Shown here: piece after piece, positions 1 to 44,069 of the stretch | Layout of the letters: every line of letters begins with the position of its first letter | How positions within the stretch are numbered: the stretch's first letter is position 1 | Source: a virus | Lineage: Duplodnaviria > Caudoviricetes | Reading direction: 5' to 3' (one strand) | Length of the DNA stretch: 44,069 nt | IMG/VR virus record: IMGVR_UViG_3300015050_000731 | Location: 1-44,069 of that record | Notes under the pieces: model-generated | Databases searched by the model: none | What the model was told of the DNA's origin: nothing | The model's input: the letters and a program-made list of their open reading frames with translations, nothing else | Position numbers and translations under genes: made by a program

Positions 1-123
1 CTGATTGTGGGCGTGATTGAGGGCGAGCGGGTGCCCACGTCCCTCCGCAAGGTCGGCGGCTTGTGGCACTGGCGTATCGGCGTCGTGGGCGGGGCCTTCT
101 ATGTCGCGAAGGGCGGCGGCAAG
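1..123. repeat. Terminal direct repeat, left copy (probably circular assembly overlap)
   Basis: Identical to 43947-44069. Confidence 0.95.
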
Positions 124-347
124 TGAGCAAGCGCAAGACGCTGGTGTACGTCACGGTGCGCGACTGCGGGTTTGCGTTCGGGTGTGTCGGGCAGATCAGG
201 AGCGCCCGCACGGGGGAGGTACTGCGCGAGACTGCCCTGATCTACCCCTACAGCATGGCCGCAAATGCGATGCAGGGGGCGATCACGATCGCCAATCGCG
301 AGCCGCGCTACACCCTCTCAGACAAGAAGCACCATAGGGAGTCCTGA
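123..347 (+). CDS. Hypothetical early protein (VSKRKTLVYV...)
   Basis: GTG at 123 overlaps the TGA (124-126) of the junction-spanning gene. Confidence 0.65.
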   Translation: MSKRKTLVYVTVRDCGFAFGCVGQIRSARTGEVLRETALIYPYSMAANAMQGAITIANREPRYTLSDKKHHRES

Positions 348-349
348 CC

Positions 350-592
350 ATGACCATGACCACGATCCGTTTCGAGAACCCCACCGATGCGGGTTGCCCG
401 ATCGAGCTTGAGGAAATGGAGCGGTACGTCTCCGAAGTCGTGACGCACCTCGAATCGCTCTACGGCGAGTCAGCGGAGATCATCACGAGTGACAGCGGCG
501 GGCAGACTCGGATCTACGTCAACGGCAAGCGAGATCACGATCTTGAGGCTGACGCGCAGTGCATTTGGGAGTCCGGTAGTTTCTGGGCCTGA
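350..592 (+). CDS. Small acidic hypothetical early protein
   Basis: 80 aa ORF, GGGAG upstream, D/E rich. Confidence 0.75.
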   Translation: MTMTTIRFENPTDAGCPIELEEMERYVSEVVTHLESLYGESAEIITSDSGGQTRIYVNGKRDHDLEADAQCIWESGSFWA

Positions 593-770
593 TCCTACGC
601 CGCTAACCGCCCCGAATGACGCGGTACGAGCTAACCCCTGCATTCCAGGCCGCGGGTAATAGGGGGAATCGGAGCCCCCTACAGAAATTTTCTGGACTCT
701 CCGGGCGGTAAGGTTATTAGAAAGTCGGGGCAGGAATCGGCCCCGCACCATGTAGCACCCCACCCGAATA

Positions 771-781
771 GAGAAAGCGAG
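771..781 (+). promoter_or_regulatory. Repeated leader motif GAGAAAGCGAG just upstream of a start codon
   Basis: Same 11-mer at 43280 and 43709, each 6-7 nt before an ATG. Confidence 0.6.
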
Positions 782-788
782 AACACAA

Positions 789-1148
789 ATGCGAGGCGAT
801 ACCGAGATCAGCAATAACGAAGACACGATCGACACCCGGCAGATCGAAGAGAGGATCGACTTCCTCGAAGATACGGAAGACGAAGACGAGAAGACGGAAC
901 TGGACGCGCTTCTGGCCTTCCGTGAAGAGATCCAGAGCATCACCCGAGAGTATGAGCATGGCGAAACGCTGATCCGCGACTCGCACTTTCAGGATTACGC
1001 GGAACAACTCGCGGAAGATTGCGACATGATCCCCAAGGGCCTTTCGTGGCCCATGACCTGCATCGACTGGGAACGCGCGGCGAACGAGCTGAAGTATGAC
1101 TACTCGTGCGCCGATTTCGCGGGCGTGACCTATTGGGTGCGGTTGTGA
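789..1148 (+). CDS. ArdA-like antirestriction / DNA-mimic protein
   Basis: About 28% D+E; C-terminal DYAEQLAED..IP..IDWERAANELKYDY..GVTY resembles the ArdA C-terminal domain. Confidence 0.6.
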   Translation: MRGDTEISNNEDTIDTRQIEERIDFLEDTEDEDEKTELDALLAFREEIQSITREYEHGETLIRDSHFQDYAEQLAEDCDMIPKGLSWPMTCIDWERAANELKYDYSCADFAGVTYWVRL

Positions 1149-1579
1149 GCGGCTACGCTGACTGCGTGTGCTGTGGGACCGTCTACATGCACAGCACCGA
1201 ACCCGACGAAACCGTGATCGGGCCCGACGCGACCGACACACTCTGCGAGACTTGCGCCCACATGGGCTGTGGAGAAGGGGGCGACGACCCGAGTTGCCGA
1301 GACTGCATTCTTGACGGGGCGCGCGGGGTTCACCTGCCCATGGTCTTTGCGGTCAATTTCGATATGACCGCATGGCGTGTCTCCGCGGATGACGTGACGG
1401 CTCTCCGCGCTGGCGTGGATCACCCGGACTACTGGGAAGCGTGGGACTCTGCGATGCGTGGCGCGCATTTCAAAGAGCAGCGCGGGGGTACTGAGATCAC
1501 CTGGCGACTGGAACAGGATGGTGACCTCTTTGCCTATGTCGATCACGTCAAGCTGTTTGAGAAAGGGAGTCAGTCGTGA
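1145..1579 (+). CDS. Hypothetical early protein with N-terminal CxxC pairs
   Basis: GTGA overlap with upstream gene; LDGARG..P..FA, YWEAWD and QDGDL motifs recalled from phage early hypotheticals. Confidence 0.7.
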   Translation: MSGYADCVCCGTVYMHSTEPDETVIGPDATDTLCETCAHMGCGEGGDDPSCRDCILDGARGVHLPMVFAVNFDMTAWRVSADDVTALRAGVDHPDYWEAWDSAMRGAHFKEQRGGTEITWRLEQDGDLFAYVDHVKLFEKGSQS

Positions 1580-2019
1580 GTGCCAAACTCAGTAATGAAG
1601 ACTTGTCTGGGGTCTACTACCAACACAATCCCACGCTTCGCGGTTTTGTTGATGCGCTCCTGTGGGCCAGCGTTGACGACGAAGGCGAACCACTGGATCG
1701 CACCTATGGGCGCGGGGATATCGCACCAGCTACTCTGCGACGCATCGGGGGCTTTATCGCCAGCTTCCACGATGCGGCTGATACCGCGTTCCCGGAGGGC
1801 ACCCCGGAACGCGACGACGGATCGCCCCTTGGGAGCGAGCAAGGAGGACACGATCTGTTTTTGACCGCTGCACACCACGGAGTCGGCTTTTGGGATGGTG
1901 ATTGGGGCGATGGGGGCGACACCCTTACGGAGATCGTGCGCGCGCTAGGTGGGGATGCTTGCGAGTGCGTCTATGTTGGTGACGACGGTATGATCTACAT
2001 CGGCGGGTGGGAGTCATGA
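1576..2019 (+). CDS. Acidic conserved phage hypothetical protein
   Basis: GTGA overlap; GHDLFLT..HHGVGFWD motif. Confidence 0.75.
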   Translation: MSAKLSNEDLSGVYYQHNPTLRGFVDALLWASVDDEGEPLDRTYGRGDIAPATLRRIGGFIASFHDAADTAFPEGTPERDDGSPLGSEQGGHDLFLTAAHHGVGFWDGDWGDGGDTLTEIVRALGGDACECVYVGDDGMIYIGGWES

Positions 2020-2198
2020 CTGACTCGCCTCGCTACTCCCTGGTGATCTCCGCGCGAAACGTGCGCGGGATCATCGGCCTGCCAGTCGCAACGCTGAATA
2101 GCGCAAAAGCACTCGCGCTCGAATGGAAGAAAACACTCACGTCGGAATGGTCGCTGTCAATCGTGGATTCGCAAGGGGTGACACAATGGACGCTTTGA
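2016..2198 (+). CDS. Hypothetical protein
   Basis: ATGA overlap, GGGAG upstream. Confidence 0.6.
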   Translation: MTDSPRYSLVISARNVRGIIGLPVATLNSAKALALEWKKTLTSEWSLSIVDSQGVTQWTL

Positions 2199-2220
2199 TC
2201 TCTGACCATGTGGTGTACGG

Positions 2221-2424
2221 ATGATTAACGAGAAAAGAGAGAAGTCAACGATCTCGCCAAAGCGCGCGCTTGAGATATGGAAGAACCGATCCAGCGGTGG
2301 GGATTTCCACGGTGTTATTTCGCGTGCCGAGGACTTGGAGATCGTGCGTGTCTGGAACACGCTTCCCGGTGACAGGTCGTGGGTAGATACGCTACTGGCA
2401 ATCAGTCGCGGAGAACACACCTAG
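2221..2424 (+). CDS. Hypothetical protein
   Basis: 67 aa ORF continuing the early run. Confidence 0.55.
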   Translation: MINEKREKSTISPKRALEIWKNRSSGGDFHGVISRAEDLEIVRVWNTLPGDRSWVDTLLAISRGEHT

Positions 2425-2453
2425 CAGGTACAGTAAGCCACACCCGAACTGAA

Positions 2454-2501
2454 TAGAGCCGACCTCGCAAGCCTGGAAACGGGTTTGTGGGGTCGGCTCT
2501 A
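2454..2501 (+). terminator. Long hairpin with GAAA tetraloop ending the early cluster (terminator or processing stem)
   Basis: TAGAGCCGACCTCGCAAGCCTG-GAAA-CGGGTTTGTGGGGTCGGCTCTA; G-U pairs favour an RNA stem; weak U tract. Confidence 0.6.
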
Positions 2502-2595
2502 GTCGTTTCGCGCATAGCGTAAACTCTATCATGCACGCACTATGCCTACCGCGTTGACGCGGTGGCCTAGATGCGCGCACCATTCCGCCCCTCCC

Positions 2596-4863
2596 ATGAC
2601 CTACCTTGATCGACCTATTACGATCGCGCTGTACGCGCCCCCGCAGTCTGCGCGTAGCGCGCCCCTGCCCCACAGCACGACGATCTCCGAGCTTGTGGCG
2701 ACTCTCTGCGAGCCACCTCAGATCGTCGCGCGCAAAGGCGACGCCGCAGCATGGTCGCCTATCGCCTATTCGGGCGAACGGCGCGTAGCGTCTGACGCGG
2801 TGAGCGTTTGCGCGCTGGTGTACGACTTGGACCATTCGACGCCCACGGACACCACCAGCGCGCCGCCCACGGAAGCGCAAATGTCCGCGCTGTCAGACGC
2901 CCTGGGATCACTCGGATGGATCTACGCGATCCACGAGACGCACTCGGGGGGGCGCTACCGCCTCGTGATCCCTCTGGGCGAGGATTTGCCCCCCGCGTTC
3001 CACGCGGAAGCGAGGGTTAAAGCCCTAGAAATGCTCGGAAATCCCCCCGCGGACCCTGCGACGGCGGACCTTGCGCGCCTGTACTACGCGCCTAGCTCCC
3101 CAGGCCCTGAGAGATTCGCCGCGTCGGGCGGCGAGCGGCTGTGTAACCCCGCGGATTTCTTACACCTACACGCCCCTACAGGTAGGGTGACAAGCGCAGG
3201 AAGCGCACAAAAAGCCAAACCCCCGGAATCTGGTTTGGGCGAAAACCCGCCCCAGAAAACACTTCCGAAAATTTTTGACCTTCAGGAAATTCGCGCCGAG
3301 GTCGAGGCGCGTCGAGACGACAAGCGCGAACCTCTGGAACAACTCCTCGACGGCACCCTGCGCGTGCCTCCCGGCAATCGTGAAACGCTCCTTCACCCCG
3401 TCCTCTCGGCACTTGCCTGGATGCGGCACGCGCCCACGGAAGGGGTCGTCGAGGTGCTTCTGCGGCGAATCTTCGAGGTCCGCGAAGGCCACGAGCTGCA
3501 CCTCGAAGAGTGGGTACGGAAGGCGACCGACAGCTACGCGCGGGGACTCGAAAAGAAGGCGGCGGCGGATGCGGGGGTGGCCGTCGTGGAGAAATTTTTT
3601 CGAGACGAGAGCTGGCGCGAGAAGCTCCAGTTCAAGACCGACTCGAAGGGGGGCGTGACGGGGCTGAAGCCTACGGAGTCCAACGTCCTGTCCGTCATCG
3701 AGAACGACCCCGCCTTCGCTGGGCACATCAAATGGAACGTGCTCCGTCACTCCCTGGAGATCAAGGGTGGCGTGCTTGAAGGCGAGCCCGCGGAGAGCCT
3801 CGACGTGCCCACGGCTGCGTGGTTCCAGCGCAGCGAGTACCGCTGTGAGGCGTCGCGCGAAGTCGTAGGTGCGTGCCTTCAGCACTACGCCCTCTCGCAC
3901 TCCTATGACCCCGTGCGTGAGTTTCTGGAGGCGCTCCCCGCGTGGGACGGCAAGCCGCGACTGAACGACATGCTGCTCAAGTACGCGAAGGCTGAAGGGA
4001 GCCCTGAGTGGGTCCGAATCATCACCCGAAAATTTTTCATCTCCGCGGTGGCTCGCGCACTGAGCCCCGGCTGTCAGGTGGACACGGTGCTGGTGCTGCA
4101 AGGCGCGCAGGGCGGGGGCAAGACTTCGCTGGTGCGCGTGATGGGCGCAGGCTTCCACGTTGAGACGAACCTGGACCTGCATAGCAAGGACGCCGTGCAG
4201 GTGTCGTCGAGCGCGTGGCTGGTAGAGCTGGGCGAGTTGGCCTCGCTGAAAAAATCGGACGTGGAGTCCACCAGAAACTTTTTGACCCGCAAGGAGGACG
4301 CCATTCGGCTCCCCTACGGGCGCGTGGTGGTCAAGCTCCCGCGCCGCTGCGTGTTCATGGGGACGACCAATAGCAAGCAGCCCTTGAGCGACCCCGAAGG
4401 TAACCGGCGCTTCTGGGTGGTGAGTGTCCGCACCGTGGACACGACGGGCCTCGCGCTCGTGAGGGACCAGTTGTGGGCAGAGGCGATGCACGCCTACAAG
4501 AGCGGTGAGCAGTGGTGGCTGACGCAGGACGAGGCGGCGCGTGCGGTCACGGAGGCGTCCGTGTACGAGGCCGAGGACATCACGAAGATCGAAATCCTGC
4601 GGTGGCTGGAGGACCAGAAGAAGTGGCCGCAGTACCTCCACGCAGCCGAGGTGCTCACCCGCATCATGCACAAGGCCCCAGGGACCATCACGCACATGGA
4701 GGTCGCCGCGGCGAACCGCACGATGTCCTCGCTGGGCTGGGAGCGCACGCGCCGCCGCGTCGCTGGCGTGGCGGTCTACTGCTACCGACTGCCCGACCGC
4801 GCGAAGTACCTCCGCGAACTTGACATGGCCGAAGCTGGTAATATAGATATTGCTGAAACCTGA
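2596..4863 (+). CDS. Primase (AEP/primpol-like N-terminus) fused to VirE/VapE-family P-loop helicase
   Basis: LVYDLDH, HETHS, RYRLVIPL, RLYY at N-terminus; Walker A GAQGGGKTS, ELGEL, GTTN, GNRRFW; start could be 2542. Confidence 0.9.
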   Translation: MTYLDRPITIALYAPPQSARSAPLPHSTTISELVATLCEPPQIVARKGDAAAWSPIAYSGERRVASDAVSVCALVYDLDHSTPTDTTSAPPTEAQMSALSDALGSLGWIYAIHETHSGGRYRLVIPLGEDLPPAFHAEARVKALEMLGNPPADPATADLARLYYAPSSPGPERFAASGGERLCNPADFLHLHAPTGRVTSAGSAQKAKPPESGLGENPPQKTLPKIFDLQEIRAEVEARRDDKREPLEQLLDGTLRVPPGNRETLLHPVLSALAWMRHAPTEGVVEVLLRRIFEVREGHELHLEEWVRKATDSYARGLEKKAAADAGVAVVEKFFRDESWREKLQFKTDSKGGVTGLKPTESNVLSVIENDPAFAGHIKWNVLRHSLEIKGGVLEGEPAESLDVPTAAWFQRSEYRCEASREVVGACLQHYALSHSYDPVREFLEALPAWDGKPRLNDMLLKYAKAEGSPEWVRIITRKFFISAVARALSPGCQVDTVLVLQGAQGGGKTSLVRVMGAGFHVETNLDLHSKDAVQVSSSAWLVELGELASLKKSDVESTRNFLTRKEDAIRLPYGRVVVKLPRRCVFMGTTNSKQPLSDPEGNRRFWVVSVRTVDTTGLALVRDQLWAEAMHAYKSGEQWWLTQDEAARAVTEASVYEAEDITKIEILRWLEDQKKWPQYLHAAEVLTRIMHKAPGTITHMEVAAANRTMSSLGWERTRRRVAGVAVYCYRLPDRAKYLRELDMAEAGNIDIAET

Positions 4864-4875
4864 CCAGGAGACGAC

Positions 4876-5184
4876 ATGACGAACGAAACAAAGCCTTACA
4901 CGCCCGAAGAAGTCGAGCGGAGGCAGAACATCGGCACCACGACGACGCTGGTGCACTGGGGACGAGTACGCGCGACTGCCGTTGCGCTGTCCGCCGAGCG
5001 CGCGAAGGTCGCGCGGCTGACGGAGGCGCTGTTGGCCCTGAAACATCGCGCCCTCGTGTCTGGGCCGTGCTTTTGTTTTCTGTGGCCGGATGAGGAGCAC
5101 GCGGCTGAGTCCTTCCTGCTCCGTGAGGGGCACTGCACCATCTGCACTGCGGCCCGTGCCGTCCTCGCGGAGGTCGCGTCGTGA
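4876..5184 (+). CDS. Hypothetical protein
   Basis: AGGAG RBS; CxC and CxxC motifs. Confidence 0.7.
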   Translation: MTNETKPYTPEEVERRQNIGTTTTLVHWGRVRATAVALSAERAKVARLTEALLALKHRALVSGPCFCFLWPDEEHAAESFLLREGHCTICTAARAVLAEVAS

Positions 5185-5417
5185 CGCTCACTCTCGTCTG
5201 GGTGTCCATGCTGGCGCTGGCCTTCCTGCTCATCGGCGCGCTCGGCTGGACGCTGCTGTGGGCGTCCGTGCTCATGGCCCGCGAGGACCGGGGCGGCCTT
5301 CGTGCGTCGTGGCGCAGAGAGCAGCGGCAGCAGGCGCGGCTGAATGAGCTTCGGAACTGCAACCGCCGACTCGTCTCTGAGTTGCGCGACGCGAAGCCGA
5401 AGGAGGTCGCGCCGTGA
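5181..5417 (+). CDS. Membrane protein (N-terminal TM plus coiled coil)
   Basis: GGAGG RBS, GTGA overlap, hydrophobic N-terminus. Confidence 0.7.
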   Translation: MTLTLVWVSMLALAFLLIGALGWTLLWASVLMAREDRGGLRASWRREQRQQARLNELRNCNRRLVSELRDAKPKEVAP

Positions 5418-5683
5418 AGAAGACGACGCGGACATGGTTGGAGGCGGAACGCGAGTACGGGATCGTACAGGGGACAGTGCGCCTCCTCGCAGATGACGCG
5501 CTCGCCAGCAACGCCGCGCAGCGAGCGACGATTCGCGACCTGCGGGCTGAAAACAAAGAACTGAAGGCGCGACTGGAGGAGATGCGGCTGCGCTCCTGTG
5601 AGTGCAGCCCCAACGAAGTCACCAACTGCGGCGCGTGTGAGCTTGCCAACCTCGATAACAAGTACTGGACGGACGACGGATGA
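5414..5683 (+). CDS. Hypothetical coiled-coil protein with Cys cluster
   Basis: GGAGG RBS, GTGA overlap. Confidence 0.7.
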   Translation: MKKTTRTWLEAEREYGIVQGTVRLLADDALASNAAQRATIRDLRAENKELKARLEEMRLRSCECSPNEVTNCGACELANLDNKYWTDDG

Positions 5684-6150
5684 GTGAAGACTACGACTGG
5701 ACGACGGCGATGCGCGCCCGCGTCTCGGAGCTGGAGGCGCAGCTCGACTCTGAGCGCGCCATCAACTCGTCCGTCGTCGCTCAATTGCAAGCGTCGCGCA
5801 TGCTGCTGGAGGTGTCGCGTGGCGAGTGCGACAGGGCGCTGGCGAAGCTCGCCGCCGCGAACGCGGACCGGGCGCGGCTGCATGGGGCGCTTGCGATGCT
5901 GATGGACACGACCATCGACCAGACCTACTGCCTGAGCGCGACGTGCGGTCGCTGTCAGGAGTGCGATGCGCGCTCCGCCCTCGCATCGTCCGACGCCGCC
6001 GCGTGGCTCCACGAGCGCGACATGAGGGTCGCGGAGGCGGTGAGGAGTGCCTGCATCGAAGCGATGCGCGTGGACGGCACGCCTACCGGGATGCTCCGCT
6101 GTATCATGGAGCCCTTCGACCTCGCCGCCGTCGTCGCGGGGGTCAAGTGA
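5680..6150 (+). CDS. Hypothetical coiled-coil protein with Cys cluster
   Basis: ATGA overlap; C..CxxCxxC. Confidence 0.7.
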   Translation: MSEDYDWTTAMRARVSELEAQLDSERAINSSVVAQLQASRMLLEVSRGECDRALAKLAAANADRARLHGALAMLMDTTIDQTYCLSATCGRCQECDARSALASSDAAAWLHERDMRVAEAVRSACIEAMRVDGTPTGMLRCIMEPFDLAAVVAGVK

Positions 6151-6356
6151 GCCGCGCCTATGACGGCACGGTGGCGATAATCGTGCTCATCATCATCGCC
6201 GCTGTGAGCACCATCAAGCACCGAGAGGGGGAAGCCCAGACTGAGTTCTGGCGGCGCATGTACCTCCAGGCCGACAAGGAGTCTCGCGTACTCAACTGCG
6301 AGCCGCTTGACGGAAACTATGTCATCTGCGAGAGGTCGGCCCATGAAAAGCGTTGA
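6147..6356 (+). CDS. Small membrane protein
   Basis: GTGA overlap; TM segment VAIIVLIIIAAV. Confidence 0.6.
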   Translation: MSRAYDGTVAIIVLIIIAAVSTIKHREGEAQTEFWRRMYLQADKESRVLNCEPLDGNYVICERSAHEKR

Positions 6357-7656
6357 AGGCGGCGTCATCAACGTGCTCTCCCCCTCGATGATCAACTCCT
6401 TCGACGCCAACCAAGCGTTCGGGTGCGAGCGTCGGTGGTGGTACAAGTACGTCAAGGGTCTGAAGGAAGAGTCCACTGGCAATCAGGAGCTGGGGACGAT
6501 GCTCCACGAGCTGGTTGAGCAGCGCCTGCTCACCGGCAAGACCCCCACCATCGAGCACGAGGCCGCGGGCCTGTACCTCGCTGGGCAGGCAATGATTGAG
6601 TCCGTCGCCGCACGGAAAATCATCGGCGTGGAGATGCACGTCGCGGGCTTCCAGCTCGATGGTACGCGCGTGCAAGGCTACATCGACGTGGTGACCGAAG
6701 ACGGCATCATTGACTGGAAGACCTCCTCCGACATTCGCCGCTACGGCAAGACGGAGATGGACCTGCCGAAGGACACGCAGATGGTCATCTACGCCCTCGC
6801 CATGCACCCGGACCTGGACACCGTGAAGCTGGCGCACGGTCAGTTCCAGACCAAGGGTCGTAAGACCACGAACTTCGTGGAAGTCGAAGTTTCGCAGGAG
6901 CACCTTGCGTCTCATAGGGATAAGGTTATTGTCCCTCTGATTCAGAAAATGAAGTCGGCGGCGCGAGAAGAAGATGTCTCGAAGCTGCCCCGCAACGAGA
7001 AGTCCTGTTTCAACTGCACGTTCAAGTCCCACTGTCCCAACAAAGAAAGTGAGTCCGTCATGTCGTTTTTCTCGAAGCTGAAGGCCCCCGCAGCGAACCC
7101 CACGCCCCCGCCCGCTCCCGTGGTGCAGAAGGTGACCCCGCCCGACCAGCCGCCGAGCAAGCCCGAGCTGGCCGCTGTGCCCGTGGAGGGCTTCCAGGCT
7201 GTTCCGCCCCCGCGGAAGATGGTGATGATCGACGTGCCCGCGCCCGAGCCTGAGCCCGTGAAGGTCGCGGAGCCGGTCGTCACCGAGCCCGTGGTCGAAG
7301 CTCCGGTGGAGGCCCCGAAGAAGCGCGGTCGCCCTGTGGGCGCGAAGAACAAGCCGAAGGAACTGGTGGTCGAGAACGTCACCGTCAGTCCCAACCTCAA
7401 GGCCGGTACGGTCATGGTGGTCGAGACGGAGAAGTTCGCCCCCCCTGTCGCGATCAAGTCCTGCACGGTCACCAAGGGTTACACCATCAATCTCGGCAAC
7501 TTCAACTCCGTCCGCTTCGACATCGGCATGATCGCCGAGGGCGAAGACCTGGAGTTGCTCTACTCGACCCTGATGAGCGAGGTCGAGGAGCGGCTGGAGG
7601 CGGAAGCGGCGAAGTACGAAGCGGTCACGGACGAGAAGAACAAGGCGGGCAAGTGA
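6343..7656 (+). CDS. PD-(D/E)XK (Cas4/RecB-like) exonuclease with Pro-rich, AT-hook C-terminal extension
   Basis: LSPS, CERRW, GTMLH, GYID, IIDWKT, QMVIYA, CFNC..HCP (four-Cys Fe-S pattern); KKRGRP. Confidence 0.88.
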   Translation: MKSVEGGVINVLSPSMINSFDANQAFGCERRWWYKYVKGLKEESTGNQELGTMLHELVEQRLLTGKTPTIEHEAAGLYLAGQAMIESVAARKIIGVEMHVAGFQLDGTRVQGYIDVVTEDGIIDWKTSSDIRRYGKTEMDLPKDTQMVIYALAMHPDLDTVKLAHGQFQTKGRKTTNFVEVEVSQEHLASHRDKVIVPLIQKMKSAAREEDVSKLPRNEKSCFNCTFKSHCPNKESESVMSFFSKLKAPAANPTPPPAPVVQKVTPPDQPPSKPELAAVPVEGFQAVPPPRKMVMIDVPAPEPEPVKVAEPVVTEPVVEAPVEAPKKRGRPVGAKNKPKELVVENVTVSPNLKAGTVMVVETEKFAPPVAIKSCTVTKGYTINLGNFNSVRFDIGMIAEGEDLELLYSTLMSEVEERLEAEAAKYEAVTDEKNKAGK

Positions 7657-7814
7657 AGATCATCGTCACCCCGCCACCTCCGCAAGAGGTCGAAATCGTG
7701 ATGCACATCAGCACCGTGGAGTTGGATGCCCTCATCGCGGACCTCTCCGCTGTGAATACGCGAGTCGTCACGCAGTTGCGCGCGGGGCTCCTCGCAGCGG
7801 TGGGCTCGCTGTGA
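7653..7814 (+). CDS. Small protein A (MKIIVTPPPPQ..., 53 aa), not in ORF track
   Basis: GTGA overlaps at both ends; resembles next ORF. Confidence 0.65.
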   Translation: MKIIVTPPPPQEVEIVMHISTVELDALIADLSAVNTRVVTQLRAGLLAAVGSL

Positions 7815-7981
7815 AAATCATCACTACCCCGCCGCCCGAGCCCGCCTTCGAGATGTCCATCCAGATGACGCGCCGCGAGGCGCTCCAGATTCTGGAGATG
7901 CTGAAGAACGCGAAGGTCGCCACGGCACCGTTGCAGCTCGCAGCGGCTATGAACGACATGCTCAGGAACGAAGACCTGTGA
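7811..7981 (+). CDS. Small protein B (MKIITTPPPEP..., 56 aa), not in ORF track
   Basis: GTGA overlaps at both ends. Confidence 0.65.
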   Translation: MKIITTPPPEPAFEMSIQMTRREALQILEMLKNAKVATAPLQLAAAMNDMLRNEDL

Positions 7982-9846
7982 GCCTCCTCCGCTCGCTCCT
8001 TCCGCCCGTGGGCGAGCGGAAAGAGGTCTACATGAAGGGCCAAGCGGTAGGCGAGTCGCGCGATCTCCGTCGCGTGCTCGCGCTCCCGCGGCGTACTCGC
8101 CCCTCCGACGCGCAGTTGTTGGAGTGGGCGCAGTACATCAAACAGCACCTGGGCACCGGCATCACCACCTGCGAGTGCGAGACGAAGTATAAGAGGCGCT
8201 GCTGCGCGAACCTCCTGCCGGTGCAGGCGTGGGCGCTGTACGAGGCATCGACCGTGGGCGGGCTCCTGGGACCCATCGGTGTTGGCCACGGGAAAACCAT
8301 TTTGGACCTACTCACGCCGATGGTCGTGGACGACTGTAAGACCGCGGTACTTCTCCTACCCCCGAACCTCAAGGCGCAGATGCTTGAGGTGGACTGGCAC
8401 TTCTATGGACAACACTGGAAGCTCCCGAATCTTGCTGGTGGACGGTGGCTTGTACCTAACCGCCCCACCCTCCACGTCGTCGCGTTCTCTGAGCTTTCGG
8501 GAAGCCGTGCTACTGACTTACTCGATCGCCTGCGGCCTGATGTTGTCGTGGTGGACGAAGCGCACTCAGTTCGAAATCGTACTGCTGCGCGTACAAAGAG
8601 GTTCCGCCGATTCGTCGAAGAGCACCACCCCCGCGTCTTCGCATGGAGCGGAACGCTCACCTCCAGGAGCCTGAAGGACTATGCTGACCTCAGTAACTTT
8701 GCCCTTGGTGAGGCTTCGCCTGCCCCGCTCCACTGGCCCACTGTTGAGGAGTGGGCAGGACATCTTGATCCAGGCGAGTTTCGTTCTCCACCCGGACGGC
8801 TCAGTCAGTTTGGGGCGGATGCTCGAATGGGCTTCGCAAAGCGAGTTGTGGAGACGAATGGAGTTGTTTCATCGGGCGACACTGCCTCCTGTCAAGCGTC
8901 GCTCGTCATCTCCGAGCGCAAAGTCGAAGCCCCGGCAGTCGTCCAGCAGCACCTCGAAGCCCTCGAAGCGACGTGGACGCGCCCGGACGGCGAGGAGTTG
9001 ATCGATGCGATGAGCGTGGGCAGGTGCGCGCGGGAGCTGTCCTGCGGGTTCTATTACCGCTGGCGCTGGCCTCGTAAGGAGCCGGTCGAGGTCATCGAGC
9101 GGTGGTTGAAGGCGCGGAAAGAGTGGCACAAGGAACTGCGCGAGAAGTTGAAACTCTCGCGCCCTCACATGGACTCGCCGCTGCTGTGTGCGAAGGCGGC
9201 TATTCGTTGGTACAAGGGGTATACGCATGTTGAGCGAGACGCAGAAGGTGGAGAAATTGCGCGAGTTGCTGTGCCTCCGCGAAGCACCGGAGGTCCGCTC
9301 CCGGTCTGGCCCAGCGTCTACTGGCCCGAGTGGGAGCAAGTCCGCGACACGGCCAAGCCCGAAACTGAAGCGATCTGGCTCGACGACTTCCTCGTCGAAG
9401 ACTGTCTCGCGTGGCTCCAGGAAGGCCCCGGCCTCCTCTGGTACGAGTTCGATGGACTTGCCCAGCGCATCATGCGGGTTGCGAGAGATCGATCTCTCGA
9501 CGTGCTTCACGCTGGGCCGGGCGCTGACGGTAATCAGCGGGTACTCGCCCTCTCGGGGGTGGAACGAGTATGCGCTTCGATTCGTGCTCACGGAACTGGA
9601 AAGAATCTCCAGCAGTTTGCTCGAAATCTCGTCGCGAATCCGCCTTCAAGTGGCTCAGACTGGGAGCAACTCATCGGCAGGACGCACCGGCAAGGTCAAA
9701 CGGCGGACGAAGTCTCGATCGAAGTCTACCGCCATACGAGTGCGGTACTGAAAGCAGTTGAGAAGGCAAGAGACTTGAGCGAGTACATCGAGGAGTCTTT
9801 CGGTGCGACTCAGAAGCTGGCAAGCAAGGCGACTTGGGGATTCTAA
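7978..9846 (+). CDS. Superfamily 2 (SNF2-like) DNA helicase
   Basis: GVGHGKT, VVVDEAH, SGT, QLIGRTHRQGQ. Confidence 0.9.
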   Translation: MSLLRSLLPPVGERKEVYMKGQAVGESRDLRRVLALPRRTRPSDAQLLEWAQYIKQHLGTGITTCECETKYKRRCCANLLPVQAWALYEASTVGGLLGPIGVGHGKTILDLLTPMVVDDCKTAVLLLPPNLKAQMLEVDWHFYGQHWKLPNLAGGRWLVPNRPTLHVVAFSELSGSRATDLLDRLRPDVVVVDEAHSVRNRTAARTKRFRRFVEEHHPRVFAWSGTLTSRSLKDYADLSNFALGEASPAPLHWPTVEEWAGHLDPGEFRSPPGRLSQFGADARMGFAKRVVETNGVVSSGDTASCQASLVISERKVEAPAVVQQHLEALEATWTRPDGEELIDAMSVGRCARELSCGFYYRWRWPRKEPVEVIERWLKARKEWHKELREKLKLSRPHMDSPLLCAKAAIRWYKGYTHVERDAEGGEIARVAVPPRSTGGPLPVWPSVYWPEWEQVRDTAKPETEAIWLDDFLVEDCLAWLQEGPGLLWYEFDGLAQRIMRVARDRSLDVLHAGPGADGNQRVLALSGVERVCASIRAHGTGKNLQQFARNLVANPPSSGSDWEQLIGRTHRQGQTADEVSIEVYRHTSAVLKAVEKARDLSEYIEESFGATQKLASKATWGF

Positions 9847-9848
9847 AG

Positions 9849-10055
9849 ATGAAACACTTGTTGCGATTCGCGAAGTGGCTCTTGTGGGCAATACCGAGCC
9901 TCGTCCTGTGGGTGCTCGGTAGTATGTTGTGCCTGCTGTGGGACCACGACAGACGAGGGGCGGGGCTCGTTCATCCAGCAGCGCAAGGTGTGTGGCGCGT
10001 CACCTGCCCTCGCTGCGGCATGGGCTGCGACAGCGCGGAAAAGGATCGGAAGTGA
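9849..10055 (+). CDS. Small membrane protein with CxxC
   Basis: Hydrophobic N-terminus, CPRC. Confidence 0.6.
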   Translation: MKHLLRFAKWLLWAIPSLVLWVLGSMLCLLWDHDRRGAGLVHPAAQGVWRVTCPRCGMGCDSAEKDRK

Positions 10056-10645
10056 AGCCCAGCAAACCCGTATCTCGTCGTGGCGACTACACCTTCGAGC
10101 AGATCGACCACTCAGTCGGAGCCGCGCTCATCCGTGAGCACCACTACGCGCGCGGGTGCTCGAAGACGGGGGTGATGTACGGGATGCTGAAGGACGGCAG
10201 GCTCGTCGGGGTCGCCCAGTGGCTTCCCCCCACGAAAGTCTGCGCGCAGTCGGTGCTCCCCGACTTCGACTTGTGGAAGCGTGTAATCTCGCTCACGCGG
10301 CTCGTAGTACTCCCAGGGGAGCCGCAGAACGCTGCGTCAATGCTCATCGCGGCCTCGCTCAAATGGTTGCCAACGCTGCGTACCGACATCGGGCAGCGCA
10401 AATGGTTCGCGGCGGTCACCTACGCAGACGACTCACAGGGACACACAGGCGGGATCTACAAGGCGACGAACTGGATCTACAAAGGCAAGACGAAGCCGTA
10501 CCCCCGCTGGGTGACGCGCTACGGCGCGCAAGTGTCCACAAAGGCTGGCCCTAAGACGCGGACGGCGACGGAGATGCGGGCACTGGGGTACGAGATCGCG
10601 GGTCACTTCTGGAAGCACAAGTACGTTTTCTTCTTCCCGGCTTGA
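10052..10645 (+). CDS. mom: Mom-family DNA adenine modification protein (GNAT fold)
   Basis: EHHY, LTRLVV, PQNAASMLI, TYAD..QGHTGGIYKATNWIY.G match the Mu Mom family pattern. Confidence 0.8.
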   Translation: MKPSKPVSRRGDYTFEQIDHSVGAALIREHHYARGCSKTGVMYGMLKDGRLVGVAQWLPPTKVCAQSVLPDFDLWKRVISLTRLVVLPGEPQNAASMLIAASLKWLPTLRTDIGQRKWFAAVTYADDSQGHTGGIYKATNWIYKGKTKPYPRWVTRYGAQVSTKAGPKTRTATEMRALGYEIAGHFWKHKYVFFFPA

Positions 10646-10670
10646 CACGACCACAGGCAGTAACTATATC
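10642..10670 (+). promoter_or_regulatory. Sigma70-like promoter
   Basis: TTGACA-17 nt-TATATC upstream of 10725. Confidence 0.55.
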
Positions 10671-10724
10671 AGTCCCTGTCGGGGCATCCCGCTCCGACGA
10701 ACACGCAGCACGAGAGGCGAACAC

Positions 10725-11258
10725 ATGAGCGGTTTCCTGAGCATGGTGGCAAAGAGCAAGGCGAACAAGAGCAACGACGGCGACTTCTTCCTCCCCGACT
10801 GCAAGGGCGTCTGCACCATCGAACGAGTGTTCCAGCACAACGGCGACAAGGGCACGAGCGTCATCCTGACCGCGACCGTGGACTCCTGCGAAGGCAAGAA
10901 GGACGGCGTAACCAAGCACTCCGTGGGCTCCAAGGTGAAGAAGATCTACAGCATCAGCAAGTTCCCCACGGTGGCCCCCGGTCAGCTCAAGGGTGACATC
11001 CTGGCGATCGACGGGCTGAACGAGGACGACCTCTCGAATTCGGACATGGAAGGCGTGCTCGGGGCGATCTTCGAGGACGAGGCGAGCCCCATGTTCGAGC
11101 TTCGGGGCTACCAGACGGCGTTCGACACGCGCGTCATCGATCGCTCGGCCAAGGGCAAGACCAGCATCACCGGGGTCATCTTCAAGCACATCGAGAACAA
11201 GCCCGAGGAAATGCTCGCGCGTGCGAAGGCGATTGGCGAAAAGCTGAAGGGCCAGTAA
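10725..11258 (+). CDS. Hypothetical replication-module protein, possibly ssDNA-binding
   Basis: Strong codon bias, own promoter, beta-rich, position near PolA; function inferred only. Confidence 0.5.
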   Translation: MSGFLSMVAKSKANKSNDGDFFLPDCKGVCTIERVFQHNGDKGTSVILTATVDSCEGKKDGVTKHSVGSKVKKIYSISKFPTVAPGQLKGDILAIDGLNEDDLSNSDMEGVLGAIFEDEASPMFELRGYQTAFDTRVIDRSAKGKTSITGVIFKHIENKPEEMLARAKAIGEKLKGQ

Positions 11259-11341
11259 CGCTCAGCGACGGTAGGGAGGGCGAACCGTGAGCTTGTGTCG
11301 GGAGGGGTGATGTCCGCGCCTCCACACTCGCCGCTCTCGTA

Positions 11342-11399
11342 GTCTCGGCTGGGCATTCGCGCTTGCGTGAATGAGGGGTTCGATTCCCCTCCGAGGCCA
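11342..11399 (+). ncRNA. tRNA-like RNA lacking a D arm
   Basis: Acceptor GTCTCGG/CCGAGGC, T arm AGGGG-TTCGATT-CCCCT, one long hairpin in place of D and anticodon arms. Confidence 0.55.
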
Positions 11400-11403
11400 T
11401 AAC

Positions 11404-11483
11404 GTCCGTCTGGTGGAACTGGAAGACACGCGGGGTCGCCCCCCGTCCCGAAAGGGGTGCAGGTTCGAACCCTGCGGCGGACA
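11404..11483 (+). tRNA. tRNA-Leu-like body with a 5-nt anticodon loop (pseudo-tRNA or mimic)
   Basis: Acceptor GTCCGTC/GGCGGAC-A, D arm GTG-GAACTGGAAGA-CAC, stem CGGGG-TCGCC-CCCCG, variable arm CCC-GAAA-GGG, T arm GCAGG-TTCGAAC-CCTGC. Confidence 0.75.
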
Positions 11484-11484
11484 C

Positions 11485-11718
11485 ATGGCAGACAAGAACG
11501 ACCCGATTTCTTACGCGAAGTACGTCCGTCAACTCCCTTCCACCGAGCGGCTTCTTCGGCAGTTCCTCACCATGGAAACAGGCCAGGGGAAGAACGCCGC
11601 GTATAACCGCGGGCATGACTTCAACTTCAAGTTCACCCAAGCGCAGCGCGACGAAGCCTTCCGGCTGATGGATGCCGGAAAGACCTTCGAGGAAGCGTTC
11701 GATGCTGTCGCTGGATGA
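11485..11718 (+). CDS. Hypothetical protein (MADKNDP...)
   Basis: ATG directly after the tRNA-like element; typical codon usage. Confidence 0.65.
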   Translation: MADKNDPISYAKYVRQLPSTERLLRQFLTMETGQGKNAAYNRGHDFNFKFTQAQRDEAFRLMDAGKTFEEAFDAVAG

Positions 11719-12037
11719 GGACGACTACGAAGCCCTGGGTTGGGGCTCCGTACACGAAGTAATCTCCGACTCGCTGCACACGAAGCGGCTCGCAGCCGAC
11801 ACGCGCAACCGCGCTCGTGTGCGCCCCACGAAGACCGTCGAGGTCACCGAGGCCACGCTCCTACTCAGAAAGGCGCGGCGCTACGAGCACCTCAAGAAGT
11901 GGCGTGCGAAGAACAAAGAGAAGTACGCCGCGATTGAGAGGAAGTACGCGGCGACGACGAAGCGCAGAGCATCCAGGTCCGAGTACAATAAACAGTACTA
12001 CGAAAGAAAGAAGGCAGAACGTGGGCAAGAAGCGTGA
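11702..12037 (+). CDS. Basic K/R-rich hypothetical protein
   Basis: KKWRAKNKEKY..YNKQYYERKK helical repeats. Confidence 0.6.
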   Translation: MLSLDEDDYEALGWGSVHEVISDSLHTKRLAADTRNRARVRPTKTVEVTEATLLLRKARRYEHLKKWRAKNKEKYAAIERKYAATTKRRASRSEYNKQYYERKKAERGQEA

Positions 12038-12296
12038 CGCGATGTACGAGAGGTTGTTCGGTGAGGATGCATCCAGCTCGCTGGAGGAGTCGGTCGAGGC
12101 CGCGCTCGTGGAAGCCGAAGAAGAGGGCTACGACCGCGGCATCATCGAGGCTCCGCGTCTGAACGAGGACGACCTCCGCGAGCGGTACAAGTACCTGACA
12201 GCCGGTGGCATGTGGAAGGTGAACCTCGTGGAGTCTCCCGAGGACTCGTACCTCGCCGGTTTCCGCGACGCCTGCGAGACGCTGGGGATCAAGTGA
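12021..12296 (+). CDS. Acidic hypothetical protein
   Basis: GTG start after GAAGG; GTGA overlap with polA. Confidence 0.65.
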   Translation: MGKKRDAMYERLFGEDASSSLEESVEAALVEAEEEGYDRGIIEAPRLNEDDLRERYKYLTAGGMWKVNLVESPEDSYLAGFRDACETLGIK

Positions 12297-14248
12297 CCAC
12301 CCTCCTGGCGTTCGACCTCGAAACGCACCTGATCCAGCCTGGGCTTCTCACGCCTCCCATCGTCTGCGGCTCGTTCGCTCGTCGGACCACGAACCAAGAG
12401 GTGGATGGCTACTTGCTGTCCGATCCGCTGGTCCACGTCGAGGGGGCACTGCGCCAGCCTGAGTTGGTCTTCTGCGGAGCGAACATCGCCTACGACTGGG
12501 GTTGCGTGCTGGCCGAGCGCCCCGACCTCCTGCCCCTCGTCTGGAAAGCCTACGAGGAAAAGCGCGTGTTCGACGTGCTCATTGCGGGCACGCTCGACGC
12601 CATTTACGGTGGTCGCCTCCGCTCGGAAGACGGGCCGACCGAGTTGTTCATGCGGAACGGCAAGAAGATTTCGAGCGGGCGCTACTCGCTTCAGAGCGTG
12701 ACCGAGGACTACCTTGGGCGCTCCGACGCGAAGAAGAACGACCGCTGGCGCAAGTCCTACGCCCTCCTCGACGGCATCCCGCTGAACCAGTGGCCCGAGG
12801 ACGCGCGGCAGTACCCGGTGGACGACGCCGTGAATACCCTCCAGGTCGCGGAGGAGCAGCTCAAAGTCTGCAACAACCTCCACAACCTCCCCGCACAGGC
12901 CCACGCTGCCCTCTGCGCGCACTTGGGCTCCGTCTGGGGTGTGCGGGTGGACGAGGGCCGCATCAACGCGCTGAAGGCCAACGTGGACGCGAACCTTGCT
13001 CGAATGCAGGAGTTTGCGAGCGCGCACAAGCTGATGAAGCAGGGCGGTACGAAGAAGGCCCCGAAGCTGACGAAGGACACGAAGTACATCAAGGAACTGG
13101 TCTTCAAGGCTTACGACGGGCTCCCCCCGACGACGGACGGCGGGGACATCTCCATGTCCCGCGAGACGCTCGAAGACTCAGGCGACGCCACGCTGGAGGC
13201 GTTCGCGGAGATGTCGAAGTGGGAGAAGCTGCGGACCTACGCGGACGACCTCGCCGCGGCGGCACCGACGCCAATGAACGTTTCGTGCAACATCCTGCTG
13301 TCAACGGGGCGCTCGTCGTACTCAGGGCTCATCCAGCTCATCCCACGCAAGGGCAACGTGCGCGAGTGCTTCGCGGCTCGACCCCGTACGGTGTGGTCGT
13401 CGGTGGACTACGCGGCAATCGAGATGAGCACGCTTGCCCAGGTGTGCCTCAACGCCTTGGGGTACAGCAAGCTCGCGGACGCGATCAACGACGACGTGGA
13501 CCCGCACAGCCTCTTCGCGGCCAACATGACAGGCGTGCCCTACGAGGACTTCCTGAAGCGCAAGAAGGATCCCGTCGAGGCGGGTATGCGGCAGGCAGCG
13601 AAAGCCGCCAATTTCGGATTTCCCGGCATGATGGGCGCTGCGAAGTTCGTCATTGCGAAGAAGCGCGAGCACGAGAAAGTCTGCGAGTGGACGCACCGGG
13701 ACGGTCGCTGCGGGGAGCAGAAGGTCCGCCAGTGGAAAGGCCGCGACCTCGACGCGCCCCTGTGCCAGCGGTGCATCGAAGAGGCTGAGAAGCTCCGCAG
13801 CTACTACCTGACTCAGTGGCCTGAAATGCCCGCGTACTTCCGCTGGGTGTCCGCGGAGGGCGACACGGTGACGCAGTTGGGCTCCGAGCGCGTGCGCGGG
13901 GGGTGTAGTGGCCCCGCGGCGGCGAACACGAGGTTCCAGGGTCTGGCCGCGGACGGTGCGAAGTCGGCGCTCGTGAAGCTGACGGAGGAGATGTACCTCG
14001 ACTCGTCGAGTCCGCTGTACGGGAGCCGCTTGATGGTTTTCGCGCACGACGAGACGATTCTCGAAATCCCCGAAGAGAAGGCCCACGAAGCTGCCCATAG
14101 GCAGGCGGAAATCATGGTGAGCGAGATGCGGAGGTTCGTCCCCGACGTGAAGGTGAAGGCCGAACCGGCGCTCATGCGCTACTGGAGCAAGAGCGTGGAA
14201 ACGAAGTACGACGCGAACGGTCATCTGGTCGTGTGGGAGGCAGCGTGA
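12293..14248 (+). CDS. polA: DNA polymerase family A with 3'-5' exonuclease
   Basis: ExoI FDLET, ExoII NIAYD, TGRSS, motif A DYAAIE, motif B RQAAKAANFG, motif C AHDE. Confidence 0.95.
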   Translation: MTTLLAFDLETHLIQPGLLTPPIVCGSFARRTTNQEVDGYLLSDPLVHVEGALRQPELVFCGANIAYDWGCVLAERPDLLPLVWKAYEEKRVFDVLIAGTLDAIYGGRLRSEDGPTELFMRNGKKISSGRYSLQSVTEDYLGRSDAKKNDRWRKSYALLDGIPLNQWPEDARQYPVDDAVNTLQVAEEQLKVCNNLHNLPAQAHAALCAHLGSVWGVRVDEGRINALKANVDANLARMQEFASAHKLMKQGGTKKAPKLTKDTKYIKELVFKAYDGLPPTTDGGDISMSRETLEDSGDATLEAFAEMSKWEKLRTYADDLAAAAPTPMNVSCNILLSTGRSSYSGLIQLIPRKGNVRECFAARPRTVWSSVDYAAIEMSTLAQVCLNALGYSKLADAINDDVDPHSLFAANMTGVPYEDFLKRKKDPVEAGMRQAAKAANFGFPGMMGAAKFVIAKKREHEKVCEWTHRDGRCGEQKVRQWKGRDLDAPLCQRCIEEAEKLRSYYLTQWPEMPAYFRWVSAEGDTVTQLGSERVRGGCSGPAAANTRFQGLAADGAKSALVKLTEEMYLDSSSPLYGSRLMVFAHDETILEIPEEKAHEAAHRQAEIMVSEMRRFVPDVKVKAEPALMRYWSKSVETKYDANGHLVVWEAA

Positions 14249-15372
14249 ATGTGGATCCTTCCGAAATCAATTGCATCAGCCTATTCAGCGGAGCCGCAGG
14301 ACTCGACATGGGAGTTGAGCTTGCGGGCATCAGCCGCCGAGTCGTTGTTTTCGTGGAGAGGGAAGCCTACGCCTGCGAAGTCTTGGCTTCGCGCATGGAA
14401 AAAGGCGACATGGCTCCAGCGCCTATTTGGACGGATGTGTCCACCTTCGACGGACGCCCATTTCGCGGCGTGGTGGAGTGCATCACTGGCGGATTCCCCT
14501 GCCAGGACATCAGCGTTGCAGGCAGGCAAGCGGGCATCGGTGGTGAACGAAGCGGGCTCTGGAAGCAGTACCTCCGAATTGTCTCCGAAGTTCAGCCTCG
14601 ACTGGTCATCATTGAAAACGTCGCCGCGCTCCGCACGAACGGCCTCGAAGTCGTCCTTGCCGACCTTGCCTCGCTCGGGTTCGATGCAGAATGGGGTACT
14701 TACCGAGCGTCCGATGCTGGCGCGACGCACCAACGCGACCGACTCTTCATCGTGGCCCACCACCACCACCACACAGGACTCCATCGGGAGCGGCTCACAC
14801 GGGTACGGTCCAGTTTCCAAGAGCACGGGGAGGCCGAGGTCGGAGGGTACGACGCTGACGGACAGAGCGGTGAGGATCTGGCAAACGCCAAGGGCGAGCG
14901 ACGGGGAGAAAGGTGGCCCGAATCAGACGCTCAAAGGCGTCCCGAGCTTGGTGAATCAGGCGCGGCGCAGTTGGCCTACAGCGTCGGTGGGGGACGGGAG
15001 CAAGTACGCGGTGGGCGCGAACCCCAACTCTCAGGCTGCGAATTCACCGCACCCGAACGCGCTCGGAGTGAGCCGTGGGTGGCCGACACCCACGGCTCAC
15101 GACGGGAAGGATACGGGGGCTCCGACCGAGTTTTTGAGGCACTCGCCGGGGCTCCTCGCGACGGCCTTGAGTGGCCCCCCGGCCCTGACGACCTCGAAAC
15201 CTGGCGCCAGGTCATCGAGCAACGGGCGGACCTTGAACCCTCGCTTTGTCGAGTGGCTGATGGGCTGGCCCATCGGGTGGACCGACTGCGACTCACAGGT
15301 AACGGAGTGGTTCCTCGTCAAGCCGCTGAAGCTCTGAGGCAACTGCTTGACAGAGTTTCAATACAGTATTAG
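14245..15372 (+). CDS. DNA cytosine-5 methyltransferase, catalytic (alpha-like) chain lacking motif IX
   Basis: SLFSGAAG (I), GGFPCQD (IV), IENV (VI), HQRDRLF (VIII), LTGNGVVP (X). Confidence 0.9.
   Translation: MNVDPSEINCISLFSGAAGLDMGVELAGISRRVVVFVEREAYACEVLASRMEKGDMAPAPIWTDVSTFDGRPFRGVVECITGGFPCQDISVAGRQAGIGGERSGLWKQYLRIVSEVQPRLVIIENVAALRTNGLEVVLADLASLGFDAEWGTYRASDAGATHQRDRLFIVAHHHHHTGLHRERLTRVRSSFQEHGEAEVGGYDADGQSGEDLANAKGERRGERWPESDAQRRPELGESGAAQLAYSVGGGREQVRGGREPQLSGCEFTAPERARSEPWVADTHGSRREGYGGSDRVFEALAGAPRDGLEWPPGPDDLETWRQVIEQRADLEPSLCRVADGLAHRVDRLRLTGNGVVPRQAAEALRQLLDRVSIQY
14249..15337 (+). CDS. Nested +1-frame ORF: methyltransferase beta-like chain with motif IX
   Basis: 362 aa open frame inside the MTase; ends LNPRFVEWLMGWPIGWT; four W(P/Q)T..D repeats; GGGAGG 8 nt upstream. 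Confidence 0.75.
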   Translation: MWILPKSIASAYSAEPQDSTWELSLRASAAESLFSWRGKPTPAKSWLRAWKKATWLQRLFGRMCPPSTDAHFAAWWSASLADSPARTSALQAGKRASVVNEAGSGSSTSELSPKFSLDWSSLKTSPRSARTASKSSLPTLPRSGSMQNGVLTERPMLARRTNATDSSSWPTTTTTQDSIGSGSHGYGPVSKSTGRPRSEGTTLTDRAVRIWQTPRASDGEKGGPNQTLKGVPSLVNQARRSWPTASVGDGSKYAVGANPNSQAANSPHPNALGVSRGWPTPTAHDGKDTGAPTEFLRHSPGLLATALSGPPALTTSKPGARSSSNGRTLNPRFVEWLMGWPIGWTDCDSQVTEWFLVKPLKL

Positions 15373-15375
15373 TTA
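15347..15375 (+). promoter_or_regulatory. Sigma70-like promoter
   Basis: TTGACA followed by AT-rich TATTAGTTA before 15384. Confidence 0.45.
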
Positions 15376-15383
15376 AGGGGCAC

Positions 15384-15590
15384 ATGATTCCCAACAACAT
15401 CGGAATGCAACTGTACCAGACCCTGGTGCGCTACGCGGAGGGCGGTAAGCGAGTGATCGCGGTCGTCCTCCCCCCTGCGCTCTACGAAGAGTACGCCTCA
15501 GAGCAGGGTATGAGCGAAATGATGCGGACCCTGAAGGTCAAGGTGACCTCCGGTGCCGTCGAGTCCCCGCAGTTCACCATCGGAGAGTAA
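15384..15590 (+). CDS. Hypothetical protein
   Basis: AAGGGG RBS, 68 aa. Confidence 0.7.
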   Translation: MIPNNIGMQLYQTLVRYAEGGKRVIAVVLPPALYEEYASEQGMSEMMRTLKVKVTSGAVESPQFTIGE

Positions 15591-15591
15591 C

Positions 15592-15834
15592 GTGAGTCAG
15601 CCCCTGAACGTCGAGTACGTCGAGTCCGTCCTGAAGCTGGCCCTCATCGAGCGTCGCAAGCACGCGCTCGCGGAGTTGGGGGGTGAGCTGACGGACACGA
15701 GCGCGGCGGCCACGAGGTGGGCCACTGGCCGCTTCATGCAGTGCGAGGAGTTGGAGTCCATGCTTCGGAGCCCGTCCAAGCTCCGCGCGAAGGCCGAGGC
15801 CGTCTTGGCGCACCTGAAGGCGTCGCAGCCTTGA
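15592..15834 (+). CDS. Hypothetical protein
   Basis: GGAG RBS, GTG start. Confidence 0.65.
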   Translation: MSQPLNVEYVESVLKLALIERRKHALAELGGELTDTSAAATRWATGRFMQCEELESMLRSPSKLRAKAEAVLAHLKASQP

Positions 15835-16370
15835 GCGCAATTCTGCACACCGCGGGCTTCCGCATCGTCGCCGTGGACCCCGGCCTCCGCGGGTGCGGCG
15901 TCGCGGAGTTCGTCGGTGGAGAGCTTCAGCGAGCGGCCTACGTCAAGAATCCCGTGGAGTCGGGGCGCGGCTACGAGGCTCACCGCCGCATGGGCGACGC
16001 CGTGCGCGAGTGGGCGTGGGAGCGCGGCTGCGCGCTGCTGCTCATCGAGCACCCGCGGGTCTACCCCGGCTCGGCACAGCAGAAGGGCGACCTGAACGAC
16101 CTCCTGGACCTGACCGGCGTGGGCGGGGCGATTGCCGCGCGCATGGGCGTGAGCGGAAGCAACCCCGCAATCGAAACCGTCTTCCCGAGCGACTGGAAGG
16201 GGCAGGTGCCCAAGGACATGATGACCGAGCGCATCCGGCGCTGCATGACCGAGGAGGAGCGCGTCCGCATCGCGAAGTGCCCCGCCTCGCTGATGCACAA
16301 CGTGCTCGATGGTTGCGGAATAGGGCTCTACAAGCTGGGCCGACTCAACAAGAAGGGGATCTACCCGTGA
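15831..16370 (+). CDS. RuvC-like Holliday junction resolvase
   Basis: IVAVDPG..GCGVA, LLIEHP, PSDWKG, HNVLD. Confidence 0.8.
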   Translation: MSAILHTAGFRIVAVDPGLRGCGVAEFVGGELQRAAYVKNPVESGRGYEAHRRMGDAVREWAWERGCALLLIEHPRVYPGSAQQKGDLNDLLDLTGVGGAIAARMGVSGSNPAIETVFPSDWKGQVPKDMMTERIRRCMTEEERVRIAKCPASLMHNVLDGCGIGLYKLGRLNKKGIYP

Positions 16371-16600
16371 TGACCGAAGAACTGCTGGCCCTGCTCAAGC
16401 TGTTTGAAGCGTCCACGCGCCCGCTCACGGCGCGCCGGATTGCCGACAAGACGAAGACCTACCAAGCCACCGCGAAGCGCCGCGTGGAGGCACTCCAGGT
16501 CGAGTTGAAGAAAGACCCACGGAACTACCAGATCAAGCGCACGCTCTACCGCGAGGGGAAGCGCGGGCCGTCGAGTACGGCGTGGGTGATGGTCAAGTGA
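16367..16600 (+). CDS. Winged-helix/HTH DNA-binding protein
   Basis: PLTARRIADKTKTYQATAKRRVEAL pattern. Confidence 0.6.
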   Translation: MMTEELLALLKLFEASTRPLTARRIADKTKTYQATAKRRVEALQVELKKDPRNYQIKRTLYREGKRGPSSTAWVMVK

Positions 16601-17405
16601 ACAGCTTTCCGTTCACCACGCAGCGCCCATTCACGATGGGCACGGGCTGAACGTGAACGATGCCGGACGCGGGCTCCATCCAGAAGACGCCGAAGCCATG
16701 CACCCAATCGCTGGCCTTGGCCTCGTGGATGTAGCCCGCGGCCTTTTCCGCGTCACCCAGCCAGCCCAACATCGCCGCGAGGTACGGAGGGCCGTCGAAC
16801 CGCCCCGTCACTTCGTACGCCATTCGGTGGGTGTGCCCGATGACGACTGAGCCGCCGAACGCCTTGGCGCTCGTCCGATGCGCGTTCATCCCCGCAGAAC
16901 CTGTATCATGTGTAAGGTTGAGCTTCCCAATTTTGGCGCTCTTGCGGTACGGGGTCCACTTCCAGCCCCGGTCGTGCAAGCCCAGAAGCTCCTGCCACTT
17001 GACCGCGTGGAACATCGCCGGGGCGCGCTCCATCAGGTAGCGGTCAAGCCGAAACTCGTGGTTCCCCTCGACGTAAATCTTGTTTTCCGCGCCCATCAGG
17101 TCGAGCTGGTCGAGGCACGCCTTCACCCCGTCCACCTCCTGGCCGAACGAGACGACGCCGGGTTTCGTAGCCGGGTGCGCGGAGAGCGTCTCGCCGTCAG
17201 CGAAGTCGCCCAGAATGGCGATGTGCTTCGGCTTGAGCCACTGCCCCACGCGGAGCATGACGTTCCACGCCTTTTCGTTGTGGTTGGGGATGTGGCAGTC
17301 GGGGATTAAAAGCCCGACTGCGAGATCACCAGCGTCACGGGCACTGCCACCGCTGCCCCTACCACCACGCCCAGCACCAGCCCTACGAGAACGGGAGTCG
17401 CCCAC
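16593..17405 (-). CDS. Calcineurin-like metallophosphoesterase
   Basis: DCH, GDFAD, GNHE, GHTH motifs; start uncertain. Confidence 0.88.
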   Translation of the reverse strand: MGDSRSRRAGAGRGGRGSGGSARDAGDLAVGLLIPDCHIPNHNEKAWNVMLRVGQWLKPKHIAILGDFADGETLSAHPATKPGVVSFGQEVDGVKACLDQLDLMGAENKIYVEGNHEFRLDRYLMERAPAMFHAVKWQELLGLHDRGWKWTPYRKSAKIGKLNLTHDTGSAGMNAHRTSAKAFGGSVVIGHTHRMAYEVTGRFDGPPYLAAMLGWLGDAEKAAGYIHEAKASDWVHGFGVFWMEPASGIVHVQPVPIVNGRCVVNGKLFT

Positions 17406-17611
17406 GATGGTTCCGCCTTGTGCAGCCGCTCTGCGCCCTGGAGCCGCTTCATCTCCGCGTCCACGGCTGCAAAGGCTGGCTCGTTGAACAGGTAACTCCC
17501 ATTCGGGAGCGCCACGACCTTCGGAGCGTCGGGCAAAACAACGCCCCCGTCCTGAGCCCTCGCCTCACATACGACAAGCGCGGACAGCAGGACGAGGGCA
17601 CGGCCCTTCAC
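17306..17611 (-). CDS. Exported protein with C-terminal TM; spanin candidate
   Basis: Signal-like N-terminus, C-terminal hydrophobic helix, in lysis cluster. Confidence 0.5.
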   Translation of the reverse strand: MKGRALVLLSALVVCEARAQDGGVVLPDAPKVVALPNGSYLFNEPAFAAVDAEMKRLQGAERLHKAEPSWATPVLVGLVLGVVVGAAVAVPVTLVISQSGF

Positions 17612-17871
17612 TTGAGCGTCTCTTCGACCTTCACCACCGCGGCGATGCCGTCCTTGGAAGGGTCCGCGGGGGCGGGGGGCTCCTTCTTGGGCAGCACCTT
17701 CACGAGGCCCTTGCCGATGTCGAGGACAGTCCCGAGGATCGGCACGTCCTTCTTCAGCAGCTTCAGGACCGTGATCGCGAGGCTCAGAAGCACGAGCACC
17801 GAAACCACGGCGACAACCAGCCAGCTCTGCGACTGCACTGCGTCGCCCAGCAACGTCAGCAACTCATCCAT
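17608..17871 (-). CDS. Holin candidate
   Basis: TM segment and charged C-terminus, directly after the endolysin. Confidence 0.55.
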   Translation of the reverse strand: MDELLTLLGDAVQSQSWLVVAVVSVLVLLSLAITVLKLLKKDVPILGTVLDIGKGLVKVLPKKEPPAPADPSKDGIAAVVKVEETLK

Positions 17872-17875
17872 TCGG

Positions 17876-18391
17876 TCACCCTGCCTTTCTGTGAACACCC
17901 TTCCACACTTCTTTCAAGCGAGTCAACGTATCCCCGCCCAGTTCCTGTGCCTTTTCCCACGCGAGGTGCAGCGGGAGCATGTCGGTTGCGGTGACGTATC
18001 CGGGGTAGCCGATGTGCGGAAAATCGTCGTACCCCTGGCCCGAGTGCAGACCGCGAGCGGTGGCCTCTTCGATGAGTACCCGGTACGCCTCTTTCTGCCA
18101 GTCGGGCTGGATGCCGGGGAGCAACTGGTTCTTGTCGAGCACGAAGTCCATCGCGAGCCCGAAGTTGTGCGCGCTCTGCCCGCCCTTGGCGTTGGTCACC
18201 TTGGGGCCGGGGACGGTGCGCCCCTTCGCCCACAAGGCCATTTGCGTCCCGTAGGTGTCGTACCCGCGGGTGGCGTGGTAGGCGAAGCCGCGCTCGTTGC
18301 AGGCTGCGATGACGTCGAACATGACCAAGCGGAAATCAGGCTCGATCAGGTCCAGGTCGATGCGTCTGAAGTTACCTGTGGGCATCGACAT
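17876..18391 (-). CDS. Endolysin, M15-family (L-Ala-D-Glu-type) peptidase
   Basis: Q.ALWAKGRT.PG.KVTNAKGGQSAHNFGLAMD...DFPH. Confidence 0.92.
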   Translation of the reverse strand: MSMPTGNFRRIDLDLIEPDFRLVMFDVIAACNERGFAYHATRGYDTYGTQMALWAKGRTVPGPKVTNAKGGQSAHNFGLAMDFVLDKNQLLPGIQPDWQKEAYRVLIEEATARGLHSGQGYDDFPHIGYPGYVTATDMLPLHLAWEKAQELGGDTLTRLKEVWKGVHRKAG

Positions 18392-18674
18392 AAACCCCCG
18401 CCTGCTTGTCGGTGAAGTCGCGCTTGCCGTCCGCGGCAGTGTCCGCGATGACGAAGCCCTCGACGGCGTGGCGACGGGCCTTCTCCGCACTCTCCGAGGA
18501 GTCCTTCTGAGCGCGCGAGTAGGCCCAGCCCACCTCCGCATACTTCTTTCCGAGGGAGTCGCGCGCTGCCATTTCCGACTCGATTTTCCGGTCGTTCTTT
18601 CGGGACAGGGACACGGCCACGGAGGCGAGGGAGGCCAGCAAGGCCAGTGCGGACATCAGGATCTCGGCGCTCAT
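18372..18674 (-). CDS. Single-TM membrane protein, holin/antiholin-like
   Basis: MSAEILMSALALLASLASVAV; ATGA overlap; directly before the endolysin. Confidence 0.55.
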   Translation of the reverse strand: MSAEILMSALALLASLASVAVSLSRKNDRKIESEMAARDSLGKKYAEVGWAYSRAQKDSSESAEKARRHAVEGFVIADTAADGKRDFTDKQAGVYVDAHR

Positions 18675-19357
18675 CGCTCGCACCAGTCCACGCTGACGGC
18701 CAGCACCCACGTCCCGGCGGCGTCGAAGACTACCGGGTTGCGGATCGCCAGAAGCTGCCCCGGCGCCAACTCGATGGGGTGGTCGCCCAGCGCGGAGTCG
18801 GACACCACCGTCCAGTCGCTCGTGGCACCTGCCGCGCCCACGGCCCCGAGGTGCATCGTCGAGAACTCCTGCGCCTCGTAGGTGATGCCCGTCACCGTCA
18901 GCGCGCCCGTGGTGCTGATGGATGCGAAGCCGCCCTCGCTGGTCTGTACGGCGCTGTTCGCCGCGCTCGCTGAGTCCTTGGGCGGAATGGCCGTCGAAAG
19001 CGTGGTGCCGCCCGACGTTGCCGCGCCCGCCCCCCGGTACAGGGCGAGCCGCCGCGTGGCGCTGATGGGCACCGTGTACGCTACCTGCGTGATGTACCTG
19101 AGCATCACCTTCGTCACGACCGCCGACTTGCCCGCTGCGGGACTGGTCCGCATTGCGAACACCGTCGCATTGGCCGCGAGCGCGGCGGCGACGATGCCGG
19201 TGCTCGATGACAGCGAGTAGCAGTTGGCCGTGGTCGGCCACAGCGACGTGCGGAGCGTCTTGTAGGTGGGGTCCACGGTGGCGAGGTCGGCACCTGCGCC
19301 CGACTTGAGCGGGATGCCTTGTGCGAGTGCGAGTGATGCGACGAGTGTGAGCAGCAT
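18671..19357 (-). CDS. Signal-peptide-bearing beta-rich virion-like protein
   Basis: MLLTLVASLALAQ; A/T/G rich; 2 Cys; GGAGG RBS. Confidence 0.7.
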   Translation of the reverse strand: MLLTLVASLALAQGIPLKSGAGADLATVDPTYKTLRTSLWPTTANCYSLSSSTGIVAAALAANATVFAMRTSPAAGKSAVVTKVMLRYITQVAYTVPISATRRLALYRGAGAATSGGTTLSTAIPPKDSASAANSAVQTSEGGFASISTTGALTVTGITYEAQEFSTMHLGAVGAAGATSDWTVVSDSALGDHPIELAPGQLLAIRNPVVFDAAGTWVLAVSVDWCER

Positions 19358-19360
19358 GTT

Positions 19361-20053
19361 TCAGCCTCCAGTGCAGTGAACTGAGACGGTACCCTCAAGG
19401 CCCGCCAGATTGAGTACGGAGACGGTGAAGCCAACCCCAGGAACAAGGTCGCTGACGGTCACACGGGCACTGGCGAGACTGATGACTTCCACGGTGAGCC
19501 CTGCGTCATCTGTGCCCAGCACTTGGCACATAGCATGGCTTGCCGAGGTGATCCACGTCGCCACCACGGTCTGGCTGAAAAGGCCCGCCCCCGTGAGCAC
19601 AACCTGCGCGTCAGCCCGGTTGACACTCCACGGTGGGCCTCCCCCGCCTCCGCCTCCGCTGGGGGTTGAGCAGGTGAGCACGCCAGCGGGCGAGATGTCG
19701 GTGACGTACTGCCCCACAGCGCACGCAGCGGGGTCGTGGTCGAAGGTGGCCGCATAGACTGCCGCGTCGGCAGAGTAGGCAGTCTGCGCCACCTGAGCGG
19801 TGATCGCTGCGTCGGCCATGTACGCCTCGCCCACCTTGCCGCCGTCGTAGCTTGAGCCGCCACCGCCGCTCGACGCCGCCGACAGGTACAGCACACCCCC
19901 GTCAACGCCACAGGTCATGTTCGTGCGGCAGTCGATGACGTACTGGCGCTGGCGAGTCGGCACACGCACGCCGTCCTGCCGCGTCTCGATGGGCGTCACG
20001 TTGAGGTTCATCGTCTGCGCGAGAATGAGCGAATGAATGAGTGAAAGCCTCAT
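19361..20053 (-). CDS. Signal-peptide-bearing fibre-like protein
   Basis: MRLSLIHSLILAQ; AxxAxxA run; CAVGQYVTDISPAGVLTC; Gly linkers; 6 Cys. Confidence 0.7.
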   Translation of the reverse strand: MRLSLIHSLILAQTMNLNVTPIETRQDGVRVPTRQRQYVIDCRTNMTCGVDGGVLYLSAASSGGGGSSYDGGKVGEAYMADAAITAQVAQTAYSADAAVYAATFDHDPAACAVGQYVTDISPAGVLTCSTPSGGGGGGGPPWSVNRADAQVVLTGAGLFSQTVVATWITSASHAMCQVLGTDDAGLTVEVISLASARVTVSDLVPGVGFTVSVLNLAGLEGTVSVHCTGG

Positions 20054-20406
20054 GGCGTGGATGCCTTCCGAGTCGCCCCGATTTGGACGGTGCCGCCCGC
20101 GCCCGACATGGACCCGCGGACCTCCAGCTCGTCCGTCCCCTCAACGTCAAGGTCGGCCATCACGGAGAGGAGAGCATTCACGGAGAAGAAATCAGGCACG
20201 GTGCTGGGTGCCCATGCGTCCATGCCCGCCTTGCGCCGGTAGACGGTGCCCGTGAAGGTCTGCGCGGCGTCCATGTTGAAGACCTGCACGGTGACGCGCT
20301 TGGCACCCTTGAGTTGGTCGCGCGTGAAGGAGCACAGCGTCGTCTCCGTGGGGGCCACGACCACGAAGACAGGCGCTACGAGTGGGCTGGAATGGGTGAC
20401 GCTCAT
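20050..20406 (-). CDS. Beta-rich hypothetical protein, no signal peptide
   Basis: ATG 20406 in ATGA overlap. Confidence 0.65.
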   Translation of the reverse strand: MSVTHSSPLVAPVFVVVAPTETTLCSFTRDQLKGAKRVTVQVFNMDAAQTFTGTVYRRKAGMDAWAPSTVPDFFSVNALLSVMADLDVEGTDELEVRGSMSGAGGTVQIGATRKASTP

Positions 20407-20567
20407 GGGGCACCGAAGAAGATGCCGACAAGCCGTACCACGACCCCGCAGGGGCCTTGGTAGGGCAGCGGCACGAGCCGACACAGCACACCAAGGCCGA
20501 CACCGGCCAGGAGCATGATGACGCGCCGGTTACGGATGCGCTTGCGCGGAGGTTTCGACTCGCCCAC
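20403..20567 (-). CDS. Small membrane protein (MGESKPPRKRIRNRRVIMLLAG..., 54 aa), not in ORF track
   Basis: Basic N-terminus, two hydrophobic stretches, stop overlaps next ATG. Confidence 0.55.
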   Translation of the reverse strand: MGESKPPRKRIRNRRVIMLLAGVGLGVLCRLVPLPYQGPCGVVVRLVGIFFGAP

Positions 20568-20670
20568 AGCTCAACCCCTTTGCGCCCGTGGAGATACCCT
20601 CCGCGGTGACGATCAGCAGCCCTGCAAGCACAACCAGTACGTCGTAGGCGATTTCCTTGAGCGTTTCCAT
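20530..20670 (-). CDS. Small membrane peptide (METLKEIAYDVLVVLAGLLIV..., 46 aa), not in ORF track
   Basis: GGAGA RBS, one TM segment. Confidence 0.5.
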   Translation of the reverse strand: METLKEIAYDVLVVLAGLLIVTAEGISTGAKGLSCGRVETSAQAHP

Positions 20671-20694
20671 TGTATTTCTCCGGTTGGCGCGGGT

Positions 20695-21501
20695 TTACAG
20701 CCACTCCTGGGGCACGTCACCGGCCACCACGGAGCACTCGACCGGGACGCACTCAGCCCCCGCCGCGTACTGCGAGGGGCCGACGTTGAACCCGCGCCAC
20801 CTGTATCCGCCGTCCATGAGCCCGTACGGTCCGCCGAACTGGCAATCCACCGGGCTCGACTCGTCCCACCCGCCGTCGCTGCGCCACCCGTTCGGGATGC
20901 GGCACGGTGAGTCGATCATCTGCAAGCGGTTGAGCCGCCCACAGAACGCCGTACCGTCGCCCGCGTCGTAGGTGTTGCAGCGCACCAGCTCGCACGACAG
21001 CAGGTCGTACTGGAGCGAGTCGTCCACGCCGTCCTCGCCGCCGTCATCCGCGCCCGCGTCGAGGTCGATGCCCACGAGGTTCTGGCGCAGGCTCGGCACC
21101 ACCACCTCCGCGTTCTTGCCGACCGTCATCACCTCCGTCCCGCCGTCTTCCGTCGTCAACAGCACCTCGCTCGTGAACGGACCCAGCGAGTCGCCGTTCG
21201 GTTTGAGACAGTTGCCCGTGGACCCGCCGTCAAGCACCTCGCTCCCGAAGCATCTCGCCACGCGGGCGACCCGCGCGTAGCTCTGCTTGGGCCGCAGGAG
21301 CCCCGGCTGGGCCAGCTCGATGCGGCGCTTGGTCTGCCGCGTCAGCCGCTCGGGGCAGATGGAGACGACCGGCTGCCCGTCTGCAATTCCCGCGTCCCTC
21401 AGCTCAAGCATCGAGCGCGTTGCAGGCTGTGGGGTGAGCAGCAGAAAACCGCCAGCGAGGACGCCGACAGCGACGAGCATTGCGGAGAGTCGGGAGTTCA
21501 T
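20695..21501 (-). CDS. Exported or membrane-anchored Cys-rich protein with DGG/DAG motifs
   Basis: Hydrophobic N-terminus, 10 Cys, TGATG coupling. Confidence 0.7.
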   Translation of the reverse strand: MNSRLSAMLVAVGVLAGGFLLLTPQPATRSMLELRDAGIADGQPVVSICPERLTRQTKRRIELAQPGLLRPKQSYARVARVARCFGSEVLDGGSTGNCLKPNGDSLGPFTSEVLLTTEDGGTEVMTVGKNAEVVVPSLRQNLVGIDLDAGADDGGEDGVDDSLQYDLLSCELVRCNTYDAGDGTAFCGRLNRLQMIDSPCRIPNGWRSDGGWDESSPVDCQFGGPYGLMDGGYRWRGFNVGPSQYAAGAECVPVECSVVAGDVPQEWL

Positions 21502-22811
21502 CAGCGGCACCGGGTGGGGTCGGGAGAGAGGCAGATGCGGGAAACGATGCCGTCAGCGGGGGCTGTGGTGCTGGCTGCGCCGAGAGCACCGGGAAGCACG
21601 CTGACGATGGTGAAGGCCGAGGTGAGCCCCCCTGCGCTCGTGGAGATGAGCACGCCGTCGCGGTAGTTGGAGATGGTGCTCGCCGCGCCTGCGCCCGAGT
21701 ACGAGCACGCCTGTCGGTACACCTGCCCCGCGACGTAGGCCGCGATGACCGTACCAACCGAGCGACTGCCGGAAGTCGAGAAGATGTCGCACTGCTGAAC
21801 GTTCGTGTTTGCCCGGTACAACTGCGTCCGGTTGGCTGCATCGGCCACGAGGTTCGCGCCAGCCGCCCACACCCCGCCGCCGTTGCCGCTCGGGTGTTGG
21901 ACGGTGGCCGCCCATGAAACGCCTGCGGCCGTCGATAGCGAGAGCCCATCGAACGATGCCGACTCCACCACCCGCGTCACCGCCGCGCTCGTCGTGGGGG
22001 CGATGCTCGTGCGGTAGGTGCGCGCCTCGACGTTGCAGCCGCCCCAGATGACCGTCCCCGTGTCGCTCGTGGCCGCGCCGTTGAGCACCTGCACTGCGAT
22101 GGCGACGCCGCTCGACGAGGCATCTGCAACTTCAACGATGCTCCACGTCGTCGAGGACAGGCCGGTGATGTTCGCCGCCGTGCCGTCGAGGCTGATGCGC
22201 GCACTCGTCAGCGTCCCGGCCTTGACGTAGCAACTCAGCAGGTACGCCGTCGCCGCCGTGACGGTGATGGTCTGCGAGCGCCCCTCGTAGGCCGCGCCGT
22301 CGTTGTCGTCAAACTGCACCGCGCTCGACGCGAGAGCGCCCGCGAAGGGTGATGTCTGCGAGCCGGTGAGTGTCGGCGTGCCGACGTCGGTCCACAGCAC
22401 GTCTGCGTACTCGATGAAGCGAGGGAGGAGGTTCCCGCCTGCACTCTCAACCAGCAGCCCGAGCACGCCGTTGGAGTCGTACTCGACGCGAGGCTGGCCG
22501 CTGCTCAACGTCACGAGGTCGCCGTTGGCGATGCCGGTAGTGATGAGCCCGCCCGTGGCGGTCTTGGTGCAGGTCGCGGTGCTGGCACGCGCGAACGTCA
22601 GCGCCTCGCCGCGCGCTCCCGTGGGCGGGGTGGTGGAACACGCGCCGAAGGTGCCTGCGCCGCTGGCCGGGAAGGCCTCGAAGAAGGCGTAACTCATCAC
22701 GCCGCCGCGAGCCCCTTCGTAGCGTCCAAAAGGCACACGCTCGACGCGGAGTACGCGCGAATCGGACGCGCCAGGAGCCTGCGCCAGCGTGAGGAGGATG
22801 AGCGCGAGCAT
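21501..22811 (-). CDS. Head-spike/tail-fibre-like protein with signal peptide
   Basis: TFARASTAT..PRVEYD..GLLVE..NLL..WGG.NVEA..TS.APTT.AAVTR fibre-family motifs; MLALILLTLAQ; 8 Cys. Confidence 0.75.
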   Translation of the reverse strand: MLALILLTLAQAPGASDSRVLRVERVPFGRYEGARGGVMSYAFFEAFPASGAGTFGACSTTPPTGARGEALTFARASTATCTKTATGGLITTGIANGDLVTLSSGQPRVEYDSNGVLGLLVESAGGNLLPRFIEYADVLWTDVGTPTLTGSQTSPFAGALASSAVQFDDNDGAAYEGRSQTITVTAATAYLLSCYVKAGTLTSARISLDGTAANITGLSSTTWSIVEVADASSSGVAIAVQVLNGAATSDTGTVIWGGCNVEARTYRTSIAPTTSAAVTRVVESASFDGLSLSTAAGVSWAATVQHPSGNGGGVWAAGANLVADAANRTQLYRANTNVQQCDIFSTSGSRSVGTVIAAYVAGQVYRQACSYSGAGAASTISNYRDGVLISTSAGGLTSAFTIVSVLPGALGAASTTAPADGIVSRICLSPDPTRCR

Positions 22812-23185
22812 CAGAAAATGGGCTTCTTTCGCGGGGTGACCATGAACTTGCACGAGCCCGCACTCGTGGCCGCGAGGACGCTGATGTGCAGGTCATTCTT
22901 GTCCAGAATGAGCATCACCTTGTCCTTGTTGTTCGTGAAGTCCACCAGCTCCGACGTCGAGACAGCCGCCGAGACGGTGCCGCCGAAGGCAGACGTGGTG
23001 CTCGAAACGTACACGTCCGTCGTACACTGCATGAGCACCTGCGAGCCGCGGGTCCACGTCGCGGAGCCCGTGGTACACGACGCGGTAGTCGCCGCCGCGC
23101 CTGTGGCAGTCGTCAGGGTGCAGACCACGGGCTCGGACGCGAGCGCGGCGGTCGAAAGAAGTGCTGCGAGAAGTGCGTATTTCAT
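22811..23185 (-). CDS. Small signal-peptide protein, spike-base-like
   Basis: MKYALLAALLSTAALA/SEP; 4 Cys; directly upstream of the fibre gene. Confidence 0.7.
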   Translation of the reverse strand: MKYALLAALLSTAALASEPVVCTLTTATGAAATTASCTTGSATWTRGSQVLMQCTTDVYVSSTTSAFGGTVSAAVSTSELVDFTNNKDKVMLILDKNDLHISVLAATSAGSCKFMVTPRKKPIF

Positions 23186-25545
23186 CGTGCCTCCAACTTC
23201 TGAGCTTCGGTCTGAATCTGCTTTTCGTTCACATCTTGCCGACCGTCAGGCCCCTTTGACGGCTTACCTTGCCCTGAGTCCTGCCCCTTCGCAAGCCCCT
23301 GCCCTTGCTGGAGGATCTGCACCTGCATGGGGCTCATGGCGAGTGCTCCAGGGCCGAGCACCATCGCAAGGGCATTCTTCTGCTGAAACGTCAAGGGCTT
23401 CTTGAGCATCATCATCCGCTCGCTGATTTTCTGCTGGAGATCCGCGTACATGGACGGCCAGACAGCCTTCAGGGCTTCGATCTGCTCAGGCGACTGGTAA
23501 CCCTGCGCGAGGTTCTTCAGCACCTTCGCGGGGTTTTCCACGGCTTCCTTGTAGCGGTTGAACTTGTCGAGGTCCGCCGCGCTCGGTTGCCACGCGGGGG
23601 CGATGGACGGGGGCATACCCTCGTAGGGGTTCTTCGGGGCCTTGGAGTCGAGGTACTGCGCCGCCTTCACGATGGACGCCGCGGTCTGGCCTACCGTGTT
23701 GGGGGCCACCCCGTGCATGTCAGGCGGGATGCGCGCGTACAGGTCTTCGGGGTTCTTGATGAGTTTCCGCAGGCTCTCCGTGAAGTTCACGTACTCCTTC
23801 TGGGAGAGCACGGAGCTGGGCGTGCCCTTGCGTCCAGCAGCCGAGCCAAACAACCCGTCAGCCGCAGAGGCGAGCGCGGCGCTCTGCGCGTCGGAGGCGC
23901 GCTTCACGGCGTCGAGCGAGGCAAGGCGAGTGCCCATCCCCTGCATTTCCTCTGGGGACTCGGGGCTCATGCCCATCTGCGTGAGGTACGCGGGGCCTTG
24001 GTTGCTCATGGCGAGCCCCGTGTGCGTCTCCAGGAGATCCATCGAACCGCGAGCCGCCGCGGCCTCCAGCGTGGCGCGGAACGGCCCCAGGAGTTCAGGC
24101 GCGACAGCGAGCCGGTTCAGGACGTTCTTGCGGAACGAGTCCGCGAGGCCCTTCGTCACGTCGGACTCGGCCATGGCGTTGAGCGTCTCGCCCAGCAGGA
24201 AGCCGCCGTGCTTGCGCGCCAGCTTACCGCCTACGACGGTTGCGCCAGCCGCAGCCATGCCGGGGACACCGCCACCGGCTCCACCCATCGCCGTGAAGCC
24301 TGCGAGTTGCTCCTTGAAACCGAGCCCGCGGGACTCGTAACCCGCGGTCGCGTCGGAGAGCCCTTCCTCAAAGGCACTCATGGCGGCGTAACGCTTGTTC
24401 AGCTTCATCAGGGTCGTGTCACGGGGGACCGGCCCCACGCCCGCCTGCGCCTGCTGGAGGCGACGACCTGCGTTCTCCATAATGTACTCACGCAGAGAGC
24501 GCCGCGCGTCGTCGATGACGTCGTTGCGGACGGTCTGCCCGCCCACGTCCGCGATGCGCCGCCAGTCGCCCTGAATCTTCCACAGCTCGCGCCAAGTGGG
24601 CTTCTGCTCTGCGACGCCCTCCATGGTCTTCTGGACCTCTTCGAGCGCCGCCTGTGCGAACGGGTCGCGCTCGTACTTCTTGAGCGGAGCCAGCACGGCG
24701 TCGGTGATCTTCGTCCCATCCACGGGGTCGAAGTACTGCGCCGACTCCAAATGCCCCGCGATGTCGCCCCAGATGCGCTGCTCCGCAGCCTTCGCAGCCG
24801 CGACCGACTCCTGGCTCAGTGACGTCCCACGGTGAAGCACGCCCTCTTCGCGGGCCACCTTCAGAATGTCGTCCTCGTAGACGCCGTACTTGCGCGCCCA
24901 CTTCTTCGATTCGATCATCGAGAGCGAGAGGTCGCCAGCCTTCGACTTCATGTACTCGCTGACGGTCTTGCCACCGGCCTTCTTAATGAGCGCGCTCGTG
25001 CCCTTGCTGAGTGCGCCGAAACCGAAGTCGAGCGCCGCACCTGTCGCGGCCGCCGAGAACGCAGCCGACGCCATGTGCTCCGCGGTCAAGGGTTGGTCCC
25101 CAAGCACGGACTCATTGACGGCTTCGGAGAGGCCCATCGCCGTACCTTCAAGCGCGCCCGCGCCAGCCCTGCCTACGAGCCCAGCCGCACGCATGGGAGC
25201 GGTGGCTCCCGCGAGCACCTTCCCCGGCCCTGCGACGAAGCCCGCGCCCGTGCCGATTGCCGACGCGACGGGGTTCTCCGCGGCGCGCATCTGCTGGGCC
25301 TGCATGGCTTGCTCAGGCGTCGTCCCCTCAAGCCCCTGCCCGAAGGCTGAGACGAGTTCGGGGCCGACGATGGGGACCGCCGCGCGCACACCGGCTTCGA
25401 TGCCCGCGCGAATGGGCGACTGCGCGGCCTGGGCTCGCGCCGAGTCCATGTCCGTGGGTTGCTTGAACCCGTCAGAAAGTGCCTGCTGCACCTTCTCGTC
25501 GGGCACATCGTACATCTTCCCATCAGTCCATAGGAGCGACGCCAT
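23182..25545 (-). CDS. Large internal virion (ejection) protein
   Basis: 787 aa A/G-rich helical protein, last of the ejection-like run. Confidence 0.65.
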   Translation of the reverse strand: MASLLWTDGKMYDVPDEKVQQALSDGFKQPTDMDSARAQAAQSPIRAGIEAGVRAAVPIVGPELVSAFGQGLEGTTPEQAMQAQQMRAAENPVASAIGTGAGFVAGPGKVLAGATAPMRAAGLVGRAGAGALEGTAMGLSEAVNESVLGDQPLTAEHMASAAFSAAATGAALDFGFGALSKGTSALIKKAGGKTVSEYMKSKAGDLSLSMIESKKWARKYGVYEDDILKVAREEGVLHRGTSLSQESVAAAKAAEQRIWGDIAGHLESAQYFDPVDGTKITDAVLAPLKKYERDPFAQAALEEVQKTMEGVAEQKPTWRELWKIQGDWRRIADVGGQTVRNDVIDDARRSLREYIMENAGRRLQQAQAGVGPVPRDTTLMKLNKRYAAMSAFEEGLSDATAGYESRGLGFKEQLAGFTAMGGAGGGVPGMAAAGATVVGGKLARKHGGFLLGETLNAMAESDVTKGLADSFRKNVLNRLAVAPELLGPFRATLEAAAARGSMDLLETHTGLAMSNQGPAYLTQMGMSPESPEEMQGMGTRLASLDAVKRASDAQSAALASAADGLFGSAAGRKGTPSSVLSQKEYVNFTESLRKLIKNPEDLYARIPPDMHGVAPNTVGQTAASIVKAAQYLDSKAPKNPYEGMPPSIAPAWQPSAADLDKFNRYKEAVENPAKVLKNLAQGYQSPEQIEALKAVWPSMYADLQQKISERMMMLKKPLTFQQKNALAMVLGPGALAMSPMQVQILQQGQGLAKGQDSGQGKPSKGPDGRQDVNEKQIQTEAQKLEAR

Positions 25546-28175
25546 TACTGCTCCTTAGCATACGACGGGGGTGCACTCTGCGCCTGCTTCCGCAGCGACG
25601 CTTCGTACTCCTCCGGCGTAGGCAGGTTGCGCGAGCGGACGAACGCAGAATCGAGCGTCGAAAGCTCGTTCTTGTACTTCGTGACCGCGTACTTGATGAG
25701 ATTACCGACCTTGTTCTGCGCGGCCCCGCTGGTGTCCGCTGCGGAGGGGATGAAGCCTTCGACGTACTTCGGGAAGTCGGCGTCCGTCAGCTTGCCGCCT
25801 TCGAGCACGGTGCCGATGGTCTGCGCGTGGAACTTCTGCGAGGAGTTCTTCCACTTCGAGGCGTCCGTAACCTGCATTCCTAGGCCGAGGTTGGACGTGA
25901 CAGGGGACATCATGCCTACCTGATCCTTGTACTGTTTGGACATCTCCCCGATCTGGTCCCCGAGGCTCAGAAGACCGGAAAGCCGCTCCTGCTGCCCCGG
26001 CTTCATTTCCTGCTTGCCGTCCTTCCCGCCGCCCGCCGCCGCGACGCGAGCCGCGAAGGTCTGGGCGTTGAGGTGGTTTACCTGCGCCGCGGTCAGGGCC
26101 GCTTCCTGAGCCGCCTTGTTCGTCTTGAGCTTGAACTCCATGTCCGCTTCAGCCGACTTCTGGCGCAGGATGCCCGCGTTCTGGAGCGCCTGCATCTTCA
26201 CAGTCTCGGAGCCCGTGGTCGCAGCCGCCGCCTCAAACTGAGTGGCGTACTTGTCGTGCATCATCTTCCGAGCGGCGGAAATGGCCTCGCCTTCGTCGAG
26301 CCCCTGCTGACGACCGAGCGCCACGAGGTTGTTCTGCACGTCCACCTGCTTGTTGATGAGCCCACCCTTGCGCTGGAGTTCTGCGGCCTGCCGCTGGATG
26401 TCAGCCTCCACGAGCCCGTCGAGGCGCTGGAGCCACTGCATCCCCTGTCCGGTAGCTCCGAAAAGAGCCCCGGCGATGACCGCCGCGGCCTTCTGCCCCG
26501 CGTTCTTATCGTTCCAGTAGCGGTTCGGATCGGGTGACTGCGATTCGAGATCGGCCATGCGAGCCTGGAGCGTGGCGAGCCCCACCTGCCCCTGCCGCAT
26601 ACGCTCCGAGCGAGCCGTCTCCATCGCCGCCTGACGAGCCCCGAGCTGCGCTTCCGCGTCCTGCTGCTGCGCGATGAGCGACGCCTTCTTGACGAGAAGT
26701 TCAGACTGTTTGTCGGCAATCCCCGCCTCTGCGGTGAGCTGCGTGGAGAGCGCGTCGTGTCGCGACTTCAGTTCCGCGTCGTAGTTCGCGGACTTGCCGC
26801 CACCCCCGGTGCCGGGGATTCGCCCGCTCATGCTCATCGAGCCGCCCATCGAACCGCTGGGCTGTCCCGCGGGGTCGATGCCGGGGGGCAGGGGCTGCGC
26901 GCCGGGTGCGCCGGGAGGACCACCCGCGGGGGCGGGAGCACCATCGGGGAGTGCGCCAAGCGGCCCGCCTGCGCGCATCATCTCACCTGCGCCCCCTGCA
27001 AGGCGCGTCAGCATAGGGGGTAGCGTGCCCATGGGGTCCGTCACCACGTCCGTAAGCGCCCCACGAGCCTCCGTGGCGAACTGGTTGAGGTTGTCGAGGA
27101 ACCCCCGCTGCGCGGGGTCGCCTGCGTCAACCTGCGATCCGTCGAACGTCATCGGGCGAACACGAACCGTGGGTTTTACGGACGACTCACCAGCAGTGAT
27201 CGTGGGGCTGATGGATGCTCCGTCCCCCTCGCTGACCTGCTTGTACGCGGGCTCTGACCGCAGCGCGCCCTTCACGCTCGCTGCGAGCCGAGACTCGGGG
27301 GTCGAGAAGTCGAGCCCCTCCTGCATCTGCGCCCGCGCATTCGCTTCGCGCACTGTATTCGCCAGCCCAGCGCCGGGGTCGGGGCTGATGTCCATCTCAG
27401 GCATCGTGACGCTGCCGGGGTTCTCCCTGATGTCCATCTCAGGCATCATGCGCGGGTGCCCCGGCGACCGCTCCTTCGAGTTGGCACCCATCGCCATTTG
27501 CGCCATGTTCCCGCGCACGCTCATGCCCGGCCCCGCGTCGCTGATGTACGGGCCGTCGTTCTCGGTCTGCGTGCCCGCACCGCCCGTGGTCGCGGGTTTC
27601 TGCGCGTCCCACTCCGAGGGCGAGCCCTGATCCGGCTTCGATGGGTTGACGGTCTTGTCCGCGGGCTGCGTCTCGTCGCTCAACTTCTTCGAGTTTTCGA
27701 GGTCTTGCTTCTGCTTCCACTCCTGGTGCTGAAGGCGCTTTTCGAGGTAGTCCACCGCCTTCTCGACGGGCATCTTCTTGAGCAGGTCGCGCGTATCCTC
27801 ATCGGGAATGAGCGAGCCCGCACCGACCTGATAGTGCGGGTTCTCGAAAAGCTGCTGGAGGGCGCGGCGGCGCGTATCGGCGGCATCGGCCTTGTCCGCG
27901 CGCCCCATGCCCGCCCTCACGTCGGGAGAGCGACCCGCTTCGATTTCCGCGGGCGTGGGTTCGCCGCCCGTCTCGTAGGAGACGGAGGTGGGCTTGACGA
28001 CCTGAATGGCGCGCTTCTTCACGTTCGCCCACTGCTCGTCCGTCATATTGCCGCGGACGATGGGCGTGACCACACCGTCCATGTCCACCTCGATCGTCTC
28101 CTTGGAGGGATCGGCTGGCTTGGACGGCATCTGCGCCTTCAGGGCTTCCGCGTAGTTCTTCTTCTTGTCGGCCAT
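25545..28175 (-). CDS. Large internal virion (ejection) protein
   Basis: 876 aa, A/Q/G/P rich, coiled coil; AAGGA RBS. Confidence 0.65.
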   Translation of the reverse strand: MADKKKNYAEALKAQMPSKPADPSKETIEVDMDGVVTPIVRGNMTDEQWANVKKRAIQVVKPTSVSYETGGEPTPAEIEAGRSPDVRAGMGRADKADAADTRRRALQQLFENPHYQVGAGSLIPDEDTRDLLKKMPVEKAVDYLEKRLQHQEWKQKQDLENSKKLSDETQPADKTVNPSKPDQGSPSEWDAQKPATTGGAGTQTENDGPYISDAGPGMSVRGNMAQMAMGANSKERSPGHPRMMPEMDIRENPGSVTMPEMDISPDPGAGLANTVREANARAQMQEGLDFSTPESRLAASVKGALRSEPAYKQVSEGDGASISPTITAGESSVKPTVRVRPMTFDGSQVDAGDPAQRGFLDNLNQFATEARGALTDVVTDPMGTLPPMLTRLAGGAGEMMRAGGPLGALPDGAPAPAGGPPGAPGAQPLPPGIDPAGQPSGSMGGSMSMSGRIPGTGGGGKSANYDAELKSRHDALSTQLTAEAGIADKQSELLVKKASLIAQQQDAEAQLGARQAAMETARSERMRQGQVGLATLQARMADLESQSPDPNRYWNDKNAGQKAAAVIAGALFGATGQGMQWLQRLDGLVEADIQRQAAELQRKGGLINKQVDVQNNLVALGRQQGLDEGEAISAARKMMHDKYATQFEAAAATTGSETVKMQALQNAGILRQKSAEADMEFKLKTNKAAQEAALTAAQVNHLNAQTFAARVAAAGGGKDGKQEMKPGQQERLSGLLSLGDQIGEMSKQYKDQVGMMSPVTSNLGLGMQVTDASKWKNSSQKFHAQTIGTVLEGGKLTDADFPKYVEGFIPSAADTSGAAQNKVGNLIKYAVTKYKNELSTLDSAFVRSRNLPTPEEYEASLRKQAQSAPPSYAKEQ

Positions 28176-28186
28176 TTCGTTGATCC

Positions 28187-29011
28187 TTACTTACCGAGTC
28201 CGGTGGAGAGCGCAGTTGCCCCGCCAGCAAGCAGTGACGTGCCCAGTTTGAGTTGAAGCCCAGCAACCTTAGCCTCCGTAGCTTGGCGAAGCCGATCATT
28301 ATCCGCGGCGGCCTGAGCGCGAGCGCGGTCGAGCGTCGTCCCCATCTGCGCGTAGAACCGGGACCGCTGATCCTCAAGCCCTTGAGCGGCGAACCCCGCG
28401 CCCATCTGCGCGTCAGCGGAGCGCAAATCCGCACCGCGAAGCGCACCAGCCGCGCCGCCGATGCCGCCCTGAGACTTCATGATCTCCGCAAGGCGCGCCT
28501 GCCCCACGTCACCCGCAAGGCCCGTCGAGCCGCCTTGGGCTCCGAGCATGGCTCCGCGCCCACCCTGCATGAGCGCCTGCTGCCCCATCTGACCCATCGC
28601 GCGCTGCCCCTGCATGGCTACGAGCGAAGGCCCCGCCTGCTGGGCGCGCATTTGCTGCATCAGCGCGAGCTGCGCTGCGCGCGACTGGTCAGCGACCGAG
28701 GTGTCGTAGGGGTTGGTTGCCTGCCGACGAAAGGCGTTGTCGCGAAAACCCTGCGCCGTGGTCTGGTAGTTGGCAAAGTTGTTGATCTCCTTGCCGATGC
28801 CGCGGTTCTCAAGCGCAAGGTTTGCGAGCGCCCCCGGCGAGTTGAGGATGGAGTCCCGCGGCATAACCGTGGAGCCCGAGACGTGCCCGCTCGCCGCTGG
28901 GGCGTTAGGGTCCACACCCGAGTCGCCTCGACGCTGCCAGCGGTCGTTGACCCACACGTAGTGCGTGGGGTCATTTTCGTACTTCGAGTCGTGACGGTCA
29001 GTAGCAGCCAT
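28187..29011 (-). CDS. Internal virion / DNA transfer protein
   Basis: A/Q/G rich with hydrophobic Gly-rich C-terminus. Confidence 0.6.
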   Translation of the reverse strand: MAATDRHDSKYENDPTHYVWVNDRWQRRGDSGVDPNAPAASGHVSGSTVMPRDSILNSPGALANLALENRGIGKEINNFANYQTTAQGFRDNAFRRQATNPYDTSVADQSRAAQLALMQQMRAQQAGPSLVAMQGQRAMGQMGQQALMQGGRGAMLGAQGGSTGLAGDVGQARLAEIMKSQGGIGGAAGALRGADLRSADAQMGAGFAAQGLEDQRSRFYAQMGTTLDRARAQAAADNDRLRQATEAKVAGLQLKLGTSLLAGGATALSTGLGK

Positions 29012-29014
29012 TTG

Positions 29015-29911
29015 TCACCCGCCGTTAAAAGCATCGTCAATCTTCTGAGGGCCGGTTCGGTTGTCATTCCCGAACGTGGCAAACGTCCCCGTAATGCCAG
29101 CGACAGCCTGGGTGGCCTGATTCGCGGCCTGCGTCGCGAGGTCGGCGTAAGCCTGATCTACGCCCATTGAGCCGAGCCGCGCCTCACGCCCGCGCTGCTC
29201 ACGGGCGAGCGAGGTCTGAAGTCCGTTCTGGGTATAGAAGTTCTGCATGTCTTGATTCAAGCCGTTGCCTTGATTGATGCCCTGCGCCATGCCGGTTGCT
29301 TGCGTGATGTCTTGACCCTGCTGCTGTGCCAGCATCTGCGCGAGCATCTGCTGCGCCGCCTGCTGCTCCTGGACCTGAAGCATCTGCTGATCGCCCGCGA
29401 GCCCGCGCTGAATGCCCTGCTGCCCCGCCTGCACGCCGCGCATGGCCGCGCCCGCGCTCTGGCCGCGCATGGTCGAGCCGAGGCTCGCCTGCTGCGCCTG
29501 CGCCGCACCGTAGCCCTGCTGAAGCTGCTGCTGCGCCTGCGAGTTGGGGTCGCCCGCGGCCTGCCGCTGGAGGTCTTGAATCACCTGCTGCTGCTGGAGT
29601 CGCGCTTGATCCTGATTCGCGGTCTGGAAGGTGGGCAGGTCTACGGAGTTGGGGCCTTTTCCGTAGAAGTCCTCCCACCACTTGGCCCCGGCTTCCGTGG
29701 CCTGGGTAGCGGATACGGGCTGCCCCAGCGCATCCACCGTGCCCACAGAGAAGGGATCTTTAGGAGCGCCGAACACATCGTTTACATAGTGCCCCGTAGC
29801 ACTCTGGTTGATGTAGCTGTCGTACTCCTCCTGCGTCATCACCTGCCCCGCTCGGGGGCCGAATGTCGGAGTGTACGTCCCGTCAGGGTTGCTGTTGTCG
29901 GCTGCTGGCAT
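29015..29911 (-). CDS. Gln-rich internal virion protein
   Basis: Q/A rich; similar organisation to the neighbouring gene. Confidence 0.6.
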   Translation of the reverse strand: MPAADNSNPDGTYTPTFGPRAGQVMTQEEYDSYINQSATGHYVNDVFGAPKDPFSVGTVDALGQPVSATQATEAGAKWWEDFYGKGPNSVDLPTFQTANQDQARLQQQQVIQDLQRQAAGDPNSQAQQQLQQGYGAAQAQQASLGSTMRGQSAGAAMRGVQAGQQGIQRGLAGDQQMLQVQEQQAAQQMLAQMLAQQQGQDITQATGMAQGINQGNGLNQDMQNFYTQNGLQTSLAREQRGREARLGSMGVDQAYADLATQAANQATQAVAGITGTFATFGNDNRTGPQKIDDAFNGG

Positions 29912-29914
29912 GGG

Positions 29915-32900
29915 TCAGAACCTCGCGGTGGGCGGCTGCTTGAAGTAACCACCCTTTACACCAATCTGCAAGGTCAGGTCGGTGAGGCGGAAGCGCCCCG
30001 CAGCGCCCGCAGTCGGGAAGAAATAGACCGCGATCTTGATCGCCTCGCACTTCTGCTTGACGAAGTGGTGCTGGAGCTGGACGACGCCGCCCGTCGAGGG
30101 GGTCACGGAGACGAAAGGTGCGTCGGACGTGTAGGTGGGATCGAAGTCGTAGTTGAGCGAAATGCCGAACGTGACCGGGTTCAGCGAGCCGTCCACGTTC
30201 CGCCCCAGCGCGATCATTCGGTAAATGCGCTGGAAGCCCTGGATGCCCGCGAACGAGAGCCACGCCGTCTCGATGTAGGTGCTGTAGACACTGCCGGGGT
30301 TGCCGTTGTCGAGTACGTCAGTGCTCACAGAGTCATCGGTGTAGCGAAGCAGCGGGTTGGTGACCGAGTAGTTGCTCAGATGGTAGTAGCGGTCGTCCGC
30401 GTACACCGCGTCGATGCTCGCCATGCCCGTGAAACGAGTCCACTGCCGCCACTGGTAGTCCCACACGAGGCAGGTGCCCGAGGACTGGTAGATGCGAAGT
30501 TGCTGCTTCGCGGACCCGGTGACGGCTACGGCGGTGCCGCTGACGAGCGAGTCTACCTCCGAGCCCACCTGCTTCCCGTCCTGCCCAACAGCGAGCGAGC
30601 CGCTGCGTGAGACGAGCCGCACCCCGGAGGGCGAGCGGAACCAGACCCCCTCGGGCCCGCGGACGACGCTCTTGGGGGAGTCCCAGGAGCCACCGACCTC
30701 CGTGACGATGGTTCGGTAGTCGCTGTACTGCCCCTGCGTGCCGCTGGGGTTCGGGCCTTGGCCGTCGATGATCCCAACGCCGCTCTCGCAGATGACCACG
30801 AGCCGGTCATCCATCTCCTCAGTGGCGACGACGCGCCCCTTGTCAGCCGGTACGACAGTCTGGTGCGTCGGGTCGCCCGAGCTGAACTCCACGCCGTAGC
30901 CAGGGTCGCTCTGCTTGCTCCAGTGGATGCGCTGGCCGTCCCCACACCCAGAGAGCACGAGTCGCCGCTGCCACAAGCTGACGTGACGACACGCGGGCGC
31001 GGGGGAGTTGGGGAGCACACTCCCCGCGGTGTAAAGCTGTTCGCTCAGTGAGAGGTCCGCATCGGTGATGACGCTCGTGCCCACATTGTTGACAGCAAGG
31101 TAGAGCGAGGTGTCGGTCGAAGTGATCTTCGTCCGGTACATCAGAAGCTGCGCATTCGCCTTCTGCGTCGGGACAGCGGTGAGCGTGGGCGTAAAGGAGT
31201 AGTTGGCGGCGGTCGCGGTGACCAACATCTCGTTCGACGGGGCGGACTCGTGCCAGTTCCCCTGCGCGTCCTGCCATGCCCAAGTGAAGCATACGGTGTA
31301 CGTACCCGCGGTAGCTGGGACGAGCTGATACGTACCCGCCGTGCCCACGGCCACGGTGATGCTGAGAATCTCGGGGCCGTGGTGGAAGCCCTCCTCGACG
31401 TAGTTCGACCCGTCGAAGATGTACGGGCACGCGCCCGCGAGGAAGGTCAACCCGTTGGTCTCCTCATGCTGGAGCTGGGACGCGAAGTCGATGGTGGCAC
31501 TGCTCAGGCAGACGGCGGTATCGTTGGTGATGCCCGCGATCCGAAGGTCCGACTCGAATTTGAGGTAGGGCAGAATGAGGGTGGTGCTTCGTAGCGGCAT
31601 CGCGGAGACACGGTGCGTGATGCGCCAGTTCTTGATCGACACTGCCCCGTCGCCGTAGTCGATGCGAGCGAGCACCTGGGGCGGCGCACCCGCCGCGCCA
31701 GCGACTCCGAGGTTCGCAAGCACGGAACTGAGGTCGATGACGAAGGTGGTGGTCTGGTAGTGCTCCGACATGAAGACCATCGGGAGGTAAAGGCGTGCGC
31801 TCATCACCCCAATACGCCCAGCGATGACCCACGGCGACGTGGACGCGCACTCAGTCAGGGTGCCGTAGGTGTGAGTACACGAGGACAGTCGGAGGGTCGA
31901 GGCGTACGCACTGCCCGTGAGCGTCGTCGAGTCCCAGGCGATGATGAGTTGTGCGGCGCTCCCCTCATAGGCAGCGACGCGCCCCGCCTTCGTACCCACA
32001 GCCGCAGTTCCCACCGTGGACTCCGCGGAGACGGATACCGCGGTAATGTTGTAGTGCATCGCTTTCAGTACGTTCGTGTTGATGCCGTAGATCGCGTGAA
32101 GCCGGTAGTTGGTCGCGTCGTAGGTGATGATCGCGGTGAGGCTTGTGGGGGTGGCAGAAGTGCCGAGCACGCTCGCACCAGCGAAGGTCGTGCCGTCCGT
32201 GGTGCTGATCTCCCCCGCCTTGAACTGGCCCGCCGAGCGATAGACGATGCCCAGCTTCACGGCGTCAGCGGAGAAGGCCACGTCGTAGAGGCACTCGCTG
32301 CCAATTGCGCTCTCAACGTTCGCGGTCGTCGCGTCGGTGGTCACCGTAGCGAACGCGGTAACCGCGCCGACCGAGGACACAGTAAGCCCCTTGATCGCGT
32401 AGTTGACGGTCGCAGCGGCGAACGATGCCACGTAAATGAAGAACTTGTTTTGTGCGGCGCTGGCTACCACACGAGGCTTGACAAGCTGGTTGGTGCCGTC
32501 GCTCAGGAGGGTGTCGTAGAGTCGAAAGCCCGTGGAGTCGTCAACAACCACGAGCCGTACACTCTGAAGCCCACTGCCTGCGGTGTCCTTCGACTCCCAT
32601 ACGTAGCAGGTGAGGTTCCCCAGCACCGCACAGTCGAAGTTTCCGTCGTAGAGCGGCGCACCTGACGCCGCGGCGGTCGCCTTCTGATTGACGCCGCCGA
32701 TCCGCGCAGTCGTCATCCCAGCTCGACGGAACTGAAACGGAGAGGTGAACCCGCTCGCCGTCGAGGGGTTGATGACAGGGGTGGTTCCGCCACTCTTCTG
32801 CACGCGGCGGATGCCCCCCTGCCCGCCCGTAGACCCAATACCCTCAAGGTGTGGCACGCCCTGGTGAGAGAACGCTCGGGCTGCCTGCCCGAGGGTGAAG

Positions 32901-33088
32901 GGCCCATACGGCCCCAGCGGGCTCAAACTCACGCTCGCCTGACCGCCGCGGCGTACCACGGTCGAGGCGTCATCGAACTGCACGTTGTCTGCGACGGCGA
33001 GCTTCGAGGGGATGGTGAGAAAGGAGTCGTCCTTCTTCTCAAGCCCACCGCTCATGTTCAGGTGGACGAGCTGCTTCTGAAGGCTCAT
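29915..33088 (-). CDS. Tail nozzle / stabilisation protein (P22 gp10, T7 gp12 position)
   Basis: 1057 aa beta-rich; C-terminal RIHWS, GVWFRS, YIETAW..GFQRI pattern; synteny. Confidence 0.7.
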   Translation of the reverse strand: MSLQKQLVHLNMSGGLEKKDDSFLTIPSKLAVADNVQFDDASTVVRRGGQASVSLSPLGPYGPFTLGQAARAFSHQGVPHLEGIGSTGGQGGIRRVQKSGGTTPVINPSTASGFTSPFQFRRAGMTTARIGGVNQKATAAASGAPLYDGNFDCAVLGNLTCYVWESKDTAGSGLQSVRLVVVDDSTGFRLYDTLLSDGTNQLVKPRVVASAAQNKFFIYVASFAAATVNYAIKGLTVSSVGAVTAFATVTTDATTANVESAIGSECLYDVAFSADAVKLGIVYRSAGQFKAGEISTTDGTTFAGASVLGTSATPTSLTAIITYDATNYRLHAIYGINTNVLKAMHYNITAVSVSAESTVGTAAVGTKAGRVAAYEGSAAQLIIAWDSTTLTGSAYASTLRLSSCTHTYGTLTECASTSPWVIAGRIGVMSARLYLPMVFMSEHYQTTTFVIDLSSVLANLGVAGAAGAPPQVLARIDYGDGAVSIKNWRITHRVSAMPLRSTTLILPYLKFESDLRIAGITNDTAVCLSSATIDFASQLQHEETNGLTFLAGACPYIFDGSNYVEEGFHHGPEILSITVAVGTAGTYQLVPATAGTYTVCFTWAWQDAQGNWHESAPSNEMLVTATAANYSFTPTLTAVPTQKANAQLLMYRTKITSTDTSLYLAVNNVGTSVITDADLSLSEQLYTAGSVLPNSPAPACRHVSLWQRRLVLSGCGDGQRIHWSKQSDPGYGVEFSSGDPTHQTVVPADKGRVVATEEMDDRLVVICESGVGIIDGQGPNPSGTQGQYSDYRTIVTEVGGSWDSPKSVVRGPEGVWFRSPSGVRLVSRSGSLAVGQDGKQVGSEVDSLVSGTAVAVTGSAKQQLRIYQSSGTCLVWDYQWRQWTRFTGMASIDAVYADDRYYHLSNYSVTNPLLRYTDDSVSTDVLDNGNPGSVYSTYIETAWLSFAGIQGFQRIYRMIALGRNVDGSLNPVTFGISLNYDFDPTYTSDAPFVSVTPSTGGVVQLQHHFVKQKCEAIKIAVYFFPTAGAAGRFRLTDLTLQIGVKGGYFKQPPTARF

Positions 33089-33550
33089 TTACGGCTCCGT
33101 GTCGAAGGTGATGCCTTCGAGGGAAAAGTAGGTGGTGCCACCATACCCGTACGCAATCACGCCGTCCGCGTAGATAGACGCGCCGCCAGCACCTGCGCTC
33201 CCCGTAGTGGGGAACAACTTGCGCTTGGCGGGTCGATACCCCACAGGAAGTACAGCGATGGTGACGACCACACCCGCGGAGCGCGCAACGATGCCGCGCA
33301 GCTCAACGCGCCCCAGCGGCGTCTTTCGGTACTGCGCCACCTGAAGCGCCGGGTCCGCGTAGTCCGCCCAGTTCGACGCGCTGACGTAGTTGAGCGGCTT
33401 CCACTTCTCCTGCTGCACGAAGGGTTGGAGGTATTTGATGACCGCGATCAGCGAGGTTGCGATTGCGTCGATTGCGCGTTGTACGAGCGGGTCACCAACC
33501 CGCGCGTGCGCTGCTTCAGGGAGTGGGGTATTGCGGTTCTGTCGCGGCAC
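33089..33550 (-). CDS. Small tail protein with receptor-binding-like C-terminal domain
   Basis: QYRK..GRVELRG..IAVLPVGYRP motif. Confidence 0.6.
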   Translation of the reverse strand: MPRQNRNTPLPEAAHARVGDPLVQRAIDAIATSLIAVIKYLQPFVQQEKWKPLNYVSASNWADYADPALQVAQYRKTPLGRVELRGIVARSAGVVVTIAVLPVGYRPAKRKLFPTTGSAGAGGASIYADGVIAYGYGGTTYFSLEGITFDTEP

Positions 33551-33553
33551 GGC

Positions 33554-34222
33554 TCACCACCAGTCTTCAACGCCGCTGTCCAGAACGTCCACGTCCACGA
33601 CGCGCTTCGGCGTCGCGAGGTCGCGATTCTCCTTGGCGGTTTCGATCTCTTTGATGATCGCCGCGCGCTCCGCAACCAGCGTCGAGGTGTTCGACTCCTC
33701 CTTCGCCAGCGCCTGGATAGCCGCGTCGATGACGATGAATCGCTCCCAGCCGTTGGGGTACGAGACGGTGTCCGCACCCGCAGCGAGGGTCGTCGCTTCA
33801 GGGGCGTACAGAATCGCGCCCGTCAGCCCTGCGTTGGGCGCGGGGTACAGACGAATGTTCGACCCCACCAGCGAGTACCGCGGGAGCCATTCGGGGTGCA
33901 TCTCGCGGTAGGTATTCCGCTCCGCGCGGGCGTACTGCTTGAGCGAGCGCATGACGCCGTGGAAGTCGAGGTCCACGCCGTACAGCTTGTAGAAGCCCGC
34001 CGCCACAGGGTAGTCGCTCTGCCCTGCAACGGTGGTGAACGAGCTGGACGAGGAGGCGTACTCCTCGCCCAGCGCCTCCACGAGCATTCCGTGGAGTTTC
34101 TGGTGTGCTTCGTTGATCCAGGCGTACAGCCCCGTCGCGGAGTCCGCGACGAAGCTGCTGCCCACCATGTCCGCCCTCTCGCGAACCCGTGCAACGAGAG
34201 CCGTGAGAGTGACGGTTGCCAT
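33554..34222 (-). CDS. Head-tail adaptor protein
   Basis: L..RVRERAD, WINEA, IRLYPAP; synteny. Confidence 0.75.
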   Translation of the reverse strand: MATVTLTALVARVRERADMVGSSFVADSATGLYAWINEAHQKLHGMLVEALGEEYASSSSSFTTVAGQSDYPVAAGFYKLYGVDLDFHGVMRSLKQYARAERNTYREMHPEWLPRYSLVGSNIRLYPAPNAGLTGAILYAPEATTLAAGADTVSYPNGWERFIVIDAAIQALAKEESNTSTLVAERAAIIKEIETAKENRDLATPKRVVDVDVLDSGVEDWW

Positions 34223-34225
34223 GAT

Positions 34226-34603
34226 TTAGAACCCGGCAGGCTTGACGGCGGTGTCCTGAACGGTGACCGAGAGGAGCAGCTTCTCGTCCGTGGTCAGTTC
34301 GGCGGCGGTGCCGCCCTTGAAGATTGCGATGCCGATGGTCTGCCCGCTGGTGAGGTCCGTGGTGGGGACGACAACCCAGTCGTCGGGGGTCGTCACGTCG
34401 ATGACCGTCCCAGTGAACTGGAGCAGGCCCGCGAACTTGCGGTTCAGCGTGATGGTGTGGAGGCCCACGCCGGTACGAGTGATCGCCCACGGGCCCTTCT
34501 GAGCGGTCAGCGCAGCCGCGCCTGCGCCCGTTGCGCGCCCGTGCAGGGTCACTACCCCGCCGAGGTTCACATACTGCTCGTCGAAAAACGTGTTGATCGT
34601 CAT
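34226..34603 (-). CDS. Virion structural protein (decoration-like)
   Basis: Follows capsid gene, AAGGAG RBS, strong codon bias. Confidence 0.65.
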   Translation of the reverse strand: MTINTFFDEQYVNLGGVVTLHGRATGAGAAALTAQKGPWAITRTGVGLHTITLNRKFAGLLQFTGTVIDVTTPDDWVVVPTTDLTSGQTIGIAIFKGGTAAELTTDEKLLLSVTVQDTAVKPAGF

Positions 34604-34627
34604 GTGGTTTCTCCTTGAAGAGGGGGT

Positions 34628-34662
34628 GAAGGCGGGGTGGTCTACTGCACCACCCCACCCTC
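34628..34662 (-). terminator. GC-rich hairpin after the capsid gene
   Basis: GAGGGTGGGGTGGT-loop-ACCACCCCGCCTTC on the minus strand; no clear U tract. Confidence 0.45.
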
Positions 34663-34671
34663 AAGAACCAC

Positions 34672-35934
34672 TTAGGTCGGCAGGGTCGCGACCATGTTCG
34701 CCGCGGGCTTGTGGCAGAGCATGTTGCCGTAGAACGACATGCGACCCTCGAAGCGGTCGGCCTGGTACTCGCGGGCCATGCCGCCGTCTCCACCAGCGTC
34801 GCCCTTGTTCACGAGGTCGCCGAGGTGCTTCAGCTCCCAGGTGTTCAGGGTGAGGATGCGGGCGCTGCCCACGGGGGCGTTGCGGTCGGCGTACACCTTG
34901 ACGGTGCCGTTCGGGCCGCGCAGACGGATGGACTCGAAGCCGATTTCACCAACCTGCGTGTACTCCGCGTCCACGCGCGAGCCGAGCGCGAGCTTCAGGT
35001 TCTTCTCGTCGGTGAACGACGTGAAGATGTGGCTGGGGTCGCCGTCCTCGCGCGCGAGAGCGGCGAGAGCGGTGATGTACCCCTCTTCCGGCGAGAGCGA
35101 GGCGATGTCGAGGCGCTGACCGGAGAGCCGGGTCGCATCCACCGAACGGTCCACACCGAAGAACGACTCAGACGCGGCAGGCGCGGTGATGGGGTTCCAC
35201 GCCTCGAAGCCCGCGAGCTTGACGTTCATCGCGTTCGTGGTGATCGCGGCCACCTGCCGGTCACCCTTGATGAACAGCCAGCAGTTCGCGGCGATGGTGT
35301 CGGGGTTGGTGGTGATGGTGAACGTGCCCGCCGAGCGGTTCACGGTCTGCACCACGACGCCACCACCGGAGTTGAGGAGGATGGTGTTGACCGTGGTGGT
35401 CGAGGCCACGATCTCCATGCCGACTTCGATCTGGGTGATCGCCTCACCGACCGTCACGGTGAACGGGCCAGCGCCGCTGACCGCGGTGACCTGACCGAGC
35501 GTACCGTTGCCCGAGCCGAACACATCGCGCCCAAAGTCGTTCTTCAGGGTCTGGAGGGTGCCGTCCACGAGCTGGGTCAGCCCCTTGACGAACGAGGCGC
35601 GGTCACCGTTCGCGGCCAGGAGCAGCTCCTGCTCGATGGTGTACATCGCGTAGTTCTTCACGCGGGGGATGGTGAAGTTCACGTCGCGGTTGAAGCCGCT
35701 GTCCGTACCGGCCACACCGTTGATGCCCGCGCGACCCTGCGCGGTGGCGAAGCTGGTGCTGCGCGCCAGCGAGTTGCCGTAGGTCAGCGCGTGGATGAGC
35801 GAGCGCCCGTTGAACCCGCCGCTCTTGGGGATGAGCGCGAAGGCGGGGTTCTTGTCGTACACCGCGTTCTGGAGAGCGCGGGACGAGTAGACGAACTTCA
35901 GGATCTTGTCAGCAGTCGAAATCGTAGCAGCCAT
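34672..35934 (-). CDS. Major capsid protein
   Basis: 420 aa after scaffold; strong codon bias; DVFGSGNG, YGNMLC.KP. Confidence 0.85.
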   Translation of the reverse strand: MAATISTADKILKFVYSSRALQNAVYDKNPAFALIPKSGGFNGRSLIHALTYGNSLARSTSFATAQGRAGINGVAGTDSGFNRDVNFTIPRVKNYAMYTIEQELLLAANGDRASFVKGLTQLVDGTLQTLKNDFGRDVFGSGNGTLGQVTAVSGAGPFTVTVGEAITQIEVGMEIVASTTTVNTILLNSGGGVVVQTVNRSAGTFTITTNPDTIAANCWLFIKGDRQVAAITTNAMNVKLAGFEAWNPITAPAASESFFGVDRSVDATRLSGQRLDIASLSPEEGYITALAALAREDGDPSHIFTSFTDEKNLKLALGSRVDAEYTQVGEIGFESIRLRGPNGTVKVYADRNAPVGSARILTLNTWELKHLGDLVNKGDAGGDGGMAREYQADRFEGRMSFYGNMLCHKPAANMVATLPT

Positions 35935-35974
35935 TGTGAGTCGCCTCGAAACGACTCACAATGGAGTCGTCGGG

Positions 35975-36889
35975 TTACGCGAGGTCGCCGTCGCGATCTT
36001 CGATGATCGCGGCGAGGATTTCTTCGCGTGTTTTGGGAACGGTGCGAGCCGCGGCGGGTGCCGAGGTGTTCGCGTTGGTCAACGTCCGGTTCTGCACCGT
36101 GCCGGTGGAAGGCGACTCTGGAGCCTTCGTCGCTTCGACTGGAGCAGAGCCCTGAAAGCCTGTCAAGACCTTTGACCATCGGTCTGCTTCTTTCTTGAGC
36201 TGGCTCTCGTACATCTCCGCAGCCAGTGTGACGGATTCGCCCAGCGTGCTACCAGGGAGCGCCCCGTGGGCGGCGTGGTACTGGATGAGGGTCCGCTCGA
36301 CGCCCTCGTAGTCGCCCAGCTTGTTGATGAGGGCGAACTTGGGTGAGTCCTTCAGGACTCCCTTCATCTGCTCCAGCACCTGAGTCCGAGTGCTGGCGAC
36401 CTTCTCGTTCTCCCGCTCGGCCTTGAGCTGGGCGACTTCCGCCTTGAGCGCGTCGTACTCCGACGCGGGCTTGCTCTCAGGCTCGGCTTCCGTGGGCGCG
36501 TCCTTCTGACCCAGCAGGCGCTGGGTGTACTGCGAGTGCGTGAAGCCCATCGCAGCGAGCGCGGCCACGGGGTCGCCGTCCGCGCGAGCCTTGGCGAGGC
36601 GCTGGGCCTCCGTGGGCGAGAGTACCTTGAGCGCGTCGAGGTACGGGCGCAGCGGCTCGGACTCCTTGCGGAAGGCGTCGCGCGCCTGTGCAATCTTCAG
36701 CAGCGCGGGCACGTCCTCCGCGGGCTTGGCCTCCGGTGCGGGAGTAGCCGCCGCGGGGGCGGCGCTGGGCGTAGCCGCGGGGGTGCTGGGTGCCGCGCCC
36801 TCCGATGCCTCAAAGGAGGCCACGAGGTCGGCGGCATTGGTCTGGGACGGCGGGGTGTACGGCGCGGGTGCTGCGGTCGGGTCTGCCAC
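35975..36889 (-). CDS. Capsid scaffolding protein
   Basis: Pro/Ala-rich N-terminus, coiled coil, between portal and capsid. Confidence 0.75.
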   Translation of the reverse strand: MADPTAAPAPYTPPSQTNAADLVASFEASEGAAPSTPAATPSAAPAAATPAPEAKPAEDVPALLKIAQARDAFRKESEPLRPYLDALKVLSPTEAQRLAKARADGDPVAALAAMGFTHSQYTQRLLGQKDAPTEAEPESKPASEYDALKAEVAQLKAERENEKVASTRTQVLEQMKGVLKDSPKFALINKLGDYEGVERTLIQYHAAHGALPGSTLGESVTLAAEMYESQLKKEADRWSKVLTGFQGSAPVEATKAPESPSTGTVQNRTLTNANTSAPAAARTVPKTREEILAAIIEDRDGDLA

Positions 36890-36911
36890 GGTATCTCCTG
36901 GGTGTGGTTGT

Positions 36912-38867
36912 TCAGCCGCCCACGACGGGCGGCACGGTGGGGATGATGGGAGGCGGTACGTTCAGCGTGTTGTTGATCTGCGCCCCGCCACCGGGCATCG
37001 GAGGTGCTCCCGGCATCGGAGGTGCGCCGCCACCGGGCGGCATCGCCGCGGGGGGAGGGGCCATCATCGAGGCCTTCTGCGAGGTGGCGTTGTCGATGAG
37101 GTTCCGCAGGAGTGAGAGCCGCTCCTCCGGGCACCCGCGGTGGCGTGCGTACAGGTACGCCGCGTTCGACCGCTGGATGATGAGGTCGAGGTTCTGGTAC
37201 GGCTCCAGCGGCATCAGGCGCGGCTCGTCGTCGTCCAGAATCGCGCTGATGGTGGCGTCGCAGTCGTCGATCATCGCGTTGCCGAGGTTCGACTCAGCCT
37301 CGATGTCGGGAAACTCCAGGAGCCGCTGGGCCACGGGCTTGTCGATGAAGCCGTCCTGCATCATCTCCTTGACCTTCTGGTAGCGCGCGGAGGGCGTGGC
37401 CGGAAGGCTGGAGGTGGGGAACATCTGCATGACGTAGGAGTCGCGGTCGAGGTCGATGTTCGCCCAGTCCACTTCGAGCAAGTCCCGGCGACCGGGCACG
37501 AGCACCTTGTACGACTTCCAGCCGTACTGCTTGGTGATGAGGTCGATGCTCAGGTCGGCGTAGTCTAGGAAGAACTGCTCCCAGTCCTGATGCTGGGGCG
37601 CGAACCGCTCGGACTCGATGTCGCTGTACTCGCGCAGCGCAACCGCGGCGTCGAGGCCCGAGGGCTTCTTCGAGGCGGCGCTCAACTCGCTGATGCCGCA
37701 TTCCTGGAACGCCTGCTGGCGCAACTGCACGACGTAGTTGAACTCCTCCGGGGCGATTGCGTTCGACGCCGCGTCATCCGGCTTCGTGCCGACATAGTAG
37801 ACGATGTCGCCGCCGTCGTTGTTCGTCAGGTGCGAGGGGACGACCTTCGAGCCCACCTGAACGTAGGTGCGACCCTTGCCCTTGCGGCGCATCTGCTGGC
37901 TGATGGAGCGCACAGTACGGTTCAGCTCGACCTGAATGGGCTGCACCGTCTCGATGACGCCCTTGCCCCAGAAGCCCGTCGTGCGCTTCTTGAAGCGGTA
38001 CGGGACGAAGGGGAACTTGTCGATCTTCCACTGCTCATCGAGGAGCGTGCAACCCTCGATTGCGATGACGTGCCGACCGTCCTTCGCCTTCTTGCCGCTG
38101 GGCAGGTGCCACGCCTCCCAGACCTCGACGGTATTCTCCGCGACTTCCGGCTCCGCGCGAATGTCCTCCGCGCGCTCCTTCTTCCCCGCCTCCGCAATCG
38201 CCTCCGCGTTGTCGGGGTAGAGCCGCGTGAGGATGTCCCGGCTGACGTACTTCTTCCGCACGAGCTGGCGCGGGTTGCCGTACTGGCCGTCGAGGTCGTC
38301 GATGAGAATCTCATCGGGCATGGCGCGCTCGCACTCCAGCCGACCGTCGCCGCAGTCGTACACCTGGAGGAAGCCGGTGCCAAACTCGCACCCGTCCACG
38401 AAGACCTGTCGCGCCTGCTGGTACACCTTCGTCTGGTAGAAGAAGCCCTTGCACCACTTGTCGAGGTTGCGCGCTTTGATCTGCGACGCCCACGAGCCGC
38501 CGCTGGTCAGGAAGTTGGGGCGCGGGCGGTTCTTCGTCACCTTCGCGGTGAGCGTGTCCACGCACGACGCGCCCACGTTCAGGCTCATCAGCCCCGAGCC
38601 CGTCAGAATCTGACGAACTACAGCCGCGCTGTAGTCGCGCCCCGAGAGCGTGTCGATCTCGCAGTTCTCGTACAGGCGCGCGTGGCGCACCATCGCCTGC
38701 TTGCGGTCCTCTGACTGCCGGTCGAGGGACTCGCCCACGTCCACGACTGCCTGCGCCGTCTCGTCAGCGTCGGACAGTTCCCACCAGCGAGCACGCACGA
38801 TGCCGCTTTTGGTCAGGCGGGTCGGCTTTTCCTTGTAGCTTACCGCGTCCCTGAAATCGTCGGCCAT
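36912..38867 (-). CDS. Portal protein
   Basis: About 650 aa after terminase; VEVWEAW, FPFVP, FWGKG..PIQ.ELN; Pro-rich tail. Confidence 0.88.
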   Translation of the reverse strand: MADDFRDAVSYKEKPTRLTKSGIVRARWWELSDADETAQAVVDVGESLDRQSEDRKQAMVRHARLYENCEIDTLSGRDYSAAVVRQILTGSGLMSLNVGASCVDTLTAKVTKNRPRPNFLTSGGSWASQIKARNLDKWCKGFFYQTKVYQQARQVFVDGCEFGTGFLQVYDCGDGRLECERAMPDEILIDDLDGQYGNPRQLVRKKYVSRDILTRLYPDNAEAIAEAGKKERAEDIRAEPEVAENTVEVWEAWHLPSGKKAKDGRHVIAIEGCTLLDEQWKIDKFPFVPYRFKKRTTGFWGKGVIETVQPIQVELNRTVRSISQQMRRKGKGRTYVQVGSKVVPSHLTNNDGGDIVYYVGTKPDDAASNAIAPEEFNYVVQLRQQAFQECGISELSAASKKPSGLDAAVALREYSDIESERFAPQHQDWEQFFLDYADLSIDLITKQYGWKSYKVLVPGRRDLLEVDWANIDLDRDSYVMQMFPTSSLPATPSARYQKVKEMMQDGFIDKPVAQRLLEFPDIEAESNLGNAMIDDCDATISAILDDDEPRLMPLEPYQNLDLIIQRSNAAYLYARHRGCPEERLSLLRNLIDNATSQKASMMAPPPAAMPPGGGAPPMPGAPPMPGGGAQINNTLNVPPPIIPTVPPVVGG

Positions 38868-38869
38868 GT

Positions 38870-39106
38870 TCAACCCTTCGCGTCGATGACGCGCCCGTAC
38901 AACTCTTCCTGTTCGACCGCGGTGAGCCCATCGCTTCCGCGGGCAGCCTCTACAGATTCCGCAGGCTTGTCAATGTCGGGCACACGAAACTCAACCCGCG
39001 GTTGAGCACCGAGCACGATCTCCACGTCACCTGTCTTCAGGGAGACGACGCCGCGCTCACGCATCATCTCGATCAACGGAATCAGGGTCTGCGTCCCACC
39101 ACTCAT
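38870..39106 (-). CDS. Hypothetical protein
   Basis: AGGAG RBS, ATG 39106. Confidence 0.65.
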   Translation of the reverse strand: MSGGTQTLIPLIEMMRERGVVSLKTGDVEIVLGAQPRVEFRVPDIDKPAESVEAARGSDGLTAVEQEELYGRVIDAKG

Positions 39107-40598
39107 TTTGTGCTCCTGTCCTTGAAAGGGTTTCTTCATCTTCGCGCTCCATGCGGTCGTCCACCGACTCGTGCGGCTTCTCGATCTCAAAGTCCAGGTG
39201 CGCGAGCGCGCGCCGCCACGAGTAGAGCGCCGCATCACATAAATGATCACTAAAGCGCGTATCCGACCCCGGCGGCTTGCCGCTGTACGGATCCCAGTCG
39301 GGGTCTTTGGGCAACGCGGACAACTCAAGCGCGTAGGCACCGCCGCTCTGGACCTTGATGCGTCCGGTCAAGAAGTCGTCGTTCATCAGGCGGACGTGCT
39401 CCAGCTTCTCCGTCTTCTTCGCGGCCTCGAAGACCTGAGAGTACCGGGACATCACGTCCTCGACGTACATGCGCCCGCCGCCGCCCGTGTCGGCAACCTT
39501 CGCGATGAAGTTGAACCCCATCGCCTCCCACTTCTGGATCTGCTCCATCACCTCTTCCGCGCGAGCCCCCGACTTGCTCCACGCCGCGGCCTCGTACAGT
39601 TCGCGCTTGCTGGGGTGCCAGCCCCAGGCCACGAGCGCCATGTCGTCTCGGAAGCCCAAGTCCCACCCGAGCACATGCGTCCACCCCGGCCCCCACGGCT
39701 TCACGTCCGAGAGGGTGAAGGTGTTGCGCCCCTCGTTGAACTTGTAGAACAGCACCCCGTCGTCCTTCACCCACTGCCCGCGGTACTCGCGGACGTAGGT
39801 GGGGGTGTCGATGCTCCAGCTCCGCTTCTTGCGAATGGCGGCAAGCTCGGCGGCTGCGTGGGGCAGGTGGGGGTTGTCGAGCACGGACCAGCGGTGGACC
39901 GACCAGCCCGCGCCGACCAACTCCTTCTCGTCCTCGCCCACTTCGTTCTTCGCACCGGTCGGAATCAGCATTCCTGGGCTGATCCAACTTCCGGTAGGAC
40001 TCTGATCACTACCAGAAATGTAATACCAATAGCCGGTGGGGGTAGGCCCAGGGGTACCCTCCATGCACATGGTACCTTGCAGGTCGAAGAGGCACGGCTC
40101 GGCCACGTCCTCCACGAGCGTCTTCAGAAACGGCCCGAACAACTGGCTTTCGAGGATGACCTCCATGCGCGTCTTGTCGCCGCGCTTCTTCTGGGCCTCC
40201 TTGTCCTTGTCGGCACCCAGGAGCCGGATTTCGCTCCCGTTCTCGAAGCGGATGGTCAACTCCGTCTCGTGTGTCTTCACGCGGACGAGGTGCCGGTGGG
40301 CCACGTCGAGAAACTCCTGCCACAGCAACTGCTTCGCTCGGAGCCGGTTGATCGCCCAGATACGAATCAGCGACTTCGGCTTCTCAAGTGCGACGATTGT
40401 GCAGTACCGAGCCCACATGCTCGTCTTGCCCGCGCGCCGCGTGCAGAGCGCGGCCTTGTTGCGGTTCTCGTCGTCCATGAAGGCGATCTGCTTGTCGAAC
40501 AGTTCTCCACGGATGGACTTCGTGACCCCCGACGCACGCACGAGTGACGCCTCGCGTCGTGCAAGCTCCTCCGCGGCGCGTCGAGGGTCGAGGGCCAT
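39057..40598 (-). CDS. terL: Terminase large subunit
   Basis: RRAGKT, FENGSEIRLLGAD, GTP, DNPHL, REYRGQW, GWDLG..D, DHLCDAALY. Confidence 0.95.
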   Translation of the reverse strand: MALDPRRAAEELARREASLVRASGVTKSIRGELFDKQIAFMDDENRNKAALCTRRAGKTSMWARYCTIVALEKPKSLIRIWAINRLRAKQLLWQEFLDVAHRHLVRVKTHETELTIRFENGSEIRLLGADKDKEAQKKRGDKTRMEVILESQLFGPFLKTLVEDVAEPCLFDLQGTMCMEGTPGPTPTGYWYYISGSDQSPTGSWISPGMLIPTGAKNEVGEDEKELVGAGWSVHRWSVLDNPHLPHAAAELAAIRKKRSWSIDTPTYVREYRGQWVKDDGVLFYKFNEGRNTFTLSDVKPWGPGWTHVLGWDLGFRDDMALVAWGWHPSKRELYEAAAWSKSGARAEEVMEQIQKWEAMGFNFIAKVADTGGGGRMYVEDVMSRYSQVFEAAKKTEKLEHVRLMNDDFLTGRIKVQSGGAYALELSALPKDPDWDPYSGKPPGSDTRFSDHLCDAALYSWRRALAHLDFEIEKPHESVDDRMEREDEETLSRTGAQNEWWDADPDSVDRDDA

Positions 40599-40663
40599 TA
40601 CCGACTATCCGCCCATCCGAAGACGACGATGCAGAACACGACGACGAAGGCCCACGAGATCAT
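40598..40663 (-). CDS. 21-aa hydrophobic peptide MISWAFVVVFCIVVFGWADSR, not in ORF track
   Basis: ATGA overlap upstream and TAATG overlap with terL. Confidence 0.45.
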   Translation of the reverse strand: MISWAFVVVFCIVVFGWADSR

Positions 40664-40896
40664 ACCTTCACCGGCCACGACCACTTGCCGCGCGCATCTT
40701 CGCTGCCCGCCACCGCTTCGGTGTGGGGACACGAGGCAAGGTCGTACTGCCCCGTCTTGTAGAAGACGTGGAGCGCCACGGTGCCGTCCTCGTTGAGGCC
40801 GGTGATGATGGCGGCCTGGACGGTGGGTGGGTACTTGCCGTCGCGGTCGCCCAAGTTGGTGTACTGCACGATTCGGCCGATGCTGGGGGCGCTCAC
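40660..40896 (-). CDS. Conserved phage hypothetical protein
   Basis: PSIGRIVQY..AAIIT..V.LHVF..WSWP pattern. Confidence 0.75.
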   Translation of the reverse strand: MSAPSIGRIVQYTNLGDRDGKYPPTVQAAIITGLNEDGTVALHVFYKTGQYDLASCPHTEAVAGSEDARGKWSWPVKV

Positions 40897-41153
40897 TTCT
40901 TCACCACCGGCTTCGGGGCCTGCATCTGAGCCTCGTCTTCGGGCTCGAAGCTGGCGACGTTGCTCATGGGCACGAACTTGACGGCGGGGATGCCGTTGAC
41001 CCGGCGACCCAAGCGAACGAAGCGCATCTTCTCGTCCACCTCAATTTCGTTCTCGCCCTGACCCGGCTGGTCGCCCACGGGCTTGACCGAGAGGGACTGC
41101 AACGAGCCACCGAACTGCACGACGTTCACGAACTGCACATGCTTGAGCTTCAT
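40893..41153 (-). CDS. Hypothetical protein (MKLKHVQF...)
   Basis: AAGGAG RBS, ATGA overlap. Confidence 0.7.
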   Translation of the reverse strand: MKLKHVQFVNVVQFGGSLQSLSVKPVGDQPGQGENEIEVDEKMRFVRLGRRVNGIPAVKFVPMSNVASFEPEDEAQMQAPKPVVKK

Positions 41154-41548
41154 GGGTACTCCTTGTACGGGTTGAAGACGACGCCTACCGAGTCCGCGAA
41201 CTTGCGCCCCGGCGCGTCGGTGTACTGCGTGTACCACCGGGCAGAGCCCTCGACCAAGCCCCTACCGATGCCCATGCGCCGGTAGGTGCCCTTGACGTAG
41301 GCGTAGTGCAGGACCTCTGGCGCGGGCTCGATTGCCGCCCACCCCAGCACCTCGTCGGGCACCTCTGGGAAGTAGGCCACCGTCACATGGCACCGAGCCA
41401 GGAGCAGGTCGATGTGTCGGTCCTGCGCCGCCCCGTACACCGCGCGGGAGACGTATTTGTGCGCCCACGTTCGCCAGTGGTTGGTGTGCCAGCTCGAATG
41501 CACGAAGCGGAGATCACTCTCCGTCGCTTGTCGGATCTTCGGCGTCAA
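41150..41548 (-). CDS. GNAT-family acetyltransferase
   Basis: IRQATESD, VLGWA, LHYAYVKGTYRRMGIGRGL (acetyl-CoA loop); TTG start after GAGG. Confidence 0.75.
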   Translation of the reverse strand: MTPKIRQATESDLRFVHSSWHTNHWRTWAHKYVSRAVYGAAQDRHIDLLLARCHVTVAYFPEVPDEVLGWAAIEPAPEVLHYAYVKGTYRRMGIGRGLVEGSARWYTQYTDAPGRKFADSVGVVFNPYKEYP

Positions 41549-42026
41549 CGATGACCTCTTTCTTTGCGATGCGCTCAAGGTACGGGCGTGCAGCCGCGGC
41601 GATTTGTTCGTCGCTGTACGCGCGGTACTGCTCCGCGCTGTCCTCTTCCACCATCGCCTTGAGCAGCTCCGTCTGAGCCACCGCCTTGCCGTCTCGCTGC
41701 TCCGTGAGGAACGTGAGGGCCTGAAGGCGCTCGCTCGTGGTGGGCACAACCCAGTCCGTGTACTGCCCGTCAGGCAGCTCGGAGCGCCAGGGCTTGCCCA
41801 TGGCGATGTGGACCATGTGCTGGTCGAGGATGGAGGAGCCGCTCTCATCCTCTGTGATGTCACGCAGGCGGGCACGGCGGGACTTCTTCTTGGGCATCGT
41901 CGCGGGGTACGCGGCTGACGCCTTGACGACGTGGCCACGCTCGTCGCGCACGACCAGACGACCGCCCTGCTCGGTGACGGTCAACTTGCTGTCGTCTCCC
42001 TGCTGGGCCTTCTTGAAGAAGCTCAC
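41514..42026 (-). CDS. Probable terminase small subunit
   Basis: First gene of late block; ERLQAL.FL.EQRDGKA.Q helical pattern; GAGGTGG RBS. Confidence 0.55.
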   Translation of the reverse strand: MSFFKKAQQGDDSKLTVTEQGGRLVVRDERGHVVKASAAYPATMPKKKSRRARLRDITEDESGSSILDQHMVHIAMGKPWRSELPDGQYTDWVVPTTSERLQALTFLTEQRDGKAVAQTELLKAMVEEDSAEQYRAYSDEQIAAAARPYLERIAKKEVIVDAEDPTSDGE

Positions 42027-42099
42027 ATGCCACCTCGCGCTCGTCTGGTGCGCGGGGCGAGCCTCCCTCTCTTGCAACACAGTGTCAAGTGCCACCGGC

Positions 42100-42670
42100 T
42101 ACACAATAGAGTTATTCCTATCCGATTATCCCAGAAATAGGAGCCTCATTTCCCGACTATCCGCAATAGAGTTATAGGATTAAGTACCGGGATTTATTGT
42201 GTATTACAACTATTACCACGCCCCCCCGGCCTGGAGTCGATCGCTAACCCGTTGATCTTGCTCGCTTTCCCCCTTATTCCACGCCCCAGGCCACGTAACT
42301 ATATGATTTAATTCATTATCTTCCCAGGCCCCATTATAACCCATTGATTTAATTAACTTTATTGTTACTTTATCGGAGTTCACGCGGTCTTGAACCGTAT
42401 GAACACCTAAACCCCTGATATTACTCGGCTTTTACGCGAATTACAGTAGCACTGTAAGTACACAAATAACCAGACCCGTAACCGCCTCGCAAACCCCTGG
42501 ATTTGCAAGGGAAAGTGCCTCTAAAACACGCTTCTGTACTCTCTTACTTGTCTCTGATCTGATCTGAGTTAGAATGTAAGGTAGTAGGGGGGGGGCGGTA
42601 CAGTGACAGTAGCAGGGGGTTACAATTGTGGAGATGCGGGGCGTTTTCGACGGTACAGCGGTACAAAAGG
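42100..42670. promoter_or_regulatory. AT-rich divergent control region with IHF-consensus repeats; candidate packaging site/origin
   Basis: Non-coding, AT rich; TAACCCATTGATT at 42337 and variants; CAATAGAGTTAT twice. Confidence 0.65.
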
Positions 42671-42676
42671 GGCAAA

Positions 42677-43090
42677 ATGTTCGCTAAGTACATGAAATCA
42701 GACAAGAAACAAGGTGGTCATGACCGTGCCAAAACAGAGGTTATGGCTATGGAGGCGCGACACAGGCGGGAACGGGCAGACATGGAGGCGCGCCATGCGG
42801 ACATGCTGGCCGCTATTCCGCCCCAGCCCGCACCCGACCCCCTCTTACTGCGCGTCGCGGCCTATGTGGCGGACTGCGCGGACTGCAATCGCGCCCCGTC
42901 GCATCAGGACGCACTGCGCAGGCGCTACGCGACCACAGGAGCCGCACTGCACTACGCCCTTGCGGACGCGCTGCGGCTCGCGTGGGTAGGGCAGAGTGCT
43001 GACGGTGCCCTCTATTGGCGCGACGCTGGATCCGAGTCGAGCTGCCCTCTCAGAGGCTGGGCTGCACTAGGTGAGAAATTGCGCGGATAA
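42677..43090 (+). CDS. Hypothetical protein
   Basis: AAGGGG upstream of ATG 42677. Confidence 0.55.
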   Translation: MFAKYMKSDKKQGGHDRAKTEVMAMEARHRRERADMEARHADMLAAIPPQPAPDPLLLRVAAYVADCADCNRAPSHQDALRRRYATTGAALHYALADALRLAWVGQSADGALYWRDAGSESSCPLRGWAALGEKLRG

Positions 43091-43297
43091 TAATCCCCGC
43101 GTAAATGCGCTTTACTCCAGGTGTGTAAAATCAATGGTTTGTCGAATTCAGTGTAGGAATCTTTACACGCAAGGGCTATTAAATAATCAGGAAAGTCAGT
43201 TTAGGGGTCGAAAAAGGCACTTTCTGGAAAGTCGCCAAACACCATATAGTAAGGGCTCGCGAATAAACGCGGCCCACACGAGAAAGCGAGCAACGGC

Positions 43298-43468
43298 ATG
43301 AGCAACGAAATGCAGGCGGCTTTGGCGCTGGTTTTGAAGGGTATTGAAAACGCGGGTTCAATCGCGGACACCTCATGGGAGCAACTCACCCTCTTGCGCG
43401 CCGTGCGTGATGCGGTCACGACGCAGATCGACACCCTCACGGATCGCGGCGTCGCGAAGGAGGGCTAA
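43298..43468 (+). CDS. Small early protein (MSNEMQAALA..., 56 aa), not in ORF track
   Basis: Follows TATAGT and the GAGAAAGCGAG motif. Confidence 0.6.
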   Translation: MSNEMQAALALVLKGIENAGSIADTSWEQLTLLRAVRDAVTTQIDTLTDRGVAKEG

Positions 43469-43472
43469 CACA

Positions 43473-43649
43473 ATGGAATGCCCCAACTGTGGTGAAAAGC
43501 ACGAAACGCTCTTTGAATCAGGCGGGGACTTCATGTGCCGTGAGTGCTGCATTGAAGCACTGCGACACGGCGGAGAAGTCGAGAACCCTGTGGATTACTT
43601 TGACGATTCGATCACTGACGGATCACTGGAGATCAAGCGAGCGCAGTAA
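43473..43649 (+). CDS. Small zinc-ribbon-like acidic protein
   Basis: AAGGAGG RBS; CPNC and CREC. Confidence 0.65.
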   Translation: MECPNCGEKHETLFESGGDFMCRECCIEALRHGGEVENPVDYFDDSITDGSLEIKRAQ

Positions 43650-43725
43650 ATCAACGCTCTAGCCCTGCGAGCGTATCGCGGGCCACCACGCAACACCCGT
43701 AGCACCACGAGAAAGCGAGAATCGA

Positions 43726-43908
43726 ATGCCTAGCAGCTACCCCTTCCCTTCCGTCGCCGCCCTTTCGCTGGCCATGCTGTGCAGCTCGAAAACGGTGGAT
43801 CGCCTCCCGCGCGTGGTTGAGTACGAGCCCCATGACACGGTTCTGATCGTCTCTCAGACCGATCGCTCCCTGCGCACCGATCCGATGCTGACGGGGGAAT
43901 ACCTGTGA
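43726..43908 (+). CDS. Hypothetical early protein
   Basis: Follows GAGAAAGCGAG motif. Confidence 0.55.
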   Translation: MPSSYPFPSVAALSLAMLCSSKTVDRLPRVVEYEPHDTVLIVSQTDRSLRTDPMLTGEYL

Positions 43909-44069
43909 GCCCCTTCGAAATCCTGTCGGCTGTGGGGGCGCTGGCCCTGATTGTGGGCGTGATTGAGGGCGAGCGGGTGCCCACGTCCCTCCGCAAGGTC
44001 GGCGGCTTGTGGCACTGGCGTATCGGCGTCGTGGGCGGGGCCTTCTATGTCGCGAAGGGCGGCGGCAAG
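43905..44069 (+). CDS. Small membrane protein spanning the circular join (stop at 124-126)
   Basis: MSPFEILSAVGALALIVGVI...KGGGK; GTGA overlaps on both sides once circularised. Confidence 0.6.
   Translation, partial: MSPFEILSAVGALALIVGVIEGERVPTSLRKVGGLWHWRIGVVGGAFYVAKGGGK
43947..44069. repeat. Terminal direct repeat, right copy
   Basis: Identical to 1-123. Confidence 0.95.

Follow-up and report, generated by a model that had tools for sequence, protein, structure and literature searches.

A late gene block of a podovirus encodes putative exported, disulfide-folded relatives of phage head spikes and decorations

The window, which is the whole stretch of 44,069 nucleotides that was analysed, is a complete 44-kb genome of a podovirus (short-tailed phage). 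A block of its late genes, between 18,671 and 23,185, is best explained as encoding relatives of head spikes and decorations that are exported, folded with disulfides and docked on finished heads at lysis. The probability of this reading was put at about 0.6. To our knowledge, the assembly of tailed phage particles is regarded as entirely cytoplasmic. The parts encoded in the block are of known kinds and the assembly route is what appears undescribed. The block consists of two mobile units, A-B-C with the tiny ORFs D and E, and F-G-H with a membrane protein, I, encoded just outside. All features given coordinates here are on the minus strand. Relatives of the phage are prophages of Myxococcaceae and Archangiaceae and its host is likely myxobacterial. 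A query with its capsid protein gave no cultured phage among the matches.

Five genes of the block (A, B, C, G, and H) start with hydrophobic leaders, and their N-termini are those given in an earlier note on this DNA. A sixth gene, F, which was not among the five of that note, has no leader. A, B, G and H carry leaders and C carries a signal anchor. Most of the genes had also been described as coupled, and translational coupling was confirmed for the five, with start offsets of -4 (A), -1 (B), -1 (C), -4 (G) and +3 with a GGAGG site (H). The true starts are therefore not downstream of the leaders. Genes were called with a script written by us and leaders with a hydrophobicity rule of our own rather than SignalP, both with some misses. 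By this rule 19 late-operon proteins of the window in the plus sense were leaderless and six had leaders (the five block genes and L101). The rule was passed by 90 of 400 proteins in loci bearing B compared to 3 of 462 in loci of leaderless H relatives. Both results go beyond what chance would give. Leaders were present in 115 of the 120 listed B relatives, 53 of 66 G relatives passed the cut-off, and 143 of 150 A relatives had a leader, a count biased by the inclusion of the leader in the profile.

A (22811-23185, 124 aa) has a canonical Sec-type leader with K, a hydrophobic core and AxA. The A family follows the Sec/SPI pattern, with a basic n-region, hydrophobic core and small residues at -3 and -1, and its profile gives weak matches (E 0.3-0.7) to signal peptides known from PDB constructs. 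The leaders of B, G and H are only 10-12 residues long (G median 10, range 7-12). Across relatives the short leaders of these three genes that end in Gln range from 7 to 17 residues. The residue preceding the Gln is A, G, S or T in 59/59 G and 82/83 B leaders; Leu is at -3 in 35 of 59 G leaders, which is atypical for signal peptidase I. Secreted-type host proteins of an Archangium MAG have short leaders similar to those of the block.

The shortness of the B, G and H leaders would suit uncleaved hydrophobic anchors such as that of the RcGTA fibre, residues 2-10 of which bind the base pentamer according to the available text of PMC7296036. Particles would then be assembled in the cytoplasm and the cysteines oxidised only after lysis. 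This is improbable, given that orthologues replace the short leaders with canonical K/R-h-AxA ones (P0295 among them), leaders are carried by four unrelated families, every A leader seen is canonical, and the peptide of B that covaries with A sits after the leader. The leaders of the 120 B relatives were short and Gln-ending in 57, canonical (K/R and AxA) in 51 and of other types in 12. As B orthologues swap leader types, the trait has been kept while the leader sequence was replaced. Export of A, B, G and H by the host Sec system is very probable from these comparisons.

The cysteine counts of the earlier note, 4 in A, 8 in B, 10 in C, 6 in G, 2 in H and 0 in the four ejection-type proteins, were reproduced. 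The use of even numbers as proof of pairing was rejected, since they would occur by chance 1 time in 32 and the nozzle (13 Cys) and portal (10 Cys), which have no leaders, are also Cys-rich. Even counts alone being weak, pairing is shown only by relatives. Among 120 relatives of B, Cys 194/259 were both present in 109, both absent in 11 and single in 0. The corresponding numbers were 25, 95 and 0 for Cys 383/389, and 17, 97 and 6 for Cys 341/369. Cysteine content was 2.68% in leader-called proteins compared to 0.70% in others, and counts were even in 77 of 87 and 96 of 197, respectively. For G, 63 of 66 relatives had an even count, and C42 and C48 were invariant in 51. The comparison of relatives with and without leaders, which had been suggested as a check, was made for H: both cysteines (C46/C226) were present in 9/9 leader-bearing and 0/111 leaderless relatives. 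This split is one weakly supported change on the tree, which does not give its direction. The first and last strands of the modelled jelly roll would place C46 and C226 adjacent to each other. The proposal of export and disulfide folding is thus well supported by the leaders and paired Cys variation of relatives and by the leader and Cys enrichment.

B (21501-22811, 436 aa) has a short leader ending in Ala-Gln, a variable post-leader peptide, and CBM-like and LamG/ConA lectin-like domains. The window protein alone had no Pfam or PHROG match, and a profile of 74 B sequences matched the RcGTA head-spike fibre Rcc01080 (E 5.9e-12, approximately 190 profile positions). By profile comparison B is a homologue of the head-spike fibre. 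The predicted model (pLDDT 89) matched the folds of CBM22/LamG and phage ConA-like proteins. The five records of B relatives in the search for cultured phages were all uncultured. The available text of PMC7296036 and PMC10218006 describes the RcGTA head spike as base Rcc01079 and fibre Rcc01080 (PDB 6TB9), the fibre itself being anchored by its hydrophobic N-terminus (PMC7296036). As in RcGTA, the gene before that of the fibre is small, and an N-terminal peptide of the fibre pairs with the small protein, judged by covariation here and by structure in RcGTA. The base in RcGTA is a small jelly-roll protein whose pentamer sits on the five-fold vertices of the capsid, and the spike binds capsule polysaccharide of the host. 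Unlike in RcGTA, A and B carry leaders and paired cysteines, a LamG domain is added in B, and B is followed by the gene of a third, anchored protein (C). The post-leader peptides of B relatives are Arg-rich or Gly-Pro-Ile and the RcGTA-type Leu-Gly anchor repeat is absent.

A is a candidate for the head-spike base. An A-like gene was found by profile directly before B in 27/29 loci. Its profile had no match to Rcc01079 or in the PDB. The nearest Atlas clusters were viral proteins of about 107 aa, with an Atlas lead to PRD1 P5 spike N at 0.79. Similarities were correlated in Mantel tests (n = 21, L077 excluded); in the B tree the L077 row had been read in a wrong frame and L075 formed a long branch. 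A correlated with the capsid (r = 0.43) and with the B peptide given the capsid (0.27). The B peptide and capsid given A (0.05), and the B core and capsid (-0.07), gave values near zero. A thus tracks the capsid type and the post-leader peptide of B as a spike base would. Gene linkage could also explain this pattern, because A is the gene closest to the structural genes and adjoins the 5' end of B.

The units were also found in head operons. A-B-C lies directly after the capsid gene in L109/L095, and F-G is within or beside head-packaging genes in 7/15 loci. In relatives a T7-type fibre without a leader is retained next to the cassette, and the separate leaderless fibre of one relative weakly matches PF03906 (T7 gp17 tail-docking). 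No block protein had any Pfam match at E 0.01, PF03906 included. The window has its own leaderless, Cys-free short fibre-like gene between the adaptor and nozzle genes (33089..33550; PHROG minor tail protein, E 2.6e-5), which served as an internal control. The description of the block as spike- or fibre-like is supported, and the identification with tail fibres was rejected on the RcGTA homology of B, the units in head operons and the separate leaderless fibre genes. Together with the tracking of the capsid by A, these points make the block products look like head spikes or decorations rather than tail fibres. The major capsid protein (34672..35934; phrog_14242, E 4e-7) would be the docking surface. 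Against this explanation, the same cassette was found with at least five capsid groups and in most loci adjoins lysis genes (endolysin and membrane genes).

C (20695-21501, 268 aa) has an N-terminal signal-anchor-like helix, an acidic Cys-rich domain and eight D[AG]G motifs, and is phage-specific. The N-terminus looks like an uncleaved anchor, with an AxA pattern in 2/16 members. C follows B in 22/29 loci, and four of the seven misses are cut by the contig end. It had no Pfam, PHROG or Atlas match, was not found in plasmids and was present in 4/401 Myxococcota genomes. D[AG]G was considered as a general host secretion motif and rejected, as 24 leader-bearing host proteins showed 0.39 compared to 0.99 per 1000. 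The two tiny membrane ORFs of the earlier note are both present: D (20530-20670, 46 aa) is hydrophobic and E (20403-20567, 54 aa) is basic then hydrophobic. Both are kept in several relatives.

F (20050-20406, 118 aa, 1 Cys) is a candidate cytoplasmic docking base for G. G follows it in 15/15 distinct loci (17 rows with two duplicates). F had no PDB or PHROG family and no likeness to A. G (19361-20053, 230 aa) has a short leader ending in Ala-Gln and is modular and fibre-like. H (18671-19357, 228 aa) has a leader and a jelly-roll fold and is decoration-like; its leaderless relatives sit in the structural modules of many phages. The H model resembled the cement or decoration jelly rolls of KHP40 (7dou), GP4 (8h89) and Pam1 (7eel), with rmsd 3.0-3.7 over 113-129 aligned residues and 10-13% identity. 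The best Z was 7.8 (VIA), with none at 8 or more. This value does not exceed the noise level of the tool, and C1q, small-virus capsids and proteins of spore appendages scored equally. The best Foldseek match was to small-virus capsids (E 1e-3). H differs from the cement proteins in its leader and its end-to-end Cys pair.

Alternatively, the exported proteins might never become part of particles. They could act as adhesins, receptor masks or decoys, either shown on the surface of the infected cell or lysogen or shed from it, and C would be a membrane anchor. The anchor-like N-terminus of C, its constant travel with A-B, and the occurrence of the cassette in prophages and across capsid types agree with this. 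The surface of Bdellovibrio also shows phage-fibre-like MAT proteins with signal peptides, described in the available text of PMC10769870 as host-encoded, trimeric cell-surface fibres with a conserved post-signal domain of approximately 130 aa and often an S74 chaperone; the block is phage-encoded and had no S74 Pfam match. Display is unlikely in view of the late-operon coupling of the leader genes, the insertion of units into head operons, the tracking of capsid type by A and the invariant pairing of leaderless F with exported G. No lipobox or outer-membrane route was seen, and leader proteins of phage phi10:1 are annotated as structural by MS/MS. Addition to particles is favoured over display, and the block proteins probably join the virion.

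I (18372-18674, 100 aa) has an N-terminal membrane helix and a tail resembling that of LL-H holins, in which an acidic loop is conserved. It travels with F-G-H, lying no more than 3.2 kb after F in 13/15 loci. An M15-type endolysin gene (17876..18391; PHROG endolysin E 1e-17, Pfam VanY) is nearby. A role of the module in lysis or envelope remodelling, in which lectins in the periplasm and an anchored, Cys-rich protein would help to break through the envelope of the myxobacterium, would suit the endolysin and membrane genes that adjoin the cassette in most loci. I weakly resembles LL-H holins (PF09682), which 3 of 12 members matched at E 2e-4 to 4e-4, below the cut-off, and the window protein did not match. 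The anchor of C is Gly/Ala-rich (22-50%), which recalls signal-anchor-release domains. Such a role is very unlikely, as A, B, C, G and H are without an enzyme domain, the homology is to virion appendages, and the units leave the lysis genes for head operons.

Under the spike and decoration reading, the leader-bearing, Cys-paired proteins would be exported by host Sec, disulfide-folded in the periplasm and docked on finished heads when lysis mixes periplasm and cytoplasm. A would be the capsid-binding base and B would bind it through the post-leader peptide, its lectin-like domains facing polysaccharide of the host surface in the manner of the RcGTA fibre. C in the inner membrane may retain or chaperone the proteins pooled in the periplasm. 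Leaderless F would attach to the head while still in the cytoplasm and then capture exported G, and H would be a further decoration. The advantage is likely to be outer parts that are oxidised and resist proteases, which would help among myxobacteria that secrete these enzymes. A more speculative proposal is a two-compartment assembly line in Myxococcota phages, with cytoplasmic heads and F, periplasmic A, B, G and H, and inner-membrane C (facing outward) and I (facing inward) staging their meeting at lysis with D and E, possibly with host modification at D[AG]G. If spikes and decorations are indeed exported, become oxidised and join the head at lysis, part of virion maturation takes place in the envelope. 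Infectivity would then depend on host Sec and Dsb, and the quality of the particles on the timing of lysis. Late-operon genes with signal peptides, which are commonly classed as morons, would have to be reinterpreted.

The outer layer protein VP7 of rotavirus, a non-enveloped particle, is disulfide-folded in a secretory compartment and added late. Rotavirus is a eukaryotic virus budding into the ER, and the analogy is one of logic with no homology claimed. In the literature searched no description of exported virion parts of tailed phages was found, and the available text of the Tunturi paper (PMC11924767) and the rumen-phage paper (PMC5723332) contained nothing on them. The HFTV1 turret was considered as an export precedent and rejected, as the available preprint text was without signal peptides or disulfides. 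Four proteins of Cellulophaga phage phi10:1 (GenBank KC821618, gp091-gp094) have classic Sec leaders and carry the GenBank note 'structural protein, MS/MS', although this detection could possibly reflect co-purification. Like the block, their genes are consecutive late genes before lysis genes, and Gln is just after the predicted cut in 3/4. Unlike the block, they belong to a Bacteroidota siphovirus-type phage, occupy a tail-end position and have 0-2 Cys; profile scans found no family in common. The present case brings Myxococcota phages, named partner pairs (A-B and F-G) and one cross-compartment pair testable with purified proteins.

The minus-strand block at 18671-23185 encodes A (22811-23185, 4 cysteines), B (21501-22811, 8), C (20695-21501, 10), G (19361-20053, 6) and H (18671-19357, 2). 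The earlier note's description of five leader genes with these cysteine counts and coupled starts was confirmed in the window; one leaderless gene, F (20050-20406), is additionally present. The block is a real, widespread and conserved cassette. The even cysteine counts were also correct but prove little alone, because the leaderless nozzle (13) and portal (10) are cysteine-rich too. The four minus-strand ejection-type proteins were each cysteine-free, as claimed.

Leaders were called by our own hydrophobicity cut-off, which was passed by 115 of the 120 B relatives listed (out of 381 found) and 53 of 66 G relatives. For A the figure was 143 of 150 (among 681 found), with a search profile that contained the leader itself. 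The 120 B leaders comprised 57 short Gln-ending, 51 canonical basic-hydrophobic-AxA and 12 of neither type. Gln-ending leaders of G and B were only 7-17 residues long with Leu common at -3, and the residue preceding Gln was small in 59/59 and 82/83, respectively. Leader-bearing proteins in a 200-kb part of the Archangium host contig included some of similarly short leader length. The N-terminus of C has a basic start and 16-20 hydrophobic residues with AxA in 2 of 16, so it is probably an anchor. That the leaders in general are uncleaved anchors is considered very unlikely.

In B-bearing loci the cysteine content was 2.68% in leader-called proteins versus 0.70% in the rest, and counts were even in 77/87 versus 96/197. 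Across the 120 B relatives, columns 194/259 had both cysteines in 109, neither in 11 and a single one in none. The corresponding figures were 25, 95 and 0 for columns 383/389, 34, 85 and 1 for 60/102, and 17, 97 and 6 for 341/369. Among the best 120 of 176 H relatives, both cysteines occurred in 9/9 leader-bearing and 0/111 leaderless proteins. This split was one change, in either direction, on a quick tree (52 rows, support 23). Two distant leader-bearing H-like proteins have a different cysteine pair. Export and cysteine pairing of the block proteins are very probable.

The sole PDB match to the B profile was the RcGTA head-spike fibre (E 5.9e-12), and 54 of its 74 members matched PHROG 5939 'tail protein'. 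The predicted structure of B resembled CBM22 and LamG domains and phage ConA-like proteins. The H model was a jelly roll with phage cement proteins in its top rows (Z 7.8, rated by the tool as possibly a common arrangement). Leaderless H relatives were found in 49 further viral loci (GC 38-71%), their neighbours mostly structural-looking genes by eye. No family match was found for A, C, F and G in Pfam and PHROG, or for some of them in PDB and Atlas. A-type domains were fused to long fibre-like C-terminal parts, not homologous to B, in P0374, P0384, P0417, P0433 and P0436, all with leaders. The D[AG]G motif was six-fold enriched in leader-bearing phage proteins of B loci (5.6 versus 0.95 per 1000), mostly in C and G, and was not enriched in 24 host leader-bearing proteins. 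It is possibly a modification site or calcium-binding turn.

Of 29 loci, 27 had A directly before B and 22 had C after B (four of the misses were cut contigs), counted with A and C profiles built from the same loci. The carrier phages fell into five capsid groups, including GP7, Phage_capsid_4 and HK97 types, and every A cluster was nested within one group. In the 21 loci having all parts, A similarity followed that of the capsid (r 0.43, p 0.0002) and that of the B post-leader peptide (0.27 with capsid given). The peptide did not track capsid once A was held fixed (0.05), and the B core tracked neither. This covariation matches the chain of capsid, base and fibre N-terminus described for RcGTA (PMC7296036), but gene order predicts the identical pattern. 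In locus L109, A-B-C comes immediately after a capsid gene.

Finished particles of other phages take up decorations or spikes late, as with T4 Hoc/Soc, phage L Dec and the P22 tailspike. Most probably, A, B, G and H would be exported, oxidised in the periplasm and bound to heads once the inner membrane fails; we put this whole path at about 0.6. The parts are of head-spike/decoration type and the biogenesis route is apparently new. A literature search covering titles and abstract starts, in a library with few subscription papers, found no description of such a route. Display on the cell without addition to particles is rather unlikely. As a precedent, Cellulophaga phage phi10:1 gp091-gp094 have classic N-terminal leaders and are annotated 'structural protein, MS/MS'.

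G followed F in 15/15 distinct loci, five of them found by the G query. This tie of a leaderless to an exported protein is the best hint of compartments meeting. Membrane protein I (18372-18674, minus strand), whose family weakly resembles LL-H holins and conserves an EF-hand-like acidic loop, was within 3.2 kb of F in 13/15. A lysis role for the block is highly improbable: in seven of the 15 loci (L004, L116-L119, L132, L159) F-G was embedded in or adjoined a group of terminase, portal, scaffold and capsid genes, distant from the endolysin wherever the contig shows one. The I family moves with F-G-H when that unit enters head operons, leaving endolysins behind. In relatives the H slot holds different proteins of 400-470 aa that also bear leaders and belong to no known family (L053:13312-14529, L132:936-2315, L157:2048-3448, L070:11589-12860), a candidate interchangeable exported module. 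A leader-bearing 174-aa gene with 4 cysteines (L054:1698-2222) lies between nozzle-type and ejection genes in one relative.

The record has direct terminal repeats (123-base overlap, 1-123 and 43947-44069) and is a complete, circular assembly. Its minus-strand terminase, portal, capsid, SU10-type adaptor, nozzle and M15 endolysin make it a podovirus. A myxobacterial host is likely, since three of five genome loci with B relatives were on contigs with Myxococcaceae, Archangium and Archangiaceae labels, and one relative lay in a prophage inside a 524-kb host contig with housekeeping genes around it. The remaining two loci were on contigs of 2.8 kb and 43 kb from different bins. A Mom-family DNA modification protein (10052-10645) and a C5 cytosine methylase (14233-15372) are encoded on the plus strand. 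A candidate spanin-like non-lipoprotein (17306-17611, minus strand, 101 aa) has a cleavable-type leader and C-terminal membrane helix, with no Pfam match or clear lipobox. It sits after the lysis genes, and this whole layout recurs in L056, L058, L062, L066 and L072.
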